A DNA stretch of 64,000 nt, taken from the NCBI GenBank assembly GCA_963703095.1, contig OY969787.1:2625510-2689509 (forward strand). The letters are read 5' to 3'. Under the pieces are notes generated by a model, which saw only the letters and a program-made list of their open reading frames with translations, was not told where the DNA came from and made no database searches. This stretch comes from an uncultured Actinomycetes bacterium. GTDB lineage: Bacteria > Actinomycetota > Thermoleophilia > Gaiellales > Gaiellaceae. Made by a program: the position numbers and the translations under genes. Positions 1-64,000 of the stretch are shown one piece after another (the first letter of the stretch is position 1; every line of letters begins with the position of its first letter).

Positions 1-624
1 CTCGGCGACGGGGTCGAGGAGGATGTTCGCGACGGCGACGTCGGCCGCCGGAAGCGGGTCGACGAGCCCGTCGACCACCGACGCGCGCAGGTCGACGCCG
101 TTCGCCGCCGCGTTCGCGACCGTCGCCTCGACCGCCACCGGGTCGAGATCGACCGCGACGAGCGGCCCGAAGCCGAGGCGCCCGCCGGCGATCGCCAGCA
201 CGCCCGAGCCGCAGCCCACGTCGAGGAGCGATCCTCGCTCCAGTCCGGCGAGCAGCTCGACGCAGATCCGGGTCGTCGGGTGCGCACCGGTGCCGAACGC
301 GCGGCCGGGGTCGATCACGACCGCCGGGCGCCCCGCCTCGGGCTCGAGCCACGGTGGGCCGATCCAGAGCCCGCCCGCCACGACCGGACGGTGCCACTCC
401 CTCCAGCCGTCCTCCCAGCCCGGCTGCACCGAGGTGGAGCGCGCGGCCGGGAAGGCCCGGCGGATCGCGGCCTCGCACTCGCGGTCGACGTACGCGACCA
501 GCGTCCTGCCCGCCGGGTGGTCGATCAGCTCGAGCCCGCCGGGCACGAGCTCCAGCAGGAGCGCGCCGGCGAGCTCCGCATCGACGGCGTCGGCCCCGAC
601 GTCGACCTCGACCCGCCTCAGCAC
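1..624 (-). CDS. prmA: ribosomal protein L11 methyltransferase PrmA (3' end outside window)
   Basis: The minus-strand frame is open to the window edge. A GTG at 624 overlaps the upstream stop. The translation VLRRVEVDV...GRAFGTGAHPTTRICVELL...LLDVGCGSGVLAIAG carries SAM-methyltransferase motif I in a PrmA-like context, after dnaJ. Confidence 0.85.
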   Translation of the reverse strand, partial: MLRRVEVDVGADAVDAELAGALLLELVPGGLELIDHPAGRTLVAYVDRECEAAIRRAFPAARSTSVQPGWEDGWREWHRPVVAGGLWIGPPWLEPEAGRPAVVIDPGRAFGTGAHPTTRICVELLAGLERGSLLDVGCGSGVLAIAGGRLGFGPLVAVDLDPVAVEATVANAAANGVDLRASVVDGLVDPLPAADVAVANILLDPVAE

Positions 625-1166
625 GGCCGGCCCGCGAGCGGGAACGAGGCCGCGCGCTCCCACGTGCCGTCGGCCTGCTCGAGCATCAGCCAGACGGCGT
701 CGGCGCGACAGGCGAGGGGCAGCTGTGCCGCGAGACTGCGGCGGAGCTCCTCGACGAGCCCCTCGAGGCGCTCACGGTCGGGCTCGGTGGCGATCGTGAC
801 GTGGGGCGCCGGGTCGAGCGACGGGTCGCCGTAGAGGGGTCGCTCCGGGAACGCTCCCCGCACGCGGTCGATGAGCGCGACGAGCGGTGCAGCAGGCTCG
901 GGAGCCAGGAAGGCAGTCCCCGGCCACGACTCGACCGAGGCGAGGACGAACTCGATCGGCGCGACGGACGCGAGCAGGACGCGGAGCCTCTCGAGCAGGG
1001 CCTCGTCGATCTCACGCCCGGGCACGAAGGGGAACAGCACGGTGAGGTGCGTCGGCATCCGTCGGGCGACGGTGTCGCGATCGTGGAGCGCGCGCCACGG
1101 CTCCACGATCGGATCTGCGCGGGGCACCGGCACGACGAGTGCCGTCCGTCCGCGCGAGCGCGTCAC
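618..1166 (-). CDS. 2H phosphoesterase / LigT-like (2'-5' RNA ligase family) protein
   Basis: This 182-aa ORF has two H-x-T motifs (HLTVLFPF and HVTIA). Its GTG start forms a GTGA overlap with the dnaJ stop. Confidence 0.7.
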
Positions 1167-2299
1167 CGGAAGGCGCTCTTGAGGCGGGAGAAGAGACCCT
1201 CGTGCTCGGGCGCCGCGTGGTAGGGCGCCTCGCCGAGCGCCTCCTCGAGGTGCAGCACCGCCACGCGCTGCTCCGGCTCCAGCCGGGTCGGGATCCGGAC
1301 GTCCGCGTGGACGACGAGGTCGCCGCGCCGGCCGGTCTCCAGCGAGGGCATGCCCCGTCCGCGGATCCGGTGAACCGACCCGGGTTGCGTGCCGGCGGGC
1401 AGCTCGACGGCGAGCGGCCCCTCCGGGGTGGCGACCTCCACCGTCGCCCCGAGCGCGGCCTGGGTCATCGTCAGCTCACCGACGACGAGCAGATCGTCGC
1501 CGTGCCGCTCGACGCCCGCGAGCTCGGCGACCCGCACCTGCACGTACGCGTCGCCCGCGGGCCCGCCGGCGGCGCCGACGTGTCCCGCTCCGCGCAAGCG
1601 GATCCGCTGTCCGTCGTGGATCCCCGCGGGGACGTCGACCTCCAGCAGGTCGTCGACGAGGAGCTGCCCGACCCCGCCGCACTCCGCACAGGGCGTCTCC
1701 ACGATCCGGCCCGCACCCTCGCAGCGAGGGCAGGTGCCGGATCGCACGACCTGTCCGAAGAAGCTCTGCGCCACCTGCTGCACACGTCCCGCGCCCGAGC
1801 AGGTGGGACACGTGACGACCGGTGTGCCCGGCTCGGCACCGCTGCCCTCGCACGCGGTGCAGCTCCGGGCGACGCGCACCGGGGCGCTCACATGCTTGCC
1901 GGTGACGGCCTCGACGAGGGTCAGCTCGACCACCGTCGCGACGTCACCGCCGCGGCGGACGCCCCCGGCGCGCGCTCCGGCGCCTCCACCGAAGAAGCCC
2001 TCCCCGAAGAAGGCCGCGAAGACGTCCGACAGGTCGCCGAGATCGAACTCCGTGGGCCTGAACCCCCCGCCGCGCAGGCCGGCATGCCCGAATCGGTCGT
2101 ACGTCGCGCGTCGCTCGCGATCGGACAGCACCTCGTATGCCTCCGCGATCTCCTTGAATCGCTCGTGGGCATCGGGCTCGGTCGAGACGTCGGGATGCAG
2201 CTCGCGGGCGAGTCGGCGGAAGGCCCGCTTGATGTCCTCGTCGCTCGCGTCGCGCGCGACGCCGAGCAGCTCGTAGTAGTCGCGCTCCGCGGTCGCCAT
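1163..2299 (-). CDS. dnaJ: molecular chaperone DnaJ
   Basis: It has a J-domain (DYYELLGV...HPD), a G/F-rich linker and four CxxCxGxG zinc-finger repeats. I chose the ATG at 2299 (MATAERDYY) as the start, not the longer ORF-track start at 2653. Confidence 0.95.
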
Positions 2300-2364
2300 C
2301 TCCGCGCCAAGGGTAGCCCGGCCCGCGGCGGACGAGGCCGCGGACGGAATCCGGGCGGCCGTGC

Positions 2365-3390
2365 TCAGGTGTCCTCGTAGACCTCGGTGACGAGGCGCGA
2401 GAGCTCGAACGCCGCGGCGCGCACGGAGGAGATCGCCTTCTCGTAGTCCATGCGGAGCGGGCCGAGGAGGGCGACGGCGCCGAGCGAGCGGTTCGGCAGG
2501 CCGTAGGTGGAGCCGACGACGGACACGTGCCGCAGCTCGGCTCCGTCGAGCTCCGGCCCGACGCGGACGACGGTGCGCAGCGGGTCGAGCGCGTCCGAGA
2601 GGAGGGCGAGCACGGCCGCCCGGCGCTCGAGCGCGTCGAGCAGGCGCTGGCACGTCTCGAGCTCTGCGCCCCGCGCGTCCCCGAGCAGTCCGGCCGCTCC
2701 ACCCACGTAGAGCTGGGCGTCCTGCTGGAGGACGTCGGCGAACGCCGGGCGGATGGCGTCGAGGAATCGACGCTCAGTGGCGGACAGGGCCGGGTCCTCG
2801 AGCCTCCGGCGCAGCGCGCTCGCGCCGAGCCTGAGACCGGCCGCGGTCTCGTTCAGGTAGGCGCGGGCCCAGTCGATCAGACCCGCGTCGACAGGATCCT
2901 CGAACTCGAAGACGCGCTTGGAGACGTCGCCGGAGGCGGTGATGACCACGACGATCACGGCGCGCGGCTGCAGCTGGAGCACCTCGACGTGGCGCACGGC
3001 GGCCGCCTCGATCGGCGGCGCCGACACGAGCGCGAGCAGGTGCGTCGCGTCGGAGAGGGCCTCGGTGGTGCGTCGGAGCGCCTCCTCGAGCTCGTTGCGC
3101 ATCGCCGTCAGGTCGACGGGGAACGGGGCGGGACGACCCTCGACCCGTCCCACGAGCTCCTCGGTGTAGATCCGATAGCCGCCGTCCGTGGGAACGCGCC
3201 CCGCCGAGGTGTGCGGATGGGTGAGGAGGCCGAGGGACTCGAGCTCCGCGAGCTCGTTGCGGACCGTCGACGACGAGACGTCGGCCTCGAGACGCTCGAC
3301 GAGGGACTTCGAGCCGACCGGCCGGCCGGTGGAGACGTACTCCTCCACGACCCTGCGCAGGATCTCGCGCTTGCGTGGGGTCAGCTCCAT
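2365..3390 (-). CDS. hrcA: heat-inducible transcription repressor HrcA
   Basis: The N-terminus [30 protein letters not shown] and the full-length pattern match HrcA. It lies directly upstream of dnaJ. Start taken at ATG 3390. Confidence 0.95.
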
Positions 3391-3488
3391 CCCTGAATCG
3401 TACGGACGCCGCGCAAGGACGGCGGCCCGGGAGACCCTTACCCGAGACGTCCGATCGGGCGGTGCCCGCCCCTCGTGCGACGCCACGG

Positions 3489-3650
3489 GTGCAGGTCGAC
3501 TCGCTCGTGATCCGCTGCGTCCGTCTCGACGCGATGGCCGCCCTCTGGACGCAGGCGCTCGGCTACGTGCCCCGCGAGCAGCCGGAGGACGACCGATCCC
3601 GAGGGCTACCGGTTCTGCGCGGTCGACAAGGAGCGCATCACGCCAGCAGC
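3489..3650 (+). pseudogene. remnant of a VOC/glyoxalase-family gene (internal deletion plus frame change)
   Basis: The plus-strand reading VQVDSLVIRCVRLDAMAALWTQALGYVPREQPEDD is a typical VOC N-terminus. It is followed almost at once, in another frame, by DPEGYRFCAVDKE, a typical VOC C-terminus. The roughly 70 residues normally between them are missing. Confidence 0.35.
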
Positions 3651-4738
3651 TCCGCGGTCAGACCGCCCCCGAGCAGGCGCGCGTGCGGTGCGAGCCTGAT
3701 CCCTGCGCCCGAGAGCTCGACGAGGTCGCGTGCCACGAGGCGCTCCAGCGCCTCGGCGTCGACGACGTCCTCGATCCCGTCGAGCGGCAGCGGCTCGTCG
3801 AGGCGGAGGCCGAGCATCAGGCGCTCGACCGCGCGCGTCCGCTCGTCGAGCGGCTCGACCTCCCGGTGCGGATCGTCGCCGGCCGAGAGCGCGGCGACGT
3901 AGCGCCGCACCGACGGCGCGTTCCGCCGTCGCACGCCGTCGACGGTCGATACCGCCCCGACCCCGATGCCGAGGTAGTCGGCTCCCTGCCAGATGCGCAG
4001 GTTGTGCAGCGCGCGGAGCTCCTGCCCGTCGCCTCGGCAGAAGTTCGCCGTCTCGTACCAGCGCATCCCGGCCGCCGTGAGCGTCGCGACGACGCTCGAG
4101 GCGTAGCCCTCCATCGCCTCCGCCCGCCGGAGCAGCTCGGCCCCCCACGCGCGTGTGAAGCGCGTGCCCGGCTTCGCCTCGAGCTCGTAGGCGGAGACGT
4201 GCTCCGGCTCGAGCTCGAGCGCGGCGTCGAGGTCGGCTACGAGGTCGTCCTCCGATTGACCCGGGATGCCGTAGACGAGGTCGAGCGAGAGGTTGTCGAA
4301 CCCCGCCGCACGCAGCATCGCGAACGCATCCCGCACCTGCGCGGGAGTCGTCCGGCGCTCGAGGACGTCGAGGAGGTGCGGCTGGAACGACTGGGCACCG
4401 AGCGACATCCGCGTGACGCCCCCGTCCCGCAGGAGCGTCGCGAGCTCGGGCGTGACCGTCTCGGGGTTCGCCTCGACGGTGACCTCGTCGGCGGCGGGAA
4501 GCCCGGCGAGCACGCGGGCGAGCGCCGTCGGCTCGGTGAACGTCGGCGTGCCGCCGCCAAGGTAGACGGTCTCGGGGCGATCCGCCAGCAGCTCGCGTTC
4601 GCGCTCGAGCTCGGAGAGGAGCGCGTCCGCGTAGTGGGCGTGCTGGTCGACGCGGCCGACGGAGGTGACGAAGTCGCAGTACCCGCAGCGGTGCACGCAG
4701 AACGGCAGGTGCACGTAGAGGTGCCGGGCGCCGCTCAT
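3638..4738 (-). CDS. hemW: radical SAM haem chaperone HemW (HemN-like, oxygen-independent coproporphyrinogen oxidase family)
   Basis: It carries the radical-SAM motif HLPFCVHRCGYCDF and a HemN-type C-terminal domain. The ATG at 4738 forms an ATGA overlap with the upstream gene's stop. It follows lepA, as in many bacteria. Confidence 0.9.
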   Translation of the reverse strand: MSGARHLYVHLPFCVHRCGYCDFVTSVGRVDQHAHYADALLSELERERELLADRPETVYLGGGTPTFTEPTALARVLAGLPAADEVTVEANPETVTPELATLLRDGGVTRMSLGAQSFQPHLLDVLERRTTPAQVRDAFAMLRAAGFDNLSLDLVYGIPGQSEDDLVADLDAALELEPEHVSAYELEAKPGTRFTRAWGAELLRRAEAMEGYASSVVATLTAAGMRWYETANFCRGDGQELRALHNLRIWQGADYLGIGVGAVSTVDGVRRRNAPSVRRYVAALSAGDDPHREVEPLDERTRAVERLMLGLRLDEPLPLDGIEDVVDAEALERLVARDLVELSGAGIRLAPHARLLGGGLTAELLA

Positions 4739-5079
4739 TCGGCGCGCTGCGCGAGGAAGGGCGTGGCGAGCCGCTTCGGCGCCTTCAGCACCCACGCGTC
4801 CTCGACGAGCTCCTGCACGAGGCGGGGGTCGGCCTGCGGCAGCGCGACGAGCACCATCGGCCAGGCCTCGTAGTGCGGCGTGACGAAGAGCATGCCGGGG
4901 TGCGCGTCGATCAGCAGTGGTCGCTCCTCGAGATCGCAGCGTATCGCGAGCGTCTCGCCGTCCTCCCGCAGCCGTCCCATGAACGCCCCTCGAACCCGGA
5001 GTGCGGGCGTTCCGTACGCCGTTCCGATCTCGACCGCCGGCAGCTCGAGCGCGATCCGGACGACGTCGTCCCAGGTCAT
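4735..5079 (-). CDS. MmcQ/YjbR family small DNA-binding protein
   Basis: This 114-aa ORF ([37 protein letters not shown]...) resembles the YjbR/MmcQ family. It is tightly packed between lepA and hemW. Confidence 0.7.
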
Positions 5080-5086
5080 CGGCGGA

Positions 5087-6878
<1,792 letters not shown>

Positions 6879-7304
6879 GGCGAGTCGCGGAGGATCGTAG
6901 CCGTGGCGCGGTTTTCCCTGGATCTGGGCGTTTCGGGGTCGGGTGCGTTCCGGCTGCTGGCGCTGTACGGGCCGCGGCCTCGTGTCCGCGCGACGTCCCG
7001 GTGAGGGCTCGCGTGGGCGCGGTGCCGGGCGCGCCCGCAGAACCGGCGGGACGGCACCTCGGCGCGCGATCCTCGCGGGGTGGGTCGTGGCGACCCGCCA
7101 CGGGAGCCGCAGGCGCCGATGCGACCGGCCCGTGGGCGATCCCGGCGCCGTGGAGATCGGCACGGGTGAGTGCCCACCATCAGGCTTCGGCCCCCCGGAG
7201 GCGGCTGACGGTGTCGATGCAGTCGAGCGCCTGCGTGGCGAGAGAGCTTCGGGTGTGGGCAGGCTCCGTCCTGGGTAGATTGCGTCGAGGAGGTGATTTC
7301 TCTC

Positions 7305-7787
7305 ATGACGGACCGTCCCGTGGTGCTCTGCGTCGACGGATCGCGTGGCTCGCTCGAGGCGATCGGTGCGGCGGCCTCGCTTCTGGCGGGGCGCCGAGCG
7401 ATCGTCCTCAACGTGGTCGAGTCGCTCTCGCCGGCTGTGTTCATGGGGGCGGAGGGTGATGCGACAGCACCACCGTCCGGCGATGTCGCCCTGCACGTGC
7501 CGTCGGTCGAGGCGGCGAAGCGCCTTGTCCAGGTTGCCGTCGAGGCGGCGCAGCTCGCCGGCTTCGACGCGTTGCCGATCGTCGATGTCACGCCTGGGCG
7601 GACGTCGCGTCGAATCGTCGAGATCGCCGAGGAGCATGACGCGGAGGTGATCGTGGTGGGGGCGCGCGGGCGCTCATCGCTCGCGTCGATCCTGCTCGGG
7701 AGCGTGTCGCACGAGGTCGTGCAGCATGCCGGTCGTCCCGTGCTCGTGGTGCATGGCAGCGGCGCACGGACAGCGGGTGGGGCGTGA
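7305..7787 (+). CDS. universal stress protein (UspA family)
   Basis: The sequence shows PVVLCVDGS...[46 protein letters not shown], a USP ATP-binding type motif. GGAGG lies upstream. An alternative GTG start is at 7293. Confidence 0.85.
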
Positions 7788-7825
7788 GGGAGGCGTAGGG
7801 GCTGCTCCGGAAGATCATCTGCGGC

Positions 7826-8566
7826 GTGGACGGCTCGCCCGAGTCGTTCGAGGCGCTGCGTCAGGCGATCACGCTCCGCCCGCCCGAGGGGGAGCTCCTC
7901 GCGATGGTGGTGGTGGATCTCGGCGTTGCCGTGCGCACGGGGTTCCAGGCGGTGCGCACCGCGCGGCGACTCGAGGACGAGGCCGCAGCCGCCCGCGAGC
8001 TCGTCGGCGAGGCGGTGCAGGGTGTGCCGTTCTCGTCGGCGAGCGTCGTGCGTGGCCGTCCTGCGCCGTCTCTGCGGGCTGCGGCGAGACGTCGTCATGC
8101 TGACGTGCTCGTTGTCGGCAGCCACGGTCTGAGCAGGCGTGTCGGGATCCTCGTCGGAAGCGTCGCGAGCGAGCTGCTCCACAAGGCTCCGTGCTCGGTT
8201 CTGCTCTCCCGCCCGACCGTCGACGGGGCCCAGTGGGCGCCGAGGGAGATCGTCGTCGGCGTCGACGGTTCGGCGTGCTCGCTCGAGGCTCTGTCCGTTG
8301 CGCGCTCGATCGCCGCGCGATTCGACGAGGCTCGGGTCGAGGCGCGTCTGTGCGCTGGGGCGCGGTCGCCGGAGGTCTCGGATCTCGACGGTGCGACGGT
8401 CATGAGGGATGAGCGAGCGCCGGTCGACGCCCTGGTGGCGGCGTCCGAGACAGCCGACCTGCTGGTCGTGGGAAGCCGGGGGCTGCAGGGCCTGGCTGCG
8501 CTGGGGAGCGTCAGCGAGCGCGTGGCGCACCGCGCGACGTGCTCGGTGCTCGTCGTCCGCGGGTGA
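7826..8566 (+). CDS. tandem-domain universal stress protein
   Basis: There are two USP repeats (..VLVVGSHGLSRRVGILVGSVASELLHKAPCSVLL.. and ..LLVVGSRGLQGLAALGSVSERVAHRATCSVLVV). The conserved KIICGVDGS begins before the GTG at 7826, so the true start may be the CTG at 7802. Confidence 0.8.
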   Translation: MDGSPESFEALRQAITLRPPEGELLAMVVVDLGVAVRTGFQAVRTARRLEDEAAAARELVGEAVQGVPFSSASVVRGRPAPSLRAAARRRHADVLVVGSHGLSRRVGILVGSVASELLHKAPCSVLLSRPTVDGAQWAPREIVVGVDGSACSLEALSVARSIAARFDEARVEARLCAGARSPEVSDLDGATVMRDERAPVDALVAASETADLLVVGSRGLQGLAALGSVSERVAHRATCSVLVVRG

Positions 8567-8612
8567 GCGTGGTCCCGACCTCGAGGCGGGGACGGGCGGG
8601 CCAGCTGCGGGG

Positions 8613-9116
8613 CTAGGTCTGGTACGCGCTCGGATCGTCGGCTGTGTCGGCGATGAGCGAGAGGAAGCTCCGGCCTGTGACGATGCCGATGAGCCGGTCG
8701 CCGCGGAGCACCGGCAGATGACGGATCCCCTCGCGCAGCATCAAGCGGGCCGCTTCCATGGGTGTGGACTCCTCGTCCACCGTGATGCAGGGCGCGCTCA
8801 TGATGTCGCGCACCGGGAGCGCGCGGGCACGGGCGTACGCCTGCTCGAAGGCGGAATCGGTCAGCACCGCTTCGCCAAGCACGACAGGCAGTCGGAAACG
8901 GGCCAGGCCGATGCCGGGGATCCCTTCGAGCTGCAGATCGAAGTCGCTCTCGGTGATCATGCCGACCGGGGTCTCGGAGGCTTCAGAAGCGACGACGACG
9001 AGAGAGCCGATCTGCCGCTGAAGCATCAGGGCGGCCGCATCCTCGAGACGCATCTCCTCCGTCACCGTCACGACCGGTGCGGTCATCAGGTCGCCGATGC
9101 GCAGGTCGGCAGGCAC
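8613..9116 (-). CDS. CBS domain pair protein
   Basis: This 167-aa ORF has two CBS-like repeats (IGDLMTAPVVTV...GSLVVV and VRDIMSAPCITV...RHLPVL). Confidence 0.85.
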   Translation of the reverse strand: MPADLRIGDLMTAPVVTVTEEMRLEDAAALMLQRQIGSLVVVASEASETPVGMITESDFDLQLEGIPGIGLARFRLPVVLGEAVLTDSAFEQAYARARALPVRDIMSAPCITVDEESTPMEAARLMLREGIRHLPVLRGDRLIGIVTGRSFLSLIADTADDPSAYQT

Positions 9117-9383
9117 TCTCCCATCCTAGGGTCTCGACGGGCCCGACCGTGACCGCTCGCCGACCGTTGTCGGACTGACCCCACGGCCTGCCCGCGGGAA
9201 GCGTCAGCGGTCCCTGGCTATCGACGCGTCTTGGCCCGGCACTGGGACTCAGGCTCGTGTCGGGCCAGAGCGACGCGGTGGCGCGCCCGGGCGTCGCCGG
9301 CCGAGGCCGGGTAGCGTTCCTCGCTTGGCAGGGCTGGCGAGACGGAGGGCTGAGATCGAGCGTCCGGCGCTCGCCGCAGCGGC

Positions 9384-11090
9384 GTGGTGCATTCGGTGGC
9401 GGTCGCGCCCGTGGTGACGTCGGACGAGATCGGCCTGATCAGGGTGTTCGCCGACCTCGAGCGGGCCGATCGCGAGCGGCTCTGTCGCGTCGCGGCCGAC
9501 ATCAGCCTCGCTCCGGGGGAGTTCGTCGTGCACGAGGGAGACCAGCCGGCGCTCTTCGGCCTGCTCGAAGGCCGGGTCGAGCCGGTCGGGCTCGTCGACG
9601 GCGTGCGACGCGTGTACGGCGAGCGGCTGCCCGGCGACGTCTTCGGCGAGATCTCGATCGCGCTCGGGATGCCCCATCGTGCCGGGTTCCGGGCGACCGA
9701 GCCGTCGCGGGTCTTCCGGATCGAGCCGCACGACTACCATGCGCTCGCCGCCGTCGCGCCCCAGGTTCGGGAGCGAGTGACGCTCCTGGCGAACAACCGG
9801 ATCGGCGGCCCGCGCGGCCTGCAGAGCATCATCGCCGAGTCGGCTCCCGATCGTGCGATCGTGCTCGGCCATCGATGGGACGCCGCCTGCGCCGAGCTGC
9901 GGCGCTTCCTCGACCGCAACCAGGTTCGGTTCAGATGGCTTCAACCCGACGTGCCGGAGGATGCCGAGCAGTGGTCGGGGGCGCTTCCGGCCGACGGCGA
10001 CTACCCCGCGCTTCGCGTCGTGGAGGGCGGCAAGACCGTCGTCCGCCCGCAGCAGCGCCGCGTGGCAGAGCTGCTCGGGATCCCGACCGAGCCGGCCGCA
10101 GCGGAGTACGACACGGTGATCGTCGGCGCGGGCCCGGCCGGACTGGCTGCCGCCGTCTACGGCGCGTCCGAAGGCCTCCGGACGATCGTCGTGGAGCGCG
10201 ACGCGCCCGGCGGCCAGGCCGGCACGTCGTCGCGGATCGAGAACTACCTCGGCTTCCCCTCGGGCGTCTCCGGCGACGAGCTCTCAAGCCGGGCGCTCCA
10301 GCAGGCGCGCAGGCTCGGCGCAGAGATCCTCGTCACGCGCTCGATCGAGCGGATCGACACCGCGACGCACCGCGTGCACCTCGACGGCGGCGACGTCCTG
10401 CAGACACGGACGATCATCCTCGCGTGCGGCGTCTCGTGGCGACGACTCGAGATCGAGGGGTTCGACCGGCTTGCCGGCAAGGGGATCTTCTACGGCGCTG
10501 CCCGAAGCGAGGCGGCGAGCACCCACGGTCTGGACGTGCAGATCATCGGTGCGGGGAACTCCGCCGGCCAGGCGGCGATGTTCTTCGCGTCCCACGCGCG
10601 GACGGTGACGATCCTCTACCGCGGCGAGACGCTGGAGAAGAGCATGTCGCGCTACCTCGTCGACCAGCTCGCGACACGATCGAACGTCCACGTCCGCTTC
10701 CGGACGGAGGTGACGGCCGCGCACGGCGACCCGTCTCTCGAGGCGATCGACGTCCGCGACGCCGCGACCGGCGAGACGACGCGGCTCGCGTCCGGGGGGC
10801 TGTTCATCTTCATCGGCGCGGACGCCGAGACGGCCTGGCTCCCACCGGAGATCGCGCTCGACCAGCGAAGGTACGTGCTCACCGGCCCCGACGCGCGCGC
10901 TACGGGGCACTGGCAGCTCGAACGCGACCCGTACCTCCTCGAGACGAGCGTCCCGGGCATCTTCGCGTGCGGCGACGTTCGCTTCAGCCCCGTGAAGCGC
11001 GTCGCGGCAGCGGTCGGTGAGGGCAGCATGGCCATCGCGTTCGTGCACCAGTACCTGAGGGAGGTCGAAGCCACCACCGCCCCTGCGTAG
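9384..11090 (+). CDS. cyclic-nucleotide-binding domain fused to thioredoxin-reductase-like FAD-dependent oxidoreductase
   Basis: The N-terminus has cNMP-binding-like features ([12 protein letters not shown]...GEFVVHEGD...[11 protein letters not shown]). This is followed by [24 protein letters not shown]...[17 protein letters not shown]...[12 protein letters not shown]...GIFACGDV. The start is uncertain because several GTGs are in frame. Confidence 0.85.
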
Positions 11091-11132
11091 GCATCTCGCG
11101 CAGGCAGGACTCGGAGGTGGTGCGCGGAGGGC

Positions 11133-12866
11133 TCAGCGCGTCGGCAGGAGCGCCTTGAGCGCCTTGATCTCCCGCACCCGGAAGACCCCTGCGAGACCGA
11201 GGTAGGCGACGGTCGCGACGCCGAGAGCGAGGCCAACCGCGACCAGACCGCCGAGGCCATTCGGGCCGAGCAGCGCCTCGACGCCACGCCAGACTCCCCA
11301 CGCGGCCGCGGTCGCGACGACGGACAGCACGAGGATGCGCAGGAGGGCTGCAGCGGTCGCGCGCGGACGGGCGAACCCCGTGCGCCGACGCATCAGCACC
11401 AGCAGCGCGGCGACGCCGACCACGTTGGAGATCGACGTCGCCAGCGGCAGCCCCCACACGCCCAGGCGATAGAAGCCCGCGTTGAGAAGCACGTTGAGCA
11501 GAAGCGAGCCGAGCGCGACGAGCGTCGGCGCCCAGTTCGACTGGAGCGCGTAGAAGCCGCGCGTGAGCATCAGCATCCAGCCGTTGAAGACGAGACCGAT
11601 CGAGAACGCCGCGAGGCACTGGGCGACGATCTCCGTGTCGTCCGCGGTGAACGCGCCGCGCTCGTAGACGATCCGCGTGATCGGCACGGCAAGGGCCGCA
11701 GACACCAGGCTCGCAGGGACGAGGAGGAAGCCGATCAGGCGGAGTCCCTCGTCGATCTGACGCCGGAACCCGGGGATGTCGTGGCGCGCCGCGAGACGCG
11801 AGAGCGTCGGGAAGAGCACGGTCGCCACCGCGACCGAGAACATCCCCTGCGGGAGCATGTAGAGGCGGAAGGCCTTGTCGATCGCGGCCGGCGCCAGCTC
11901 CGGGTCGATCAGCCGCGACGCGAAGAGGGTGCCGATCACGGCGTTGACGTTGATCAGGCCGAGGGTCAGCGTGACCGGGAGCATCAGCGCGAAGAACCGC
12001 CGGACCGCAGGATCGCGCCACTCGAGCACGGGTCGGATGCGGCCGTCGAGTCCCCGGAGCATCGGCAGCGGCATGAGGAGCTGCACGAGCGTCGCGACGA
12101 GGATCGAACCCGCGTACACGTACAGCTCGGCGCTCTCCGACTCGACGGACGGCACGCCGAGGGCGAGCCCGAGGATGATCACGAGGTTCCACGCGACGGG
12201 CGTGAGCGCGGGGATCGTGAAGTGCTCGTAGGCGTTGAGGATCCCCACGACGACGCCCGTCAGGCCGAGCAGCACCACGATCGGGAACATGATCCGAGCG
12301 AGGGTGATCGCGAGGTCGACGTCGCCGCCGGGGTCGCCGAACGGGCGCAGCAGCAGCGGCGTCAGCAGGATCAGCACGGCCGTCAGCGACCCGAGCGCGA
12401 GCAGCACGAGCCAGAAGATCGTCGACGCGACGCGCCACGCCCGCTTCCGGTCCGTCTCGAGCAGCTCGCTGAAGATCGGGACGAACGCCCCGGACAATGC
12501 GGCGTCGGCCACCAGCGCCCGGAAGAGGTTGGGGATCTGGAACGCGACGGTGAACGCGTTGACCAGGCCGGTGACGCCGAAGAAGTAGGCGGCGACCATC
12601 TCGCGCACCAGGCCCAGGACGCGCGAGACGCCGGTCGCGACCGCGAAGACGGCGGTGGAGCGGGCGAGGTGGCGCCGGTGCGCGTCGTCGGCGCGCGAGC
12701 CGCTCGCCGTGCGCGCGACGGGCGCCTCCGACCCCGTCGAGTCGTGGTCGTCGGCGTCGCCCGCGGCGTCCGTGGTGTCCGGGGGGCGACCGCCGCCGCC
12801 TCCGCGACCCGGCCCCCGCTCGCGATCCGGCTCGTCAACGCTCATCGACACACATTCGGCACGCAC
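11133..12866 (-). CDS. murJ: lipid II flippase MurJ/MviN
   Basis: This is a polytopic membrane protein with MurJ-type motifs (SRVLGLVREMVAAYFFG...FTVAFQIPNLFRALVADAALSGAFVPIF). The start is ambiguous: GTG 12866 or ATG 12845. Confidence 0.85.
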   Translation of the reverse strand: MRAECVSMSVDEPDRERGPGRGGGGGRPPDTTDAAGDADDHDSTGSEAPVARTASGSRADDAHRRHLARSTAVFAVATGVSRVLGLVREMVAAYFFGVTGLVNAFTVAFQIPNLFRALVADAALSGAFVPIFSELLETDRKRAWRVASTIFWLVLLALGSLTAVLILLTPLLLRPFGDPGGDVDLAITLARIMFPIVVLLGLTGVVVGILNAYEHFTIPALTPVAWNLVIILGLALGVPSVESESAELYVYAGSILVATLVQLLMPLPMLRGLDGRIRPVLEWRDPAVRRFFALMLPVTLTLGLINVNAVIGTLFASRLIDPELAPAAIDKAFRLYMLPQGMFSVAVATVLFPTLSRLAARHDIPGFRRQIDEGLRLIGFLLVPASLVSAALAVPITRIVYERGAFTADDTEIVAQCLAAFSIGLVFNGWMLMLTRGFYALQSNWAPTLVALGSLLLNVLLNAGFYRLGVWGLPLATSISNVVGVAALLVLMRRRTGFARPRATAAALLRILVLSVVATAAAWGVWRGVEALLGPNGLGGLVAVGLALGVATVAYLGLAGVFRVREIKALKALLPTR

Positions 12867-13010
12867 CCATGACTGCCTTGCGCGCCTTCGGGCGATAGCA
12901 TCGACAGCGGGGCGGAGGAGTGGTGGCCCCCTGGGGCCACGGCCCCGAGAGCCGGAGGCCGCGGCTCTGCTACGATCCCGCAGCCCGCACGACGGCGGGC
13001 GACCTCACGT

Positions 13011-13286
13011 ATGCCGAACATCAGACAGCAGGAGAAGCGCGTCCGGATCGCGAGCCGCCAGCGGCTCGAGAACCTCCGCTACCGCTCGACGATCAAGACC
13101 CTCCAGCGCCGGCTGACCGACGCTGTCGCCGACGGTGACGAGGCAGCGGTCGCGACCGCCCATCGCGAGCTCGTGAGGATGGTCGACCGGGCCGTGAGCC
13201 GCGGGGCGCTGCACAAGAACACCGCCGCGCGCAAGAAGTCGCAGGCAGCGCGCCTCGTCGCCGGCTCTTCGGCAGCGACCGTCTAG
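13011..13286 (+). CDS. rpsT: 30S ribosomal protein S20
   Basis: MPNIRQQEKRVRIASRQRLENLRYRSTIKT...GALHKNTAARKKS is a typical S20 sequence and length. Confidence 0.95.
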   Translation: MPNIRQQEKRVRIASRQRLENLRYRSTIKTLQRRLTDAVADGDEAAVATAHRELVRMVDRAVSRGALHKNTAARKKSQAARLVAGSSAATV

Positions 13287-14287
13287 CGTCGCCGTCCCGC
13301 CTCCCCGCTGATCGCGGCGAGGGTGCGCTGCAGCTCGAGCGCAGGAGCGAGCCGGCTGCCGCCCTTGAGCGCGTGGTCGAGCGCCGCCACCTCCAATGTT
13401 GCGCCGTCCAGCTCGGTCTCGGAGAAGGCCTCGGCCTGGCGCAGGAGCTTCTCCGCGTAGAACGGATGCAGCTTGAGGCGCTCGGCGATCTCGCGCGGCC
13501 TCCCACCCGCCGCGGCCTCGCGCTTCATCTGGCGAAGCTTGCCGAGATGCGAGCCGATCGCTCCGGCGAGCCGGGCCGCCTCGTCGCGGTGCGTCTTCTC
13601 CGATCGCTCGAGGATCGCCTCCATCGCCTCCAGAGCCTGCGCGCGATCACGCCCGCCCCACGCGTCGGTGATCGCGAAGACCTTCGTCTCGGCGGTCGCT
13701 GCGGTGAGCCGCTCCACGTCGGCCTCCGTCACCTCGTCCGCGCCCGCCCACGTGGCGAGCTTGTCGACCTCCTGGGCGAGCGCGTGCAGGTCGGTGCCGA
13801 CCAGCCGGACGAGCAGGGCGCAGGCCTCCGGCGCCGCGGTCACGCCGAGGGCCCGAAAACGGTCGACGACCCACTTCGTCTGCTGGTTCTTGGCGACGTC
13901 GTAGGCGAGCACCGTGCCGGCCTTGACGACCGCCTTCACGAGCGCGGACTCCTTCTTCGCCTCCTCGCAGACCAGGCAGAGCACCGTGCCGGGAGCCGGA
14001 GATCTCACATAGCCGACGACGGCCTCGAGGTCGGCGGCCTTCCAGGTCGCCCGAACGCGTCCGTCGTCGCCCCGACGGCCGTCGACCGCCTCGACGAGCA
14101 CGAGGTGCGTGTCGCCGAACAGCGTCCCGGCGTTGCACGCGGCGACGACGGTGGCCACGTCGTCGGTCAGCGCGCTGAAGCGGTCGATCGACCCGGCCTC
14201 GAACCGCGCGCGCAGACGCTGCACGGCGAGCTCCACCTTCGGGCGGTCGCTCCCGGCGATCAGGTACACGGGGTCGAGCTCGGCCAC
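13283..14287 (-). CDS. holA: DNA polymerase III subunit delta
   Basis: This 334-aa ORF (PVYLIAGSDRPKVELAVQRLRARF...) sits in the conserved comEC-holA / rpsT neighbourhood. Its stop overlaps the convergent rpsT stop. Confidence 0.85.
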   Translation of the reverse strand: MAELDPVYLIAGSDRPKVELAVQRLRARFEAGSIDRFSALTDDVATVVAACNAGTLFGDTHLVLVEAVDGRRGDDGRVRATWKAADLEAVVGYVRSPAPGTVLCLVCEEAKKESALVKAVVKAGTVLAYDVAKNQQTKWVVDRFRALGVTAAPEACALLVRLVGTDLHALAQEVDKLATWAGADEVTEADVERLTAATAETKVFAITDAWGGRDRAQALEAMEAILERSEKTHRDEAARLAGAIGSHLGKLRQMKREAAAGGRPREIAERLKLHPFYAEKLLRQAEAFSETELDGATLEVAALDHALKGGSRLAPALELQRTLAAISGEAGRRR

Positions 14288-14297
14288 GGGCTCGAGC

Positions 14298-16601
14298 CTA
14301 CCGTCCGCTGCGGACCGTCAGCGTGCGGCCGTCGCTCTCGATCACGACCGGCCCGTCCCGATCGGTGCGCAGCACCTCGAGCCCGGCGACGGCGTCGAGC
14401 GCGGCCAGGGTCTCGGCCGTCGGATGGCCGTAGTCGTTCCCCGCACCGACCGACACCACGGCCACGCGTGGCCGCAGACGCCGCAGCAGCTCGGGCAGTC
14501 CGGGGTCGGCCGAGCCGTGATGCGCGACCTTGAGGACGTCGACCCGTGGCAGTCGCAGGCGCAGCGTGACGACCGACTCGGCGTCGCCGGTGAGCAGCGC
14601 GCTCGTCGAGCCGAACCGCGCGAGCAGGACGATCGCCCGGTCGTTCGGGTCCTCCGCCGGCGACCCTGGCCCGTCCGGCCACAGCACGTCGAGCCGGAGT
14701 CCGCCGACGCGAAGCACGTCGCCGGCGCGCGCCAGCCTGATCCGCACACCTCCGCGGCGTGCCGCCGCCAGCGCCGCGCGCTGGTCGGGGGAGGCGGACG
14801 CATCGAGCCCCGGGTCCAGCGCGACCCCGACCGCCAGCCGACGGAGCACGTCGGCCGCGCCGCCGACGTGGTCGCGCTGCGGGTGGGTCAGGACGATCGC
14901 GCTGAGCGCCCGCACGCCGACCCGCCGAAGCTGTCCGGCGACGTCCGCCTCGGGCGGGCCCTGGTCGACGAGCACTGCCCCCGTACGGGTCTCGAGCAGG
15001 ATCGCATCGCCCTGCCCCACGTCGAGCACCGTCAGGCGCAGGCCCGCAGGTGGCGTCCACGTCGGTCGGTCGCGCAGCGCCCACCACCCGAGGAGCGCAG
15101 CGAGTCCGAGGGAGACGACGACGAGCGTCGCACCCGCCCGCCGCCAGCGCGGCAGACGGGCGACGACGACCGATGCGGCGACGAGCGCTGCCAGCACGGC
15201 CACTACCCCCCACGAGTCGACCTCGGCGCCGGGAAGCGCCGCGAACGTGCGCGCGACGACGGCGATCCACGCACCGCACCACCCCGCCAGCCACGCCAGC
15301 GCCGCCGCGCTGGCCGGTGACACCGGCTCGACGAGCGCCGCGACGAGGGCGAGCCCGACCAGGGGCGGCATGGCAGGCTCGGCGAGGACGTTGGCCGGCA
15401 CCGTCCAGAGAGGGATCTCCCCGAAGTGCACCCACACGATCGGGGCGGTCACGGCGCCGCACGCGGCCGCGACGGCGAGCAGCTCTGCCGGCCGTCCGCG
15501 GATCCGCGTCGCCTCGAGCCGGTCGGCCAGACGAGGCACGAGGACGAAGATGGCCGCGACCGCACCGAAGGAGAGCTGGAAGCCCGGCTCGAGGAAGGCG
15601 GATGGCGTCCACACCAACAGCACGAGCGCCCCGACGGCCATCGCATGCCAGCGGTCACGCGGACGGGCAGTCAGCCACGCGAGCGACGCGAGGCACCCCG
15701 CCACGGCCGCTCGCACCACGGAGGGCTGCCAGCCGGCGGCGAGCGCATAGGCGACGACGGCTGCGATCGCGAGCAGCTCGCCGACGCGACGGCCCAGGAG
15801 CAGCAGCCGCGCGAGCGCCACCACGCCGAGCGCGGTGATCGCGACGTTCTGGCCCGACACGGCGAGCAGGTGCATCAGCCCGCTCGCGCGGAAGGCGTCA
15901 CGCAGCGCCGGGGCGAGCTCCGATTCCTCGCCGAGCACGATCCCCGTGACGAGCGCGCGGCGCTCGCCGACCGTCCCGCTGGCCAGGGTGCCCTGGAGGT
16001 GCGCGCGCAGCCGATCGGCGACGCCACCGATCCCACCCCGCCGGCCGACCATGCGCGCATCGCGTGCGCGGAGCACGACGTGGACGCCCTGACGGGCGAG
16101 CCAGGCGCGCTCGTCGAAGCCGGTCTCGGGCCCTCGCGGCCGTGTCGGCCGCGCGTGCACCTCGAGGAGGGCGCCCTGAGGCGGCGCGCGGCCGGGCGGG
16201 AGCTCGAGCAGCACGCGCTCGCGCAGAGCGACCCCGTCGAAGCGAGTCACGAGCGCGGGCGCTCGCAGCGCGAAGCGCGTCCTGCGAGCCGGTCCGGTGA
16301 CGACGACTCGGGCCGACCCCGTCGTGTCGAGTCGCTGCAGAACGCTCCGCTCGAGCTGCGCTGCTCGCAGCCCGCCCCAGGCGAGGCCGACGAGCGCGAG
16401 CGACACGGCTGCGAGCAGCACGCGGCGCCGCCCCTGCTCGCGTGCCCCCGCCGCGGCGAGCACCAGCGCCGAGAGGAGGACGAGCGCGACGGACGGCCGG
16501 GCACGGCTGCCGAGCGCGATGCCGACGCACCCGGCGACGAGCAGCACCGTCGGCCAGCTCCGGTCGAGCAGCGAGGCGCGCCCGACCCCCGCCGCGCTCA
16601 C
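14298..16601 (-). CDS. comEC: DNA internalisation-related competence protein ComEC/Rec2 (with C-terminal metallo-beta-lactamase domain)
   Basis: It has a multi-TM competence domain (..LVTGIVLGEESELAPALRDAFRASGLMHLLAVSGQNV..) and an MBL motif (LTVLDVGQGDAILL...LTHPQRDHVGG). The GTG at 16601 forms a GTGA overlap with the comEA stop. The 1103-aa ORF-track extension is rejected. Confidence 0.85.
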   Translation of the reverse strand: MSAAGVGRASLLDRSWPTVLLVAGCVGIALGSRARPSVALVLLSALVLAAAGAREQGRRRVLLAAVSLALVGLAWGGLRAAQLERSVLQRLDTTGSARVVVTGPARRTRFALRAPALVTRFDGVALRERVLLELPPGRAPPQGALLEVHARPTRPRGPETGFDERAWLARQGVHVVLRARDARMVGRRGGIGGVADRLRAHLQGTLASGTVGERRALVTGIVLGEESELAPALRDAFRASGLMHLLAVSGQNVAITALGVVALARLLLLGRRVGELLAIAAVVAYALAAGWQPSVVRAAVAGCLASLAWLTARPRDRWHAMAVGALVLLVWTPSAFLEPGFQLSFGAVAAIFVLVPRLADRLEATRIRGRPAELLAVAAACGAVTAPIVWVHFGEIPLWTVPANVLAEPAMPPLVGLALVAALVEPVSPASAAALAWLAGWCGAWIAVVARTFAALPGAEVDSWGVVAVLAALVAASVVVARLPRWRRAGATLVVVSLGLAALLGWWALRDRPTWTPPAGLRLTVLDVGQGDAILLETRTGAVLVDQGPPEADVAGQLRRVGVRALSAIVLTHPQRDHVGGAADVLRRLAVGVALDPGLDASASPDQRAALAAARRGGVRIRLARAGDVLRVGGLRLDVLWPDGPGSPAEDPNDRAIVLLARFGSTSALLTGDAESVVTLRLRLPRVDVLKVAHHGSADPGLPELLRRLRPRVAVVSVGAGNDYGHPTAETLAALDAVAGLEVLRTDRDGPVVIESDGRTLTVRSGR

Positions 16602-17173
16602 GGCTGCACCAGGTCCCGCAGCTGCTCGACGCGGGCAGGGCCGATGCCCGGGATGGCGTCGAGATCGTCGACCGAGCGGAGCGGCCCGTTGGCCGTCCGC
16701 CAGGCGACGATCTTCTCCGCGGTGACCGGTCCGATCCCCGGGAGCTCGTCGAGATCGTCGACCGTCGCGCTGGAGAGGCTGACCTTCGCGCCGGCGCCCG
16801 GCGTGCCCGCCGCCGGAGCGGCGCCCGGTGGCTGGCGCGCCGGAACGGCTATCTGCTGGCCGTCGACGAGCGGCGCGGCCAGGTTGAGCGCAGCGAGGTC
16901 GGCCTTGGCGGTCGCTCCACCGGCCCGGGCGAGCGCGTCGGCGACGCGGGCGCCGTCCGGCACGCGGTACAGCCCGGAGCGCCGGACGGCACCGACGACA
17001 TGGACGACGAGCCGCTGCGCCGACCGGCCCCGCTCGTCGACGACGGTCAGCGGAGCGGCGCGCGCGGGCCCCTTGGCCGTCCCGGTCGCCGCGAGCCGTG
17101 AGCCGGCGAGCGCGAGCAGGGCGACCAGCGGCACCGCCGCGAGGAGCACCTGCGCTCGGGTGAGGGTGATCAC
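16598..17173 (-). CDS. comEA: ComEA family DNA-binding protein (SLBB plus helix-hairpin-helix)
   Basis: It has a signal anchor and an SLBB-like region (VVHVVGAVRRSGLYRVPDGARVADAL). Two HhH motifs follow (LDELPGIGPVTAEKIV and LDAIPGIGPARVEQL). Confidence 0.85.
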   Translation of the reverse strand: MITLTRAQVLLAAVPLVALLALAGSRLAATGTAKGPARAAPLTVVDERGRSAQRLVVHVVGAVRRSGLYRVPDGARVADALARAGGATAKADLAALNLAAPLVDGQQIAVPARQPPGAAPAAGTPGAGAKVSLSSATVDDLDELPGIGPVTAEKIVAWRTANGPLRSVDDLDAIPGIGPARVEQLRDLVQP

Positions 17174-17313
17174 CCTCCGAGCGTCGCGGTTGGCCGGCTA
17201 CGGAGGTGTGCCGACTTCGTGGCGGAAGTGAGCCGATCGCATCACGCCGTCGCGCAGGCACGCCGACCACGACTGCGCTCTCGCCCGGGGCGCCGCCCGC
17301 CAGCAGTGAGTGA

Positions 17314-17349
17314 CCGGACGGCCCGGACGGCCCGGACGGCCCGGACGGC
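17314..17349. repeat. perfect tandem repeat, 4 x 9 bp (ccggacggc)
   Basis: Read directly from the sequence. The four copies run from 17314 to 17349 and end one base before the leuS stop codon (17351-17353, minus strand). Confidence 0.95.
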
Positions 17350-17350
17350 C

Positions 17351-19789
<2,439 letters not shown>

Positions 19790-19817
19790 CGTCCTCCGGC
19801 TCTCACGGACAACGAAA

Positions 19818-19839
19818 GAGCCTCTCGTGAGAGAGGCTC
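19818..19839 (-). promoter_or_regulatory. terminator-like hairpin in the leuS 5' leader (possible attenuator or end of a small RNA)
   Basis: The minus-strand RNA reads GAGCCUCUC-UCAC-GAGAGGCUC, a perfect 9-bp stem. UUUCGUUGU follows directly, then GGAGGAC and the leuS AUG 28 nt downstream of the stem. Confidence 0.45.
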
Positions 19840-20043
19840 AAGGGGAGTCCGCGCGGCCCGCGCCGCGTTCGCCCCCTGGTCTACGCAAGCAGCTCCTGCA
19901 TCGGTGGGGCCAGTGTAGACGGTCGATCGGACCCAGGCGCGAACCCGGAGCGAGCTCCGGGGCGCGGGCGAGCCTGTCCACCCCGGCCGAGCCGGCCGGA
20001 GTAGGCTTCGGATCAGGATCCAGCGAGAGAACGGGAGAGAGCG

Positions 20044-21057
20044 ATGCCACTCGTCTCGATGCGCCAGCTCCTCGACGAGGCCGCCCGGGGCGGCTACGGC
20101 GTGGGGGCCTTCAACGTCAACAACATGGAGCAGATCCAGGCGATCATGGAGGCTGCGCGCGAGACCGCGTCGCCCGTGATCATCCAGGCCTCGCGCGGCG
20201 CGCGGGCGTACACGAACGACCTGTTCCTGTGGCACCTGATGCAGGCTGCCGCGGAGCTCTACCCCGAGATCCCGGTCGCGCTCCACCTCGACCACGGCAA
20301 CGAGCCGGCGACGTGCATCTCGGCGATCGACCTGGGCTTCACGAGCGTGATGATGGACGGCTCGCTCGAGGCGGACGGCAAGACCCCGGCGTCGTTCGAG
20401 TACAACGTCGCGGTCACGAAGGAGGTCGTGGAGTACGCGCACGCCCGCGGCGTGACCGTCGAGGGCGAGCTCGGGACGCTCGGCGGGATCGAGGACGGCC
20501 ACGGCTCGGGTGAGGTGCACCTCACCGATCCCGACCAGGCGGTCGAGTTCGTCCGAGAGACCGGGATCGACGCGCTCGCGGTCGCGATCGGCACCTCGCA
20601 CGGGGCGTACAAGTTCGCGAAGGAGCCCGACGGCGAGGTGCTCAAGATGGACCTGATCGAGGAGATCCACGAGCGCCTGCCCGAGACGCACCTCGTGATG
20701 CACGGGTCGTCGAGCGTCCCGCGCGAGCTCGTCGAGCAGATCAACGCGTACGGCGGCTCGCTCAAGCCGGCCTGGGGCGTGCCGGTGAAGGAGATCCAGC
20801 TGGGGATCCGGCACGGCGTCCGCAAGATCAACGTCGACACCGACTCCCGGCTCGCGATCACGGGCGCGATCCGCAAGGTCTTCGTCGAGTCGCCGGAGAA
20901 GTTCGACCCGCGCGACTACCTGAAGCCGGCGCGGGCTGCGATGCAGGCGCTGATCGCCGAGCGGATGCGCGACTTCGGACAGGCGGGTCACGCGGGTGAC
21001 TACGAGGCGATCTCCCTCGACGAGATGCGCCAGACCTACGCGGCCCAGGTCGCCTGA
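20044..21057 (+). CDS. fba: class II fructose-bisphosphate aldolase
   Basis: MPLVSMRQLLDEAARGGYGVGAFNVNNMEQIQAIMEAA...HLDHG...GELG match class II FBA motifs. GGGAGAGAG lies upstream. Confidence 0.95.
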   Translation: MPLVSMRQLLDEAARGGYGVGAFNVNNMEQIQAIMEAARETASPVIIQASRGARAYTNDLFLWHLMQAAAELYPEIPVALHLDHGNEPATCISAIDLGFTSVMMDGSLEADGKTPASFEYNVAVTKEVVEYAHARGVTVEGELGTLGGIEDGHGSGEVHLTDPDQAVEFVRETGIDALAVAIGTSHGAYKFAKEPDGEVLKMDLIEEIHERLPETHLVMHGSSSVPRELVEQINAYGGSLKPAWGVPVKEIQLGIRHGVRKINVDTDSRLAITGAIRKVFVESPEKFDPRDYLKPARAAMQALIAERMRDFGQAGHAGDYEAISLDEMRQTYAAQVA

Positions 21058-21079
21058 CCCGAACCAGCCCGTACAGGCC

Positions 21080-22336
21080 GTGATCGACCTGTTCCCCGAC
21101 ACGACGCGCGTCGAGGGCGGGTCGCTCACGGTCGACGGGCTGTCCCTCGCCGCGCTCGCCGAGCGGTTCGGGACGCCGCTCGTCGTCTACTGCGAGGCGA
21201 CGCTGCGAGCGCAGGCCCGCGCGCTCCGGGTCGCCATCGGCGACGGGCGCGTCGCGTTCGGGACGAAGGCGTTCCCGAACGTCGCCCTGCTGCGCCTCCT
21301 CCGGGAGGAGGGCATCGGCGCCGACGTCGCATCGACCGGGGAGCTCGCCTTCGCCCGGGCTGCTGGCCTCCCGGGCGAGGACGTCGTGGTCCACGGCAAC
21401 AACAAGGACGAGGCGCTGCTCACCCAGGCGGCGCGCGACGGCGCGACCGTGGTGCTCGACGCCCCCGACGAGGCCGGACTGGCCGCGACCGCCGGCGCGC
21501 GCCGCGCGCTCGTCCGCGTCACGCTCGGCGTCGACGCCGACACCCACGAGGCGATCCGGACCGGGCACCACGGCTCCAAGTTCGGCCTGCCTCCCGACCA
21601 GGCGCTCGCGCTCGTCCGCGATGCGGTCGGCCGGGGCCTGGACGTGCTCGGGCTCCACGTGCACGTCGGGTCGCAGCTCGCGGACTTCGACGCGCAGTCG
21701 GAGACGATCGTCCGACTCGCGTCGTTCGCCGCACGGTGCGCACGCGAGATCGGCTGGACGGCGCGCGTGGCCGATCTCGGCGGGGGCTTCGGCATCCGAC
21801 ATCACCCGGACGAGCACGTCCCCGATGCGGCAGAGCTCGCCGTGACGGCGGCGTCCACGGCGCGGCTGGCCTTCGCGGAGGCCGGTCTCGCCCAGCCGGA
21901 GGTCTGGCTCGAGCCGGGTCGGTCGCTCGTCGGCCGGGCCGGCGTGACCGTGTACCGCGTCGGTGCCGTCAAGCGGCTGCCCGAGCGGACCTGGGTCGCG
22001 ATCGACGGAGGGATGTCCGACAACCCGCGCCCGCAGCTCTACCAGGCGCGGTACACGGCGGTCTCCGCGCAGCGGGCGGACGAGCCGGCCGACGAGAGCG
22101 TCAGCGTCGCCGGCATGCACTGCGAGTCGGGCGACGTGCTGATCGACGACGTGCAGCTCCCCTCCCCCCGCCGCGGCGACCTGCTCGCGGTGCCGGCGAC
22201 GGGCGCCTACACGCTCGCGATGGCCTCGAACTACAACGGCGTCGGCCGCCCGGCCGCGGTGCTGGTGCATGAGGGCGAGGCACGCCTGATCCGGCGGCGC
22301 GAGACGGTCGACGACCTGCTCCGCTGCGAGGTCTGA
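21080..22336 (+). CDS. lysA: diaminopimelate decarboxylase
   Basis: The translation shows ..GGSLTVDGLSLAALAERFGTPLVVYCE...AFGTKAF...HVHVGSQ...GGGFGI...ESGD. I chose the start at GTG 21080, downstream of the fba stop. The ORF-track start at 20996 overlaps fba. Confidence 0.9.
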   Translation: MIDLFPDTTRVEGGSLTVDGLSLAALAERFGTPLVVYCEATLRAQARALRVAIGDGRVAFGTKAFPNVALLRLLREEGIGADVASTGELAFARAAGLPGEDVVVHGNNKDEALLTQAARDGATVVLDAPDEAGLAATAGARRALVRVTLGVDADTHEAIRTGHHGSKFGLPPDQALALVRDAVGRGLDVLGLHVHVGSQLADFDAQSETIVRLASFAARCAREIGWTARVADLGGGFGIRHHPDEHVPDAAELAVTAASTARLAFAEAGLAQPEVWLEPGRSLVGRAGVTVYRVGAVKRLPERTWVAIDGGMSDNPRPQLYQARYTAVSAQRADEPADESVSVAGMHCESGDVLIDDVQLPSPRRGDLLAVPATGAYTLAMASNYNGVGRPAAVLVHEGEARLIRRRETVDDLLRCEV

Positions 22337-22902
22337 TGCGGCGGGACGACCAGATCCGGCCCGCGATGCGCACCGCCGGAGACGCGCTCCAGATCGCGGC
22401 GGTGCTCGCGCCGGTGTTCCGCGATGCGACGGGGATCCTCCGCACGGTGCTCGTCGTCCGCTCGGACCACGGTCGCCACGGGAACCAGCTCGCGTTCCCA
22501 GGGGGCTCGCACGAGCCCGGCGACGCCGACCTGCTCGCCACCGCTCTGCGCGAGGCGCACGAGGAGGTCGGCCTCGACCCGGCCACCGTCGCGGTGCTTG
22601 GAGCGCTCGACCCACTCGACACCTGGGCGACGGGGTTCCGCGTGCACGCCTTTGTCGCCCGCGTGCCCGCCACGACCGCGTGGCGGCTCGACCTGACGGA
22701 GGTCGTGGGGATCCTCACGCCGGAGATCGAACGGCTGGCAGATCCCGCCAGGCGAGAGCTGCTGCCGTTCACGTCGCGCCACTACCCCGACGGGCTCGCC
22801 GTCGAGGGCGTGGCGCTCGAGGGTCACGTGCTGTGGGGGATGACGCTGCGGCTGCTCGACGACCTCGCCCCCCGGCTCCTCGCCGGCGAGTGGCCCGTCT
22901 GA
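22336..22902 (+). CDS. NUDIX hydrolase (CoA pyrophosphatase-like)
   Basis: It carries a Nudix box (GGSHEPGDADLLATALREAHEEVGL). The ATG overlaps the lysA TGA. Confidence 0.8.
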   Translation: MRRDDQIRPAMRTAGDALQIAAVLAPVFRDATGILRTVLVVRSDHGRHGNQLAFPGGSHEPGDADLLATALREAHEEVGLDPATVAVLGALDPLDTWATGFRVHAFVARVPATTAWRLDLTEVVGILTPEIERLADPARRELLPFTSRHYPDGLAVEGVALEGHVLWGMTLRLLDDLAPRLLAGEWPV

Positions 22903-22908
22903 CGGCCC

Positions 22909-23391
22909 TCATGCCTCCACCGGCAGCGCGCCGACGAGCTCGATGCCATACTCCTGCGCGGCCGCGTGGATGCGCGCCCCCTCGATGGGCGTCGGCGGCG
23001 GTCCGCCGTCGACACCCGCCGGGAGCGAGATCGCCCGGTAGAAGTCGCCGAGGTGAGGCGTGGTGAGGATGAGGTAGCGCGCGGCCTCCGACGCGATCCG
23101 GAAGCCGTGCACCTCCCCGGCCGGCACGTGCACGAACGAGCCCGCGCCGACCGTCACGCCGGCCTCGTGCCCGAGGAAGAACGTCACCTCGCCGTCGAGC
23201 ACGTAGAAGGACTCCACGTCGGCTGCGTGGCGGTGCAGCGGCACGGTCTCGCCCTTGACGGCCCGCTCGTCGACGAGCGCGAACGCACCGCCCGTCAGCG
23301 CGCCGGTCGCGAGGAAGGAGGTCGACGTGTCCCCCATCCAGCGGAGCTCGGCCTCACCGGCCCGGTAGACGTACGCATTCGTCTTGCTCAC
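22909..23391 (-). CDS. cupin domain protein
   Basis: It has cupin motifs (PLHRHAADVESFYVLDGEVTF...GSFVHVPAGEVHGF). The GTG at 23391 is preceded by GGAGAGAGGAG and forms a GTGA overlap with the TetR stop. Confidence 0.8.
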   Translation of the reverse strand: MSKTNAYVYRAGEAELRWMGDTSTSFLATGALTGGAFALVDERAVKGETVPLHRHAADVESFYVLDGEVTFFLGHEAGVTVGAGSFVHVPAGEVHGFRIASEAARYLILTTPHLGDFYRAISLPAGVDGGPPPTPIEGARIHAAAQEYGIELVGALPVEA

Positions 23392-24035
23392 GATCCCGAC
23401 TCCTCTCTCCCTGACCGCCTCGTCGACGTCGGTCGACGAGCGGCGGGTGCTCCGACATGGCCTGCCACCATCTCCGCCACCTCGCGTGCAGCCCACACCG
23501 GGGTGACGCCTCTCGTGCGCAGCGCCAGGTAGGTACGCGCACCGAACAGCGCGCACACGACCTCGAGCCGGCGCGGACCGATCCGGTGCCCGCGCAGCGC
23601 CGTCCGGACGATGGTCGTGACCGTCGCCCGGAGGTAGGCCTCCCACTCCTGCATCTCCGGGAGCTCCCGCTCGCGCGGATCGCTCTCCAGAGCGGCTCAC
23701 GCCCGGTCGTAGAACGAGAACAGCGCTGTCGCCGCCCGCTCGAGCCGGTCGACAGGATCGCTCGCGTCCCCGACCGCCGCCGCCGCGTCGTCGGGCGAGG
23801 GCGGCTGCGTCCGCTCGAACAGCAGCTCCCCGCACGCCGGCACGAGCTCGGCGAGCGTCGGGAAGTGCCTGTAGACCGTGCCGACGGACACATCCGCGCG
23901 ACGTGCGATCTCCTGCCAGCTCGTCCCGAAGATCCCCTTCTCCGTGTGGAGCTGGAGCGTCGCCTCGAGGCTGCGGCGCCGTGTCTCCTCGGCCGCCGCG
24001 CTCCGCGTGTTCATGTCGTACTCGCGAGGAGTCAC
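23388..24035 (-). pseudogene. TetR/AcrR family regulator interrupted by an in-frame TGA (23697-23699)
   Basis: The N-terminal HTH reads LQLHTEKGIFGTSWQEIARRADVSVGTVYRHFPT. The C-terminal ligand domain (..ELPEMQEWEAYLRATVTTIVRTALRGH..) is in the same frame, separated only by a TGA (..FSFYDRA*AALESD..). The start may be ATG 24014 instead of GTG 24035. Confidence 0.75.
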
Positions 24036-24112
24036 GCGAGCGCTATTGCATGAAGGCTTCTTTCAATCAAATTGGGGAGCAGCTCCGCACTGCGCAGTGC
24101 GTGCGACGAAGG

Positions 24113-24826
24113 TCAGGCCAGCTGCCAGAACGGCCCGACGAGGCCCAGCCCGTCGAGGATCGCCTGGCTCTGCTCGCGCGGGCGCGGACGCCAGTCCGCC
24201 GAGAGTCGGTCGCCCCACCACGCATGTGCCAGCGCCGCCAGTGCCGTGACGCCGATCGTGGCGCCACCCTGTCGACCTCCGAGCCACCGCTCGACGTGCT
24301 CCTCCGACCGGAAGAGGTTCATCGTGCTTCAGGTGAAGACGATGTCGTCCCACCACCGCGCGGCGGGGACGAGGCAGTGGAAGACCGGTGTGTCGTCGCT
24401 CGGGCGCTCATCGCGCACCTCGATCTCGAGGGGCTCCCCGCAGTCGGGGCAGACCGCCTCGATCCGTCCGTCGACGTGCAGGGCGGCGCAGATCCCGAAC
24501 GCGTCCCAGGCGCAGTTCGCGAACCACCAGCGCCCGGACGCGCGCACCCGGTACGCCGTCGGGACGGCAGAGAAGGGATTCGCCATCCGGAGCTCGTCCG
24601 TCGCAGCGTTGAGGACGAGCGCGTGCGCCTCGTGCAGCCGGTGCCAGCCGCTCGTGACCTCCGGCTCGCCGAGGTCGAGCTCTGCAGCGACGTCGTGCGG
24701 CGTCGGTGCGCGCCCGAGCTCGACGAAGAGGCGGTACGTCGTCGCCCGGAGCACGAGATCCCGCTGGTCCACGAGAACACCGTCCCAGATCGCCGAGCGT
24801 CGGTCAATCCGGGCTGCCGACGGCAT
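24113..24826 (-). CDS. alkylmercury lyase (MerB)-family protein with an in-frame UGA at 24329-24331 (possible selenocysteine, or disrupted gene)
   Basis: Two same-frame ORFs join to give ...WFANCAWDAFGI...ARWWDDIVFT[UGA]STMNLFRSEEHVERW... NCAWD resembles the MerB Cys96/Asp99 motif. The UGA aligns with the MerB Cys159/Cys160 pair. See findings. Confidence 0.7.
24299..24316 (-). promoter_or_regulatory. SECIS-like hairpin downstream of the MerB-like UGA
   Basis: The mRNA is UGA + 12 nt + CUCUUCC-GGUC-GGAGGAG. The stem is 7 bp with one G.U pair, and the tetraloop is GGUC. Confidence 0.35.
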
Positions 24827-24868
24827 CACGGCCGACTCGAGTGCCCGCGCGGGGCATAGGCTCCGGCG

Positions 24869-25921
24869 ATGCCACGCGCCCTCGTCCTCGGCGGCACCGG
24901 AGCGATCGGACGCGCCGTCGCACGACGGCTGCTGACCGCGGGCTGGGCTGTCGACCTCACGGGGCGCGATCCGGCGCGCATGGCCGGCGACGTGGCCGGC
25001 GCCGGCGGCCGGTTCCTGCAGTGGGAGCGAGGCGACGCCGCAACGCTGAGCCGTGCGGCCGGTGACGGCGCCGACCTGCTCGTCGACTGCGTGTGCTTCA
25101 CGGCGGTCGACGCCGCGCTGCTGCTGGAGGCCGCGCGCGAGGCCACCTCCATCGTGATGGTCTCGAGCAAGGCGGTGTACCTCGACGCCGCCGGCAACCA
25201 CGTCAACGCCGACGTCCCACCGCGCTTCGACGGCCCGATCCGGGAGGACCACGCGACGGTCGCGCCGGGGAACGGCGACTACGACACCCGGGAGGGCTAC
25301 GGACGCAACAAGGTCGCCGCGGAGCAGGTGCTGCTCGACAGCGGGCTCCCGGTGACCGTCCTCCGGCCCTCCAAGGTGCACGGAGCCGGCGCGCGGCGAC
25401 CGCGCGAGTGGGCGCTCGTCAAGCGAGTGCTCGACGGGCGCCGGGCGCTCTTCCTCGCCGACCGCGGGCGAGGGATCGACCACACGACCGCCGCGGCGAA
25501 CGTCGCGGCGCTCGTCGAGGCCGTCTCCGCCAGGCCGGGGGCGCGGATCCTGAACAGCGCCGACCCCGACGCCCCGACCGCGCTCGAGATCGCGCGCGCC
25601 GTCGCTACCCATCTCGGACACACCTGGGAGGAGATCCTGCTCGACGATGACGCCGACCCCGCGCTCGGAAGGCATCCGTGGGAGGTCGCCCACCCGATCG
25701 TGCTCGACACGACCGCGGCGACGGAGCTCGGCTACGTGCCGGTTGGCGACTACGCGACGACCGTCGTCGAGGAGCTCGACTGGCTCGTCACCGCAGCGGC
25801 CGGGGGGCCTGACGCGGCACTGCTGCCGCCGGCGGACGACCCGTTCTTCGCGCCCTATCTCGACGTCACCGCGGAGGATCGGTTCCTCGCGCGGCGCGGC
25901 GGCGAGCCAGCCGCCGGCTGA
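24869..25921 (+). CDS. NAD-dependent epimerase/dehydratase (extended SDR) family protein
   Basis: The N-terminal Rossmann motif is ALVLGGTGAIGRAVARRLL. The ORF is 350 aa. Confidence 0.8.
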   Translation: MPRALVLGGTGAIGRAVARRLLTAGWAVDLTGRDPARMAGDVAGAGGRFLQWERGDAATLSRAAGDGADLLVDCVCFTAVDAALLLEAAREATSIVMVSSKAVYLDAAGNHVNADVPPRFDGPIREDHATVAPGNGDYDTREGYGRNKVAAEQVLLDSGLPVTVLRPSKVHGAGARRPREWALVKRVLDGRRALFLADRGRGIDHTTAAANVAALVEAVSARPGARILNSADPDAPTALEIARAVATHLGHTWEEILLDDDADPALGRHPWEVAHPIVLDTTAATELGYVPVGDYATTVVEELDWLVTAAAGGPDAALLPPADDPFFAPYLDVTAEDRFLARRGGEPAAG

Positions 25922-25948
25922 CCGATCGGGAACGACTCGGCGAGCCGC

Positions 25949-26173
25949 TCAGCGCGTCACCACCTCGACGACGTCGCCCTCCACGACGACGTGCGCGCGT
26001 CCGACGCGCTGTCCGTCGAAGCGGGCCGACGGGCCCCAGACTCGCGCCCCCGTGCAGGCGCCCGCGAGCTCGTGATGGATGGCGTCGGCGACGTCGGCGA
26101 CGGTCGCCCCCGGCCGGAGCGCGAGCGGCTCGTCGTCGGTCTCCCCCGCATGGCGGAGGTAGACGCGGATCAG
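25949..26173 (-). CDS. stand-alone TGS-domain ORF (DRG-type TGS) without a canonical start codon
   Basis: LIRVYLRHAGETDDEPLALRPGATVADVADAIHHELAGACTGARVWGPSARFDGQRVGRAHVVVEGDVVEVV resembles the C-terminal TGS domain of DRG/Obg-like GTPases. Between the upstream stop (26178) and the domain there is no ATG, GTG or TTG, only a CTG at 26173. Confidence 0.45.
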   Translation of the reverse strand: MIRVYLRHAGETDDEPLALRPGATVADVADAIHHELAGACTGARVWGPSARFDGQRVGRAHVVVEGDVVEVVTR

Positions 26174-26177
26174 CTCT

Positions 26178-27035
26178 CTACCCGCGGCGGTGCTGTGCCG
26201 TCGCGGCGAGACGCTCCGCGGCCTCGAACGGATCCTCGCGCAGGAGGTGGGTGCCGGTGCGGATCGCGAGCTCGGGCGTCGCCCCGCGTCCGGCGATCGC
26301 CACGGGGCGCTCGCGTGCGAAACGGGTGAGCTCGTCCGCGACATCGGCGAGCCGCTCTGTGATCGCGGCGGCGACGACGACGAGCTCCGGGTCGAGCGCG
26401 TCAGCCGTCTCCGCCAGCGTCGCGACGGGCGTGTCCGTGCCGAGGAACGTGACGCGCCAACCGTGCTGGCGCAGAGCGAGGCCGAACACGATCATGGCCA
26501 GGTCGTGGTGCTCCTCGCTGGGGGCGGCGAGCAGGACGCGCGGCCCGGCCCCCTTGTCCCACCCGCGCGCGAGGCCGAGGAGGCGGCCCCGCAGGAGCGA
26601 CGAGGCGAAGTGCTCCTGGGCGACGGTCGTCTCGCCTCGCTCCCAGCGCTCGCCGAGCTCGCGCAGAACGGGCAGCACTGATTCGCGGAGCACCGTCTCG
26701 AGCGAGAAGTCCGCGAGCAGCCGGTCGAAGGCGGCGTTCGCGGCGCTGTCGTCGAAGTCGAGCAGAGCGGTGAGGAAGGCGTGCGAGCCGTCCGCGGGCA
26801 GCTGCGCGACGGATGCGCTGTCGGCGCGGGCGACCGCCAGCTGCGCTGCCTGCGCCGCCGAGAGGCCGTCCTCGAGCAGCCCGCGCATCGCGCGGATGCG
26901 CCCCTCGTCCTCGGTCGAGTAGAGCCGGAAGCCACCGGGCGAGCGCGCCGGACTGAGGATCCCGTAGCGACGCTCCCACGCCCGGAGCAGCTCCGGCGAG
27001 ACGCCCGTGCGGCGGGCAAGCTCGCCGATCCGCAT
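26178..27035 (-). CDS. MerR-family regulator with C-terminal cobalamin (B12)-binding domain (CarH/LitR-like)
   Basis: The N-terminus has a MerR HTH (MRIGELARRTGVSPELLRAWERRYGILSPARSPGGFRLYS). The C-terminus is a B12-binding-like Rossmann domain (RVLLAAPSEEHHDLAMIVFGLALRQHGWRVTFLGTDTP...VVVAAA). I chose the ATG at 27035 as the start. Confidence 0.75.
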   Translation of the reverse strand: MRIGELARRTGVSPELLRAWERRYGILSPARSPGGFRLYSTEDEGRIRAMRGLLEDGLSAAQAAQLAVARADSASVAQLPADGSHAFLTALLDFDDSAANAAFDRLLADFSLETVLRESVLPVLRELGERWERGETTVAQEHFASSLLRGRLLGLARGWDKGAGPRVLLAAPSEEHHDLAMIVFGLALRQHGWRVTFLGTDTPVATLAETADALDPELVVVAAAITERLADVADELTRFARERPVAIAGRGATPELAIRTGTHLLREDPFEAAERLAATAQHRRG

Positions 27036-27057
27036 GAACGCCGCATCTGGCACGGGG

Positions 27058-27092
27058 AGAGCATAGCAAAACATGGACATTTATTTGACAAG
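27058..27092 (-). promoter_or_regulatory. AT-rich promoter/operator candidate with 11-bp-phased direct repeats overlapping a -35-like TTGTCA
   Basis: The minus strand reads cTTGTCAAATAAA TGTCCATGTTT TGCTATGCTCT. The middle repeat fits nTGTnnAnnTn perfectly, and that motif is the reverse complement of the CarH operator repeat nAnnTnnACAn as I recall it. The site lies about 20-55 nt upstream of the regulator's ATG. Confidence 0.4.
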
Positions 27093-27276
27093 GTCTGGTC
27101 GACGCGGATACCCTCCACCCATGGGTCGCCGCCGCGAGAGCATCCCTGCATCGTCGAGCGCCACCTGGGCTCGACCGCGAGGCCCGCGGAGGCGTCGCTC
27201 CACCCCGCCGTCGTCGACGGCGGGGCGCGATCCGGTCGCTCTGCCCTCCTGAGCTGCCTCATCGCGTCCCCGCGCG

Positions 27277-27308
27277 GGCGCCCGCCGATCTCAGCCCCGG
27301 CGGGCGCC
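27277..27308 (-). terminator. GC-rich hairpin downstream of hisIE (candidate his-operon terminator, no U tract)
   Basis: It has a perfect 11-bp stem, ggcgcccgccg / cggcgggcgcc, with a 10-nt loop. It lies about 47 nt past the hisIE stop. Confidence 0.45.
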
Positions 27309-27354
27309 TCGCGCGCCTGGCACGACCGTCGTCGGGCAGGAGCGTGGCGACCGG

Positions 27355-27912
27355 CTAGCCTCGGTCCGCGTGCCTGCGACGCAACTCGTCGTCGACCAGC
27401 GTCGGGTCGAGACCGCGGGCGGCGAGCACGACCAGGGCGTGGAACCACAGGTCTGCGACCTCCTCGACCAGGCGGTCGTCGCTCTCGCCGATCGCGGCGA
27501 GCACGACCTCGACGCCCTCCTCGGCGACCTTGCGCGCCGGTGCCGCGGGCCCGCCGTCCAGCAGCCGCACGACGTACGACCCTTCCGGCCGCATCGCCTC
27601 GCGCTCCTTGATCACGCGCCAGAGCCACGGCGCGAAGCACGACTCGGCGCCCGTGTGACAGGCCGGGCCGGCCGGGCGCACGCGGTAGAGGAGCGCATCG
27701 CCGTCGCAGTCGTCGCGGATCTCCTCGACGGCGAGGGTGTTCCCCGAGGTCGCGCCCTTGTGCCACAGCTCGCCGCGCGAGCGGCTCCAGAACCAGGCCT
27801 GGCCCGTCTCCCGGGTGCGGCGCTGGGCCTCGTCGTCGGCGTACGCGAGCATCAGCACGCGGCCGGTGTCGACGTCCTGCACGACCACGGGGGTCAGGTC
27901 CGGATGCTCCAT
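27355..27912 (-). CDS. hisI: bifunctional phosphoribosyl-AMP cyclohydrolase / phosphoribosyl-ATP diphosphatase HisIE
   Basis: The HisI part reads [22 protein letters not shown]...[19 protein letters not shown]...DCDGDALL...CHTG. The HisE part reads [10 protein letters not shown]...[10 protein letters not shown]...[14 protein letters not shown]. Confidence 0.92.
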
Positions 27913-28636
27913 CCCATCTCCTTCAGCTCGGCCTTCAGCTCCGGCAGCCGCTCGGGCCGCTCGTGGACGATCGACGCGATCAACGCCGCCTCGGCGCCGA
28001 TCGCGAACGCCTCGGCGAGGTGCCGCGCCTCGCCGGCGCCGCCGGACGCGATCACCGGCACCTCCACCGCCTCGACGACGGCCCGCGTCAGGTCGAGGTC
28101 GTACCCGGCCCGGGTGCCGTCGGCGTCGATCGAGGTGAGGAGGATCTCCCCCGCGCCGCGGTCGACCGCCTCTCCGGCCCAGTCGACGGCATCCCGTCCG
28201 CGGGGGGTCCGACCGGCATGGGTCACGACCTCGCCTCCGCGAGCGTCGATCGCGACCACGACGGCCTGCGAGCCGAACTCCTCGGCGAGGCGCGTGAGGA
28301 TCGACGGATCGTCGAACGCGGCACGGTTGACCGCCACCTTGTCCGCGCCCGCGAGCAGGAGCGCGCGCGCGTCCGCGACGTCGGTCACGCCGCCCCCGAC
28401 AGTGAACGGGATGGTCAGCTCGTCCGCGGAGCGGTGGATCACGTCGAGGATCGGGCCCCTCCCCTCGAGGGTCGCCGTGATGTCGAGGAACACGAGCTCG
28501 TCCGCGCCCAGCTCCGAGTAGCGCGTGGCGAGCTCGACCGGCTCCCCCATCTCGCCGGAGGTGCGACGAAGTTGACGCCCTTGACGACGCGCCCGTCGGC
28601 GACGTCGAGGCAGGGGATCACACGCTTCTTGACCAT
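27894..28636 (-). pseudogene. hisF: imidazole glycerol phosphate synthase cyclase subunit HisF, frame broken within 28542-28564
   Basis: [24 protein letters not shown] is in one frame. [29 protein letters not shown]...IPFTVGGGV...ASGGAG... is in the -1 frame. The span is 743 nt, which is 3n+2. Confidence 0.9.
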
Positions 28637-29220
28637 CGCAGGAGGTTCTCGAGGATGCGGGCGCCGACCGGGCCGCTCCGCTCCGGGTGGAACTGCACGC
28701 CGGCGAGCGCACCCGACTCGACGGCCGCGACGACCGGCCCGTCGTGCTCCACCGTCGCGACGGTGACGTGCGGCTCGGCCGGCTCGACCGCGTAGCTGTG
28801 CGCGAAGTACACGTCCGCCCCCGCCGCGCCGTCGAGCAGCGACGAAGGGCCGGTCAGCTCGAGCGCATTCCAGCCCATGTGCGGGACGCGGTGGGCCCGC
28901 AGGCGGCGCACGGGCCCGCGGAGCAGCCCCAGCCCCGAGCCGCCCTCCTCGCTCGCCTCGAAGAGGAGCTGCAGGCCGACGCAGATGCCGGCGACAGGCT
29001 CGCCGGCCGCGACCCGCTCGCGGAGGGCATCGTCGAGCCCGCTCCGCGCGAGACCCGCGGAGGCGCTCTCGACGTGCCCGACGCCCGCGATCAGCGCGAG
29101 CGGCGCCGTGCGGACGACACGCGGATCGGTCGTCACGACCGGCTCGGCGCCGGCGCGCGTGAGCGCCGAGGCGAGGCTGCGCAGGTTGCCGGCGCCGTAG
29201 TCCGCGAGCGCGACCCTCAC
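28618..29220 (-). CDS. hisH: imidazole glycerol phosphate synthase glutaminase subunit HisH
   Basis: The translation shows VRVALADYGAGNLRSLASAL..., a catalytic GICVGLQLLF and HMGWN...VQFHPE. An alternative in-frame GTG start is at 29268. Confidence 0.88.
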   Translation of the reverse strand: MRVALADYGAGNLRSLASALTRAGAEPVVTTDPRVVRTAPLALIAGVGHVESASAGLARSGLDDALRERVAAGEPVAGICVGLQLLFEASEEGGSGLGLLRGPVRRLRAHRVPHMGWNALELTGPSSLLDGAAGADVYFAHSYAVEPAEPHVTVATVEHDGPVVAAVESGALAGVQFHPERSGPVGARILENLLRWSRSV

Positions 29221-29431
29221 GGCGACCGCCGACGAAGGGGCGTCTCCAGCGTCTCCGGTGTCAGACACCCGGACCTGGCGAGCCGTCGAGAGACACCGCG
29301 GGTCGTCGCCAGCGACGCACGCCCGGCCTGCAACGAGGCACGTCCACCCTGTGGAGCGATTGGCACGAAGTCGGCGCGATCCCCCCTTGACAGGATCGGG
29401 TGTCTGGCACCGAACCCGGCACTGGATCCCG

Positions 29432-31015
29432 TCACGCCGCTCCCTTGGTCGAGCGGATCCCGGCGCCGCCGGGGGCGACGGCCTGACGGAGTGCCTGCCC
29501 GAGCGCCTTGAACGCGGCCTCTGCGACGTGGTGGTCGTCCTTCCCGGTGGCCTCGACGTGAACCGTGCAGCCCGCCTCCATCGTCAGCCGCTCGAGCGCG
29601 TGCGGGAGCAGCGACAGCGCCAGACCGCCGACGCGGTCGCCGGTGAAGCGGAGGTCGATCTCCGCGTGCGGGCGCCGCACGAGGTCGACCGCGGCCGTGG
29701 CACGCGCCTCGTCCATCGGCACGACCGCCGACCCGTAGCGCGCGACGCCCTCGCGAGTGCCGAGCGCCTGCGTGAGCGCGGTGCCGAGCGCCGCGAGCAC
29801 GTCCTCGACGGTGTGGTGCTCGTCGACGGCGAGATCGCCGCCCGCGAGGAGATCGAGGTCGAAGCCCGCGTGGAAGGCGCACAGCGTGAGGAGGTGGTCG
29901 AGGAAGCCCACGCCCGTGTCGACACGGCAGCGACCGCTTCCGTCCACGTCGAGCGTGAGCCGCAACGCGGTCTCCGTGGTGGTTCGCAGGACGGTCGCGC
30001 CGCGGCCCGGCGCGGGGCCAGGCTCGGCGCCGAGCGCGCGCAGCAGCACGTCGTTCTCGGACGGACGCCGGACGGTCACCCGGATCGCGTCGGGGAACGA
30101 GCGCACGACCATGCCCTCGGCCTCGAGCCTGTCGGCGAGCGGCTCGTCCGTCCGCAGGAGGACGAAGTTCCCCGCGACGCGCGGGCAGTCGTAGCCGGCC
30201 GCGAGCAGGGCGGTGCGCATCCGCTCACGCTCCGCGACCGTCGTCTCGACGTCGGCGAGGCGCGGGTCGCGGAGGGCCGCCGCGGCGATCCGGGCCGCCG
30301 GAGCCGCGATCGGGGCGGGCGCGCGGCGCTCGGTGAGCAGGGCCGCCGTCTCCGGGTGCGCCAGCGCATAGCCGACCCGCAGGGCTGCCAGCCCGAACGC
30401 CTTCGAGAGCGTCCGGAGGACGACGAGGTTCGGGAGCTCCTCGACCCAGGCGGCCGCGGTGCGCGCGCCGTACTCCACGTAGGCCTCGTCTGCGACGACG
30501 ATCGTCTCCGGCCGCGACCGCGCGATCTCTGCGATCTCCTCGGGATCGACGACCGCACCGGTCGGGTTGTTCGGGTTGCAGATCCACCGCACGCGCGCGT
30601 CGACCTCGGGCCCGACGGCCTCCGCCCCCACGAGCTCCGTCGCGATCCGGTAGAGCGCGTACGTCGGCACGTCGAGCGACGCGCGAAGACCAGGCCCGAG
30701 GAAGGTACGGGCGACGAGGAGGATGAGATCGTCCGCCCCAGCGCCGACGACGACGCTCTCCGGGCCGACCCCGGCATAGGAGCCCGCCGCCTCGCGCAGC
30801 TCGCGATACGTCCCCTCGGGGTACTCGTTCAGCCGCGCCATGCTCTCGGCGAGCGGCACCTGCGGCACGCCCGGCAGCGGCGGCGTGTTCTGATCGAACT
30901 TGATCACCACCGACCGGTCGAGACCGTGCCGCTCGGCGACCTCGTCGACCGTCGCGGCCCACCGGTACGGCGTGAACCCGTCCGCGACGGGCCGGGCGAG
31001 CGAGCGCACGCTCAT
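29432..31015 (-). CDS. hisC: in-frame fusion of histidinol-phosphate aminotransferase (HisC) and imidazoleglycerol-phosphate dehydratase (HisB)
   Basis: One 527-codon ORF holds both parts. The HisC part reads ..KFDQNTPPLPG...NPNNPTG...LRTLSKAFGLAALRVGY...IRVTV. It runs straight into the IGPD part: ATVLRTTTETALRLTLDVDGSG...GVGFLDHLL...DEHHTVEDV...GKDDHHVAEAAFKALG. The ATG at 31015 forms an ATGA overlap with the hisD stop. Confidence 0.85.
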   Translation of the reverse strand: MSVRSLARPVADGFTPYRWAATVDEVAERHGLDRSVVIKFDQNTPPLPGVPQVPLAESMARLNEYPEGTYRELREAAGSYAGVGPESVVVGAGADDLILLVARTFLGPGLRASLDVPTYALYRIATELVGAEAVGPEVDARVRWICNPNNPTGAVVDPEEIAEIARSRPETIVVADEAYVEYGARTAAAWVEELPNLVVLRTLSKAFGLAALRVGYALAHPETAALLTERRAPAPIAAPAARIAAAALRDPRLADVETTVAERERMRTALLAAGYDCPRVAGNFVLLRTDEPLADRLEAEGMVVRSFPDAIRVTVRRPSENDVLLRALGAEPGPAPGRGATVLRTTTETALRLTLDVDGSGRCRVDTGVGFLDHLLTLCAFHAGFDLDLLAGGDLAVDEHHTVEDVLAALGTALTQALGTREGVARYGSAVVPMDEARATAAVDLVRRPHAEIDLRFTGDRVGGLALSLLPHALERLTMEAGCTVHVEATGKDDHHVAEAAFKALGQALRQAVAPGGAGIRSTKGAA

Positions 31016-32166
31016 CCTGCGTCCTCCGGGCGCACCGCCGCGGCGTGCAGCGGGAGCCCCTCGACGCCCGCGAGCGGCCCGACGACCGCTGCGGCGCCGC
31101 GCAGCCCCTCGGCGGTCGCGCGAACGATCTGCACCGGCTTGAGGAACGCCTCCAGCCCGAGCCCGCCGACCGACCGCGCGAGACCGGCGGTCGGGAGCAC
31201 GTGGGTCGCGCCCGCCGCGTAGTCGCCGACGACCGACGAGCAGCCCACGAAGATCGCGCCCGCGTTCCGCAGGCGGCCGACGAGCGCCTCTGGGTCGGCG
31301 ACGTGCAGCTCGAGGTGCTCGGGCGCGTACGCCTCCGAACGGGCGACCGCCTCGTCGAGCGAGCCGACGACCTCGCAACGGACGTTCTCGTGCCCTGCGA
31401 CGAGCGAGGCGACCGCGGCGGCCAGGGAGGCGTCGGTCGTCAGCAGCACGGCCTCGCTGTCCGCGCCGTGCTCGGCCTGCGCGAGCAGGTCCGCGGCAAC
31501 GCGCTCCGCCGGCGGTGTCGCGTCCGCGATCACCACCACCTCGCTCGGCCCCGCGGGAAGGTCGATGCCGACCCGGCTCGACACCAGCAGCTTGGCGGCG
31601 GTGACGTACGCGTTGCCGGGCCCCACGATCCGGTCGACGGGTGCGATCGTCTCGGTGCCGTACGCGAGCGCCGCGACCGCCTGGGCGCCGCCGACGGCGT
31701 AGAGCTCGTCGATGCCGAGCTCGCGAGCCGCGACGAGCGTCGCGGGAACCGGGTTCGGGGTCACGACGACGATCCGCCGCACGCCGGCGACCTGCGCGGG
31801 CACCGCCCCCATCACGAGCGAGGACGGGAGCGGCGCACGGCCGCTCGGCACGCAGACGCCGACCGCGTCGACGGGGAGCCAGCGCCGCTCGGTGACGATC
31901 CCCGGCGCAGCCTCGATCCTCGTGTCGGCGGGGCGCTGTGCCTCGTTGAAGGCCCGCACGGCGTCGATCATCCGGCGCAGCGCCTCGACCACGTCCTGGT
32001 CGATCGTCGCCCTCGCGATCGCCTCGTCCGGGACGCGGAACCCGTCGGGGCGGGGCCCGTCGAAGCGCTCGGTCCACTCGAGCAGCGCCGCGTCGCCGCG
32101 CGCGCGCACGTCGGCGACGATGGGCGTCACCACGGCGAGTGCGTCGTCGAGGACGAGCCCCCTCAC
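31012..32166 (-). CDS. hisD: histidinol dehydrogenase
   Basis: The translation shows ..VRARGDAALLEWTERFDG...VCVPSGRAPLPSSLVM...GGAQAVAALAYGT...GPGNAYV...EHGADS...APEHLEL. The GTG at 32166 forms a GTGA overlap with the hisG stop. Confidence 0.9.
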   Translation of the reverse strand: MRGLVLDDALAVVTPIVADVRARGDAALLEWTERFDGPRPDGFRVPDEAIARATIDQDVVEALRRMIDAVRAFNEAQRPADTRIEAAPGIVTERRWLPVDAVGVCVPSGRAPLPSSLVMGAVPAQVAGVRRIVVVTPNPVPATLVAARELGIDELYAVGGAQAVAALAYGTETIAPVDRIVGPGNAYVTAAKLLVSSRVGIDLPAGPSEVVVIADATPPAERVAADLLAQAEHGADSEAVLLTTDASLAAAVASLVAGHENVRCEVVGSLDEAVARSEAYAPEHLELHVADPEALVGRLRNAGAIFVGCSSVVGDYAAGATHVLPTAGLARSVGGLGLEAFLKPVQIVRATAEGLRGAAAVVGPLAGVEGLPLHAAAVRPEDAG

Positions 32167-33050
32167 GGGATCAGCCGCTCGACGGGCATCACGAGGATCG
32201 ACGACGCCCCTGCGTCGCGCAGCGCGGGGAGCAGCGTCCAGACGGCGTCCGCGTCGACCGCCGCGTGGATCGCGATCTCGCCCTCGGCCGCGAGCTGGAG
32301 GACGGTCGGAGCGCCCATCGCGGGCAGGATCGCCCGGATGGCCGCGAGATCGTCGAGATGCGCGTTCATCATCACGTAGCGCCGCTTCCGGGCCGCCACG
32401 ACGCACGAGAGCATGAGCGCCAGTCGGTCGACGTCGCCGCGCCGCTCCTCGAGCGCGCGTCGTCCTGCGACGAGGACCGCCTGGGAGGTGAGGAGCTCCT
32501 CGAGCCCGCGCAGGCCGTTGGCGCTGAGCGTCGACCCGGTGGAGACGAGATCGACGATCGCGTCGGCCAGACCCAGGCGCGGCGCCGCCTCGACCGATCC
32601 GGAGACCGGGACGATCTCGCACGCGACACCGCGCTCGCCGAGCAGCCTCCGCGTCGATCCCGGGTACGCCGTCGCGACGCGGAGCCCCTCGAGATCGCGC
32701 GCCGCGTCGGCGCTCGAGTCCACGGGCACCGCCGCGGCGAGCGTGCAGCGCCCGAACCCCAGCTCGGCGAGCGTGACGACGTCCGCCTCGGCCTCGAACA
32801 CGAGGTTGGCACCCGTGATCCCCAGGTCGACGACGCCGTCCTGGACGTACTCCGGGATGTCGTCGGTGCGCACGAGCAGGAGGTCGACCGGCGCGTTGAC
32901 GCACGGCACGATCAGCGACCGCTCCGTCGCCTCGAAGGACAGCCCCGCGTCGGCGCAGAGCCGCAGTGACGGCTCTGACATTCGCCCCTTGGACGGAACG
33001 GCGAGGGTCAGCCTTCCGTTCTCGCCGGGACGGACGAGCGCCGCGCTCAT
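32163..33050 (-). CDS. hisG: ATP phosphoribosyltransferase (long form)
   Basis: The translation shows RLTLAVPSKGRMSEPSLRLCADAGL...LLLVRTDDIPEYVQDGVVDLGITG...DLVSTGSTL plus a C-terminal regulatory domain. The ATG at 33050 forms an ATGA overlap with the upstream stop. Confidence 0.9.
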   Translation of the reverse strand: MSAALVRPGENGRLTLAVPSKGRMSEPSLRLCADAGLSFEATERSLIVPCVNAPVDLLLVRTDDIPEYVQDGVVDLGITGANLVFEAEADVVTLAELGFGRCTLAAAVPVDSSADAARDLEGLRVATAYPGSTRRLLGERGVACEIVPVSGSVEAAPRLGLADAIVDLVSTGSTLSANGLRGLEELLTSQAVLVAGRRALEERRGDVDRLALMLSCVVAARKRRYVMMNAHLDDLAAIRAILPAMGAPTVLQLAAEGEIAIHAAVDADAVWTLLPALRDAGASSILVMPVERLIP

Positions 33051-33394
33051 CGAGCTCCTCCCCGGCGCGCGAGCGCCGTGCGGTAGCCGCCGGTGCCATT
33101 GCGGAGCCACTGCGCGACCCGCGTGACCGTCGCCGTCGACGTCGGCACCCGCTCGGCGATCTCGACGTAGGACACCCCCTCCTCGAGGAGCTGCACGATC
33201 TGCCACCGGTGGGCGAGCGCCTCGAGCTCGGGCAGCGTGCAGAGGTCGCGCAGGAACCGCGTCACCTCGTCGGCGTCGCGGAGCGTGAGCACGGCCGTCG
33301 CGAGGTCGTCGAGGCCGGCGACCGGCTCGACGGCACGGCCGACGTCGGCCTCGGCCCCGGGGCGTGCGACCCGCGAGCCCGCTCTCGTCGTCAT
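33047..33394 (-). CDS. TrpR-like YerC/YecD family regulator, first gene of the his operon (HisR-like)
   Basis: FLRDLCTLPELEALAHRWQIVQLLEEGVSYVEIAERVPTSTATVTRVAQWLRNGTGGY is the YerC/YecD (TrpR-fold) signature. Confidence 0.75.
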   Translation of the reverse strand: MTTRAGSRVARPGAEADVGRAVEPVAGLDDLATAVLTLRDADEVTRFLRDLCTLPELEALAHRWQIVQLLEEGVSYVEIAERVPTSTATVTRVAQWLRNGTGGYRTALARRGGAR

Positions 33395-33415
33395 GCGCGC
33401 CTCGTCGTCATGCGC
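33384..33415. repeat. 17-bp tandem duplication spanning the hisR-like start codon
   Basis: The sequence ctcgtcgtcatgcgc occurs at 33384-33398 and again at 33401-33415, a period of 17. Confidence 0.9.
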
Positions 33416-33434
33416 ACCATGATAGCATGTTAGC

Positions 33435-34175
33435 GTGCTACTACGGGAGTTCGAGCTGCTGCCGGCGATCGACGTCCTCGAGGGGCGCGTCGTCCGCCTC
33501 CGTCAGGGCCGGCGCGAGCACGTGACGATCGAGGGAGGCGACCCCGTCGAGCTCGCGCGCCGCTTCGCCGCCGAGGGCGCCGACCGGCTGCACCTCGTCG
33601 ACCTCGACGGCGCGTTCTCGGGCGCGCCGACGCTCGGCCTCGTCCGCCGCATCGCCGAGGCCGGCGGGCTCCCGGTGCAGGTCGGCGGCGGCTACCGGAG
33701 CCTGGAGGCGGTGGCGGCAGCCCTCGACGCCGGGGCCGACCGCGTGATGGTCGGCACGGCGGCGCTCGAGCCGGGCTTCCTCGAGCGCGCGATCGCTGCC
33801 CTGGGCGGCGGCATCGTCGTCGCCGTCGACGCGCGCTCTGGCCGCGTCGCAGCGGACGGGTGGACCCGTCTCTCCGACCTCACCCCCGTCGAGCTCGCCC
33901 GGCGGTGCGCCGAGCTCGGGGTCGAGCGACTGCTCGTCACGAGCGCCGCCCGGGACGGCTCGCTCGCCGGGCCGGACCTCGAGCTGCTCGCCTCCGTCGT
34001 CCCCTTCGGGATCCCCGTGCTCGCCGCCGGAGGCGTCGCGTCCGTCGACGACGTGCTCGCGCTCCGGCGCGCGGGCTGCGCGGGCGCCGTGTGCGGGAGC
34101 GCGCTGCTGTCGGGTCGCTTCACGCTCGCCGAGGCGCGCGCCGCGCTCGGGCGTCCGGATCCAGCTGCCGCGTAG
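33435..34175 (+). CDS. hisA: HisA / PriA-type ProFAR isomerase
   Basis: The translation shows LLPAIDVLEGRVVRLRQG...LHLVDLDGA...VQVGGGYRS...VVAVDAR...LLVTSAARDGSLAGPD...VLAAGGVAS. It uses a GTG start and is transcribed divergently from the rest of the his genes. Confidence 0.9.
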   Translation: MLLREFELLPAIDVLEGRVVRLRQGRREHVTIEGGDPVELARRFAAEGADRLHLVDLDGAFSGAPTLGLVRRIAEAGGLPVQVGGGYRSLEAVAAALDAGADRVMVGTAALEPGFLERAIAALGGGIVVAVDARSGRVAADGWTRLSDLTPVELARRCAELGVERLLVTSAARDGSLAGPDLELLASVVPFGIPVLAAGGVASVDDVLALRRAGCAGAVCGSALLSGRFTLAEARAALGRPDPAAA

Positions 34176-34193
34176 GCCGCGGGTGGCTCGCCT

Positions 34194-34643
34194 CTACGGC
34201 GTCACGCCGGGCGGGGAGCTCGACCACGTCTCGAGCAGCCCCGCCTCGAGCTGCGCCTGCTCCTCGTCCGAGAGGCGTGCGCTCCCGTGCGTCCAGCGGT
34301 AGTAGAAAGGAGGCATCTCGCCGTCGCGGATCGAGTCGACGACCTCGCGCGGGTTGGTCGCCTGGGGCCGGTCCCACTCGCTGAAGTTGAGGACGGCCCG
34401 TCCGTCCTCGACGTCGCGCTGCGTCAGCCAGGAGACGGGGGCGACGTTCGTGTACCACGGCCACGAGGTCACGTTGGAGTGGCAGTCGAAGCAGGCGCCG
34501 AGCGCGAGGTCGCGCGTGCGGTCGCTGTCCCAGGCCGGCTCCTGGACGGTCGACGGGTTGTCGTGGTCGCGCCCGTAGGGCACGAGCTGGATCGCGCCGA
34601 ACACGACGAGCGCGAGCGCGAGGAGCTTCATGAAGCGCGACAT
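34194..34643 (-). CDS. haem-binding domain-containing (CxxCH) exported protein
   Basis: It has a signal anchor (MSRFMKLLALALVVFGAIQLV), a CFDCHS motif and NVAPVSWL...NFSEW...GEMPP, typical of the Haem_bd family. Confidence 0.7.
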   Translation of the reverse strand: MSRFMKLLALALVVFGAIQLVPYGRDHDNPSTVQEPAWDSDRTRDLALGACFDCHSNVTSWPWYTNVAPVSWLTQRDVEDGRAVLNFSEWDRPQATNPREVVDSIRDGEMPPFYYRWTHGSARLSDEEQAQLEAGLLETWSSSPPGVTP

Positions 34644-34753
34644 GCGCTCAGTCTGACCGGGATGGGGGACGGACACCACCCCCTGCGCGGGGCCCGCCGA
34701 CCAGCACGCGAGGCGATCGATGGCTCGGCGAGGCCGAGGCACTCCGGAGAGGC

Positions 34754-37117
34754 CTACCGCCCGCGAGCTGCGAGCGCGGCCGGGCGGTGGAGACGCGCGG
34801 GTGCCGTCAGCCCGGCGTCCCGCACAGGCGGGCTCACGGGCGGGGCGAGCGGCGGGGCGCCGAACGAGCGGCGCAGCTGCTCCACAGGCGGCGCGCCATA
34901 GGTCGTCGTCCGCTGCCGCGGCACGCGACCGGCGGAGCGGATCAGCTCCTCCATCCGCTCGGGGGGCAGCTCCTGCCCCCACTGCGAGCCGGCCGAGCGC
35001 GAGATCGACTCGTTCATCAGCGTGCCGCCGAGATCGTTGACGCCGGCAGCGAGCGCCTGGCGCACGCCGTCGGGCCCGAGCTTCACCCACGACGCCTGGA
35101 CGTTCGTGATCAGCGGGTGCAGCGCCAGGCGAGCGACCGCGTGGACGAGCAGCGTCTCGCGGAACGTCGGCCCGCGCCGCGCGCGCCCCTGGACGTACAT
35201 CGGCGCCTCCATCGGGACGAACGGGAGCGGCACGAGCTCGGTGAAGCCACCCGTCTCCCGCTGCTGCGCGCGGGCGCGGAGGAGGTGCCGCGCCCAGTGC
35301 TCGGGCCGGTCGACGTGGCCGAACATCATCGTGACGTTCGAGCGCAGCCCGGCGCGGTGCGCGGCGGCGTGGACGGCGAGCCACTGGTCGGTCGTGACCT
35401 TGTCCGGGCAGATCACCGCCCGCACCTCGTCGTCGAGGATCTCGGCGGCCGTCCCCGGCAGCGACCCGAGCCCGAGCTCGCGCAGGCGGGCGAGGTAGGC
35501 GTCGAGGCCGAGTCCGAGCGTCGCGGCACCCTGCCAGACCTCGAGCGCCGAGAAGGCGTGCACGTGGACCCCGGGCACGGCAGCCCGGATCGCCTCGACG
35601 ACGCTCGCGTAGTAGTCGCCGGTGAACGCCGGGTGGATGCCGCCCTGCAGGCACACCTCGGTCGCGCCGCGCTCCCACGCCTCCTCCGCGCGCCGCACGA
35701 TCTCCTCGAGCGGCACCAGGTACGCCGGCCCGCGCAGGTTCTCCGCGAGCTTGCCCTTCGAGAAGGCGCAGAACCCGCAGCGGAAGTAGCACACGTTCGT
35801 GTACTGGACGTTCCGCGTCACGACGTACGTCACCTCGTCGCCGCACACCTCCCTCCGCAGGCGGTCGGCGGCGGCGAGCACCCGCTCGACCTCCCGCCCA
35901 CGGCTCTCGAGCAGCCGCACGAGCTCCTGCTCCCCGAGCTCGTCGCCGGAGAGACCGGCGGGCGCGGCGTCCCGCCGGACGAGGTAGGGCGGCGTGCCCG
36001 GCTCGCCGGGCGCCCAGCGATCGTCGCGGGCGAGCCCGCTCGCGTCCGCCGCGCGCCGGATCGCCGGCGCGACCCCAGCGTCGGCCCACGTCTCGAGCTC
36101 GGCGACGTGCTCCGGGTAGAGGGGCAACCGAGGAGCGAGCTCGAGCCCGCGCGCACGGCACGCCTCGCGCAGCCGCTCGACGTCCGGCCAGGGCGCCTCG
36201 GGATTGACGTGATCGAGGGTCACCGGGGAGACGCCGCCCCAGTCGTCGATCCCGGCGTCGAGCAGCAGCGGGAAGTCGTCGTAGGCGAGGTTCGGCGGTG
36301 CCTGGACGTGGACATCCGGGCCGAGCACGATGCGCGCGACCGCCACCGACCAGAGGTGCTCCTCCAGCGTCGCGTCGGGGTGGTCGGCCATGCGCGTCCC
36401 CGGCTTGGCGCGGAAGTTCTGGACGATGACCTCGCGCAGATGCCCGTGCTCCGCCGCGACCTCGTGCAGGGCGAGGAGCGCGTCGATGCGCTCCTCGCGC
36501 GTCTCCCCGATGCCGACGAGGATCCCGCTGGTGAACGGGATGCGGAGCTCGCCGGCGAGCCGGATCGTCTCCAGTCGGGCGGCGGGCCGCTTGTCGGGCG
36601 AGGCCCAGTGCGGTCCGCCCTTCGCGGCCAGCCGCTCGGCGGTGGTCTCCAGCATGATCCCCATCGAGGCGGCGACCGGACGCAGGGCGACGAGCTCCTC
36701 GCGGGTCATCACACCCGGGTTGAGGTGCGGGAGCAGACCCGTCTCGCGGAGCACGAGACGCGCGCAGTGCGCCAGGTGCTCGAGCGTCGTCGAGCGGCCG
36801 AGCGCTGCGAGCTCCTCCCGTGCGACGCGGTAGCGCAGCTCCGGCTTGTCGCCCAGCGTGAACAGCGCCTCGGTGCACCCTGCCGCCGCGCCGGCGCGCG
36901 CGATCTCCAGCACCTCCACCTCACCGAGGTACGCGCGCTCGCCGCGGCGCGGGGGGCGCGCGAAGGTGCAGTAGCCGCACACGTCCCGGCACAGGGTCGT
37001 CAGCGGGACGAACACCTTCGGCGAGTACGTCACCCGCGTGCCACGGCGGATGCGGCGCGCCTCGGCCAAGAGGTCGTCGAGCGGCGCCGCGAGGAGATCG
37101 GGGACGAGGTCGGTCAT
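34754..37117 (-). CDS. fbiC: bifunctional FO synthase FbiC (CofG+CofH), F420 biosynthesis
   Basis: There are two radical-SAM halves (CRDVCGYCTF and CYFRCGFCAF). The product is 787 aa with start at ATG 37117 (MTDLVPDLL). Confidence 0.93.
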   Translation of the reverse strand: MTDLVPDLLAAPLDDLLAEARRIRRGTRVTYSPKVFVPLTTLCRDVCGYCTFARPPRRGERAYLGEVEVLEIARAGAAAGCTEALFTLGDKPELRYRVAREELAALGRSTTLEHLAHCARLVLRETGLLPHLNPGVMTREELVALRPVAASMGIMLETTAERLAAKGGPHWASPDKRPAARLETIRLAGELRIPFTSGILVGIGETREERIDALLALHEVAAEHGHLREVIVQNFRAKPGTRMADHPDATLEEHLWSVAVARIVLGPDVHVQAPPNLAYDDFPLLLDAGIDDWGGVSPVTLDHVNPEAPWPDVERLREACRARGLELAPRLPLYPEHVAELETWADAGVAPAIRRAADASGLARDDRWAPGEPGTPPYLVRRDAAPAGLSGDELGEQELVRLLESRGREVERVLAAADRLRREVCGDEVTYVVTRNVQYTNVCYFRCGFCAFSKGKLAENLRGPAYLVPLEEIVRRAEEAWERGATEVCLQGGIHPAFTGDYYASVVEAIRAAVPGVHVHAFSALEVWQGAATLGLGLDAYLARLRELGLGSLPGTAAEILDDEVRAVICPDKVTTDQWLAVHAAAHRAGLRSNVTMMFGHVDRPEHWARHLLRARAQQRETGGFTELVPLPFVPMEAPMYVQGRARRGPTFRETLLVHAVARLALHPLITNVQASWVKLGPDGVRQALAAGVNDLGGTLMNESISRSAGSQWGQELPPERMEELIRSAGRVPRQRTTTYGAPPVEQLRRSFGAPPLAPPVSPPVRDAGLTAPARLHRPAALAARGR

Positions 37118-37221
37118 CGGTGACGTGCTGGGGCTGCGTCGCCGGAACGGTCTCCTCGTGCCGGAGAGCCGAGCATACGCGAACGCCCCCTGCGTCCGTC
37201 GGCACACGCGGCCGGACACGC

Positions 37222-37249
37222 GAGGGGGCCGGCGGATGCCGGCCCCCTC
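37222..37249 (-). terminator. strong GC hairpin after the liv substrate-binding gene
   Basis: gagggggccggc-ggat-gccggccccctc forms a perfect 12-bp stem with a 4-nt loop, about 25 nt past the stop at 37274. There is no U tract. Confidence 0.55.
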
Positions 37250-37273
37250 GTCACACGTCGCTGACCGTGGGCG

Positions 37274-38509
37274 CTACGAGGCCCGGTAGGACCAGAGGCC
37301 GCCGAACGACTTCCAGCCGCCCTTGACGTAGCGCGAGAGCACCATCTGCTCGATCGGGAAGTGGTCGGTCGTGCCGGACGTCTTCAGCGCGATCCCGGGG
37401 AGCAGGAACGGATTGGCCGTGAAGCTCATGTTGGAGACGGCCTTCACGAGCGCCGCGCGGGTCGGCTCCTTGCCGGAGCGCTTGAGCGCCTCCACGGTCG
37501 TCCAGGCCGCGGCCATGCCGTACAGGTGGTAGACGTCGTTCGGGTTCCCACCGGCGACGTACTGCTTCATGATCTGCCGGTAGAGCGCGACGGCCTTGTC
37601 CTTGGCCCACTTCGGATCGGTCGGATCCTTCAGGAACTGGATCGAGAGCGAGCCGGGGACGACCTTGTTCGCACCGCCCTCGGAGGCGAGGGTCATGATG
37701 TTCGAGGCGGAGGAGACGGCGTTGTTGATCGTCAGCTTGGGCCGCCAGCCGAGCTTGTTCGCGAACACGTACGCCTGGATCGCGAACTTGGGCGTCGCGA
37801 AGATCGCGAACGTGTTGGCGCCGGAGGACTTCAGCTTCGCCACCTGCGAGCCGACGTCGGAGGCGGTCACCTCGTACGGCTCGGCGGCGATCACCTTCGC
37901 CTTCGAGCGCGCGAGACCCCGCTTGAGACCGGCGAGGAGATCCTTGCCGTAGGAGTCGTTCTGGAACAGCACCGCGATCCGCGAGGCGGGTGCGGTGCGG
38001 GCGAGGTACTTGCCGTAGACCCACCCCTCGGCCTGGTAGCTGGGCTGGAACCCGATCGTGTAGGGGTAGCGCTCGACGTCCGCACCGAAGGACGTCGCGC
38101 CGGAGGCGGCGAACAGCTGGGGCACCTTCGTCGCGTTGAGGTACTCGCGGATCGCCTCGTTGTGCTCCGTGCCGAGCGCGTTGAAGATCGCGAACACCTT
38201 GTCCTGCTCGACGAGCTGACGCGTCGCCTGGATCGTCTGCGCCGGGTTGTAGGCGTCGTCGACGTACTTGTACGTGATCTTGCGCCCGTTGACGCCGCCG
38301 CGAGCGTTGACGTACTTGAAGTACCCGTCCGCGCCGCGGGCCACCGACGCGTAGGCGGCCGCGGAGCCCGAGAGCGGCGTCGTCCCGCCGAGCAGGATCT
38401 CACCCGCAGAGATGCCCGGGTCTGCGGACGATCCGGCGGTCGCGGCTGCTGCGCCGAGCGCGGCGGTGGCGGCGACGGCCGCGAGCGCGAGTACCAGCTT
38501 GCTCTTCAT
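37274..38509 (-). CDS. branched-chain amino acid ABC transporter substrate-binding protein (LivK/LivJ-like)
   Basis: It has a signal peptide (MKSKLVLALAAVAATAALGAAAATAGS) and a type-I periplasmic binding fold (GGTTPLSGSAAAYA...GGVNGRKITYKYVDD). GAGGAG lies before the ATG at 38509. Confidence 0.88.
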   Translation of the reverse strand: MKSKLVLALAAVAATAALGAAAATAGSSADPGISAGEILLGGTTPLSGSAAAYASVARGADGYFKYVNARGGVNGRKITYKYVDDAYNPAQTIQATRQLVEQDKVFAIFNALGTEHNEAIREYLNATKVPQLFAASGATSFGADVERYPYTIGFQPSYQAEGWVYGKYLARTAPASRIAVLFQNDSYGKDLLAGLKRGLARSKAKVIAAEPYEVTASDVGSQVAKLKSSGANTFAIFATPKFAIQAYVFANKLGWRPKLTINNAVSSASNIMTLASEGGANKVVPGSLSIQFLKDPTDPKWAKDKAVALYRQIMKQYVAGGNPNDVYHLYGMAAAWTTVEALKRSGKEPTRAALVKAVSNMSFTANPFLLPGIALKTSGTTDHFPIEQMVLSRYVKGGWKSFGGLWSYRAS

Positions 38510-38527
38510 CGGTTGAGATCTCCTCGG

Positions 38528-38556
38528 TGGAGGGTTCTGTTGATGGAGGGTTCTGT
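38528..38556. repeat. perfect 13-bp direct repeat (tggagggttctgt) x2, 3-bp spacer, just upstream of the livK-like RBS
   Basis: Read directly from the sequence: 38528-38540 and 38544-38556. Confidence 0.9.
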
Positions 38557-38627
38557 GATCGGGGGATGGTAGCGCCGCGCGGTTAGGAAATTGGACGGAT
38601 TCCGCGGGCGCCCGGCTGCGCCGACAT

Positions 38628-39608
38628 CTATGACCCGAGACGGCGCACGCGCTCGACCAGGCCCGCCACGCCACGCGGCAGCAGGAACATCGTCACGATC
38701 AGGACCGCGCCGTACACGATCGCCGGCGCCCCCGGCGAGCGCGACACCTCCTGCGCCCACAGGGGCAGGAACTGGATGAAGATCGCGCCTGCGAGGAGCC
38801 CGGTGAGCGAGCCGAGCCCGCCGACGACCACGCCGACGAGCAGGAAGATCGAGAGCGCGACGGGGAAGGCGTCCGGGTTGACGAAGGTGGTGGCGATCGC
38901 GAACAGCGAGCCGGCGACCCCGGCGTACGCGGCGCTCACCGCGAACGCGAACGTCTTCAGCCGCGGCAGCGAGATCCCGGCCGACTGCGCGGCGGTCTCG
39001 CTGTCGCGGATCGCCCGCAGCGCGAGCCCCGTGCGACCGCGGAGGAGGAGCCAGGCGACGACGTAGAGGACGAGCGCGGTCGTCCAGCAGAGCGCGTACA
39101 GCCAGTTGTTGAAGTTGAGCGAGAGGCCGAGGATCTCGACCGGGGTGAGCGAGGCGGTGAGCTCCGGCGTCCCGAACAGGTTGATCCCGGAGCCGCCGCC
39201 GGTGAACCCCTCGAACTTCTTGATCACCGACGGCATCGCCACCGCGACCGCGAACGTCGCGAGCGCGAGGTAGAGCCCCGACATCCGCAGCGCCGGGATG
39301 CCGAACAGGAAGCCGACGACGCCGGTGACGAGCGCCGCGATCGGGATCGTCCAGATGTCCTTGACCCCGTGGTCGGCCATCAGGATCGCGGTCGTGTAGC
39401 CGCCGACCGCCATGAACGCGCCGTGGCCGAGCGAGATCTGACCCGCATAGCCCGTGAGCACGTTGAGGCCGATCAGCGCGATCAGGTAGATCGCGACGTA
39501 GGCGAGCTGCTGCGCGCGGAAGTCCGAGACGAAGAGCGGGAGCAGGGCGACCACGGCGACGAGGACTGCGAACCCGCCCAGCGGGGCTGCGAGGGTGCGC
39601 CGACTCAT
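38628..39608 (-). CDS. livM: branched-chain amino acid ABC transporter permease (LivM-like)
   Basis: The translation shows ..AYVAIYLIALIGLNVLTGYAGQISLGHGAFMAVGGY... The ATG at 39608 forms an ATGA overlap with the livH stop. Confidence 0.88.
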   Translation of the reverse strand: MSRRTLAAPLGGFAVLVAVVALLPLFVSDFRAQQLAYVAIYLIALIGLNVLTGYAGQISLGHGAFMAVGGYTTAILMADHGVKDIWTIPIAALVTGVVGFLFGIPALRMSGLYLALATFAVAVAMPSVIKKFEGFTGGGSGINLFGTPELTASLTPVEILGLSLNFNNWLYALCWTTALVLYVVAWLLLRGRTGLALRAIRDSETAAQSAGISLPRLKTFAFAVSAAYAGVAGSLFAIATTFVNPDAFPVALSIFLLVGVVVGGLGSLTGLLAGAIFIQFLPLWAQEVSRSPGAPAIVYGAVLIVTMFLLPRGVAGLVERVRRLGS

Positions 39609-40489
39609 ACCTTCGCCACCTCCCGACGGCCGAACAGCCCGGACGGACGGACGAGCAGGACGACGAGGATCACGACGAGCGCAGCCGGCAGGCGCAGATC
39701 GGCGCCGACGACGTCCACGTACGTCCCGATCAGGTTCAGCACCACGCCGAGGAGGAGCCCCCCGACCACCGCGCCGAGCGGTGAGTCGATCCCTCCGAGC
39801 ACGGCCGCCGCGAACGCGTACAGCAGGATCGCGGCCATCATGTTCGGGTCGAGGAACACGGTCGGCGCGGCGAGCATCCCGCTGATCGCGCCGAGCACCG
39901 CCGCGAGCCCCCAGCCGAGCGAGAGCATCCACGCGACCCGCACCCCGACGAGCCGCGCCTCGGTCGGGTTCACGGCCGCAGCGCGCATCGCGAGGCCGAC
40001 GCGCGTGTACTGGAAGAGCGCCCACAGGACGACGACGGTGACCAGCACGACCGCGATCGTGCCGAGGTCCTGCACCGAGATCGCGACGCCCGCGATGTCG
40101 ATCGTCCGCGACGGGAAGGGGCTCTCGACCGCGCGCACCTCGCCCGACCAGATCAGCGTGACGAGCCCGTTCAGGATCAGGAGCAGCCCGATCGTGACGA
40201 TCACGACCCTGAGCACGGAGCCGCGCTCGATCGGCCTGATCAGCACCTGGTGCACGGCCACGCCACCGCCGAACGAGAGCGCGAGCGCCGCTGCGAAGGC
40301 CGGCCAGTACGACCAGCCGTGGTTGGTGGAGAGCGTCCAGGCGATGTACGTCGAGAAGGTCGCCATCTCCCCCTGCGCGAAGTTGATCACGCCCGTCGCG
40401 CGATGGATGAGGACGATCGCCAGCGCGAGCGACGCGTAGATGGAGCCCGACGCGAGCCCCGAGACGACCTGCTGGAAGAAGTCCTGCAC
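39605..40489 (-). CDS. livH: branched-chain amino acid ABC transporter permease (LivH-like)
   Basis: The N-terminus is MQDFFQQVVSGLASGSIYASLALAIVLIHRATGVINFAQGEMATF. The ORF is 294 aa and polytopic. Confidence 0.9.
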   Translation of the reverse strand: MQDFFQQVVSGLASGSIYASLALAIVLIHRATGVINFAQGEMATFSTYIAWTLSTNHGWSYWPAFAAALALSFGGGVAVHQVLIRPIERGSVLRVVIVTIGLLLILNGLVTLIWSGEVRAVESPFPSRTIDIAGVAISVQDLGTIAVVLVTVVVLWALFQYTRVGLAMRAAAVNPTEARLVGVRVAWMLSLGWGLAAVLGAISGMLAAPTVFLDPNMMAAILLYAFAAAVLGGIDSPLGAVVGGLLLGVVLNLIGTYVDVVGADLRLPAALVVILVVLLVRPSGLFGRREVAKV

Positions 40490-40493
40490 CTCG

Positions 40494-41207
40494 TCAGTAC
40501 CCCAGGTAGCTCCGCCGGATGGCCTCGTCGTCGAGGAGCTCGGCGCTCGAGCCGGCGAGCGCGACGCGCCCCACCTCGAGCACGTACGCGGACGAGGCGG
40601 CGTCGAGCGCTGTGCGGGCGTCCTGCTCGACGACGAGCACGGTCAGCCCCTCCTGCTCGTTGAGCTCCTTGACGATCCGAAAGATCTCGCGCACGACCAT
40701 CGGGGCGAGGCCGAGCGACGGCTCGTCGAGCAGCAGGAGGCGCGGGTGCGCCATCAGCGCCCGTGCCAGCGCGAGCATCTGCTGCTCGCCGCCGGAGAGG
40801 GTGCCCGCGCGCTGATCTGCCCGCTCGACCACCCAGGGGAACCAGCCGGCGACCCGCTCGATGTCGGCCTTCACGTCGCGCCTCCCGCGCGTGTAGGCGC
40901 CCAGGCGCAGGTTCTCCATCACATCGAGCTCCGTGAACGTGCCGCGCCGCTCCGGGACGTGGGCGACCCCTGCCTTGGCGACCGCCTCGGGCCCGCCCCG
41001 CAGCGGCTTGCCCGCGAAGCGGATCTCGCCGCTGCGGCGCACCATCCCGGAGATCGCGCGCAGCGTCGTCGTCTTGCCCGCGCCGTTGGCGCCGAGCACC
41101 GCGACGACCGCCCCTTCCGGCACCTCGAGCGAGACGCCGTGCAGCGCCTGCACCGCGCCGTAGCGCGCCTCGACGTCGACGAGCTCGAGCAGCGGAGCGG
41201 CGCTCAC
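40494..41207 (-). CDS. livF: ABC transporter ATP-binding protein (LivF-like)
   Basis: It has a Walker A (GANGAGKTT), the signature LSGGEQQML and a Walker B (LLLLDEPS). Confidence 0.9.
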   Translation of the reverse strand: MSAAPLLELVDVEARYGAVQALHGVSLEVPEGAVVAVLGANGAGKTTTLRAISGMVRRSGEIRFAGKPLRGGPEAVAKAGVAHVPERRGTFTELDVMENLRLGAYTRGRRDVKADIERVAGWFPWVVERADQRAGTLSGGEQQMLALARALMAHPRLLLLDEPSLGLAPMVVREIFRIVKELNEQEGLTVLVVEQDARTALDAASSAYVLEVGRVALAGSSAELLDDEAIRRSYLGY

Positions 41208-41923
41208 AGCTCCGCCCCGAGGTACGCCTCGATCACGGCCGGGTCGTTGCGCACCTCGTCGGGGACGCCGCTCGCGATCCGGCGCCCGAAGCTGAGCACG
41301 TTGACGTGGTCGGAGACGCGCATGACGAGGCCCATGTGGTGCTCGACGAGCAGGATCGTCAGGTCGCGCTCGTCCCGCAGCCGCAGGATGAAGTCGCCGA
41401 GCTCCGCGACCTCCTCGTGGTTCAGCCCGCCGGCCGGCTCGTCGAGGAGCAGGAGCCGGGGCGACGCCATCAGCGCGCGGGCGATCTCGACCCGCTTCTG
41501 GATGCCGTACGGAAGCGAGAGCGCCCGTTCGTCGGCTCGGCCGTCGAGACCGACGTACGCGAGCGTCTCACGTGCCTGCTCGACGCCCACGTGCCGGCCG
41601 CGGGCGTACCCGCCGACCAGCACGTTCTCGAGCACCGACATCGACGAGAAGAGGTTGATGTTCTGGAAGGTCCGGGCCACACCGCGCTGTGCGACGCCGT
41701 GCGGCGGCGCGTCGAGCAGCGAGCGCCCGTCGAGCTCGACCACGCCGTCGTCGGGCGTGTAGAGGCGCGTGATCACGTTGAAGGCGGTCGTCTTGCCTGC
41801 CCCGTTCGGGCCGATCAGCCCGGAGACCGTGCCCGCGCCGACGTCGAACGAGATCCCGTCGAGGGCGACGATCCCGCCGAAGCGGAGGCTGACGTCGCGA
41901 ACCGAGAGGAGCGGAACCGCCAC
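41204..41923 (-). CDS. livG: ABC transporter ATP-binding protein (LivG-like)
   Basis: It has a Walker A (GPNGAGKTT), LPYGIQKRVEIARAL and LLLLDEPAGGL. I infer the start at GTG 41923 (VAVPLLSVRDV). The ORF-track start at 42250 adds a non-coding-looking extension. Confidence 0.85.
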   Translation of the reverse strand: MAVPLLSVRDVSLRFGGIVALDGISFDVGAGTVSGLIGPNGAGKTTAFNVITRLYTPDDGVVELDGRSLLDAPPHGVAQRGVARTFQNINLFSSMSVLENVLVGGYARGRHVGVEQARETLAYVGLDGRADERALSLPYGIQKRVEIARALMASPRLLLLDEPAGGLNHEEVAELGDFILRLRDERDLTILLVEHHMGLVMRVSDHVNVLSFGRRIASGVPDEVRNDPAVIEAYLGAEL

Positions 41924-41953
41924 GGGGCAGGAGCGTACTGGACCTGTCCGCAG

Positions 41954-41981
41954 GCGGGAATCCGCAGAAGCGGATTCCCGC
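41954..41981 (-). promoter_or_regulatory. perfect 12-bp hairpin about 30 nt upstream of livG
   Basis: gcgggaatccgc-agaa-gcggattcccgc lies within a 350-nt untranslated region that contains several further GC hairpins. Confidence 0.35.
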
Positions 41982-42180
41982 GCGGGGAATCCCCGGGTCC
42001 GGCTTCGCCGGACGCGGGGCAGATCCCTGAAGAGCGCCCGCCCGCGGGCGCGCTTGGACGAGACGCCGCGCTCGCCCAGTCGAGCGTCAGCAGTCGGACG
42101 ACCTGTCCCGCAGACCGGACACACGGATCGCGACACCAGTGCAAGGCTCGCCCCGCTCCGACCGACCTCCAACGTCGTAG

Positions 42181-42200
42181 GGGCCGGGCATGCCCGGCCC
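42181..42200 (-). terminator. palindromic hairpin downstream of the MoxR-VWA operon
   Basis: gggccgggcatgcccggccc is a perfect 20-bp palindrome, giving an 8-bp stem with a CAUG loop. It lies about 75 nt past the stop at 42275. Confidence 0.4.
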
Positions 42201-42274
42201 GGCTGTCGGCCCAGGGGTGCATCGGGGGATGCGACCCGCCGGCGACCCAAGGACGCCCTGACCGCGCGACGGCG

Positions 42275-43267
42275 TCAGGGGAGCCGCGGGGCGCCGAGCG
42301 CGCCCGCCAGGAGCGCAGCCGCGGCGAGCGCCGCACCGGCGGCGAGGAAGACCGCGGTCACCTCGCGCGGGGCGGCCTCGCGGCCCACGCGCGAGCCGAG
42401 CCCCGAGTACACGCGCGAGAGCGCCTCGGAGCTCTCGGCGTCGAACGACTCGCCGTCCGTGTAGTCGGCGATCGCCGCGAGCGTCTCGCGGTCGGGAGGC
42501 ACGGGCACCGTCTGCTTCTGCCCGGCCGGCCCGACGAGGATCGTGCCCTCCTCGGTGCCGAGCGCGATCGTGTAGACGGGGATGCCGGCGCGCTTCGCGA
42601 GATCGGCGCCCTGACCCGGCGTGAGCACGCCGCGGGTTTGCGAGCCGTCGGAGAGCAGCAGGACGGCCGCGAGCGCCTTCCCCTCCTCGTCGCGCACCGG
42701 CGCGCTCTCGGCCTGCCCCTCGACGCGCGTGCTCGTCTGCACGAGCTCCACCGCTCGGGCGATGCCGTCACCGATCGCCGTCCCGAGCCCCGGGGTCAGC
42801 ACGGCGATCCCGGTGCGCAGCTGCTCTCGATCGTCGGTCGGGACGACGACCACCTGGGCGTCGTCGGAGAACGCCACGACGCCGACGCGCAGCTGGTCAG
42901 GGATGGTCTCCGCGAAGGTCTCCATCGCCGTCTGCGCCGCGCGGAGGCGAGACGGCTTGACGTCCGTCGCACGCATCGAGCCGGACACGTCGACGACGAG
43001 CACGACGGTCGCGCGCTCGCTCGGCTGCTGGACCGTCCAGGTCGGCCGGGCGACGGCGACGCAGAGCACGCCGAGCGCCGCGAGCAGCAGCGCGGCGGGC
43101 ACGTGCTGGCGCCAGGAGCGACCTCGGTCGACGACGCTCGCGAGCACGTCGAGGTTCGTGTAGCTCACCGCATAGCGCGAGGCACGGCGCTGCGCCACCC
43201 AGTACCAGACCGCTGCGAGCGGCACGAGCGCGAGCGCGACCAGCAGGTACGGGGCCTCGAAGCTCAT
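42275..43267 (-). CDS. VWA domain-containing protein (BatA/BatB-like), second copy
   Basis: It has N-terminal TM segments and a MIDAS motif (VVLVVDVSGSM). The ATG at 43267 forms an ATGA overlap with the upstream stop. Confidence 0.85.
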   Translation of the reverse strand: MSFEAPYLLVALALVPLAAVWYWVAQRRASRYAVSYTNLDVLASVVDRGRSWRQHVPAALLLAALGVLCVAVARPTWTVQQPSERATVVLVVDVSGSMRATDVKPSRLRAAQTAMETFAETIPDQLRVGVVAFSDDAQVVVVPTDDREQLRTGIAVLTPGLGTAIGDGIARAVELVQTSTRVEGQAESAPVRDEEGKALAAVLLLSDGSQTRGVLTPGQGADLAKRAGIPVYTIALGTEEGTILVGPAGQKQTVPVPPDRETLAAIADYTDGESFDAESSEALSRVYSGLGSRVGREAAPREVTAVFLAAGAALAAAALLAGALGAPRLP

Positions 43268-43992
43268 CCGGCTCCCCTCGCGCACACGGCGTGCACCTGG
43301 ACGAGCACCGGCACCGTGCGCGGCGCCGTGGCGGCGAGGGACGCGACGACGCGCACGGACGTCGAGCCGACCGTCTGCCGCGTGGAGATGCCGCTCACCA
43401 GCGCCCGCGTCGGCGGCGCCGGCGTGCGGAACGCGACGGCGTGGCCGGCGGCCACGACGCGGTGGCCCACGGGGCAGGTGGAGGTGATGGTGCGCGTGCG
43501 CCCCGATGCCAGCCTGGCGACGGCCACCTCCCGCGTGAACGGCGCGCCCGGCTTCACGACCGCGCTGCGCGCACCGCTCGACGTCTGGGCCCGCCCACCG
43601 CCGCCCTCGAGCGGGATGCAGCCGATCGCCGGCTTGAACGCCGTCGCCACTCCCCGGCGCGTGGCGGAGCGAGCCGTGAAGACGAGCGCGCGACGGGTCG
43701 TCACGCCAGGCGCGACCGGGCTGCCGCTCTCCCCTCGGACGCTCACGTCGATGCCGCGGTCGGTCACCCTGCTGTCGACGCCGCCGACCACGTACCCGGG
43801 AAGCGGGCAGCGCAGCTCCCACTCGACGGTGGCGAGACTCCCGGTCGGCGCGGGAGGGACCACCACCCACGGGCCGACGACGGGGACGCACTCGTCGAGC
43901 CCCCGGCACTCGTCGAGCGCCTGCGCGGTGCCCGGGGCGACCAGCGCGACCACCGCGAGCGCGAGCCCCGCGACCAGGCGGCGGATGCTCAC
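43264..43992 (-). CDS. uncharacterised secreted protein embedded in the MoxR-VWA operon
   Basis: This 242-aa ORF has a signal peptide (MSIRRLVAGLALAVVALVAPGTAQA) and six Cys residues, and I recognise no motif in it. It is coupled on both sides, by GTGA at its start and ATGA at its end. Confidence 0.6.
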   Translation of the reverse strand: MSIRRLVAGLALAVVALVAPGTAQALDECRGLDECVPVVGPWVVVPPAPTGSLATVEWELRCPLPGYVVGGVDSRVTDRGIDVSVRGESGSPVAPGVTTRRALVFTARSATRRGVATAFKPAIGCIPLEGGGGRAQTSSGARSAVVKPGAPFTREVAVARLASGRTRTITSTCPVGHRVVAAGHAVAFRTPAPPTRALVSGISTRQTVGSTSVRVVASLAATAPRTVPVLVQVHAVCARGAG

Positions 43993-44969
43993 AGCGCCCT
44001 CCGGAACCAGGTCGTCGACAGGGCGCCCCCGATCAGGAGCACGAGCGCACCGCCGGCGGCGAACGCCGACGTCACCTCCACGCTCGTCGTCTCCTGCGCG
44101 AGCCGCGTCCCGAGCTCTTCGTACACCTGCCGCAGGCGCTCGGGATCGAGCGCCTCCTCGAACGTGCCGCCGGTGGCGGCGGCCACCCGCCGGAGCGTCT
44201 GGGCGTCGGGTGGGACCGTGACGCGCTCCGTGAGCCCGTTCCCCAGCGGCACCTCGACGACCGCGTCGCGTGTCCCGAGCGCGACGGTGCTGACGGGGAT
44301 CCCGAGCTGGCGCGCCGTCTCCGCGGCCTCGAGCGGGCTCACGCCCTCGGCGGTCTGTGCGCCGTCGGAGAGCAGGAGCACCGCCGCTGGGGGTCGCGTC
44401 GTCCCGGAGTCGGATCGCGCCACCGCGTCGTCGGCCACCTCCGTGAGCTGCAGCGAGCGGACGATCGCCTCGCCGATCGCCGTGCCGGAGCCAGGTCGGA
44501 GCTCCTGGAGGGCCGCCCGCGCCGCCTCCCGGTCGCGGGTCGGCGGCAGGACGGCGTCCGCCGAGTTCGAGAAGGAGACGATCCCGACGCGGTAGTTGTC
44601 GGGGGCGGCGTCGAGCAGGGCCTCGATCGCGGTCTTCGCCGCCGCGAGCCGGTTCGGTGCGACGTCGTCGGCAGCCATCGAGCGCGACGTGTCCACGGCG
44701 AGCACGATCGTCGCCTCGTCCACCGTGGTCGTGCGGTCGACGTGTGGACGGGCGATGCCGACGACGAGCAGCGCGAGCGCGAGCAGCACCAGCAGCGCCG
44801 GGACGTGGCGCCTGCGCCCCGGGCGGTCGCCCACGAGGTTCGGCTGCAGTGCGGGTGTCGCGAACGCGGCCGAGCTGCGGCGCCGGCGACGGTCGACCAT
44901 CCGGTAGGCGAGCGCCACGACCGGGACGAGCGCGAGCAGGGCCAGGGCGATCGGCGTGGCGAAGCTCAC
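43989..44969 (-). CDS. VWA domain-containing protein (BatA/BatB-like), first copy
   Basis: It has N-terminal TM segments and a MIDAS motif (IVLAVDTSRSM). The GTG at 44969 is preceded by GGAGGG and forms a GTGA overlap with the DUF58 stop. Confidence 0.85.
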   Translation of the reverse strand: MSFATPIALALLALVPVVALAYRMVDRRRRRSSAAFATPALQPNLVGDRPGRRRHVPALLVLLALALLVVGIARPHVDRTTTVDEATIVLAVDTSRSMAADDVAPNRLAAAKTAIEALLDAAPDNYRVGIVSFSNSADAVLPPTRDREAARAALQELRPGSGTAIGEAIVRSLQLTEVADDAVARSDSGTTRPPAAVLLLSDGAQTAEGVSPLEAAETARQLGIPVSTVALGTRDAVVEVPLGNGLTERVTVPPDAQTLRRVAAATGGTFEEALDPERLRQVYEELGTRLAQETTSVEVTSAFAAGGALVLLIGGALSTTWFRRAL

Positions 44970-45898
44970 GCCGCCCTCCGCCGCAGGAAGCCGGCGAGCT
45001 CGCGGAGCCAGTCTCCTTCTGTGTCGAGCACGACGTGCGCGACGCCGGCGGACGCCAGCGCGTCCGCGACGCCTCGTCGCTCTCGGGCCGCCGCCTCCGC
45101 GAACCGCCCGCGCAGCCGCGCGTCGTCGGTGTCGACGCGCAGGCGACGACCCGTCTCGGGGTCGACGAGGTGGAGCACTCCGGCGGGGACGAGCTCCTGC
45201 TCGCGCGGGTCGCGGATCTCGACGGCGAGCACCTCGTGCCTGCCGGCCAGCTCGAGCACGGCCCGCTGCCAGTCCAGGGGCCCGCGGAAGTCCGAGACGA
45301 CCGTCACGAGCGCGCGCTGCCGGGCGGCTGCGGCGAGCCGCCCGAGCGACACCGACAGGCCGGGGCCCGCCTCGGACGACGGCTCGTGCGCGTCTCGCAG
45401 CGCGAGCAGCAGCCCGACGAGGCCTGCGCGTCCCTGGCGGGGAGGGACGACGTGCTCCTCCCTGCCACCGAAGCCGAGCATCCCGACACGGTTGCCGCGC
45501 ACGCTGGCGGCGTGGCCGAGGGCGAGGGCGACCCCGAGCGCGACGTCGGCCTTGCGTCGGTCGGCTGTGCCGAAGCTCATCGACGGCGACGCGTCGAGCG
45601 CGATCCACGTCACGAGCACGCGCTCGGCCAGGTGCACCCGTACGTGCGGCTCGCCGGTGCGCGCGGTCACGTTCCAGTCGATCAGGCGGACGTCGTCCCC
45701 CGGCGTGTACGGCCGGACCTGCGCGAGCTCCGTGCCGCGGCCGAGCAGCGACGAGCGGTGGTCGCCCGCCAGCATGCCGTCCACGCGTCGTCCGATCGTC
45801 AGCTCGAGCGCGCGCAGGAGCGGCTCCGGGAGCGGGCCCGGCCCGGGGCGTTCCGGGGTCGGCTCGACCCCGAGCGCTCCGAGGGGCGTCGACCTCAT
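44966..45898 (-). CDS. DUF58 domain-containing protein
   Basis: GDHRSSLLGRGTELAQVRPYTPGDDVRLIDWNVTARTGEPHVR is the DUF58 signature. The ATG at 45898 forms an ATGA overlap with the moxR stop. Confidence 0.85.
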   Translation of the reverse strand: MRSTPLGALGVEPTPERPGPGPLPEPLLRALELTIGRRVDGMLAGDHRSSLLGRGTELAQVRPYTPGDDVRLIDWNVTARTGEPHVRVHLAERVLVTWIALDASPSMSFGTADRRKADVALGVALALGHAASVRGNRVGMLGFGGREEHVVPPRQGRAGLVGLLLALRDAHEPSSEAGPGLSVSLGRLAAAARQRALVTVVSDFRGPLDWQRAVLELAGRHEVLAVEIRDPREQELVPAGVLHLVDPETGRRLRVDTDDARLRGRFAEAAARERRGVADALASAGVAHVVLDTEGDWLRELAGFLRRRAA

Positions 45899-46905
45899 GC
45901 GGCCGCGGGTCTCCCCAGCTCGAGCCGTGGCTGCGGCGTGGCTGCGATCACCGCGTCGAGCACGTCGTCGGCCGTCCGCTCTTCGGCGAGCGCCTGGTAC
46001 GTGAGCACGAGCCGATGGCGCAGCGCGTCCTTCACGAGGGCCCGGATGTCGACCGCCGTGACGTAGTCCCGGCCGTGGACGAGCGCGAGCGCGCGCGCCG
46101 CCTGGACGAGCGCGATCGGTCCGCGAGGGCTGGCGCCGTAGGCGACGAGCGGTGCGACCTCGGGGATCCCGACGGAGGCCGGGTCGCGCGTCGCCGCCGC
46201 GAGGCTCACCGCGTAGCTGACGATCCCCGGGTCGACGTACACGTCGCGCACGCCTCGCTGCAGCGCGCGCAGCTCGTCGAGCGAGAGCACCTCTCGCACC
46301 ACGGGGAGGACGTCGAGCGAGCGATGCACGACGGTCAGCTCCTCGTCGCGCTCGGGATACCCGACGAGCACCTTGAGCATGAAGCGGTCGACCTGCGCCT
46401 CCGGGAGCGGGTACGTGCCCTCGGACTCGATCGGGTTCTGCGTCGCCATCACGAGGAACGGGTCGGGCACGCGATGCGTGTCGTGACCGATCGTGACCTG
46501 CTTCTCCTGCATCACCTCGAGGAGCGCCGACTGCACCTTCGCGGGCGCGCGGTTGATCTCGTCGGCGAGCAGGAAGTTGCAGAACACCGGGCCGAGATCG
46601 GTCTCGAAGCCGCCGAGGTCGGGGCGGTAGACGCGCGTGCCGACGAGGTCGGAGGGGACCAGGTCGGGCGTGAACTGCACCCGACGGAACGTCCCTCCGA
46701 GCACCTCGGCGGTCGTCTTGATCGTCAGCGTCTTGGCGAGGCCCGGCACACCCTCGATCAGGAGATGCCCGCCCGCGACGAGGCAGACGAGCACGCGCTC
46801 GAGCATCTCGTCCTGACCGGCGATGACGCGCTTCACCTCGACGAGCGCCTCCTCGAGGCGCTCGCGCGGCTCGGGCGCCTGCGGCTCGGTGTCGGCTGCG
46901 GACAT
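45895..46905 (-). CDS. MoxR-family AAA+ ATPase
   Basis: The translation shows HLLIEGVPGLAKT (Walker A), FLLADEINRAPAKVQSALLEVMQE and ATQNPIESEGTYPLPEAQVDRF. Confidence 0.93.
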   Translation of the reverse strand: MSAADTEPQAPEPRERLEEALVEVKRVIAGQDEMLERVLVCLVAGGHLLIEGVPGLAKTLTIKTTAEVLGGTFRRVQFTPDLVPSDLVGTRVYRPDLGGFETDLGPVFCNFLLADEINRAPAKVQSALLEVMQEKQVTIGHDTHRVPDPFLVMATQNPIESEGTYPLPEAQVDRFMLKVLVGYPERDEELTVVHRSLDVLPVVREVLSLDELRALQRGVRDVYVDPGIVSYAVSLAAATRDPASVGIPEVAPLVAYGASPRGPIALVQAARALALVHGRDYVTAVDIRALVKDALRHRLVLTYQALAEERTADDVLDAVIAATPQPRLELGRPAAA

Positions 46906-47099
46906 GCGCTTCCTCCCTCGGCGGACGACGACGGGCGGCCACGGAGGCCGTCCGCCGATCGTAGACAGGGGCTGCGGCCGGACGGGTTACGCCGTCGTTA
47001 ACGGGGCAGGGCCACGGAAGACGGGCAGGGCCGGCAGCACGCCGGCGGAGCCGGACGAGGAGGCACCGGGCCATCAGCGCCGGCCGGGCAAGCTCCGCC

Positions 47100-47735
47100 C
47101 TACAGGAGCTTGCGGCGGGCGGCCCAGGTCGCGAGCTCGTTGCGGCTCGAGAGCTGGAGCTTGCGCAGCACCGACGAGGCGTGCGTCTCGACCGTCTTGA
47201 TCGAGATCGACAGGCGGCGGGCGATCTCCTTGTACGCGTAGCCCCGGGCGAGGAGCCGCATCACCTCCCGCTCCCGGGCGGTGAGCCTGTCGAGCTCCGG
47301 ATCGAGCGTGTGCGGAGGCTCGGTCGCGAAGGCGTCGAGCACGAAGCCCGCGAGGCGCGGCGAGAAGACGGCGTCGCCCGCGGCCACGCGCTCGATCGCG
47401 AGCACGAGGTCGTCGGCCGAGATCGCCTTCGTGACGTAGCCGCGCGCTCCCGCCCGGATCACCCCGACGACGTCCTCGGCGGCGTCCGAGACGGAGAGCG
47501 CCAGGAACACGGTCTCGACGCCCTGCTCGAGCGCGCCTGCGATCACGGCGGGGCCATCGCCCCCGGGCAGGTGGACGTCGAGCAGGACGACGTCGGGCCG
47601 CTCCCGGGCGATCACCTCGACGGCCTCGAGCACGTCCCCCGCCTCGCCGACCACGGCGACGCGCCCGGCCAGCTCCGCGCGGACGCCCGCGCGGACGAGC
47701 TCGTGATCGTCCACGACGACGACCCGGAGCATCAC
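47100..47735 (-). CDS. NarL/LuxR-family response regulator
   Basis: It has a receiver domain (VVVVDDHELVR...VVLLDVHLPGGDG) and a LuxR HTH (LTAREREVMRLLARGYAYKEIARRLSISIKTVETH). Confidence 0.92.
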   Translation of the reverse strand: MMLRVVVVDDHELVRAGVRAELAGRVAVVGEAGDVLEAVEVIARERPDVVLLDVHLPGGDGPAVIAGALEQGVETVFLALSVSDAAEDVVGVIRAGARGYVTKAISADDLVLAIERVAAGDAVFSPRLAGFVLDAFATEPPHTLDPELDRLTAREREVMRLLARGYAYKEIARRLSISIKTVETHASSVLRKLQLSSRNELATWAARRKLL

Positions 47736-48916
47736 GCGACCGTCTCCGGCAGGCGCAGCTCGACCTCGGTCCCCTCGCCGGGCGCCGACGTGACGGTGGC
47801 GCTGCCGCCGAGCCGCTCCATGCGGGCGATCACCGACTCGCGGAGACCCGCCCGGTCCGCCCCGACGCCGTCGGCGACGAAGCCGCGCCCCGTGTCCCGC
47901 ACGAACACCGCGAGCCCTCCGTCGTCGTTCTCGGCGTACACGTCGATGCGAGCGGCGTCGGCGTGCTTGGCGGCGTTGACGACGGCCTCCCGGACCGCGC
48001 CCATCGCCTCGGTGACCCGCTCGGTCGCGGGTGCCTCACCGCCCACGACGACCAGCTCGACCGGGACGCCGTGCAGCTGCTCGACCTCGACGCAGACCGC
48101 CTCGAGCGCGGCGCGCACCGTCCCACCGCGCCGATCCGCGTCCGCGCCGTAGAGCCAGGCGCGCAGCTCGCGCTCCTGACGGCGCGCGAGCGCCGCGGTC
48201 CGGGCCGGATCGCCCGACGAGCGCTGGATGAGCGCCAGGGTCTGCAGCACCGAGTCGTGGAGGTGCGCGGCGACCCGCGCCCGCTCCTCCGAGCGGATGC
48301 GCTCCCGGCGCTCGGCGGCCAGATCGCGGACGAGGCCGCCGATGGCCGGCGCCGCCACGAGCGCGAGCCCGCCGACCACGGCGGCGGTGAGCAGCACCGC
48401 ATCCCTCGCCGCGGCGACGTCGACGTTGAGCGCGATCAGCCCGGCCAGGCCGATCCCCGCGACGACGAGGCCGACGGCGATCCTGCCGGTCGTGCCGCGG
48501 TCGGTGACCAGCGTCCCGAGGCCGACGCGATGCCACGCGACGAGCAGTCCGAGCCCGACGAAGGAGAGCGGCACCGAGACGGACGGGTCGAAGCCCAGAC
48601 CGAGCCCCTCCACCCCGAGCAGGAGCCCGACGGTGAGGAGCGCGGTGGCGAGCACGCGGTCGGGCGGCCCGAGCCCCTCCTCGGGCGCGACCGACGCGGT
48701 GGGACGGCCCGTCCAGAACATGAGACCCCACGCGGCGAGGTAGAGGACGATCCCGATCCCACCGGCCGCGGCGAGCGCGACGAAGCCTGCCCTGACGACG
48801 ATGGGCGCGACGCCGACACCGTCCGCGATCCCGGCGGCGACGCCCGCAAGCAGCCGCCGCTCCCGGTCGAGCGCCGGCACGTGGTCGAGCGCGGTGGGAC
48901 GGGCGGCTGTCTCCAC
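47732..48916 (-). CDS. PspC-domain-containing sensor histidine kinase (HisKA_3 type)
   Basis: The N-terminus has a PspC motif (RLLAGVAAGIADGVGVAPIVVRAGFVALAAAGGIGIVLYLAAW) and TM segments. It also has an H-box (AAHLHDSVLQTL) and an HATPase_c domain. It overlaps the regulator gene by 4 nt. Confidence 0.85.
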   Translation of the reverse strand: METAARPTALDHVPALDRERRLLAGVAAGIADGVGVAPIVVRAGFVALAAAGGIGIVLYLAAWGLMFWTGRPTASVAPEEGLGPPDRVLATALLTVGLLLGVEGLGLGFDPSVSVPLSFVGLGLLVAWHRVGLGTLVTDRGTTGRIAVGLVVAGIGLAGLIALNVDVAAARDAVLLTAAVVGGLALVAAPAIGGLVRDLAAERRERIRSEERARVAAHLHDSVLQTLALIQRSSGDPARTAALARRQERELRAWLYGADADRRGGTVRAALEAVCVEVEQLHGVPVELVVVGGEAPATERVTEAMGAVREAVVNAAKHADAARIDVYAENDDGGLAVFVRDTGRGFVADGVGADRAGLRESVIARMERLGGSATVTSAPGEGTEVELRLPETVA

Positions 48917-49003
48917 GGCATGATCATTCCAGCGGACGCGCGCGGCGGCGCTCGGGGCTCACCCTGAGACGACCCTGACAGCCTCGGGGGAGAGCCACGA
49001 GAA

Positions 49004-50233
49004 TTGCCGATGGCGACCGAGCCCCGGGAGCGCAACGATCGAGGCATGACACATACGACGACATCCGAGATGCCCCCCGGCGGGGCGGACACGGGCCCGA
49101 GGCGGCTCGTGCGGACGCCGGACGGGAAGATCGCCGGGGTCGCGGCCGGGATCGGCCACTACCTCGGCGTCGACCCCACGATCGTGCGGATCTCGTTCAT
49201 CCTCCTCGCGTTCGCGGGAGGGATCGGGATCCTCCTCTACCTCGCCTGCTGGCTCGTGATGCCGAAGGGCGAGATCACCGCGGGCGGCGACGCCCGCGGT
49301 GTCGACCCGTGGACCGTGGGCGCGCTGGTCGCCCTCGTGCTCGGCATCGGGCTCTTGTTCGGCTGGCACGGCCTCGGCGACGGCGTCCAGGTCGCCGCGG
49401 GCCTTGGCCTCGTCGGTCTCGGGATCTGGCTGCTCGTGCGGGACAGCCCACCCGACGACGCACCACGTGCGTCTGTCGCAGCGCCGCACTCGCCCGCGCC
49501 CTTCGCCCCACCGCCCGCCGCGTCGACCGCCGCGCCGGCCGACGTGGCCGGATCGCGACCGGGCGCGGAGGACGAGGAGCCGCCGGCCCCTGCCAGCGAG
49601 GACACGGGTGCGGCTCCGGCCGCACCCGATCGACGGCGCGGCCTGGTCACGGCCGGTGTGCTGAGCCTTCTCTCGATCGGCACCGCGCTCGTGATCGCGG
49701 GCACCCTCTCCGGCTGGTTCGACGCGTCGGCGAGCGTCGTGCTGGCGGCGGCGCTGGTCGTGGTCGGAGCCGGGCTCGTCCTCGCCTCCGTGGTCGGACG
49801 GGCGCCCTGGCTGTTCGTCGTGGGCGCGCTCCTGACCTGCGCGCTGCTCGCGACCGCTGCGGTCGAGCCGCTCGTCGACGACGGGATCGGCGAGAAGACG
49901 GTCGCCCCGGCGGGACTGGCCGAGCTGGAGTCGCGCTACGCGTACGGGATCGGGGACTACACGCTCGACCTCCGTGACGTCGCGCTCGAAGGCGAGACCC
50001 GGCGCGTCGAGGTCGAGCTCGGGATCGGCGCGCTGACCGTGCTCGTGCCGGGCGACGTCGCCCTCGTCGTCGACGCGCACGTCGACGGCGGCGAGCTCAG
50101 GCTTCCCGATGGCAGCTCCGTGGACGGCTGGGACGAGCGCGCCCGCTACGCGGTCGGCGCCACGACCGACGGGGCGCTCGTGATCGACCTCGAGCTGGGC
50201 TTCGGACAGGCGGAGGTGCGACATGGAGGGTGA
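49004..50233 (+). CDS. PspC domain membrane protein with LiaF-like C-terminal domain
   Basis: It has a PspC motif (KIAGVAAGIGHYLGVDPTIVRISFILLAFAGGIGILLYLACW) and a Pro/Ala-rich linker. TM segments and a beta-rich C-terminus follow. The start is uncertain: TTG 49004, ATG 49010 or ATG 49046. Confidence 0.8.
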   Translation: MPMATEPRERNDRGMTHTTTSEMPPGGADTGPRRLVRTPDGKIAGVAAGIGHYLGVDPTIVRISFILLAFAGGIGILLYLACWLVMPKGEITAGGDARGVDPWTVGALVALVLGIGLLFGWHGLGDGVQVAAGLGLVGLGIWLLVRDSPPDDAPRASVAAPHSPAPFAPPPAASTAAPADVAGSRPGAEDEEPPAPASEDTGAAPAAPDRRRGLVTAGVLSLLSIGTALVIAGTLSGWFDASASVVLAAALVVVGAGLVLASVVGRAPWLFVVGALLTCALLATAAVEPLVDDGIGEKTVAPAGLAELESRYAYGIGDYTLDLRDVALEGETRRVEVELGIGALTVLVPGDVALVVDAHVDGGELRLPDGSSVDGWDERARYAVGATTDGALVIDLELGFGQAEVRHGG

Positions 50234-50408
50234 GCGGAGCATCGGCTTCGGCCATCTGGCCTTCGGGATCGCGTTCGCCGCGATCGGCGTCACGTGGCTC
50301 CTGCGCGAGGCGGGACTGGGCGTGGACGCTGCGTGGCTGACCGCGGTGGCGGCGCTGGCGCTCGGAGCAGCGGGCCTCGTCACGACGCTCGCGCGGCTCG
50401 CCCGCTGA
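50223..50408 (+). CDS. small two-TM membrane protein
   Basis: This 61-aa hydrophobic ORF overlaps the preceding stop by 11 nt. It is supported by position and hydrophobicity only. Confidence 0.4.
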   Translation: MEGERSIGFGHLAFGIAFAAIGVTWLLREAGLGVDAAWLTAVAALALGAAGLVTTLARLAR

Positions 50409-50481
50409 GCCCGACCGGCGTCGTTCGACGGAGGCGTCGCACCGAGCGGCGCCTCCCCGTCGTCCGGGATAGCATCGCCCG

Positions 50482-51642
50482 GTGGACTTCCGAGACGCGC
50501 CGGAGGAGGCCGCCTTCCGCGCCGAGCTGCGACGGTGGCTCGAGGAGAGCGTCCCGCCCGGTCTCCGGCACCGCGATCCCCTCGTCGCCGCGGCCGACCT
50601 CGACGAGCTGCGCGCCTGGAGCCGGTCGCTGCACCGGGCCGGCTACGCAGGAGTCGGCTGGCCGGTCGAGCACGGCGGGCGAGGGCTGGCCCCGCTCTAC
50701 GAGGCCATCGCCCAGGAGGAGCTCGTCCGCGCCGGAGCGCCGCCGCACGTCGGCGTGATCGGCCTGGGGATGGCGGGGCCGACGATCATCGCGCACGGCA
50801 CCGACGAGCAGCGCGACCGCTACCTCTCCCCGATCCTGGCAGCCGACGAGATCTGGTGCCAGGGCTTCTCGGAGCCCGAGGCCGGCTCCGACCTCTCCGC
50901 GCTCCGCGCGCGGGCGCGCAGCCAGGACGACGTGCTCGTCGTGGACGGGCAGAAGGTCTGGTCGTCGTTCGCGCACGTCGCCGACCGCTGCCTCCTGCTC
51001 GTCCGCACCGACACGGACGCCACCGGACACGAGGGGCTCACCATGCTCCTCGTCGACATGCGAGCGCCGGGTGTGGAGGTCAGGCCGCTGCGGCAGCTGA
51101 CGGGCGCTGCGGAGTTCAACGAGATCTTCTTCGACGGCGTGGAGGTGCCTCGCTCGGACGTCCTGGGCGAGGTCGGGGACGGCTGGCGCATCGCGATGAC
51201 CACACTCCTGCACGAGCGCGGCACTCTCGGCGTCGCCCTCGTGGCACGACTCGACGCGCAGGTGAGGCGGCTGCTCGAGCTGGCACGCGACCGCGGCGCG
51301 ACCGCCCTCCAGCGCGACGCGATCGCCCGCGAGTGGATCGACCTCCAGGCGCTCCGGATCACCGCGTACCGCTCGCTCGCGGGACTCGCTCGCTCGGGCG
51401 CCCCCGGCCCCGAGGGCTCGGTCCTCAAGCTGCGGTGGTCGGAGGCCAACCAGCGCGTCACGTCGATCGCGCTCGAGCTGCTCGGATCGGACGCGCAGCT
51501 GCTGGCGCCGAACGCCCCCTACGGCGGCGCGTGGCCGCTCCAGCAGCTGCGCAGCAGGGGCAACACCATCGAGGCGGGGACGTCGGAGATCCTCCGCAGC
51601 ATCGTCGCCGAGCGCATCCTCGGCCTGCCGCGCTCGCGCTGA
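50482..51642 (+). CDS. acyl-CoA dehydrogenase
   Basis: The translation shows ..GYAGVGWPVEHGGRG...WCQGFSEPEAGSDLSAL...GQKVWSS... It is 386 aa with a GTG start. Confidence 0.9.
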   Translation: MDFRDAPEEAAFRAELRRWLEESVPPGLRHRDPLVAAADLDELRAWSRSLHRAGYAGVGWPVEHGGRGLAPLYEAIAQEELVRAGAPPHVGVIGLGMAGPTIIAHGTDEQRDRYLSPILAADEIWCQGFSEPEAGSDLSALRARARSQDDVLVVDGQKVWSSFAHVADRCLLLVRTDTDATGHEGLTMLLVDMRAPGVEVRPLRQLTGAAEFNEIFFDGVEVPRSDVLGEVGDGWRIAMTTLLHERGTLGVALVARLDAQVRRLLELARDRGATALQRDAIAREWIDLQALRITAYRSLAGLARSGAPGPEGSVLKLRWSEANQRVTSIALELLGSDAQLLAPNAPYGGAWPLQQLRSRGNTIEAGTSEILRSIVAERILGLPRSR

Positions 51643-52581
51643 TGGACATCGCGCCGACTCCGCTGCAGGAGGAGCTCCGCGCGCAGGCGAGGAGCGTCCT
51701 CGAGCGCGCGGCCAGGCCCGCCTGGACGGAGCTCGCCGCCCTCGGCTGGACGGGGGTGTCGCTGCCCGAGGAGGTCGGCGGCGCAGGCCTGGCCTTCACG
51801 GAGGAGGCGGTGCTGCACGAGCAGAGCGGACGTGCCCTGCTCCACGCGCCGTTCTGGTCGACGAGCTCGCTGGCGCCGTTCCTGCCGCCGGGCGAGCAAG
51901 AGGCGATCGCAGCCGGGGCGGACAGCTGGGTGCTGGCGGCGGCGCCCCTCGTGCCGGACCTCGACGCCGTCACCCGGATCGCCGTCGTCGGCGGCGACAC
52001 GATCTGGGAGCTCGTCGGCGCCGAGCGCGAGCTGCTCGCCACGAGCGACCCGACCCGACCGCTGGGGGTGGTGCTGGGCGGCGAGGCGGCACGGCCGCTC
52101 TGCCCCTCGGACGCGCTGCCGGCGATCCGCGCTCGCTCGCTCGCCGCTCTCGCCTGCGAGGCGATCGGCGTCGGCGACCGCGCGCTCGAGCTCGCGGTCG
52201 CCCACGCGCGCGAGCGCGTCCAGTTCGGCCGACGGATCGGGGCCTACCAGGCGGTCGCGCATCCTCTCGCCGACGTCTACGTCGAGCTGGAGCTGGCCCG
52301 GTCGCTCGCCTGGTGGGCGGCCTGGAGCATCGGCGGTGGACGACCCCGGCGCCGCGGTCGCTGCCGCGTCAGCCAAGGCGACGGCTGCCGACGCCGCCGT
52401 GGCGAGCTGCGAGCGGGCGATCCAGACCCTCGGCGGGAGCGGCTTCACGTGGGAGAGCCCGCTCAACGGCCTGTATCGCCGGGCGCTCGGGATCCGGTCG
52501 TGGGAGGCGTCCGGCGCAACGCTGCGCGCCGAGGTGGCGCTCCACGTGATCGACCAAGGAGGGACGTCGTGGACGGACTGA
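51642..52581 (+). pseudogene. acyl-CoA dehydrogenase family protein (partner subunit type), frame broken by one extra nucleotide near 52332-52336
   Basis: MDIAPTPLQEELRAQ...RERVQFGRRIGAYQAVAHPLADVYVELELARSLAWWAAWSIG is in one frame. VDDPGAAVAAASAKATAADAAVASCERAIQTLGGSGFTWESPL... continues in the next frame. The span is 940 nt, which is 3n+1. The start overlaps the upstream stop as TGATG. Confidence 0.8.
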
Positions 52582-54153
52582 TGATGGACTACTCGCTGAA
52601 CGTGCCGGCGATCCTCCGCAGAGCGGAGCAGATCTTCGGCCACGTCGCGATCGTGTCGCGCCAGCCCGATCGCAGCCTGCACCGGACCACGAACGCGGAG
52701 CTCGCGAGCCGCTCACGCCGGCTCGGCGTCGCGCTCGCCGGGCTCGGGCTCGCAGAGGGCGACCGCGTCGCGACGCTGATGTGGAACCAGCACGAGCACC
52801 TGGAGGTCTACTTCGGCGCACCGACGGCAGGGTTCGTCACGCACACGCTCAACCCCAGGCTCCACCCGGACGAGAACGCGTACATCGCCACCCACGCCGA
52901 CGACCGGGTGCTCGTCGTCGACAAGACGCTCTGGCCGGCCGCCGAGCCGTTCCTCGAGCGGGCACCGTTCGCCCATGTCGTCGCGGTCGGTCAGGGCGAG
53001 ACCCCGCCCGGGGCGGTCGAGTACGAGGAGCTGATCGCGGAGGCGGACGAGGGCGCGTCCGTCGAGCGCGACCCGGACGAGCGGCAGGCGGCGATGATGT
53101 GCTTCACGAGCGGGACGACGGGCAGGCCCAAGGGCGTCCTCTACTCCCACCGCGCGGTCGCGATCCACGCGCTGACGCTGACCGCCTGCCTGCACCTGAC
53201 GCGGGACGACGTCGTGCTCCCGGTGGTGCCGATGTTCCACGTGAACGCGTGGTGCTTCCCCTTCGCGAACGCCCTGTTCGGGGTCGAGCAGGTGCTGCCG
53301 GGCCCGCACCTCGATCCGCAGAGCCTGCTGGAGCTGTTCGCGGGCGAGCGCGTCACGGTCGCGGCAGGAGTCCCGACGATCTGGATGGGGATCCTCGCAG
53401 GCGCTCGACGCGAGCCCCGGCGCGTGGGACCTCTCGTCGATGCGCACCATGGTGATCGGCGGCGCCGCGCCCCCGCTCGCGATGATCCAGGCCTTCCAGG
53501 AGCGGCACGGGCTGCACGTCACCCACGGCTGGGGGATGACGGAGATGTCTCCGGTCGGGACGGTCTCGGGCGCGCCCGGACAGGATCAGGAGCCGGAGCG
53601 CCGCGCACAGCAGGGGCCGCCGATCCCGTTCGTCGAGGTCAGAGCCCGTGGCGGAGACGGCCTCGTCCCGTGGGACGGCGAGGCGATGGGCGAGCTCGAG
53701 GTGCGCGGGCCGTCGATCGCGTCCGCGTACTACGAGGCGCCCGAGGCGGCCGACCGCTGGACGGACGACGGCTGGTTCTGCACCGGAGACATCGTCACGA
53801 TCGGCCCCGACGGGTACGTGACGATCCAGGATCGCGCAAAGGACCTCGTGAAGTCCGGCGGTGAGTGGATCTCGTCCGTCGCCCTCGAGAACGCGCTGAT
53901 GGGCCACCCTGCCGTCGCCGAGGCGGCGGTGATCGCGATTCCCGACGAGACCTGGTCGGAGCGCCCGCTGGCCGTCGTCGTGCTGCGCGAGGGCTCGGCG
54001 GCCACGGCGGACGAGCTCCGGGCGTTCCTCGAGCCACAGGTCGCGCGCTTCTGGCTGCCCGACCGGTTCGAGTTCGTCGACGAGATCCCGAAGACCGCAG
54101 TGGGCAAGTTCCGCAAGACGGCGCTGCGCGAGCGGTTCGCACCGACGACCTGA
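52581..54153 (+). pseudogene. AMP-dependent fatty-acid--CoA ligase, frame broken by one extra nucleotide near 53397-53401
   Basis: The N-terminal part (MMDYSLNVPAIL...FTSGTTGRPKGVLYSH...GVPTIWMGILA) and the C-terminal part (ALDASPGAWDLSSMRTMVIGGAAPP...GWGMTE...TGDIV...KSGGEWISS...PKTAVGKFRK) are in different frames. The span is 1573 nt, which is 3n+1. Confidence 0.88.
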
Positions 54154-54169
54154 CGACGAGAGGAGACCC

Positions 54170-54967
54170 GTGGGAGCATTCGTCTCGACCGAGCGCCGCA
54201 ACGCCGTGGCGCTCGTGACCATCGACAACCCGCCCGTGAACGCGCTCTCGGCGGCGCTGCTCGCCGAGCTGCAAGAGGCCGTCGAGGAGCTGGATGGGGA
54301 CGACGCCGTCCGGGCGATCGTGCTCACCGGCGGCGGAGAGCGCGCCTTCGTCGCCGGCGCGGACATCAAGGAGTTCCCGGCCCTGCGGGAGGACGTCGAC
54401 GGTGGGCCGGCACGAGCGCTCGTCCGGCTCGGGCTGCGGATCGAGGCAGGGCGCACCCCGGTGATCGCCGCGATCCGCGGCTACTGCCTCGGCGGCGGGC
54501 TCGAGCTCGCGCTGTGCTGCGACCTGCGCGTCTGCGCCGACGACGCACGACTCGGACAGCCCGAGATCAAGCTCGGCCTGATCCCCGGCGCCGGGGGCAC
54601 CCAGCGGCTGCCGCGCCTCGTCGGCATCGGACGCGCCATGCTCCTCAACCTGACCGGGGAGCCCGTCGACGCCGCAACCGCCGAGCGATGGGGGCTCGTC
54701 GAGCGGGTCGTGCCCGCGGACGCGCTGCTCGAGGAAGCGCTGGGCCTCGCCGCGGACATCGCGGCACAGTCGCCGCACGCGGTCGGCGTGCTGCGCGAGC
54801 TGGCGCGCACCACTCGCGATCTCCCGCTCGAGGAGGGCCTGCGGCTCGAGGGCGACGCGTTCCTGCGCTGCATCCGCTCCGACGACGGCGCCGAGGGCAT
54901 CGCGGCCTTCCTCGAGAAGCGGCAGCCGCGCTTCGGCGCCGCGGGGGACGCGCCGGCGCCCCAGTAG
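54170..54967 (+). CDS. enoyl-CoA hydratase/isomerase family protein
   Basis: The translation shows VALVTIDNPPVNAL...AIVLTGGGERAFVAGADIKEF...AAIRGYCLGGGLELALCCD. Confidence 0.9.
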   Translation: MGAFVSTERRNAVALVTIDNPPVNALSAALLAELQEAVEELDGDDAVRAIVLTGGGERAFVAGADIKEFPALREDVDGGPARALVRLGLRIEAGRTPVIAAIRGYCLGGGLELALCCDLRVCADDARLGQPEIKLGLIPGAGGTQRLPRLVGIGRAMLLNLTGEPVDAATAERWGLVERVVPADALLEEALGLAADIAAQSPHAVGVLRELARTTRDLPLEEGLRLEGDAFLRCIRSDDGAEGIAAFLEKRQPRFGAAGDAPAPQ

Positions 54968-54976
54968 GATCGACGC

Positions 54977-55999
54977 GTGCGTCTCGGACTCCAGCTCGGC
55001 TACGACGATCCCGTCGCCGCGGTCGCGCTCGCGGAGGAGGCCGACCGGCTCGGGTTCGACTCGGTGTGGAGCTCGGAGGCATACGGGAGCGACGCCGTCA
55101 CGCCGCTCGCGTGGATCGCCGCGCGCACCACGACCGTACGGCTCGGGAGCGCGATCATGCAGATGCCCGCGCGCACGCCCGCGACGACGGCGGCGACCAT
55201 CGCCACCCTCGACCTGCTGTCGGGAGGCCGGGCGGTGCTCGGGCTCGGCACCTCGGGCCCGCAGGTCGCCGAGGGCTGGCACGGGCAGCCGTGGGGTCGG
55301 CCGCTCGTCCGGACGCGCGAGTACGTCGACATCGTGCGCCGCGTCCTGCTGCGGGAGGAGCCCCTCGAGCACCACGGTGCGCACTACGACATCCCCTACT
55401 CGGGGCCCGACGCGACCGGGCTCGGCAAGCCGTTGAAGCTGATCCTGCGACCGCTGCGGCGCGAGGTGCCCGTGTACCTCGCGGCGATCGGCCCGCGCAA
55501 CGTCGCGCTCGCTGCCGAGATCGCCGACGGCTGGCTGCCGATCTTCTTCTCGCCCGAGCGGTTCGCCGAGGTGCACGCGCCGTCGCTCGCGGAGGGGTTC
55601 GCCACGCGAGGAGGCCGCCCGGAGCACTGGGATCTCGCACCGCTCGTGCCGGTCGTGGTCGCGGACGACGTCGAGGCGGCGCGGTCCTTCCTGAAGCCGC
55701 TGCTCGCGCTGTACGTGGGCGGCATGGGTGCGCGCGGCCAGAACTTCTACGCGAGGCTCGCGTGCCGCTACGGGTTCGAGGCGGAGGCGGCGGCGGTGCA
55801 GGACGCGTACCTCGGGGGCCGCAAGGAGGAGGCGGCCGCGCTCGTCCCCGACGCGCTCGTCGACGAGGTCGCGCTCGTCGGCGACCGGGCCCGCATCGCC
55901 GATCGGCTCGACGCCTGGCGCGCCTGCGGCACGACCACGCTCGTCCTGCAGGCACGCCAGCCCGAGGCCTTGCAGCTGCTGGCCGAGCTGGTGCTCTAG
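54977..55999 (+). CDS. LLM-class F420-dependent oxidoreductase
   Basis: It has a luciferase-like pattern (MRLGLQLGY...[49 protein letters not shown]...[15 protein letters not shown]). Confidence 0.85.
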
Positions 56000-57789
56000 G
56001 CCAACCCCAGCTCCTGCGCCAACCGCTCCGCCTCGTCGAGCTCGGCGGCGAGGGCGTCGATCCCGCTCGACCAGATCGCAGGGTCGGACAGGTCGAGGCC
56101 CACCATCTGCGCGAGCTCCTCCGGCGAGCGGGAGCCGCCGGCGCGCAGCAGGTCGAGGTACGGCTCGACCATGGCGTCGCCCTCGGCCACGTAGCGACGG
56201 TAGATCGCCAGCGCGAAGAGGTACCCGTAGGCATACGCGTAGACGTACCCTGGCACCCCGGTGAAGTGGTGGACGTAGCTCCACCAGGGCGTGTAGCCGT
56301 CCACCCCGACGGAGTCGCCGAAGAGCGCGGTCTGCGCCTCGATCCAGAGCTCGCCCAGCCGGTCCTGCGACAGCTCGCCACGCTCCCGCCGCTCCGTGTG
56401 CACCGCGTGCTCGAATCGGTTCATCGCGATCTGCCGGAACGTCGTCGCGATCGCGTCCTCGATCTGGCCGGTCAGCAGGTCGAGCCGACGACGCGGGTCG
56501 GTCTCCTCCTCGAGCAGCCGCTGGAAGGTGAGCGCCTCGCCGAAGACCGACGCCGTCTCGGCCGTGGTGAGCGGGGTGGACGCGTTGACGAGGCCGAGGG
56601 GCTGCGCGAGATACCCGTGCAGGCCGTGGCCGAGCTCGTGCGCGAGGGTGAGCACCGACCGCCGGTCACCCGTGTAGTTGAGGAGGACGTACGGGTGGAC
56701 GCCGGGGACGTTCGTCGCGCAGAACGCGCCGCCGCGCTTGTCGGGGCGGGGCGGCGCGTCGATCCAGCCCTCGTCGAAGAAGCGCGCGACCACGTCGCCG
56801 GCCAGCGGCGAGAACGCCTCGTACGCCTCGACCACCAGGGCGTGCGCGCGCGACCACTCCACCTTCGCGTCGTCGTCTGCCACGGGCGCGAACCGGTCGT
56901 AGAACTCCAGCCGCTCGAGGCCGAGCAGCCGCGCCTTGAGCCGGTAGTAGCGCTGGGGAACGTCGTAGCGCGCGGTCGCCGCCTCGACGAGCGCCTGCAC
57001 CGCCTCGTCCGTGGTCTCGTTCGCGAGGTTGCGCGACGTGATCCAGCTCGGGTAGCTGCGCAGGCGGTCGTCGACCGACTTGTCGAGGACGATCTGGTTG
57101 TAGATGTACGCGCGCGTGCGCAGCCCCGGCTCGAGCGCGGCGGTCACGGCCGTCGCCGCGGCCGCGCGCACGTCTCGATCCGCGGCGTAGAGCTTCGCCA
57201 TGGCGGTCTCGAGCCCGACCTGGTCGCCGTCGAGGTCGACCCGCAGCGCGCCGAGCAGCTCCTCGAACAGCCGTGACCAGGCGGAGGCCCCGCTGACGGC
57301 CTTCTCGGCGAGGACCTTCTCCTCCGGCTCGGAGAGCAGGTACGGCCGGAACTTGCGCAGCGAGCGCAGCGCATGGCGCCAGTGACCCAGAGCGTCGTCG
57401 GCGAGCAGGGCATCGGCGCTCGCGTCGTCGACCGCGGCCCACTCGAGCCCGAAGAAGAGGAGCTTGGTCTCCAGCGTCGCGCCCCGCTCCTGCAGCCGTG
57501 CGACGAGCGCGCCCCTGGCAGGGTCAGCCATGTTCGTCGAGAACACGAGATGGGCGTAGTAGATGGCGCGGGTGAACGTCGACTCGATCTGCTCGCGCTC
57601 CTCCATCGCCGTCGCGAGCTCCGCGGGCGAGAGGGCGGCGACGCGACCGTGGTAGCGCGCGCTGAACGCGTCCGCGTCCCGCTCGGCCGCAGCCACGTCG
57701 GCGTCGATGCGTGGGTCGTCGATCCCGTGGTAGAGGTCGGAGAGATCCCACGCGATCTCCTCCGCCCCGGTCTGCTCGATGGTCGTCAT
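55996..57789 (-). CDS. M3-family oligoendopeptidase (PepF-like)
   Basis: This 597-aa ORF has the zinc motif HELGHGLH. Its stop overlaps the convergent LLM gene stop (CTAG). Confidence 0.9.
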
Positions 57790-57855
57790 GAGGCGGAGCC
57801 TAGCGAGCGACCCGCACAGGGGGTACGACCCTGCTCGCCCTGCTGCGCGACCACG

Positions 57856-59763
57856 CTACGCATCCAGTACGGCGGGGTCGGTCACCGGGGCGCGACACGT
57901 GAACCGCTCGCACACGTAGACGGCCGGGAGACCGTCCACGAGCCCCTTGCCCGCGAGCAGCGGCACGTCGTCGGAGGGGCCGACCGCGACCACCGTCCGC
58001 GGGTCGAACCGGGCGAGCGCCCGCCGCGCGACCGGCGCGTCGACGGGGCCGGCGATCGCGAGCTCACGCGACGGCGAGACGTGCAGGTCGAGGGCGCAGA
58101 GCGCCCAGGCGAAGTGGCGGGGGGCCCGCTCGAGCGCAGGCACGACGAGGCGGAGCGCCCCCGCGGCGCGCTCCTCCAGCCCAGGCTCGCCCCAGATCCT
58201 GGCCAGCCGGATCAGCACCGACGCGAGCATCGAGCTCCCGGAGGGCGTCGGCTCGTCGTCGAGCTCCTTCACGCGCGTCGCGAGCCGCTCGCCGTCGTGC
58301 GGGGCCAGGAAGAACCCGCCACGGTCGTCGTCGGCGAAGAGGTCGACCGCCAGCAGCGCGATGCGGCGCGCCTCGAGCAGCCAGCGCACCTCACCCGTGG
58401 CGACGTGGAGCTCGAGGAGGCCGTGCGCGACGTTCGCGTGGTCGTCGAGGTAACCGGTGCCGCTGACGCGCCCTGCGCGCCAGCTGCGCAGCACCCGCCC
58501 ATCGTCGCCGCGCAGCCTCGTGAGCACGAACTCGGCCACGCCGACCGCAGCGGCCAGCGCGTCCTGGCGATCGAGCCGGCGTCCCGCCTCGGCCAGCGCG
58601 CCGAGCGCGAGGCCGTTCCACGAGGCGATCGCCTTGTCGTCGAGGAGCGGCTGCGGGCGCGCCGCGCGAAGCGCGAGCAGGCGGCGGCGGGTCGGCTCGT
58701 CGAGCGCGCCTCGCACGATGTGGCGCCCGTGCTCGAAGGGCTCCAGCAGGGAGGCATCCAGCCCGAGCGCGACCCACTCCTCCGGCGTCCAGGTGTACGT
58801 GAGCCCCTCCACCCCGTCCGTGTCGGCGTCCTGAGCCGACGCGAGCCCGCCGTCCGGGAGTCGCAGCTCGCGCAGCAGGTAGTCGACCGTCTGCTCGACG
58901 ACGAGCCGGTAGCGAGGCTCCCCCGTCACCGCCCAGGCGTGCAGGTAGGTCGATGCGAGGAGCGCGTTGTCGTACAGCATCTTCTCGAAGTGCGGCACGA
59001 GCCAGCGCGCGTCGACCGAGTAGCGATGGAAGCCGCCGCCGACGACATCCCACAGCCCACCGGCGGCCATCCCGTCGAGCGTGCGGGTCGCGATCTCGAG
59101 CCCCTGGTGCCCGCCACGACGGAGGAGCAGCTCGATCGCGGAGGACGGCGGGAACTTGGGCGCCCCGCCGAAGCCCCCGAAGGCGGGCTCGAACGCGCGC
59201 GCGAGGCCGTGCCCGGCGGCGTCGAGGAGGTCTGGCCCGAGCGGCCCGGGGGTCGGCTCGAGCCGGGCAGCCTCGTCGAGCGCGGCGACGAGGCGCGCCG
59301 CCTGCTGCTCGAGGTCGTCCCTGCGCTCGTCCCACGCGGCGGCGACCGCGCGGCACAGCTGGGCGAAGCTCGGGATCCCGTGCCTCGGCGTCGGCGGGTA
59401 GTACGTCCCGGCGTAGAACGGTCGGCCGTCGGGGGTCAGGAACACGGTCGTCGGCCACCCGCCCTGCCCGGTCATCGTCACGCAGGCGTCCATCGTCATC
59501 GCGTCGACGTCGGGCCGCTCCTCCCGGTCGACCTTGACGTTGACGAACAGCTCGTTCATCAGCGCGGCGGTCGCGGGATCGGCGAACGACTCGTGCTCCA
59601 TCACGTGGCACCAGTGGCAGGCGCTGTACCCGACCGAGACGAGCAGCGGCCTGTCGCGCTCCCGCGCCGCCACGAGGGCCTCCTCGCCCCACGGGCGCCA
59701 GTCGACCGGGTTCGACGCGTGCTGCAGCAGGTACGGGCTGGTCGCGTCCGCGAGACGGTTCAT
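57856..59763 (-). CDS. thioredoxin-domain protein of the YyaL/DUF255 (SSP411-like) family
   Basis: The translation shows [22 protein letters not shown]...[21 protein letters not shown] plus a six-hairpin glycosidase-like C-terminal region. Start at ATG 59763. Confidence 0.9.
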
Positions 59764-60503
59764 GGAAGCACCGTACGCACGCCGCGCAGTGGGGTGCGGA
59801 GGAGCCCGGTGGCACGCATCGTGTCGAGTCGGCAGTCGAGCGGCCGGCCGGGGGGCGCCGGTGCGCTGCGCACCGCCGCGCCGGCGACGAGGCGCGCCAG
59901 CTCGGCGCGGGACAGCGCGTCGGCGCCCGCGACGTGGAGCGGGCCGGCCAGATCGAGCGTGGCGAGCTCGAGGAGCGCCCGCGCGAGGTCGGTGACCTGG
60001 ATCGGGCACCGGAGCTCGTCCTCGTAGAAGGTCGCGGCCGGGTCGAGCGCGACGAGCTCGTGCTTCGAGGGGGCGTGGCCCCGCCCACCCACGATCAGCG
60101 ACGTCCGCACGATCAGCGCCGTCGGGTCGACAGCCGCCACGAGCCGCTCGGCGTCCGCCTTCGCTCGACCGTAGTCGGTCACCGGCGAGACGTGATCCTC
60201 CTCCCGGTACGGGCGGCCCGCCCGGCCGTCGAACACGACGTCGGTGGAGAGGTGAACCAGCCGGGCCCCGACCGCCGCGCATGCTCGGGCGACGTTGCCC
60301 GCCCCGGTCGCCGTCACCGCGTGCGCGTCGGGGCCGTCCTGCCGGTAGGCGGTGTGGATCACGACGTGGGGGCGCAGCCTGCGCAGGAGGTCGACCACCG
60401 CGACGGCGTCGCGGACGTCGACGCGCTCGCGCGACGCGTCAGGTGCGAGCGCGATGAGCTCGCGGCCGAGGAACCCGGTCGCTCCGGTGACGTGGAGCCT
60501 CAT
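59760..60503 (-). CDS. SDR-family NAD(P)-dependent oxidoreductase, RmlD (dTDP-4-dehydrorhamnose reductase)-like
   Basis: The translation shows [16 protein letters not shown]...HTAY...STDVVFDG...[13 protein letters not shown]. Its stop overlaps the yyaL-like ATG as ATGA. Confidence 0.7.
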
Positions 60504-60550
60504 CGCCGGGGGTGTCGACGCCGGCCGGTCGGTGCCGTATCTTCCCGCGC

Positions 60551-60949
60551 ATGACACGACGTGGAGGGTTGTGGTTGACGATGGTGGGCGGGGCGATCAC
60601 GGTCGCGTCCGTCTTCCTGCAGGCGTTCTCGATCAGCGCCTACGCCCGCGGTGCGGGCGACGGCGCGCTCGACCTGCACGGGTTGGGATCGCTGTTCGTG
60701 CACATCGGTGAGCTCGCGATCGTGATCGGCGTGATCTGGGGCTGGTGGGGCAACGGGAAGGCGATCGGGCTCGCGGTTGCGTTCCTCGTGCTCTCGTTCG
60801 CCCAGCTCGCGGCGCTCGGCGACACGGAGGAGACGGGCAGCTGGATCAACGGCCTGCACGGGTTCCTCGCGCTCGTGATCCTGACCGTGGGCGCGATCGC
60901 GTTCCACCGTGGCCGTCGCGAGCTCGGGCTCGGGCAGCCGGCGCACTGA
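60551..60949 (+). CDS. small integral membrane protein (four predicted TM segments), function unknown
   Basis: The ORF is hydrophobic (LWLTMVGGAITVASVFLQAF... ELAIVIGVIWGWW ... GLAVAFLVLSF ... FLALVILTVGAIAF). I recognise no family motif. Confidence 0.5.
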   Translation: MTRRGGLWLTMVGGAITVASVFLQAFSISAYARGAGDGALDLHGLGSLFVHIGELAIVIGVIWGWWGNGKAIGLAVAFLVLSFAQLAALGDTEETGSWINGLHGFLALVILTVGAIAFHRGRRELGLGQPAH

Positions 60950-60951
60950 CC

Positions 60952-60983
60952 GGGTGGCTCCCGTCGAACGCCGGGAGCCACCC
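60952..60983. terminator. bidirectional hairpin between convergent genes
   Basis: gggtggctccc / gggagccaccc form a perfect 11-bp stem with a 10-nt loop. It starts 3 nt after the plus-strand stop and lies about 40 nt from the dedA stop. A second 8-bp hairpin follows (60983-61015). Confidence 0.55.
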
Positions 60984-61023
60984 TCCACCACCGCCGGCGT
61001 CTCGTGCTGGTGGAGCCACTCGC

Positions 61024-61665
61024 TCACGCGGCGTCGTCGTCGACGACAGCGGCGGGGGTGGCCCGCCGCTTCCGCCGGCTGCGCACGAGCTCGATCAGCA
61101 CCGTCACGCCGACGGCGATCCCGAACGCCAGCAGCAGCCCCTTCCAGGGCTGCTCCTCGAACGTCTTGCCGCCGAAGTACCCGAGCAGGCCCGTGTAGGT
61201 GCCCCAGATCACGCCGGCGAGGATGTCGGCCTTCAGGAACCGCCGGTAGGCGAACGCGTGGGTGTACCCGGCCGCGAACGTCGTCGCCGTCCGTCCGCCG
61301 GGGATGAACCGCGCGACCACGATGAGGTACGTGCCCCGCTCCTCGAGCTGCCGCTCGGCCCACTCGAACCCCTTGCGGCTCTTGTCGCCCGAGAACACCC
61401 GCTTGACCGTCCGCTCGCCGACGAGGTTGCCGATGCCGTAGGAGATGTTGTCGCCGAGGATCGCGCCGGTGGACGCGGCGAGGATCACGAGGGGCAGGCT
61501 CAGCTCCCCCGCGCCGGCCAGCACGCCACCGGTGATCGCGACCGACTCGCTCGGGACGACCGGGAAGAACGCGTCGAGGGTCGCGACCGTGAAGATCACG
61601 AGGTAGCTCCAGTCGGAGGAGACCCACTCCTCGAACTGCTCGAACAGGGCGAGGAGGTCGAGCAT
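61024..61665 (-). CDS. DedA family membrane protein
   Basis: The translation shows [31 protein letters not shown]...[13 protein letters not shown]...[23 protein letters not shown]. Start at ATG 61665. Confidence 0.88.
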
Positions 61666-61903
61666 CGGCGCATCGTCGCAGAAGCGCGCCCGCCCGCAGC
61701 AGGACGAGCGCTCGACACACACCCGTGCGCCTCTCGACACACCTCTGCGCGCGTTCCTGTCCCCCCGGGGAGACAGCACCTCCTGCCAGCGGGGCGTGAC
61801 AACCCTGCCGGACAGGACTGCCCGGCAGGATCTGCTGCCAGCCGGGGCTGGCAGGGGGCGGGTGACCGGCGCGCCCCGCCGCGGCAGCGGCGATGATGGC
61901 CTC

Positions 61904-63100
61904 ATGCCGCATCTCGCGCTGCACGGCGTCCGGGTGCTGGACGTCACGACGTCGATCGCGGGGCCGTACTGCGCGCAGATCCTCTCCGCCCTAGGCGCGG
62001 ACGTCGTGAAGATCGAGCGGCCCGACACCGGCGACGACGGCCGGGCCTGGGGCCCGCCCTTCTGGAACGGCGAGGGCACGATGTTCCTGTCAGCCAACGC
62101 GGGCAAGCGCTCCGCGGGGATCGTGCTGCGCGACCCCGACGGCCGCGAGGCGCTCCTTCGCCTCGCTGAGCGCGCCGACGTCTTCCTCCAGAGCCTCCGC
62201 CCCGGGCTCGCAGAGACGCTCGGCCTCGGGCCCGACGACGTGCGCGAGCGGAACCCGCGGATCGTCTACTGCTCGCTCGGCGCGTACGGCCACACGGGGC
62301 CGCTGGCGGAGGAGCCCGGCTACGACGCGCTGATGCAGGCGGCGGGCGGGCTCATCTCCGTGACCGGGGAGCCGGGCCGCCCGGGCGTTCGGGTCGGCGC
62401 GTCGCTGATCGACCAGGGCACGGGGACGTGGGCAGCACTCGGGGTGCTCGCGGCGCTGCTCGAGCGCGACCGCACCGGCGCGCCGCCCGTCGTCGACGTC
62501 TCGCTGTACGAGACCGCGCTCGGGTACGTCGGCTACCACCTCGCCGGCTACCTGGCGGACGGCACCGTGCCGTCGGGACAGGGAACGCGGTTCCCGATGG
62601 TCGCGCCCTACCAGGTGCTCCGCACCGGCGACGGCGATCTGATGATCGCCGGTGGCAACGATCGCCTGTTCGCGGCGATCTGCGAGACGCTCGGCTGCCC
62701 GGAGCTCGTCGACGACGAGCGCTTCGCGACGAACCCGGATCGCGTCCGCAACCGCGACGTCCTCTGCGACCTCCTCGAGGAGCGGCTCCGTGACGCGACG
62801 AGCGCCGAGTGGCGCGAGCGGCTCACGGCGGCGGGGGTGCCCGTCGCCCCCGTCGCGGACGTCGCCGACATCGTCGCGAGCCCGCAGACGGCCGCGCTCG
62901 GCATGCTCCAGCCGGTGCCGCATCCGTCGATCCCCGACCTGCGCCTCGTCGCGCTCCCGCTCAGCTTCGATCGAGAGCGCGCGCTGCACCGCGCTCCCCC
63001 GCCCGCCGTGGGTGCCCACACCGCCGACGTCCTCCGCGAGGCCGGCTACGACGACAACGAGATCGCGGCGCTCGCCGCGAGAGGAGTGATCAGCGCATGA
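61904..63100 (+). CDS. CaiB/BaiF family (class III) CoA-transferase
   Basis: The translation shows [40 protein letters not shown]...[18 protein letters not shown]. Start at ATG 61904. Confidence 0.9.
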
Positions 63101-64000
63101 GCCACGTGTCCGCGTCCTACAGCGCAACCCTGCGCGTCCACCTGTCGGACGCACCCGGCACCTTCGCGCGGGTCGCGAAGGCGGTCGGCGACGCCGGCGG
63201 GTCGCTCGGCGCGATCGACCTCGTGCGCGTCGAGAAGCACGTGAAGATCCGTGACGTCACCGTCGACGCCTCGAGCGCCGAGCATCTGCACGGGATCGTG
63301 GAGTCGGTGCGCTCGCTCGACGGGGTCGAGGTGGAGCGGGTGTCCGACCGGACGTTCCTGCTCCATCTCGGCGGCAAGCTGGAGGTCGTCCCGCGCACGC
63401 CGCTGAAGACGCGCGACGACCTGTCGATGGCCTACACGCCGGGTGTCGCGCGCATCTGCCAGGCGGTCGCCGACGACCGCGACGCCGCGTGGAACCTGAC
63501 GATCAAGAAGAACACGGTCGCCGTCGTGTCGGACGGCACCGCCGTGCTCGGGCTCGGCGACATCGGCCCGGAGGCCGCGATGCCGGTGATGGAGGGCAAG
63601 GCGGTGCTGTTCAAGGAGTTCGGCGGCGTCGATGCGTTCCCGCTCTGCATCGCGACAACCGACGTCGACGAGATCGTCGCGTTCTGCAAGGCGATCGCGC
63701 CGACCTTCGGCGGGATCAACCTCGAGGACATCGCGGCCCCGCGCTGCTTCGAGATCGAGCGGCGGCTGCGCGACGAGCTCGACATCCCGGTCTTCCACGA
63801 CGACCAGCACGGCACTGCGATCGTCGTCCTGGCCGCGCTCGTCAACGCGCTCAAGGTCGTCGGGAAGCGGCTCGAGGACGCGAAGATCGTGATGACCGGG
63901 GTCGGCGCAGCCGGGATCGCGACTGCCGACATCCTCCTCCACGCAGGGGCGAGGAACGTGATCGGCGCCGACCACGACGGCGCCGTGTATCGCGGTCGCC
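63097..64000 (+). CDS. NAD(P)-dependent malic enzyme with N-terminal ACT domain (3' end outside window)
   Basis: An ACT-like N-terminus is followed by [15 protein letters not shown]...[43 protein letters not shown]...FGGINLEDI...[12 protein letters not shown]...GVGAAG. It forms an ATGA overlap with the upstream stop. The frame is open to the window end. Confidence 0.9.

Follow-up and report, generated by a model that had tools for sequence, protein, structure and literature searches.

A MerB-like gene of an uncultured Gaiellaceae bacterium with an in-frame UGA at the Cys159 position: a probable selenoprotein distinct from SaoL

The 64,000-nucleotide stretch of DNA analysed here (the window) carries, on its minus strand, a gene related to merB whose reading frame is interrupted by one TGA, and this raises the question of whether the codon ends the protein, marks a damaged or split gene, or is decoded as selenocysteine (Sec). 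The frame from 24826 to 24113 contains a single in-frame TGA (24331..24329), followed by AGC ACG ATG, and is otherwise open. The two minus-strand ORFs described in the earlier note are therefore in the same frame and parted only by this TGA and AGC ACG; their coordinates and the joined product were verified, and the conceptual translation across the site reads ...RWWFANCAWDAFGICAAL...ARWWDDIVFT*STMNLFRSEEHVERWL... Counted from the ATG at 24826, the frame has 237 codons and the UGA is codon 166. Judging from the homologues, the GTG at 24772 is the more likely start: the GTG or ATG of the motif VD(E/Q)RDL is the start in most homologue gene calls, and locus L061 has an in-frame stop three codons upstream of the equivalent V/M start. 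From this probable GTG the candidate selenoprotein coding sequence (24113..24772, minus strand) has 219 codons with the UGA as codon 148, and the segment 24773..24826 (minus strand), a possible but unlikely N-terminal extension from the ATG at 24826, is probably the ribosome-binding region instead. The proposed Sec codon lies at 24329..24331 (minus strand) and the true stop of the gene, a TGA without a hairpin after it, at 24113..24115 (minus strand). Since the gene's own stop is also UGA, decoding at codon 166 must depend on the local context.

The Pfam MerB family (PF03243) spans the UGA, aligning residues 85-204 with positions 1-125 of the 126 in the profile (E 1.8e-26), with a score of 93 bits against a gathering cut-off of 27. 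The best sequence match in the PDB is MerB2, with E values of 1.1e-8 for the single sequence and 5e-24 for the family profile. In an alignment of the family profile with the solved MerB chains, Cys105 corresponds to Cys96, Asp108 to Asp99 and the UGA column to Cys159; the residue matched to this column in the chain of the C160S mutant is the C of 'fCS'. The TGC codon of Cys105 (24512..24514, minus strand) belongs to the invariant NCAWD motif, and the GAC codon of Asp108 (24503..24505, minus strand), equivalent to the proton donor Asp99, is invariant in the close family. The earlier note, comparing motifs, had matched NCAWD to the Cys96/Asp99 motif and the UGA to the Cys159/Cys160 pair; the profile alignment agrees and points to Cys159. 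An AlphaFold2 model of the Cys orthologue P0001 was of modest quality (pLDDT 65), with low confidence around the active site, and its top 11 matches in the PDB were all MerB or MerB2 (E 4e-8 to 7e-6, TM 0.51-0.65). The protein is thus assigned to the MerB superfamily, with a MerB fold predicted from the model of this orthologue. The NCBIfam MerB equivalogs NF033555 and NF009710 gave 27.2 and 30.1 bits, below their cut-offs of 200 and 193, and NCBIfam release 20.0 contains no model for the family of the window protein.

The mer-operon MerB (R831b/Tn21 type, PDB 3F0P/1S6L) and the MerB2 of Bacillus megaterium (PDB 5C17) have the Pfam family, the fold and the catalytic layout of Cys96, Asp99 and Cys159 in common with the window protein; however, identity to MerB is only about 18-20%, and the window family has the proposed Sec in place of Cys159, Ser in place of Cys160, and an extra conserved C-x-x-C (Cys126, Cys129) together with His150-Cys151. 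Furthermore, the window gene differs from mer-operon merB in having no adjoining merA, merR, merT or merP. The genes near it, both in the window and in a sister contig, encode an epimerase, a TetR regulator, a cupin, a NUDIX protein and LysA; the other loci show unrelated neighbours. No gene cluster was common to more than 12 of the 84 loci compared, none of which showed a mer operon, and a promoter and terminator scan found nothing. The MerB-like gene stands alone, outside any mer operon.

Whether relatives carry TGC or TGT at this position, a point raised by the earlier note, was studied in the 80 best orthologous loci, each from a different GTDB species and mostly of Thermoleophilia and Acidimicrobiia. 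The UGA column holds TGA in 79 of them, mainly Gaiellales, Solirubrobacterales and Acidimicrobiia, and TGT in one. Among the carriers of the UGA form are the chromosome-level MAGs OY970267.1, OY969104.1, OY969904.1 and OY969768.1. TGA is also kept in seven of seven divergent relatives, down to about 40% protein identity, and in the sister contig (L088), which is syntenic with the window at 86-92% nucleotide identity, keeps both TGA and hairpin, and has an intact TetR gene. Among the best 120 database homologues, 116 end one residue before the UGA column (...WWDDIVFT) and four read through with Cys; at least 68 of the 150 nearest representatives at 50% identity end at the same point and 14 read through with Cys. 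Full-length homologues run through the site without a break and have Cys in the UGA column, as in P0001-P0003 and L043; the representatives P0131 and P0137 have Trp. Alternation of a UGA column with Cys is a hallmark of Sec. Of the 79 TGA forms, 59 have a downstream frame of exactly 71 codons, and the entropies of the three codon positions are nearly the same upstream (0.54/0.45/1.18) and downstream of the UGA (0.55/0.44/1.16). The 71 codons after the UGA are under coding constraint, like the upstream part.

The apical SECIS-like hairpin, CUCUUCC-GGUC-GGAGGAG (24299..24316, minus strand), starts 12 nt after the UGA and has seven base pairs, one of them G.U, exactly as the earlier note had it. 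Its GGUC loop begins 19 nt downstream of the UGA, compared with 18 nt from UGA-140 in fdhF of E. coli K-12, so that the likeness pointed out in the note is borne out. The whole predicted element (24289..24327, minus strand) comprises a lower stem of CGAUG/CGUCG plus GC/GC, an internal loop and the apical hairpin, and is the minimum-free-energy fold of the 48 nt after the UGA (-17.7 kcal/mol). As in the SelB-bound SECIS of E. coli fdhF, the hairpin lies within the coding sequence just after the UGA, with a GGUC apical loop at near-identical spacing; however, it has a different stem sequence and no evident bulged U, and is a candidate SelB-binding element. Taken by itself, the window hairpin folds within what chance allows (z = -1.9; 9 of 200 shuffles do equally well), and its significance comes from the comparative data.

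Over 78 distinct sequences, 99.1% of the cells in the hairpin alignment are paired, and each change retains the pair, including two substitutions that replace Glu with Gly. Codons for the six-fold degenerate residues Leu, Arg and Ser are frozen in the hairpin (CTC in 77/78, CGG in 79/79 and TCG in 79/79), and over the 13 codons that follow the UGA the third-position entropy drops to 0.49, compared with 1.16-1.18 elsewhere. Every UGA form has CUCUUCC-GGUC-GGARGAG 12 nt downstream of the UGA; relatives at 42-44% protein identity with genomes of 42-46% GC share this hairpin, and L096 shows a compensatory C-G pair. In the four Cys forms, by contrast, an identical or almost identical MNLFRSE-H peptide is written in other codons and there is no hairpin; by our own count, the hairpin is present in 86 of 86 UGA forms and in none of the four Cys forms. 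These comparisons show an RNA-level constraint on the hairpin, which is kept in all UGA-bearing orthologues, lost in the Cys forms and thus found only together with the UGA. The lower helix is weakly supported, since it is only 85% paired across orthologues, with double changes at two pairs. Formal covariation statistics on the hairpin were not significant because it hardly varies, and shuffles did not separate the observed structure; RNAalifold on the 79 close orthologues gave no pair with a double change. Rfam searches, of the whole window at gathering scores and of 24200-24400 at E values up to 10, found no SECIS family and nothing else relevant.

The conserved UGA, the Cys in its column, the constrained downstream frame and the hairpin support the proposal of the earlier note, a selenoprotein with Sec at a catalytic Cys and an fdhF-like SECIS. 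We consider it very probable, from this comparative evidence, that the UGA encodes Sec at the equivalent of MerB Cys159, within a single polypeptide of the MerB superfamily, and is decoded via the downstream hairpin. When the ribosome is at the UGA, the hairpin 12 nt downstream would recruit SelB-GTP-Sec-tRNA(Sec); with Sec inserted, another 71 codons would be translated before the real TGA stop (24113-24115), and without it a 147-residue product lacking an active site would result. By analogy with MerB, Cys105 and Sec166 would bind the metal of an organometallic substrate and Asp108 would protonate the carbon, so that the carbon-metal bond is cleaved. The substrate may be an organomercury compound or another organometal. 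Given the great strength of the Hg-Se bond, a lyase with Sec might release its product slowly; the substrate may not be mercury.

The genes selA, selB and selD and a tRNA-Sec were looked for in the 64-kb window and in 1.9 Mb of flanking DNA of the related loci, and none was found. When the E. coli proteins SelA, SelB and SelD were compared by tblastn with the window and all loci, nothing beyond weak matches to GTPase domains came up, the one in the window being lepA, and the tRNA search of the window gave no tRNA. Three apparent tRNAs of 91-95 nt in L042, L048 and L052 were rejected as false positives, as they have no Rfam support and lie within GC-rich coding sequence. Indirect support comes from three carrier contigs with further genes of selenoprotein type. 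In L008 and L018 this is a member of the deiodinase family (PF00837, E 5e-29) that reads GSFT-U-PPF at its TGA and has a hairpin of 7 bp with a GGUCG cap; in L003 it is an AhpC/TSA-like gene with SYT-U-P.

The want of Sec machinery in the window and in the 1.9 Mb of related flanks, together with the Trp of P0131 and P0137, would fit a UGA read through by near-cognate or suppressor decoding, with Cys, Trp or Gly as the standard amino acid inserted and the hairpin as a mere stimulator. The column, however, alternates with Cys, the hairpin matches the SelB-binding element of E. coli fdhF in loop sequence and spacing, known selenoprotein genes with similar GGUC-loop hairpins lie on the same contigs, and the gene's own stop is UGA, so we regard this explanation as improbable. 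It is highly improbable that termination is the main outcome, with a functional 147-residue product made of a winged-helix-like domain and part of the core, and with the downstream ORF as a separate small gene. Hundreds of database entries do have 147 residues, and the N-terminal part shows a weak match of helix-turn-helix type (Sigma70_r3, E 1.6e-4), but such entries are the output of gene callers and not evidence of a product; moreover, the MerB domain spans the stop, the Cys forms are fused, and the 71 downstream codons are selected as strongly as those before the UGA.

The two alternatives that the earlier note itself had offered, a nonsense change or base-call error and a genuinely split gene, are rejected on the conserved UGA and on divergent forms with no start codon. 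Real lesions do occur in the window, as the note had said: the neighbouring TetR gene is interrupted by an in-frame TGA (23697-23699) at a codon for Gly in the sister contig, and lepA (5076-7637) is frameshifted. Nevertheless, a TGC/TGT-to-TGA nonsense mutation, a pseudogene or a sequencing error is hardly credible for a TGA that is common to 79 of 80 species, the sister contig and divergent members down to about 40% identity, and that is followed by an intact frame under selection; an assembly artefact is likewise implausible across independent projects and sequencing platforms. A split gene, which would stop at the UGA and restart at the ATG two codons on to give two assembling polypeptides, agrees with the presence of this ATG in the window and in all 79 close orthologues and with the separate 69-residue ORF called by gene callers. 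But the Met is also found in the fused Cys forms (C-T-T-M-N-L-F), which makes it a residue of the protein, and several divergent UGA forms (U-KTILLF, U-ANILLF, U-GTINFF and U-STIRFF) have no start codon there, the conserved peptide resuming directly in frame, which removes the split-gene reading. A split would, in addition, delete the catalytic residue itself and leave the hairpin and its exclusive tie to the UGA unexplained; we hold it to be very unlikely.

A Sec at this position of a MerB relative has a precedent, and the remark of the earlier note that it knew of no described case no longer holds. SaoL (NCBIfam NF040728; Haft and Gwadz, bioRxiv 10.1101/2022.07.06.499078, J Bacteriol 2023; listed in PMC13188914) is the MerB-like organometallic lyase selenoprotein of the SAO system, and its Sec is aligned to MerB Cys159. 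Like the window gene, it belongs to the MerB superfamily, has a UGA-encoded Sec (proposed for the gene described here) in the Cys159 column, keeps the equivalents of Cys96 and Asp99, and is routinely truncated at the UGA in databases, with roughly 50-70 residues missing. The window protein, however, scores 45.1 bits against the SaoL model, whose cut-off is 140, and only over residues 49-141. SaoL has a CU dipeptide, whereas the window motif is F-T-U-S, with T/S/N-U across the family, and the nine-gene SAO neighbourhood is absent, no conserved neighbour having been found. Carriers of SaoL are strict anaerobes (Clostridia, spirochaetes and Deltaproteobacteria), in contrast to the mostly soil Thermoleophilia and Acidimicrobiia of the window family, which is far more widespread, with 458 GTDB species matched compared with 52 SAO loci reported. 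On its model score below the cut-off, the lack of the CU motif and the lack of the SAO operon, the window gene is not SaoL but very probably a distinct variant of the MerB-like selenoprotein type. Both the 2022 and the 2026 catalogue of prokaryotic selenoproteins (PMC9312934, PMC13188914) have SaoL as the sole MerB relative; for the 'MerB-like' entry of the review tables, neither of two sources cited there, the GOS paper and Peng et al. 2016, mentions MerB in its main text. The mercury-methylation proteins HgcA/HgcB and other metal-handling selenoproteins (PMC13188914) likewise have Sec at the expected heavy-metal contact, but they belong to unrelated folds and families and use the CU motif. 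A literature search for Thermoleophilia or Gaiella yielded nothing useful about either their use of Sec or their merB genes.

Some relatives show a second UGA, in the column of Cys96. These double-UGA relatives, such as L107, L129 and L142, read Q-U-GFES ... YA-U-STMNLF, with an own hairpin for each UGA. Furthermore, some relatives (L120, L126 and L204) are fused to a class III nucleotidyl cyclase domain. Tentatively, and with somewhat more doubt than confidence, the window gene could be seen as part of a large superfamily of MerB-like selenoproteins that has gone unrecognised, lies outside the SAO system, is abundant among aerobic Actinomycetota of soil, extends to low-GC lineages and includes two-Sec and cyclase-fused forms.

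On the Sec reading, the hundreds of 147-residue entries annotated as 'organomercurial lyase' or 'alkylmercury lyase family protein' would be truncated selenoproteins without their active site. Screens for merB that need Cys159 or a full-length protein would not count the family, which bears on the methylmercury degradation potential of soils; if these proteins cleave or sense organometals or organometalloids, much of the capacity of soils for demethylation or sensing has escaped surveys that require Cys159. A 2026 review states that selenoproteins are rarely retained by aerobic bacteria (PMC13188914), and beside this statement stands a proposed Sec enzyme kept in 79 of the 80 closest species loci, from common soil groups. 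Finally, Sec in place of one mercury-binding Cys, and in some relatives of both, would offer a natural test of the effect of selenium on carbon-metal cleavage and on product release.

The minus-strand frame from 24826 to 24113 contains, as the earlier note had read it, a single TGA at 24331..24329 and is otherwise open; the gene's own stop codon is also TGA. With the in-frame UGA bridged, residues 85-204 of the product align to positions 1-125 of the 126-position Pfam MerB profile (PF03243), with an E-value of 1.8e-26 and a score of 93 bits (cut-off 27), and, since this match spans the bridged codon, homology continues straight across the stop. Translation likely starts at the GTG at 24772 rather than at the ATG at 24826 taken as the start in the earlier note, because homologues begin at the corresponding Val or Met and, in the related locus L061, a stop interrupts the frame three codons before it. 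Counted from the GTG, the putative selenocysteine (Sec) codon is residue 148 of 219, and counted from the ATG, as done here, residue 166.

A homologue search covered 5.8 billion proteins, and among the best 120 matches 116 terminate at ...WWDDIVFT, one residue short of the UGA column, while the other four continue past it and all have Cys there. When one genome from each GTDB species was scanned at the DNA level, relatives turned up in 458 species; in the best 80 loci, nearly all from MAGs of Thermoleophilia (Gaiellales, Solirubrobacterales) and Acidimicrobiia, the column is TGA in 79 and TGT in one (L043). The frame after the TGA is open in these 79 forms (exactly 71 codons in 59 of them), with entropies per codon position of 0.55/0.44/1.16 downstream of the TGA versus 0.54/0.45/1.18 upstream; the downstream frame varies in the manner of a coding sequence. 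The TGA and the hairpin that follows it are both retained in L088, a syntenic sister contig with a nucleotide identity of 86-92%. An exhaustive search of 1.84 billion cluster representatives gave the same picture: among the nearest 150, which include proteins only 38-48% identical, at least 68 stop at the same place (...WYDDLVFT, ...WWENVVFT, ...FWDNIVYT) and the full-length proteins mostly have Cys in the column. Both comparisons proposed in the earlier note, with homologues contiguous across the site and with the DNA of relatives, came out in its favour, and the UGA reads as a feature of the whole family, not as a lesion.

A few sequences depart from this pattern. Two full-length representatives (P0131 and P0137) show Trp in the column, which may be encoded by a genuine TGG or may stem from a source pipeline that read TGA under genetic code 4, and a third (P0133) shows Ala and also lacks the first Cys. 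In a Solirubrobacteraceae MAG (L070, about 7640-7665), an extra stop lies six codons before the Sec codon, at the second Trp of WW (QQW*EDIVFT*), and is probably an error or a recent pseudogene.

Twelve nucleotides past the UGA, where the earlier note had located it, lies the hairpin CUCUUCC-GGUC-GGAGGAG (24316..24299, minus strand), which forms the tip of the lowest-energy structure predicted for the 48 nt following the UGA (-17.7 kcal/mol). Its likeness to E. coli K-12 fdhF, pointed out in the earlier note, is correct: the GGUC loop begins 18 nt after UGA-140 in fdhF and 19 nt after the UGA here. Taken alone, the hairpin has a z of -1.9, unremarkable for such GC-rich sequence, and the weight rests on comparative evidence, not on the single-sequence fold. 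Across the 79 UGA forms its codons are fixed (Leu CTC 77/78, Arg CGG 79/79, Ser TCG 79/79), whereas invariant Leu, Arg and Ser columns elsewhere have codon entropies of 1.3-2.2 bits; third-position entropy is 0.49 over the 13 codons after the UGA versus 1.16-1.18 elsewhere. The sole freely varying site is GAA or GAG (42 versus 36), either of which pairs with U. Hairpin cells are paired in 99.1% and every change preserves pairing, including two Glu-to-Gly replacements that maintain it at the protein's cost.

The four Cys forms (L043, L085, L086 and L087) have no hairpin; through other codons (AAC CTG TTT CGC TCC GAG GAG in L086) they specify an identical or almost identical peptide, MNLFRSE-H. 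Seven divergent UGA forms, picked by protein similarity alone, all carry the hairpin core at the same spacing; two are on contigs of 42% GC, where CGG and TCG would be expected to be rare, and the L096 stem (CUCCUCC/GGAGGAG) has a C-G pair in place of the U-A or U-G of the others. By our own count, the hairpin is present in 86 of 86 UGA forms and in 0 of 4 Cys forms, a distribution that answers the earlier question of its conservation. Formal covariation tests on the hairpin were not significant, with almost no variation available to count, and pairing in a proposed lower stem reaches only 85%. Synonymous changes are suppressed just 5' of the UGA as well (24332-24349, minus strand; alignment codons 141-145), with GAC in 78/78, ATC in 77/79 and TTC in 75/78 orthologues, which may reflect an influence of codon context on Sec insertion or belong to a structure.

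Alignment of the family profile to solved MerB chains places Cys105 on Cys96, Asp108 on Asp99 and the UGA column on Cys159, bearing out the motif assignment (NCAWD for Cys96/Asp99, UGA at the Cys159/160 pair) made in the earlier note. The best match is MerB2 (5C17), and in the C160S mutant chain the residue aligned to the UGA column is the C of 'fCS'. The UGA thus takes the place of one of the pair of cysteines that bind the metal. For the Cys orthologue P0001, AlphaFold2 gave a model of modest quality (pLDDT 65), yet each of the 11 significant PDB matches to it is MerB or MerB2 (TM 0.51-0.65).

Taken together, the alternation of UGA with Cys, the hairpin and the coding frame make it very probable that the gene encodes a selenoprotein with Sec at the catalytic-Cys position, as the earlier note proposed. 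A lesion or sequencing error at the UGA is excluded, as the TGA is kept across species, in the sister contig L088 and in divergent relatives. A split gene restarting at the ATG two codons past the UGA would lose the catalytic residue; moreover, the same Met occurs in the fused Cys forms, and divergent UGA forms lack a start codon there (U-KTILLF, U-ANILLF, U-GTINFF, U-STIRFF), the conserved peptide resuming immediately in frame. UGA as a sense codon in these organisms is not tenable because the gene itself ends in TGA, and read-through with a standard amino acid is improbable, the alternation with Cys and the fdhF-like element both speaking against it.

Neither the window nor 1.9 Mb of related flanking DNA yielded a tRNA-Sec, selA, selB or selD. 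ARAGORN 'tRNAs' of 91-95 nt (Cys-GCA, Gly) at L052 15677-15771, L042 207-298 and L048 1644-1734 were rejected as false positives, not tRNA-Sec-like, located inside GC-rich coding sequence and without Rfam support. On three carrier contigs, further genes have a TGA in frame where a Sec position is known, which would indirectly support Sec machinery in the carriers. Two are deiodinase-family genes (PF00837, E 5e-29; GSFT-U-PPF; L008 4088-5179 and L018 2754-3455, minus strand), with the hairpin CGUCGCC-GGUCG-GGCGACG (7 bp, GGUCG cap) beginning 9 nt after the UGA, and the selenoprotein families accepted for prokaryotes include the deiodinase-like proteins (PMC13188914). The third is an AhpC/TSA-like gene (SYT-U-PLT; L003 19040-20170, minus strand).

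The MerB-like gene stands alone. In the window and L088 its neighbours are a divergent epimerase, TetR, cupin, NUDIX, lysA and housekeeping genes; at other loci the flanking genes are unrelated to these, no neighbour cluster is common to more than 12 of 84 loci, and no mer operon was found among the loci compared. The TetR-family gene just downstream (23391-24014, minus strand) has an in-frame TGA at 23697-23699 (FYDRA*AALESDP), where L088 encodes Gly and its TetR is intact, with 192 residues; the TGA in the window is a genuine nonsense lesion or an error, not a Sec codon. The lepA (EF4) gene (5076-7637, minus strand) is frameshifted, with its N-terminal GTPase part in one frame and its C-terminal part in another (5087-5671); the break may be due to an indel error or mark a pseudogene.

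One MerB homologue with Sec where MerB has Cys159 has been published, SaoL, the MerB-like selenoprotein of the SAO system (Haft and Gwadz, bioRxiv 10.1101/2022.07.06.499078), which selenoprotein catalogues include (PMC9312934, PMC13188914); the earlier view that no Sec had been described for a mercury-binding Cys does not stand. The window gene is not SaoL. Its protein falls short of the SaoL model (45 bits, cut-off 140) and of two NCBIfam MerB equivalog models (27 and 30 bits, cut-offs about 200), its active-site dipeptide is T-U instead of C-U, the nine-gene SAO locus is absent around it, and the lineages of its carriers differ. These two catalogues list no second MerB-type selenoprotein family and NCBIfam 20.0 has no model for this one, which may have been described elsewhere; its homologues stand in NCBI as truncated 'organomercurial lyase' records of 147 residues.

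A metagenome scan with the pattern TGA-N12-CTCTTCCGGTCGGARGAG matched at least 120 contigs, and all 120 matches listed then carry the ...LFRSEE(H/D)...W motif. The window-type upstream pattern fits 82 of these 120; most of the other 38 are more distant MerB-family subfamilies, whose tested representatives match PF03243 at E 1e-15 to 1e-20 without being SaoL. In 31 of the 120 listed (L107, L125, L129, L142, L155 and 26 others within L098-L217), another in-frame TGA precedes the first by 64-65 codons and falls exactly on the Cys96 column (...QKWFGQ-U-GFESLAV...), and the Cys159-column site reads YA-U-STMNLFRSEEH. Each TGA is followed by its own hairpin, that of the upstream TGA being GCUGGC, a 5-nt loop (often GGUCA or GGUCU) and GCUGGC. 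The Asp99 column is Glu in these genes, and sister forms (L131, L136, L143, L111) have Cys at the Cys96-column site. L120, L126 and L204 join the double-UGA MerB-like domain to a class III adenylate/guanylate cyclase domain at the C-terminus (PF00211, E 9.6e-13), which may point to sensing by some members of the family.

The conserved triad makes a MerB-like protonolysis of a carbon-metal bond the most likely activity of the window protein, in which Sec and Cys would hold the metal; any substrate is likewise a prediction. As the very strong Hg-Se bond could hinder product release, another organometal(loid) substrate or a binding or sensing role is possible. The double-UGA and cyclase-fused forms suggest that the window gene on its own gives too small and too ordinary a picture of the family. 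The finding is of moderate novelty, SaoL being a precedent; what raises its interest is how abundant the family is, how systematically it is mis-annotated, that it occurs in common soil lineages and that it has double-UGA relatives.
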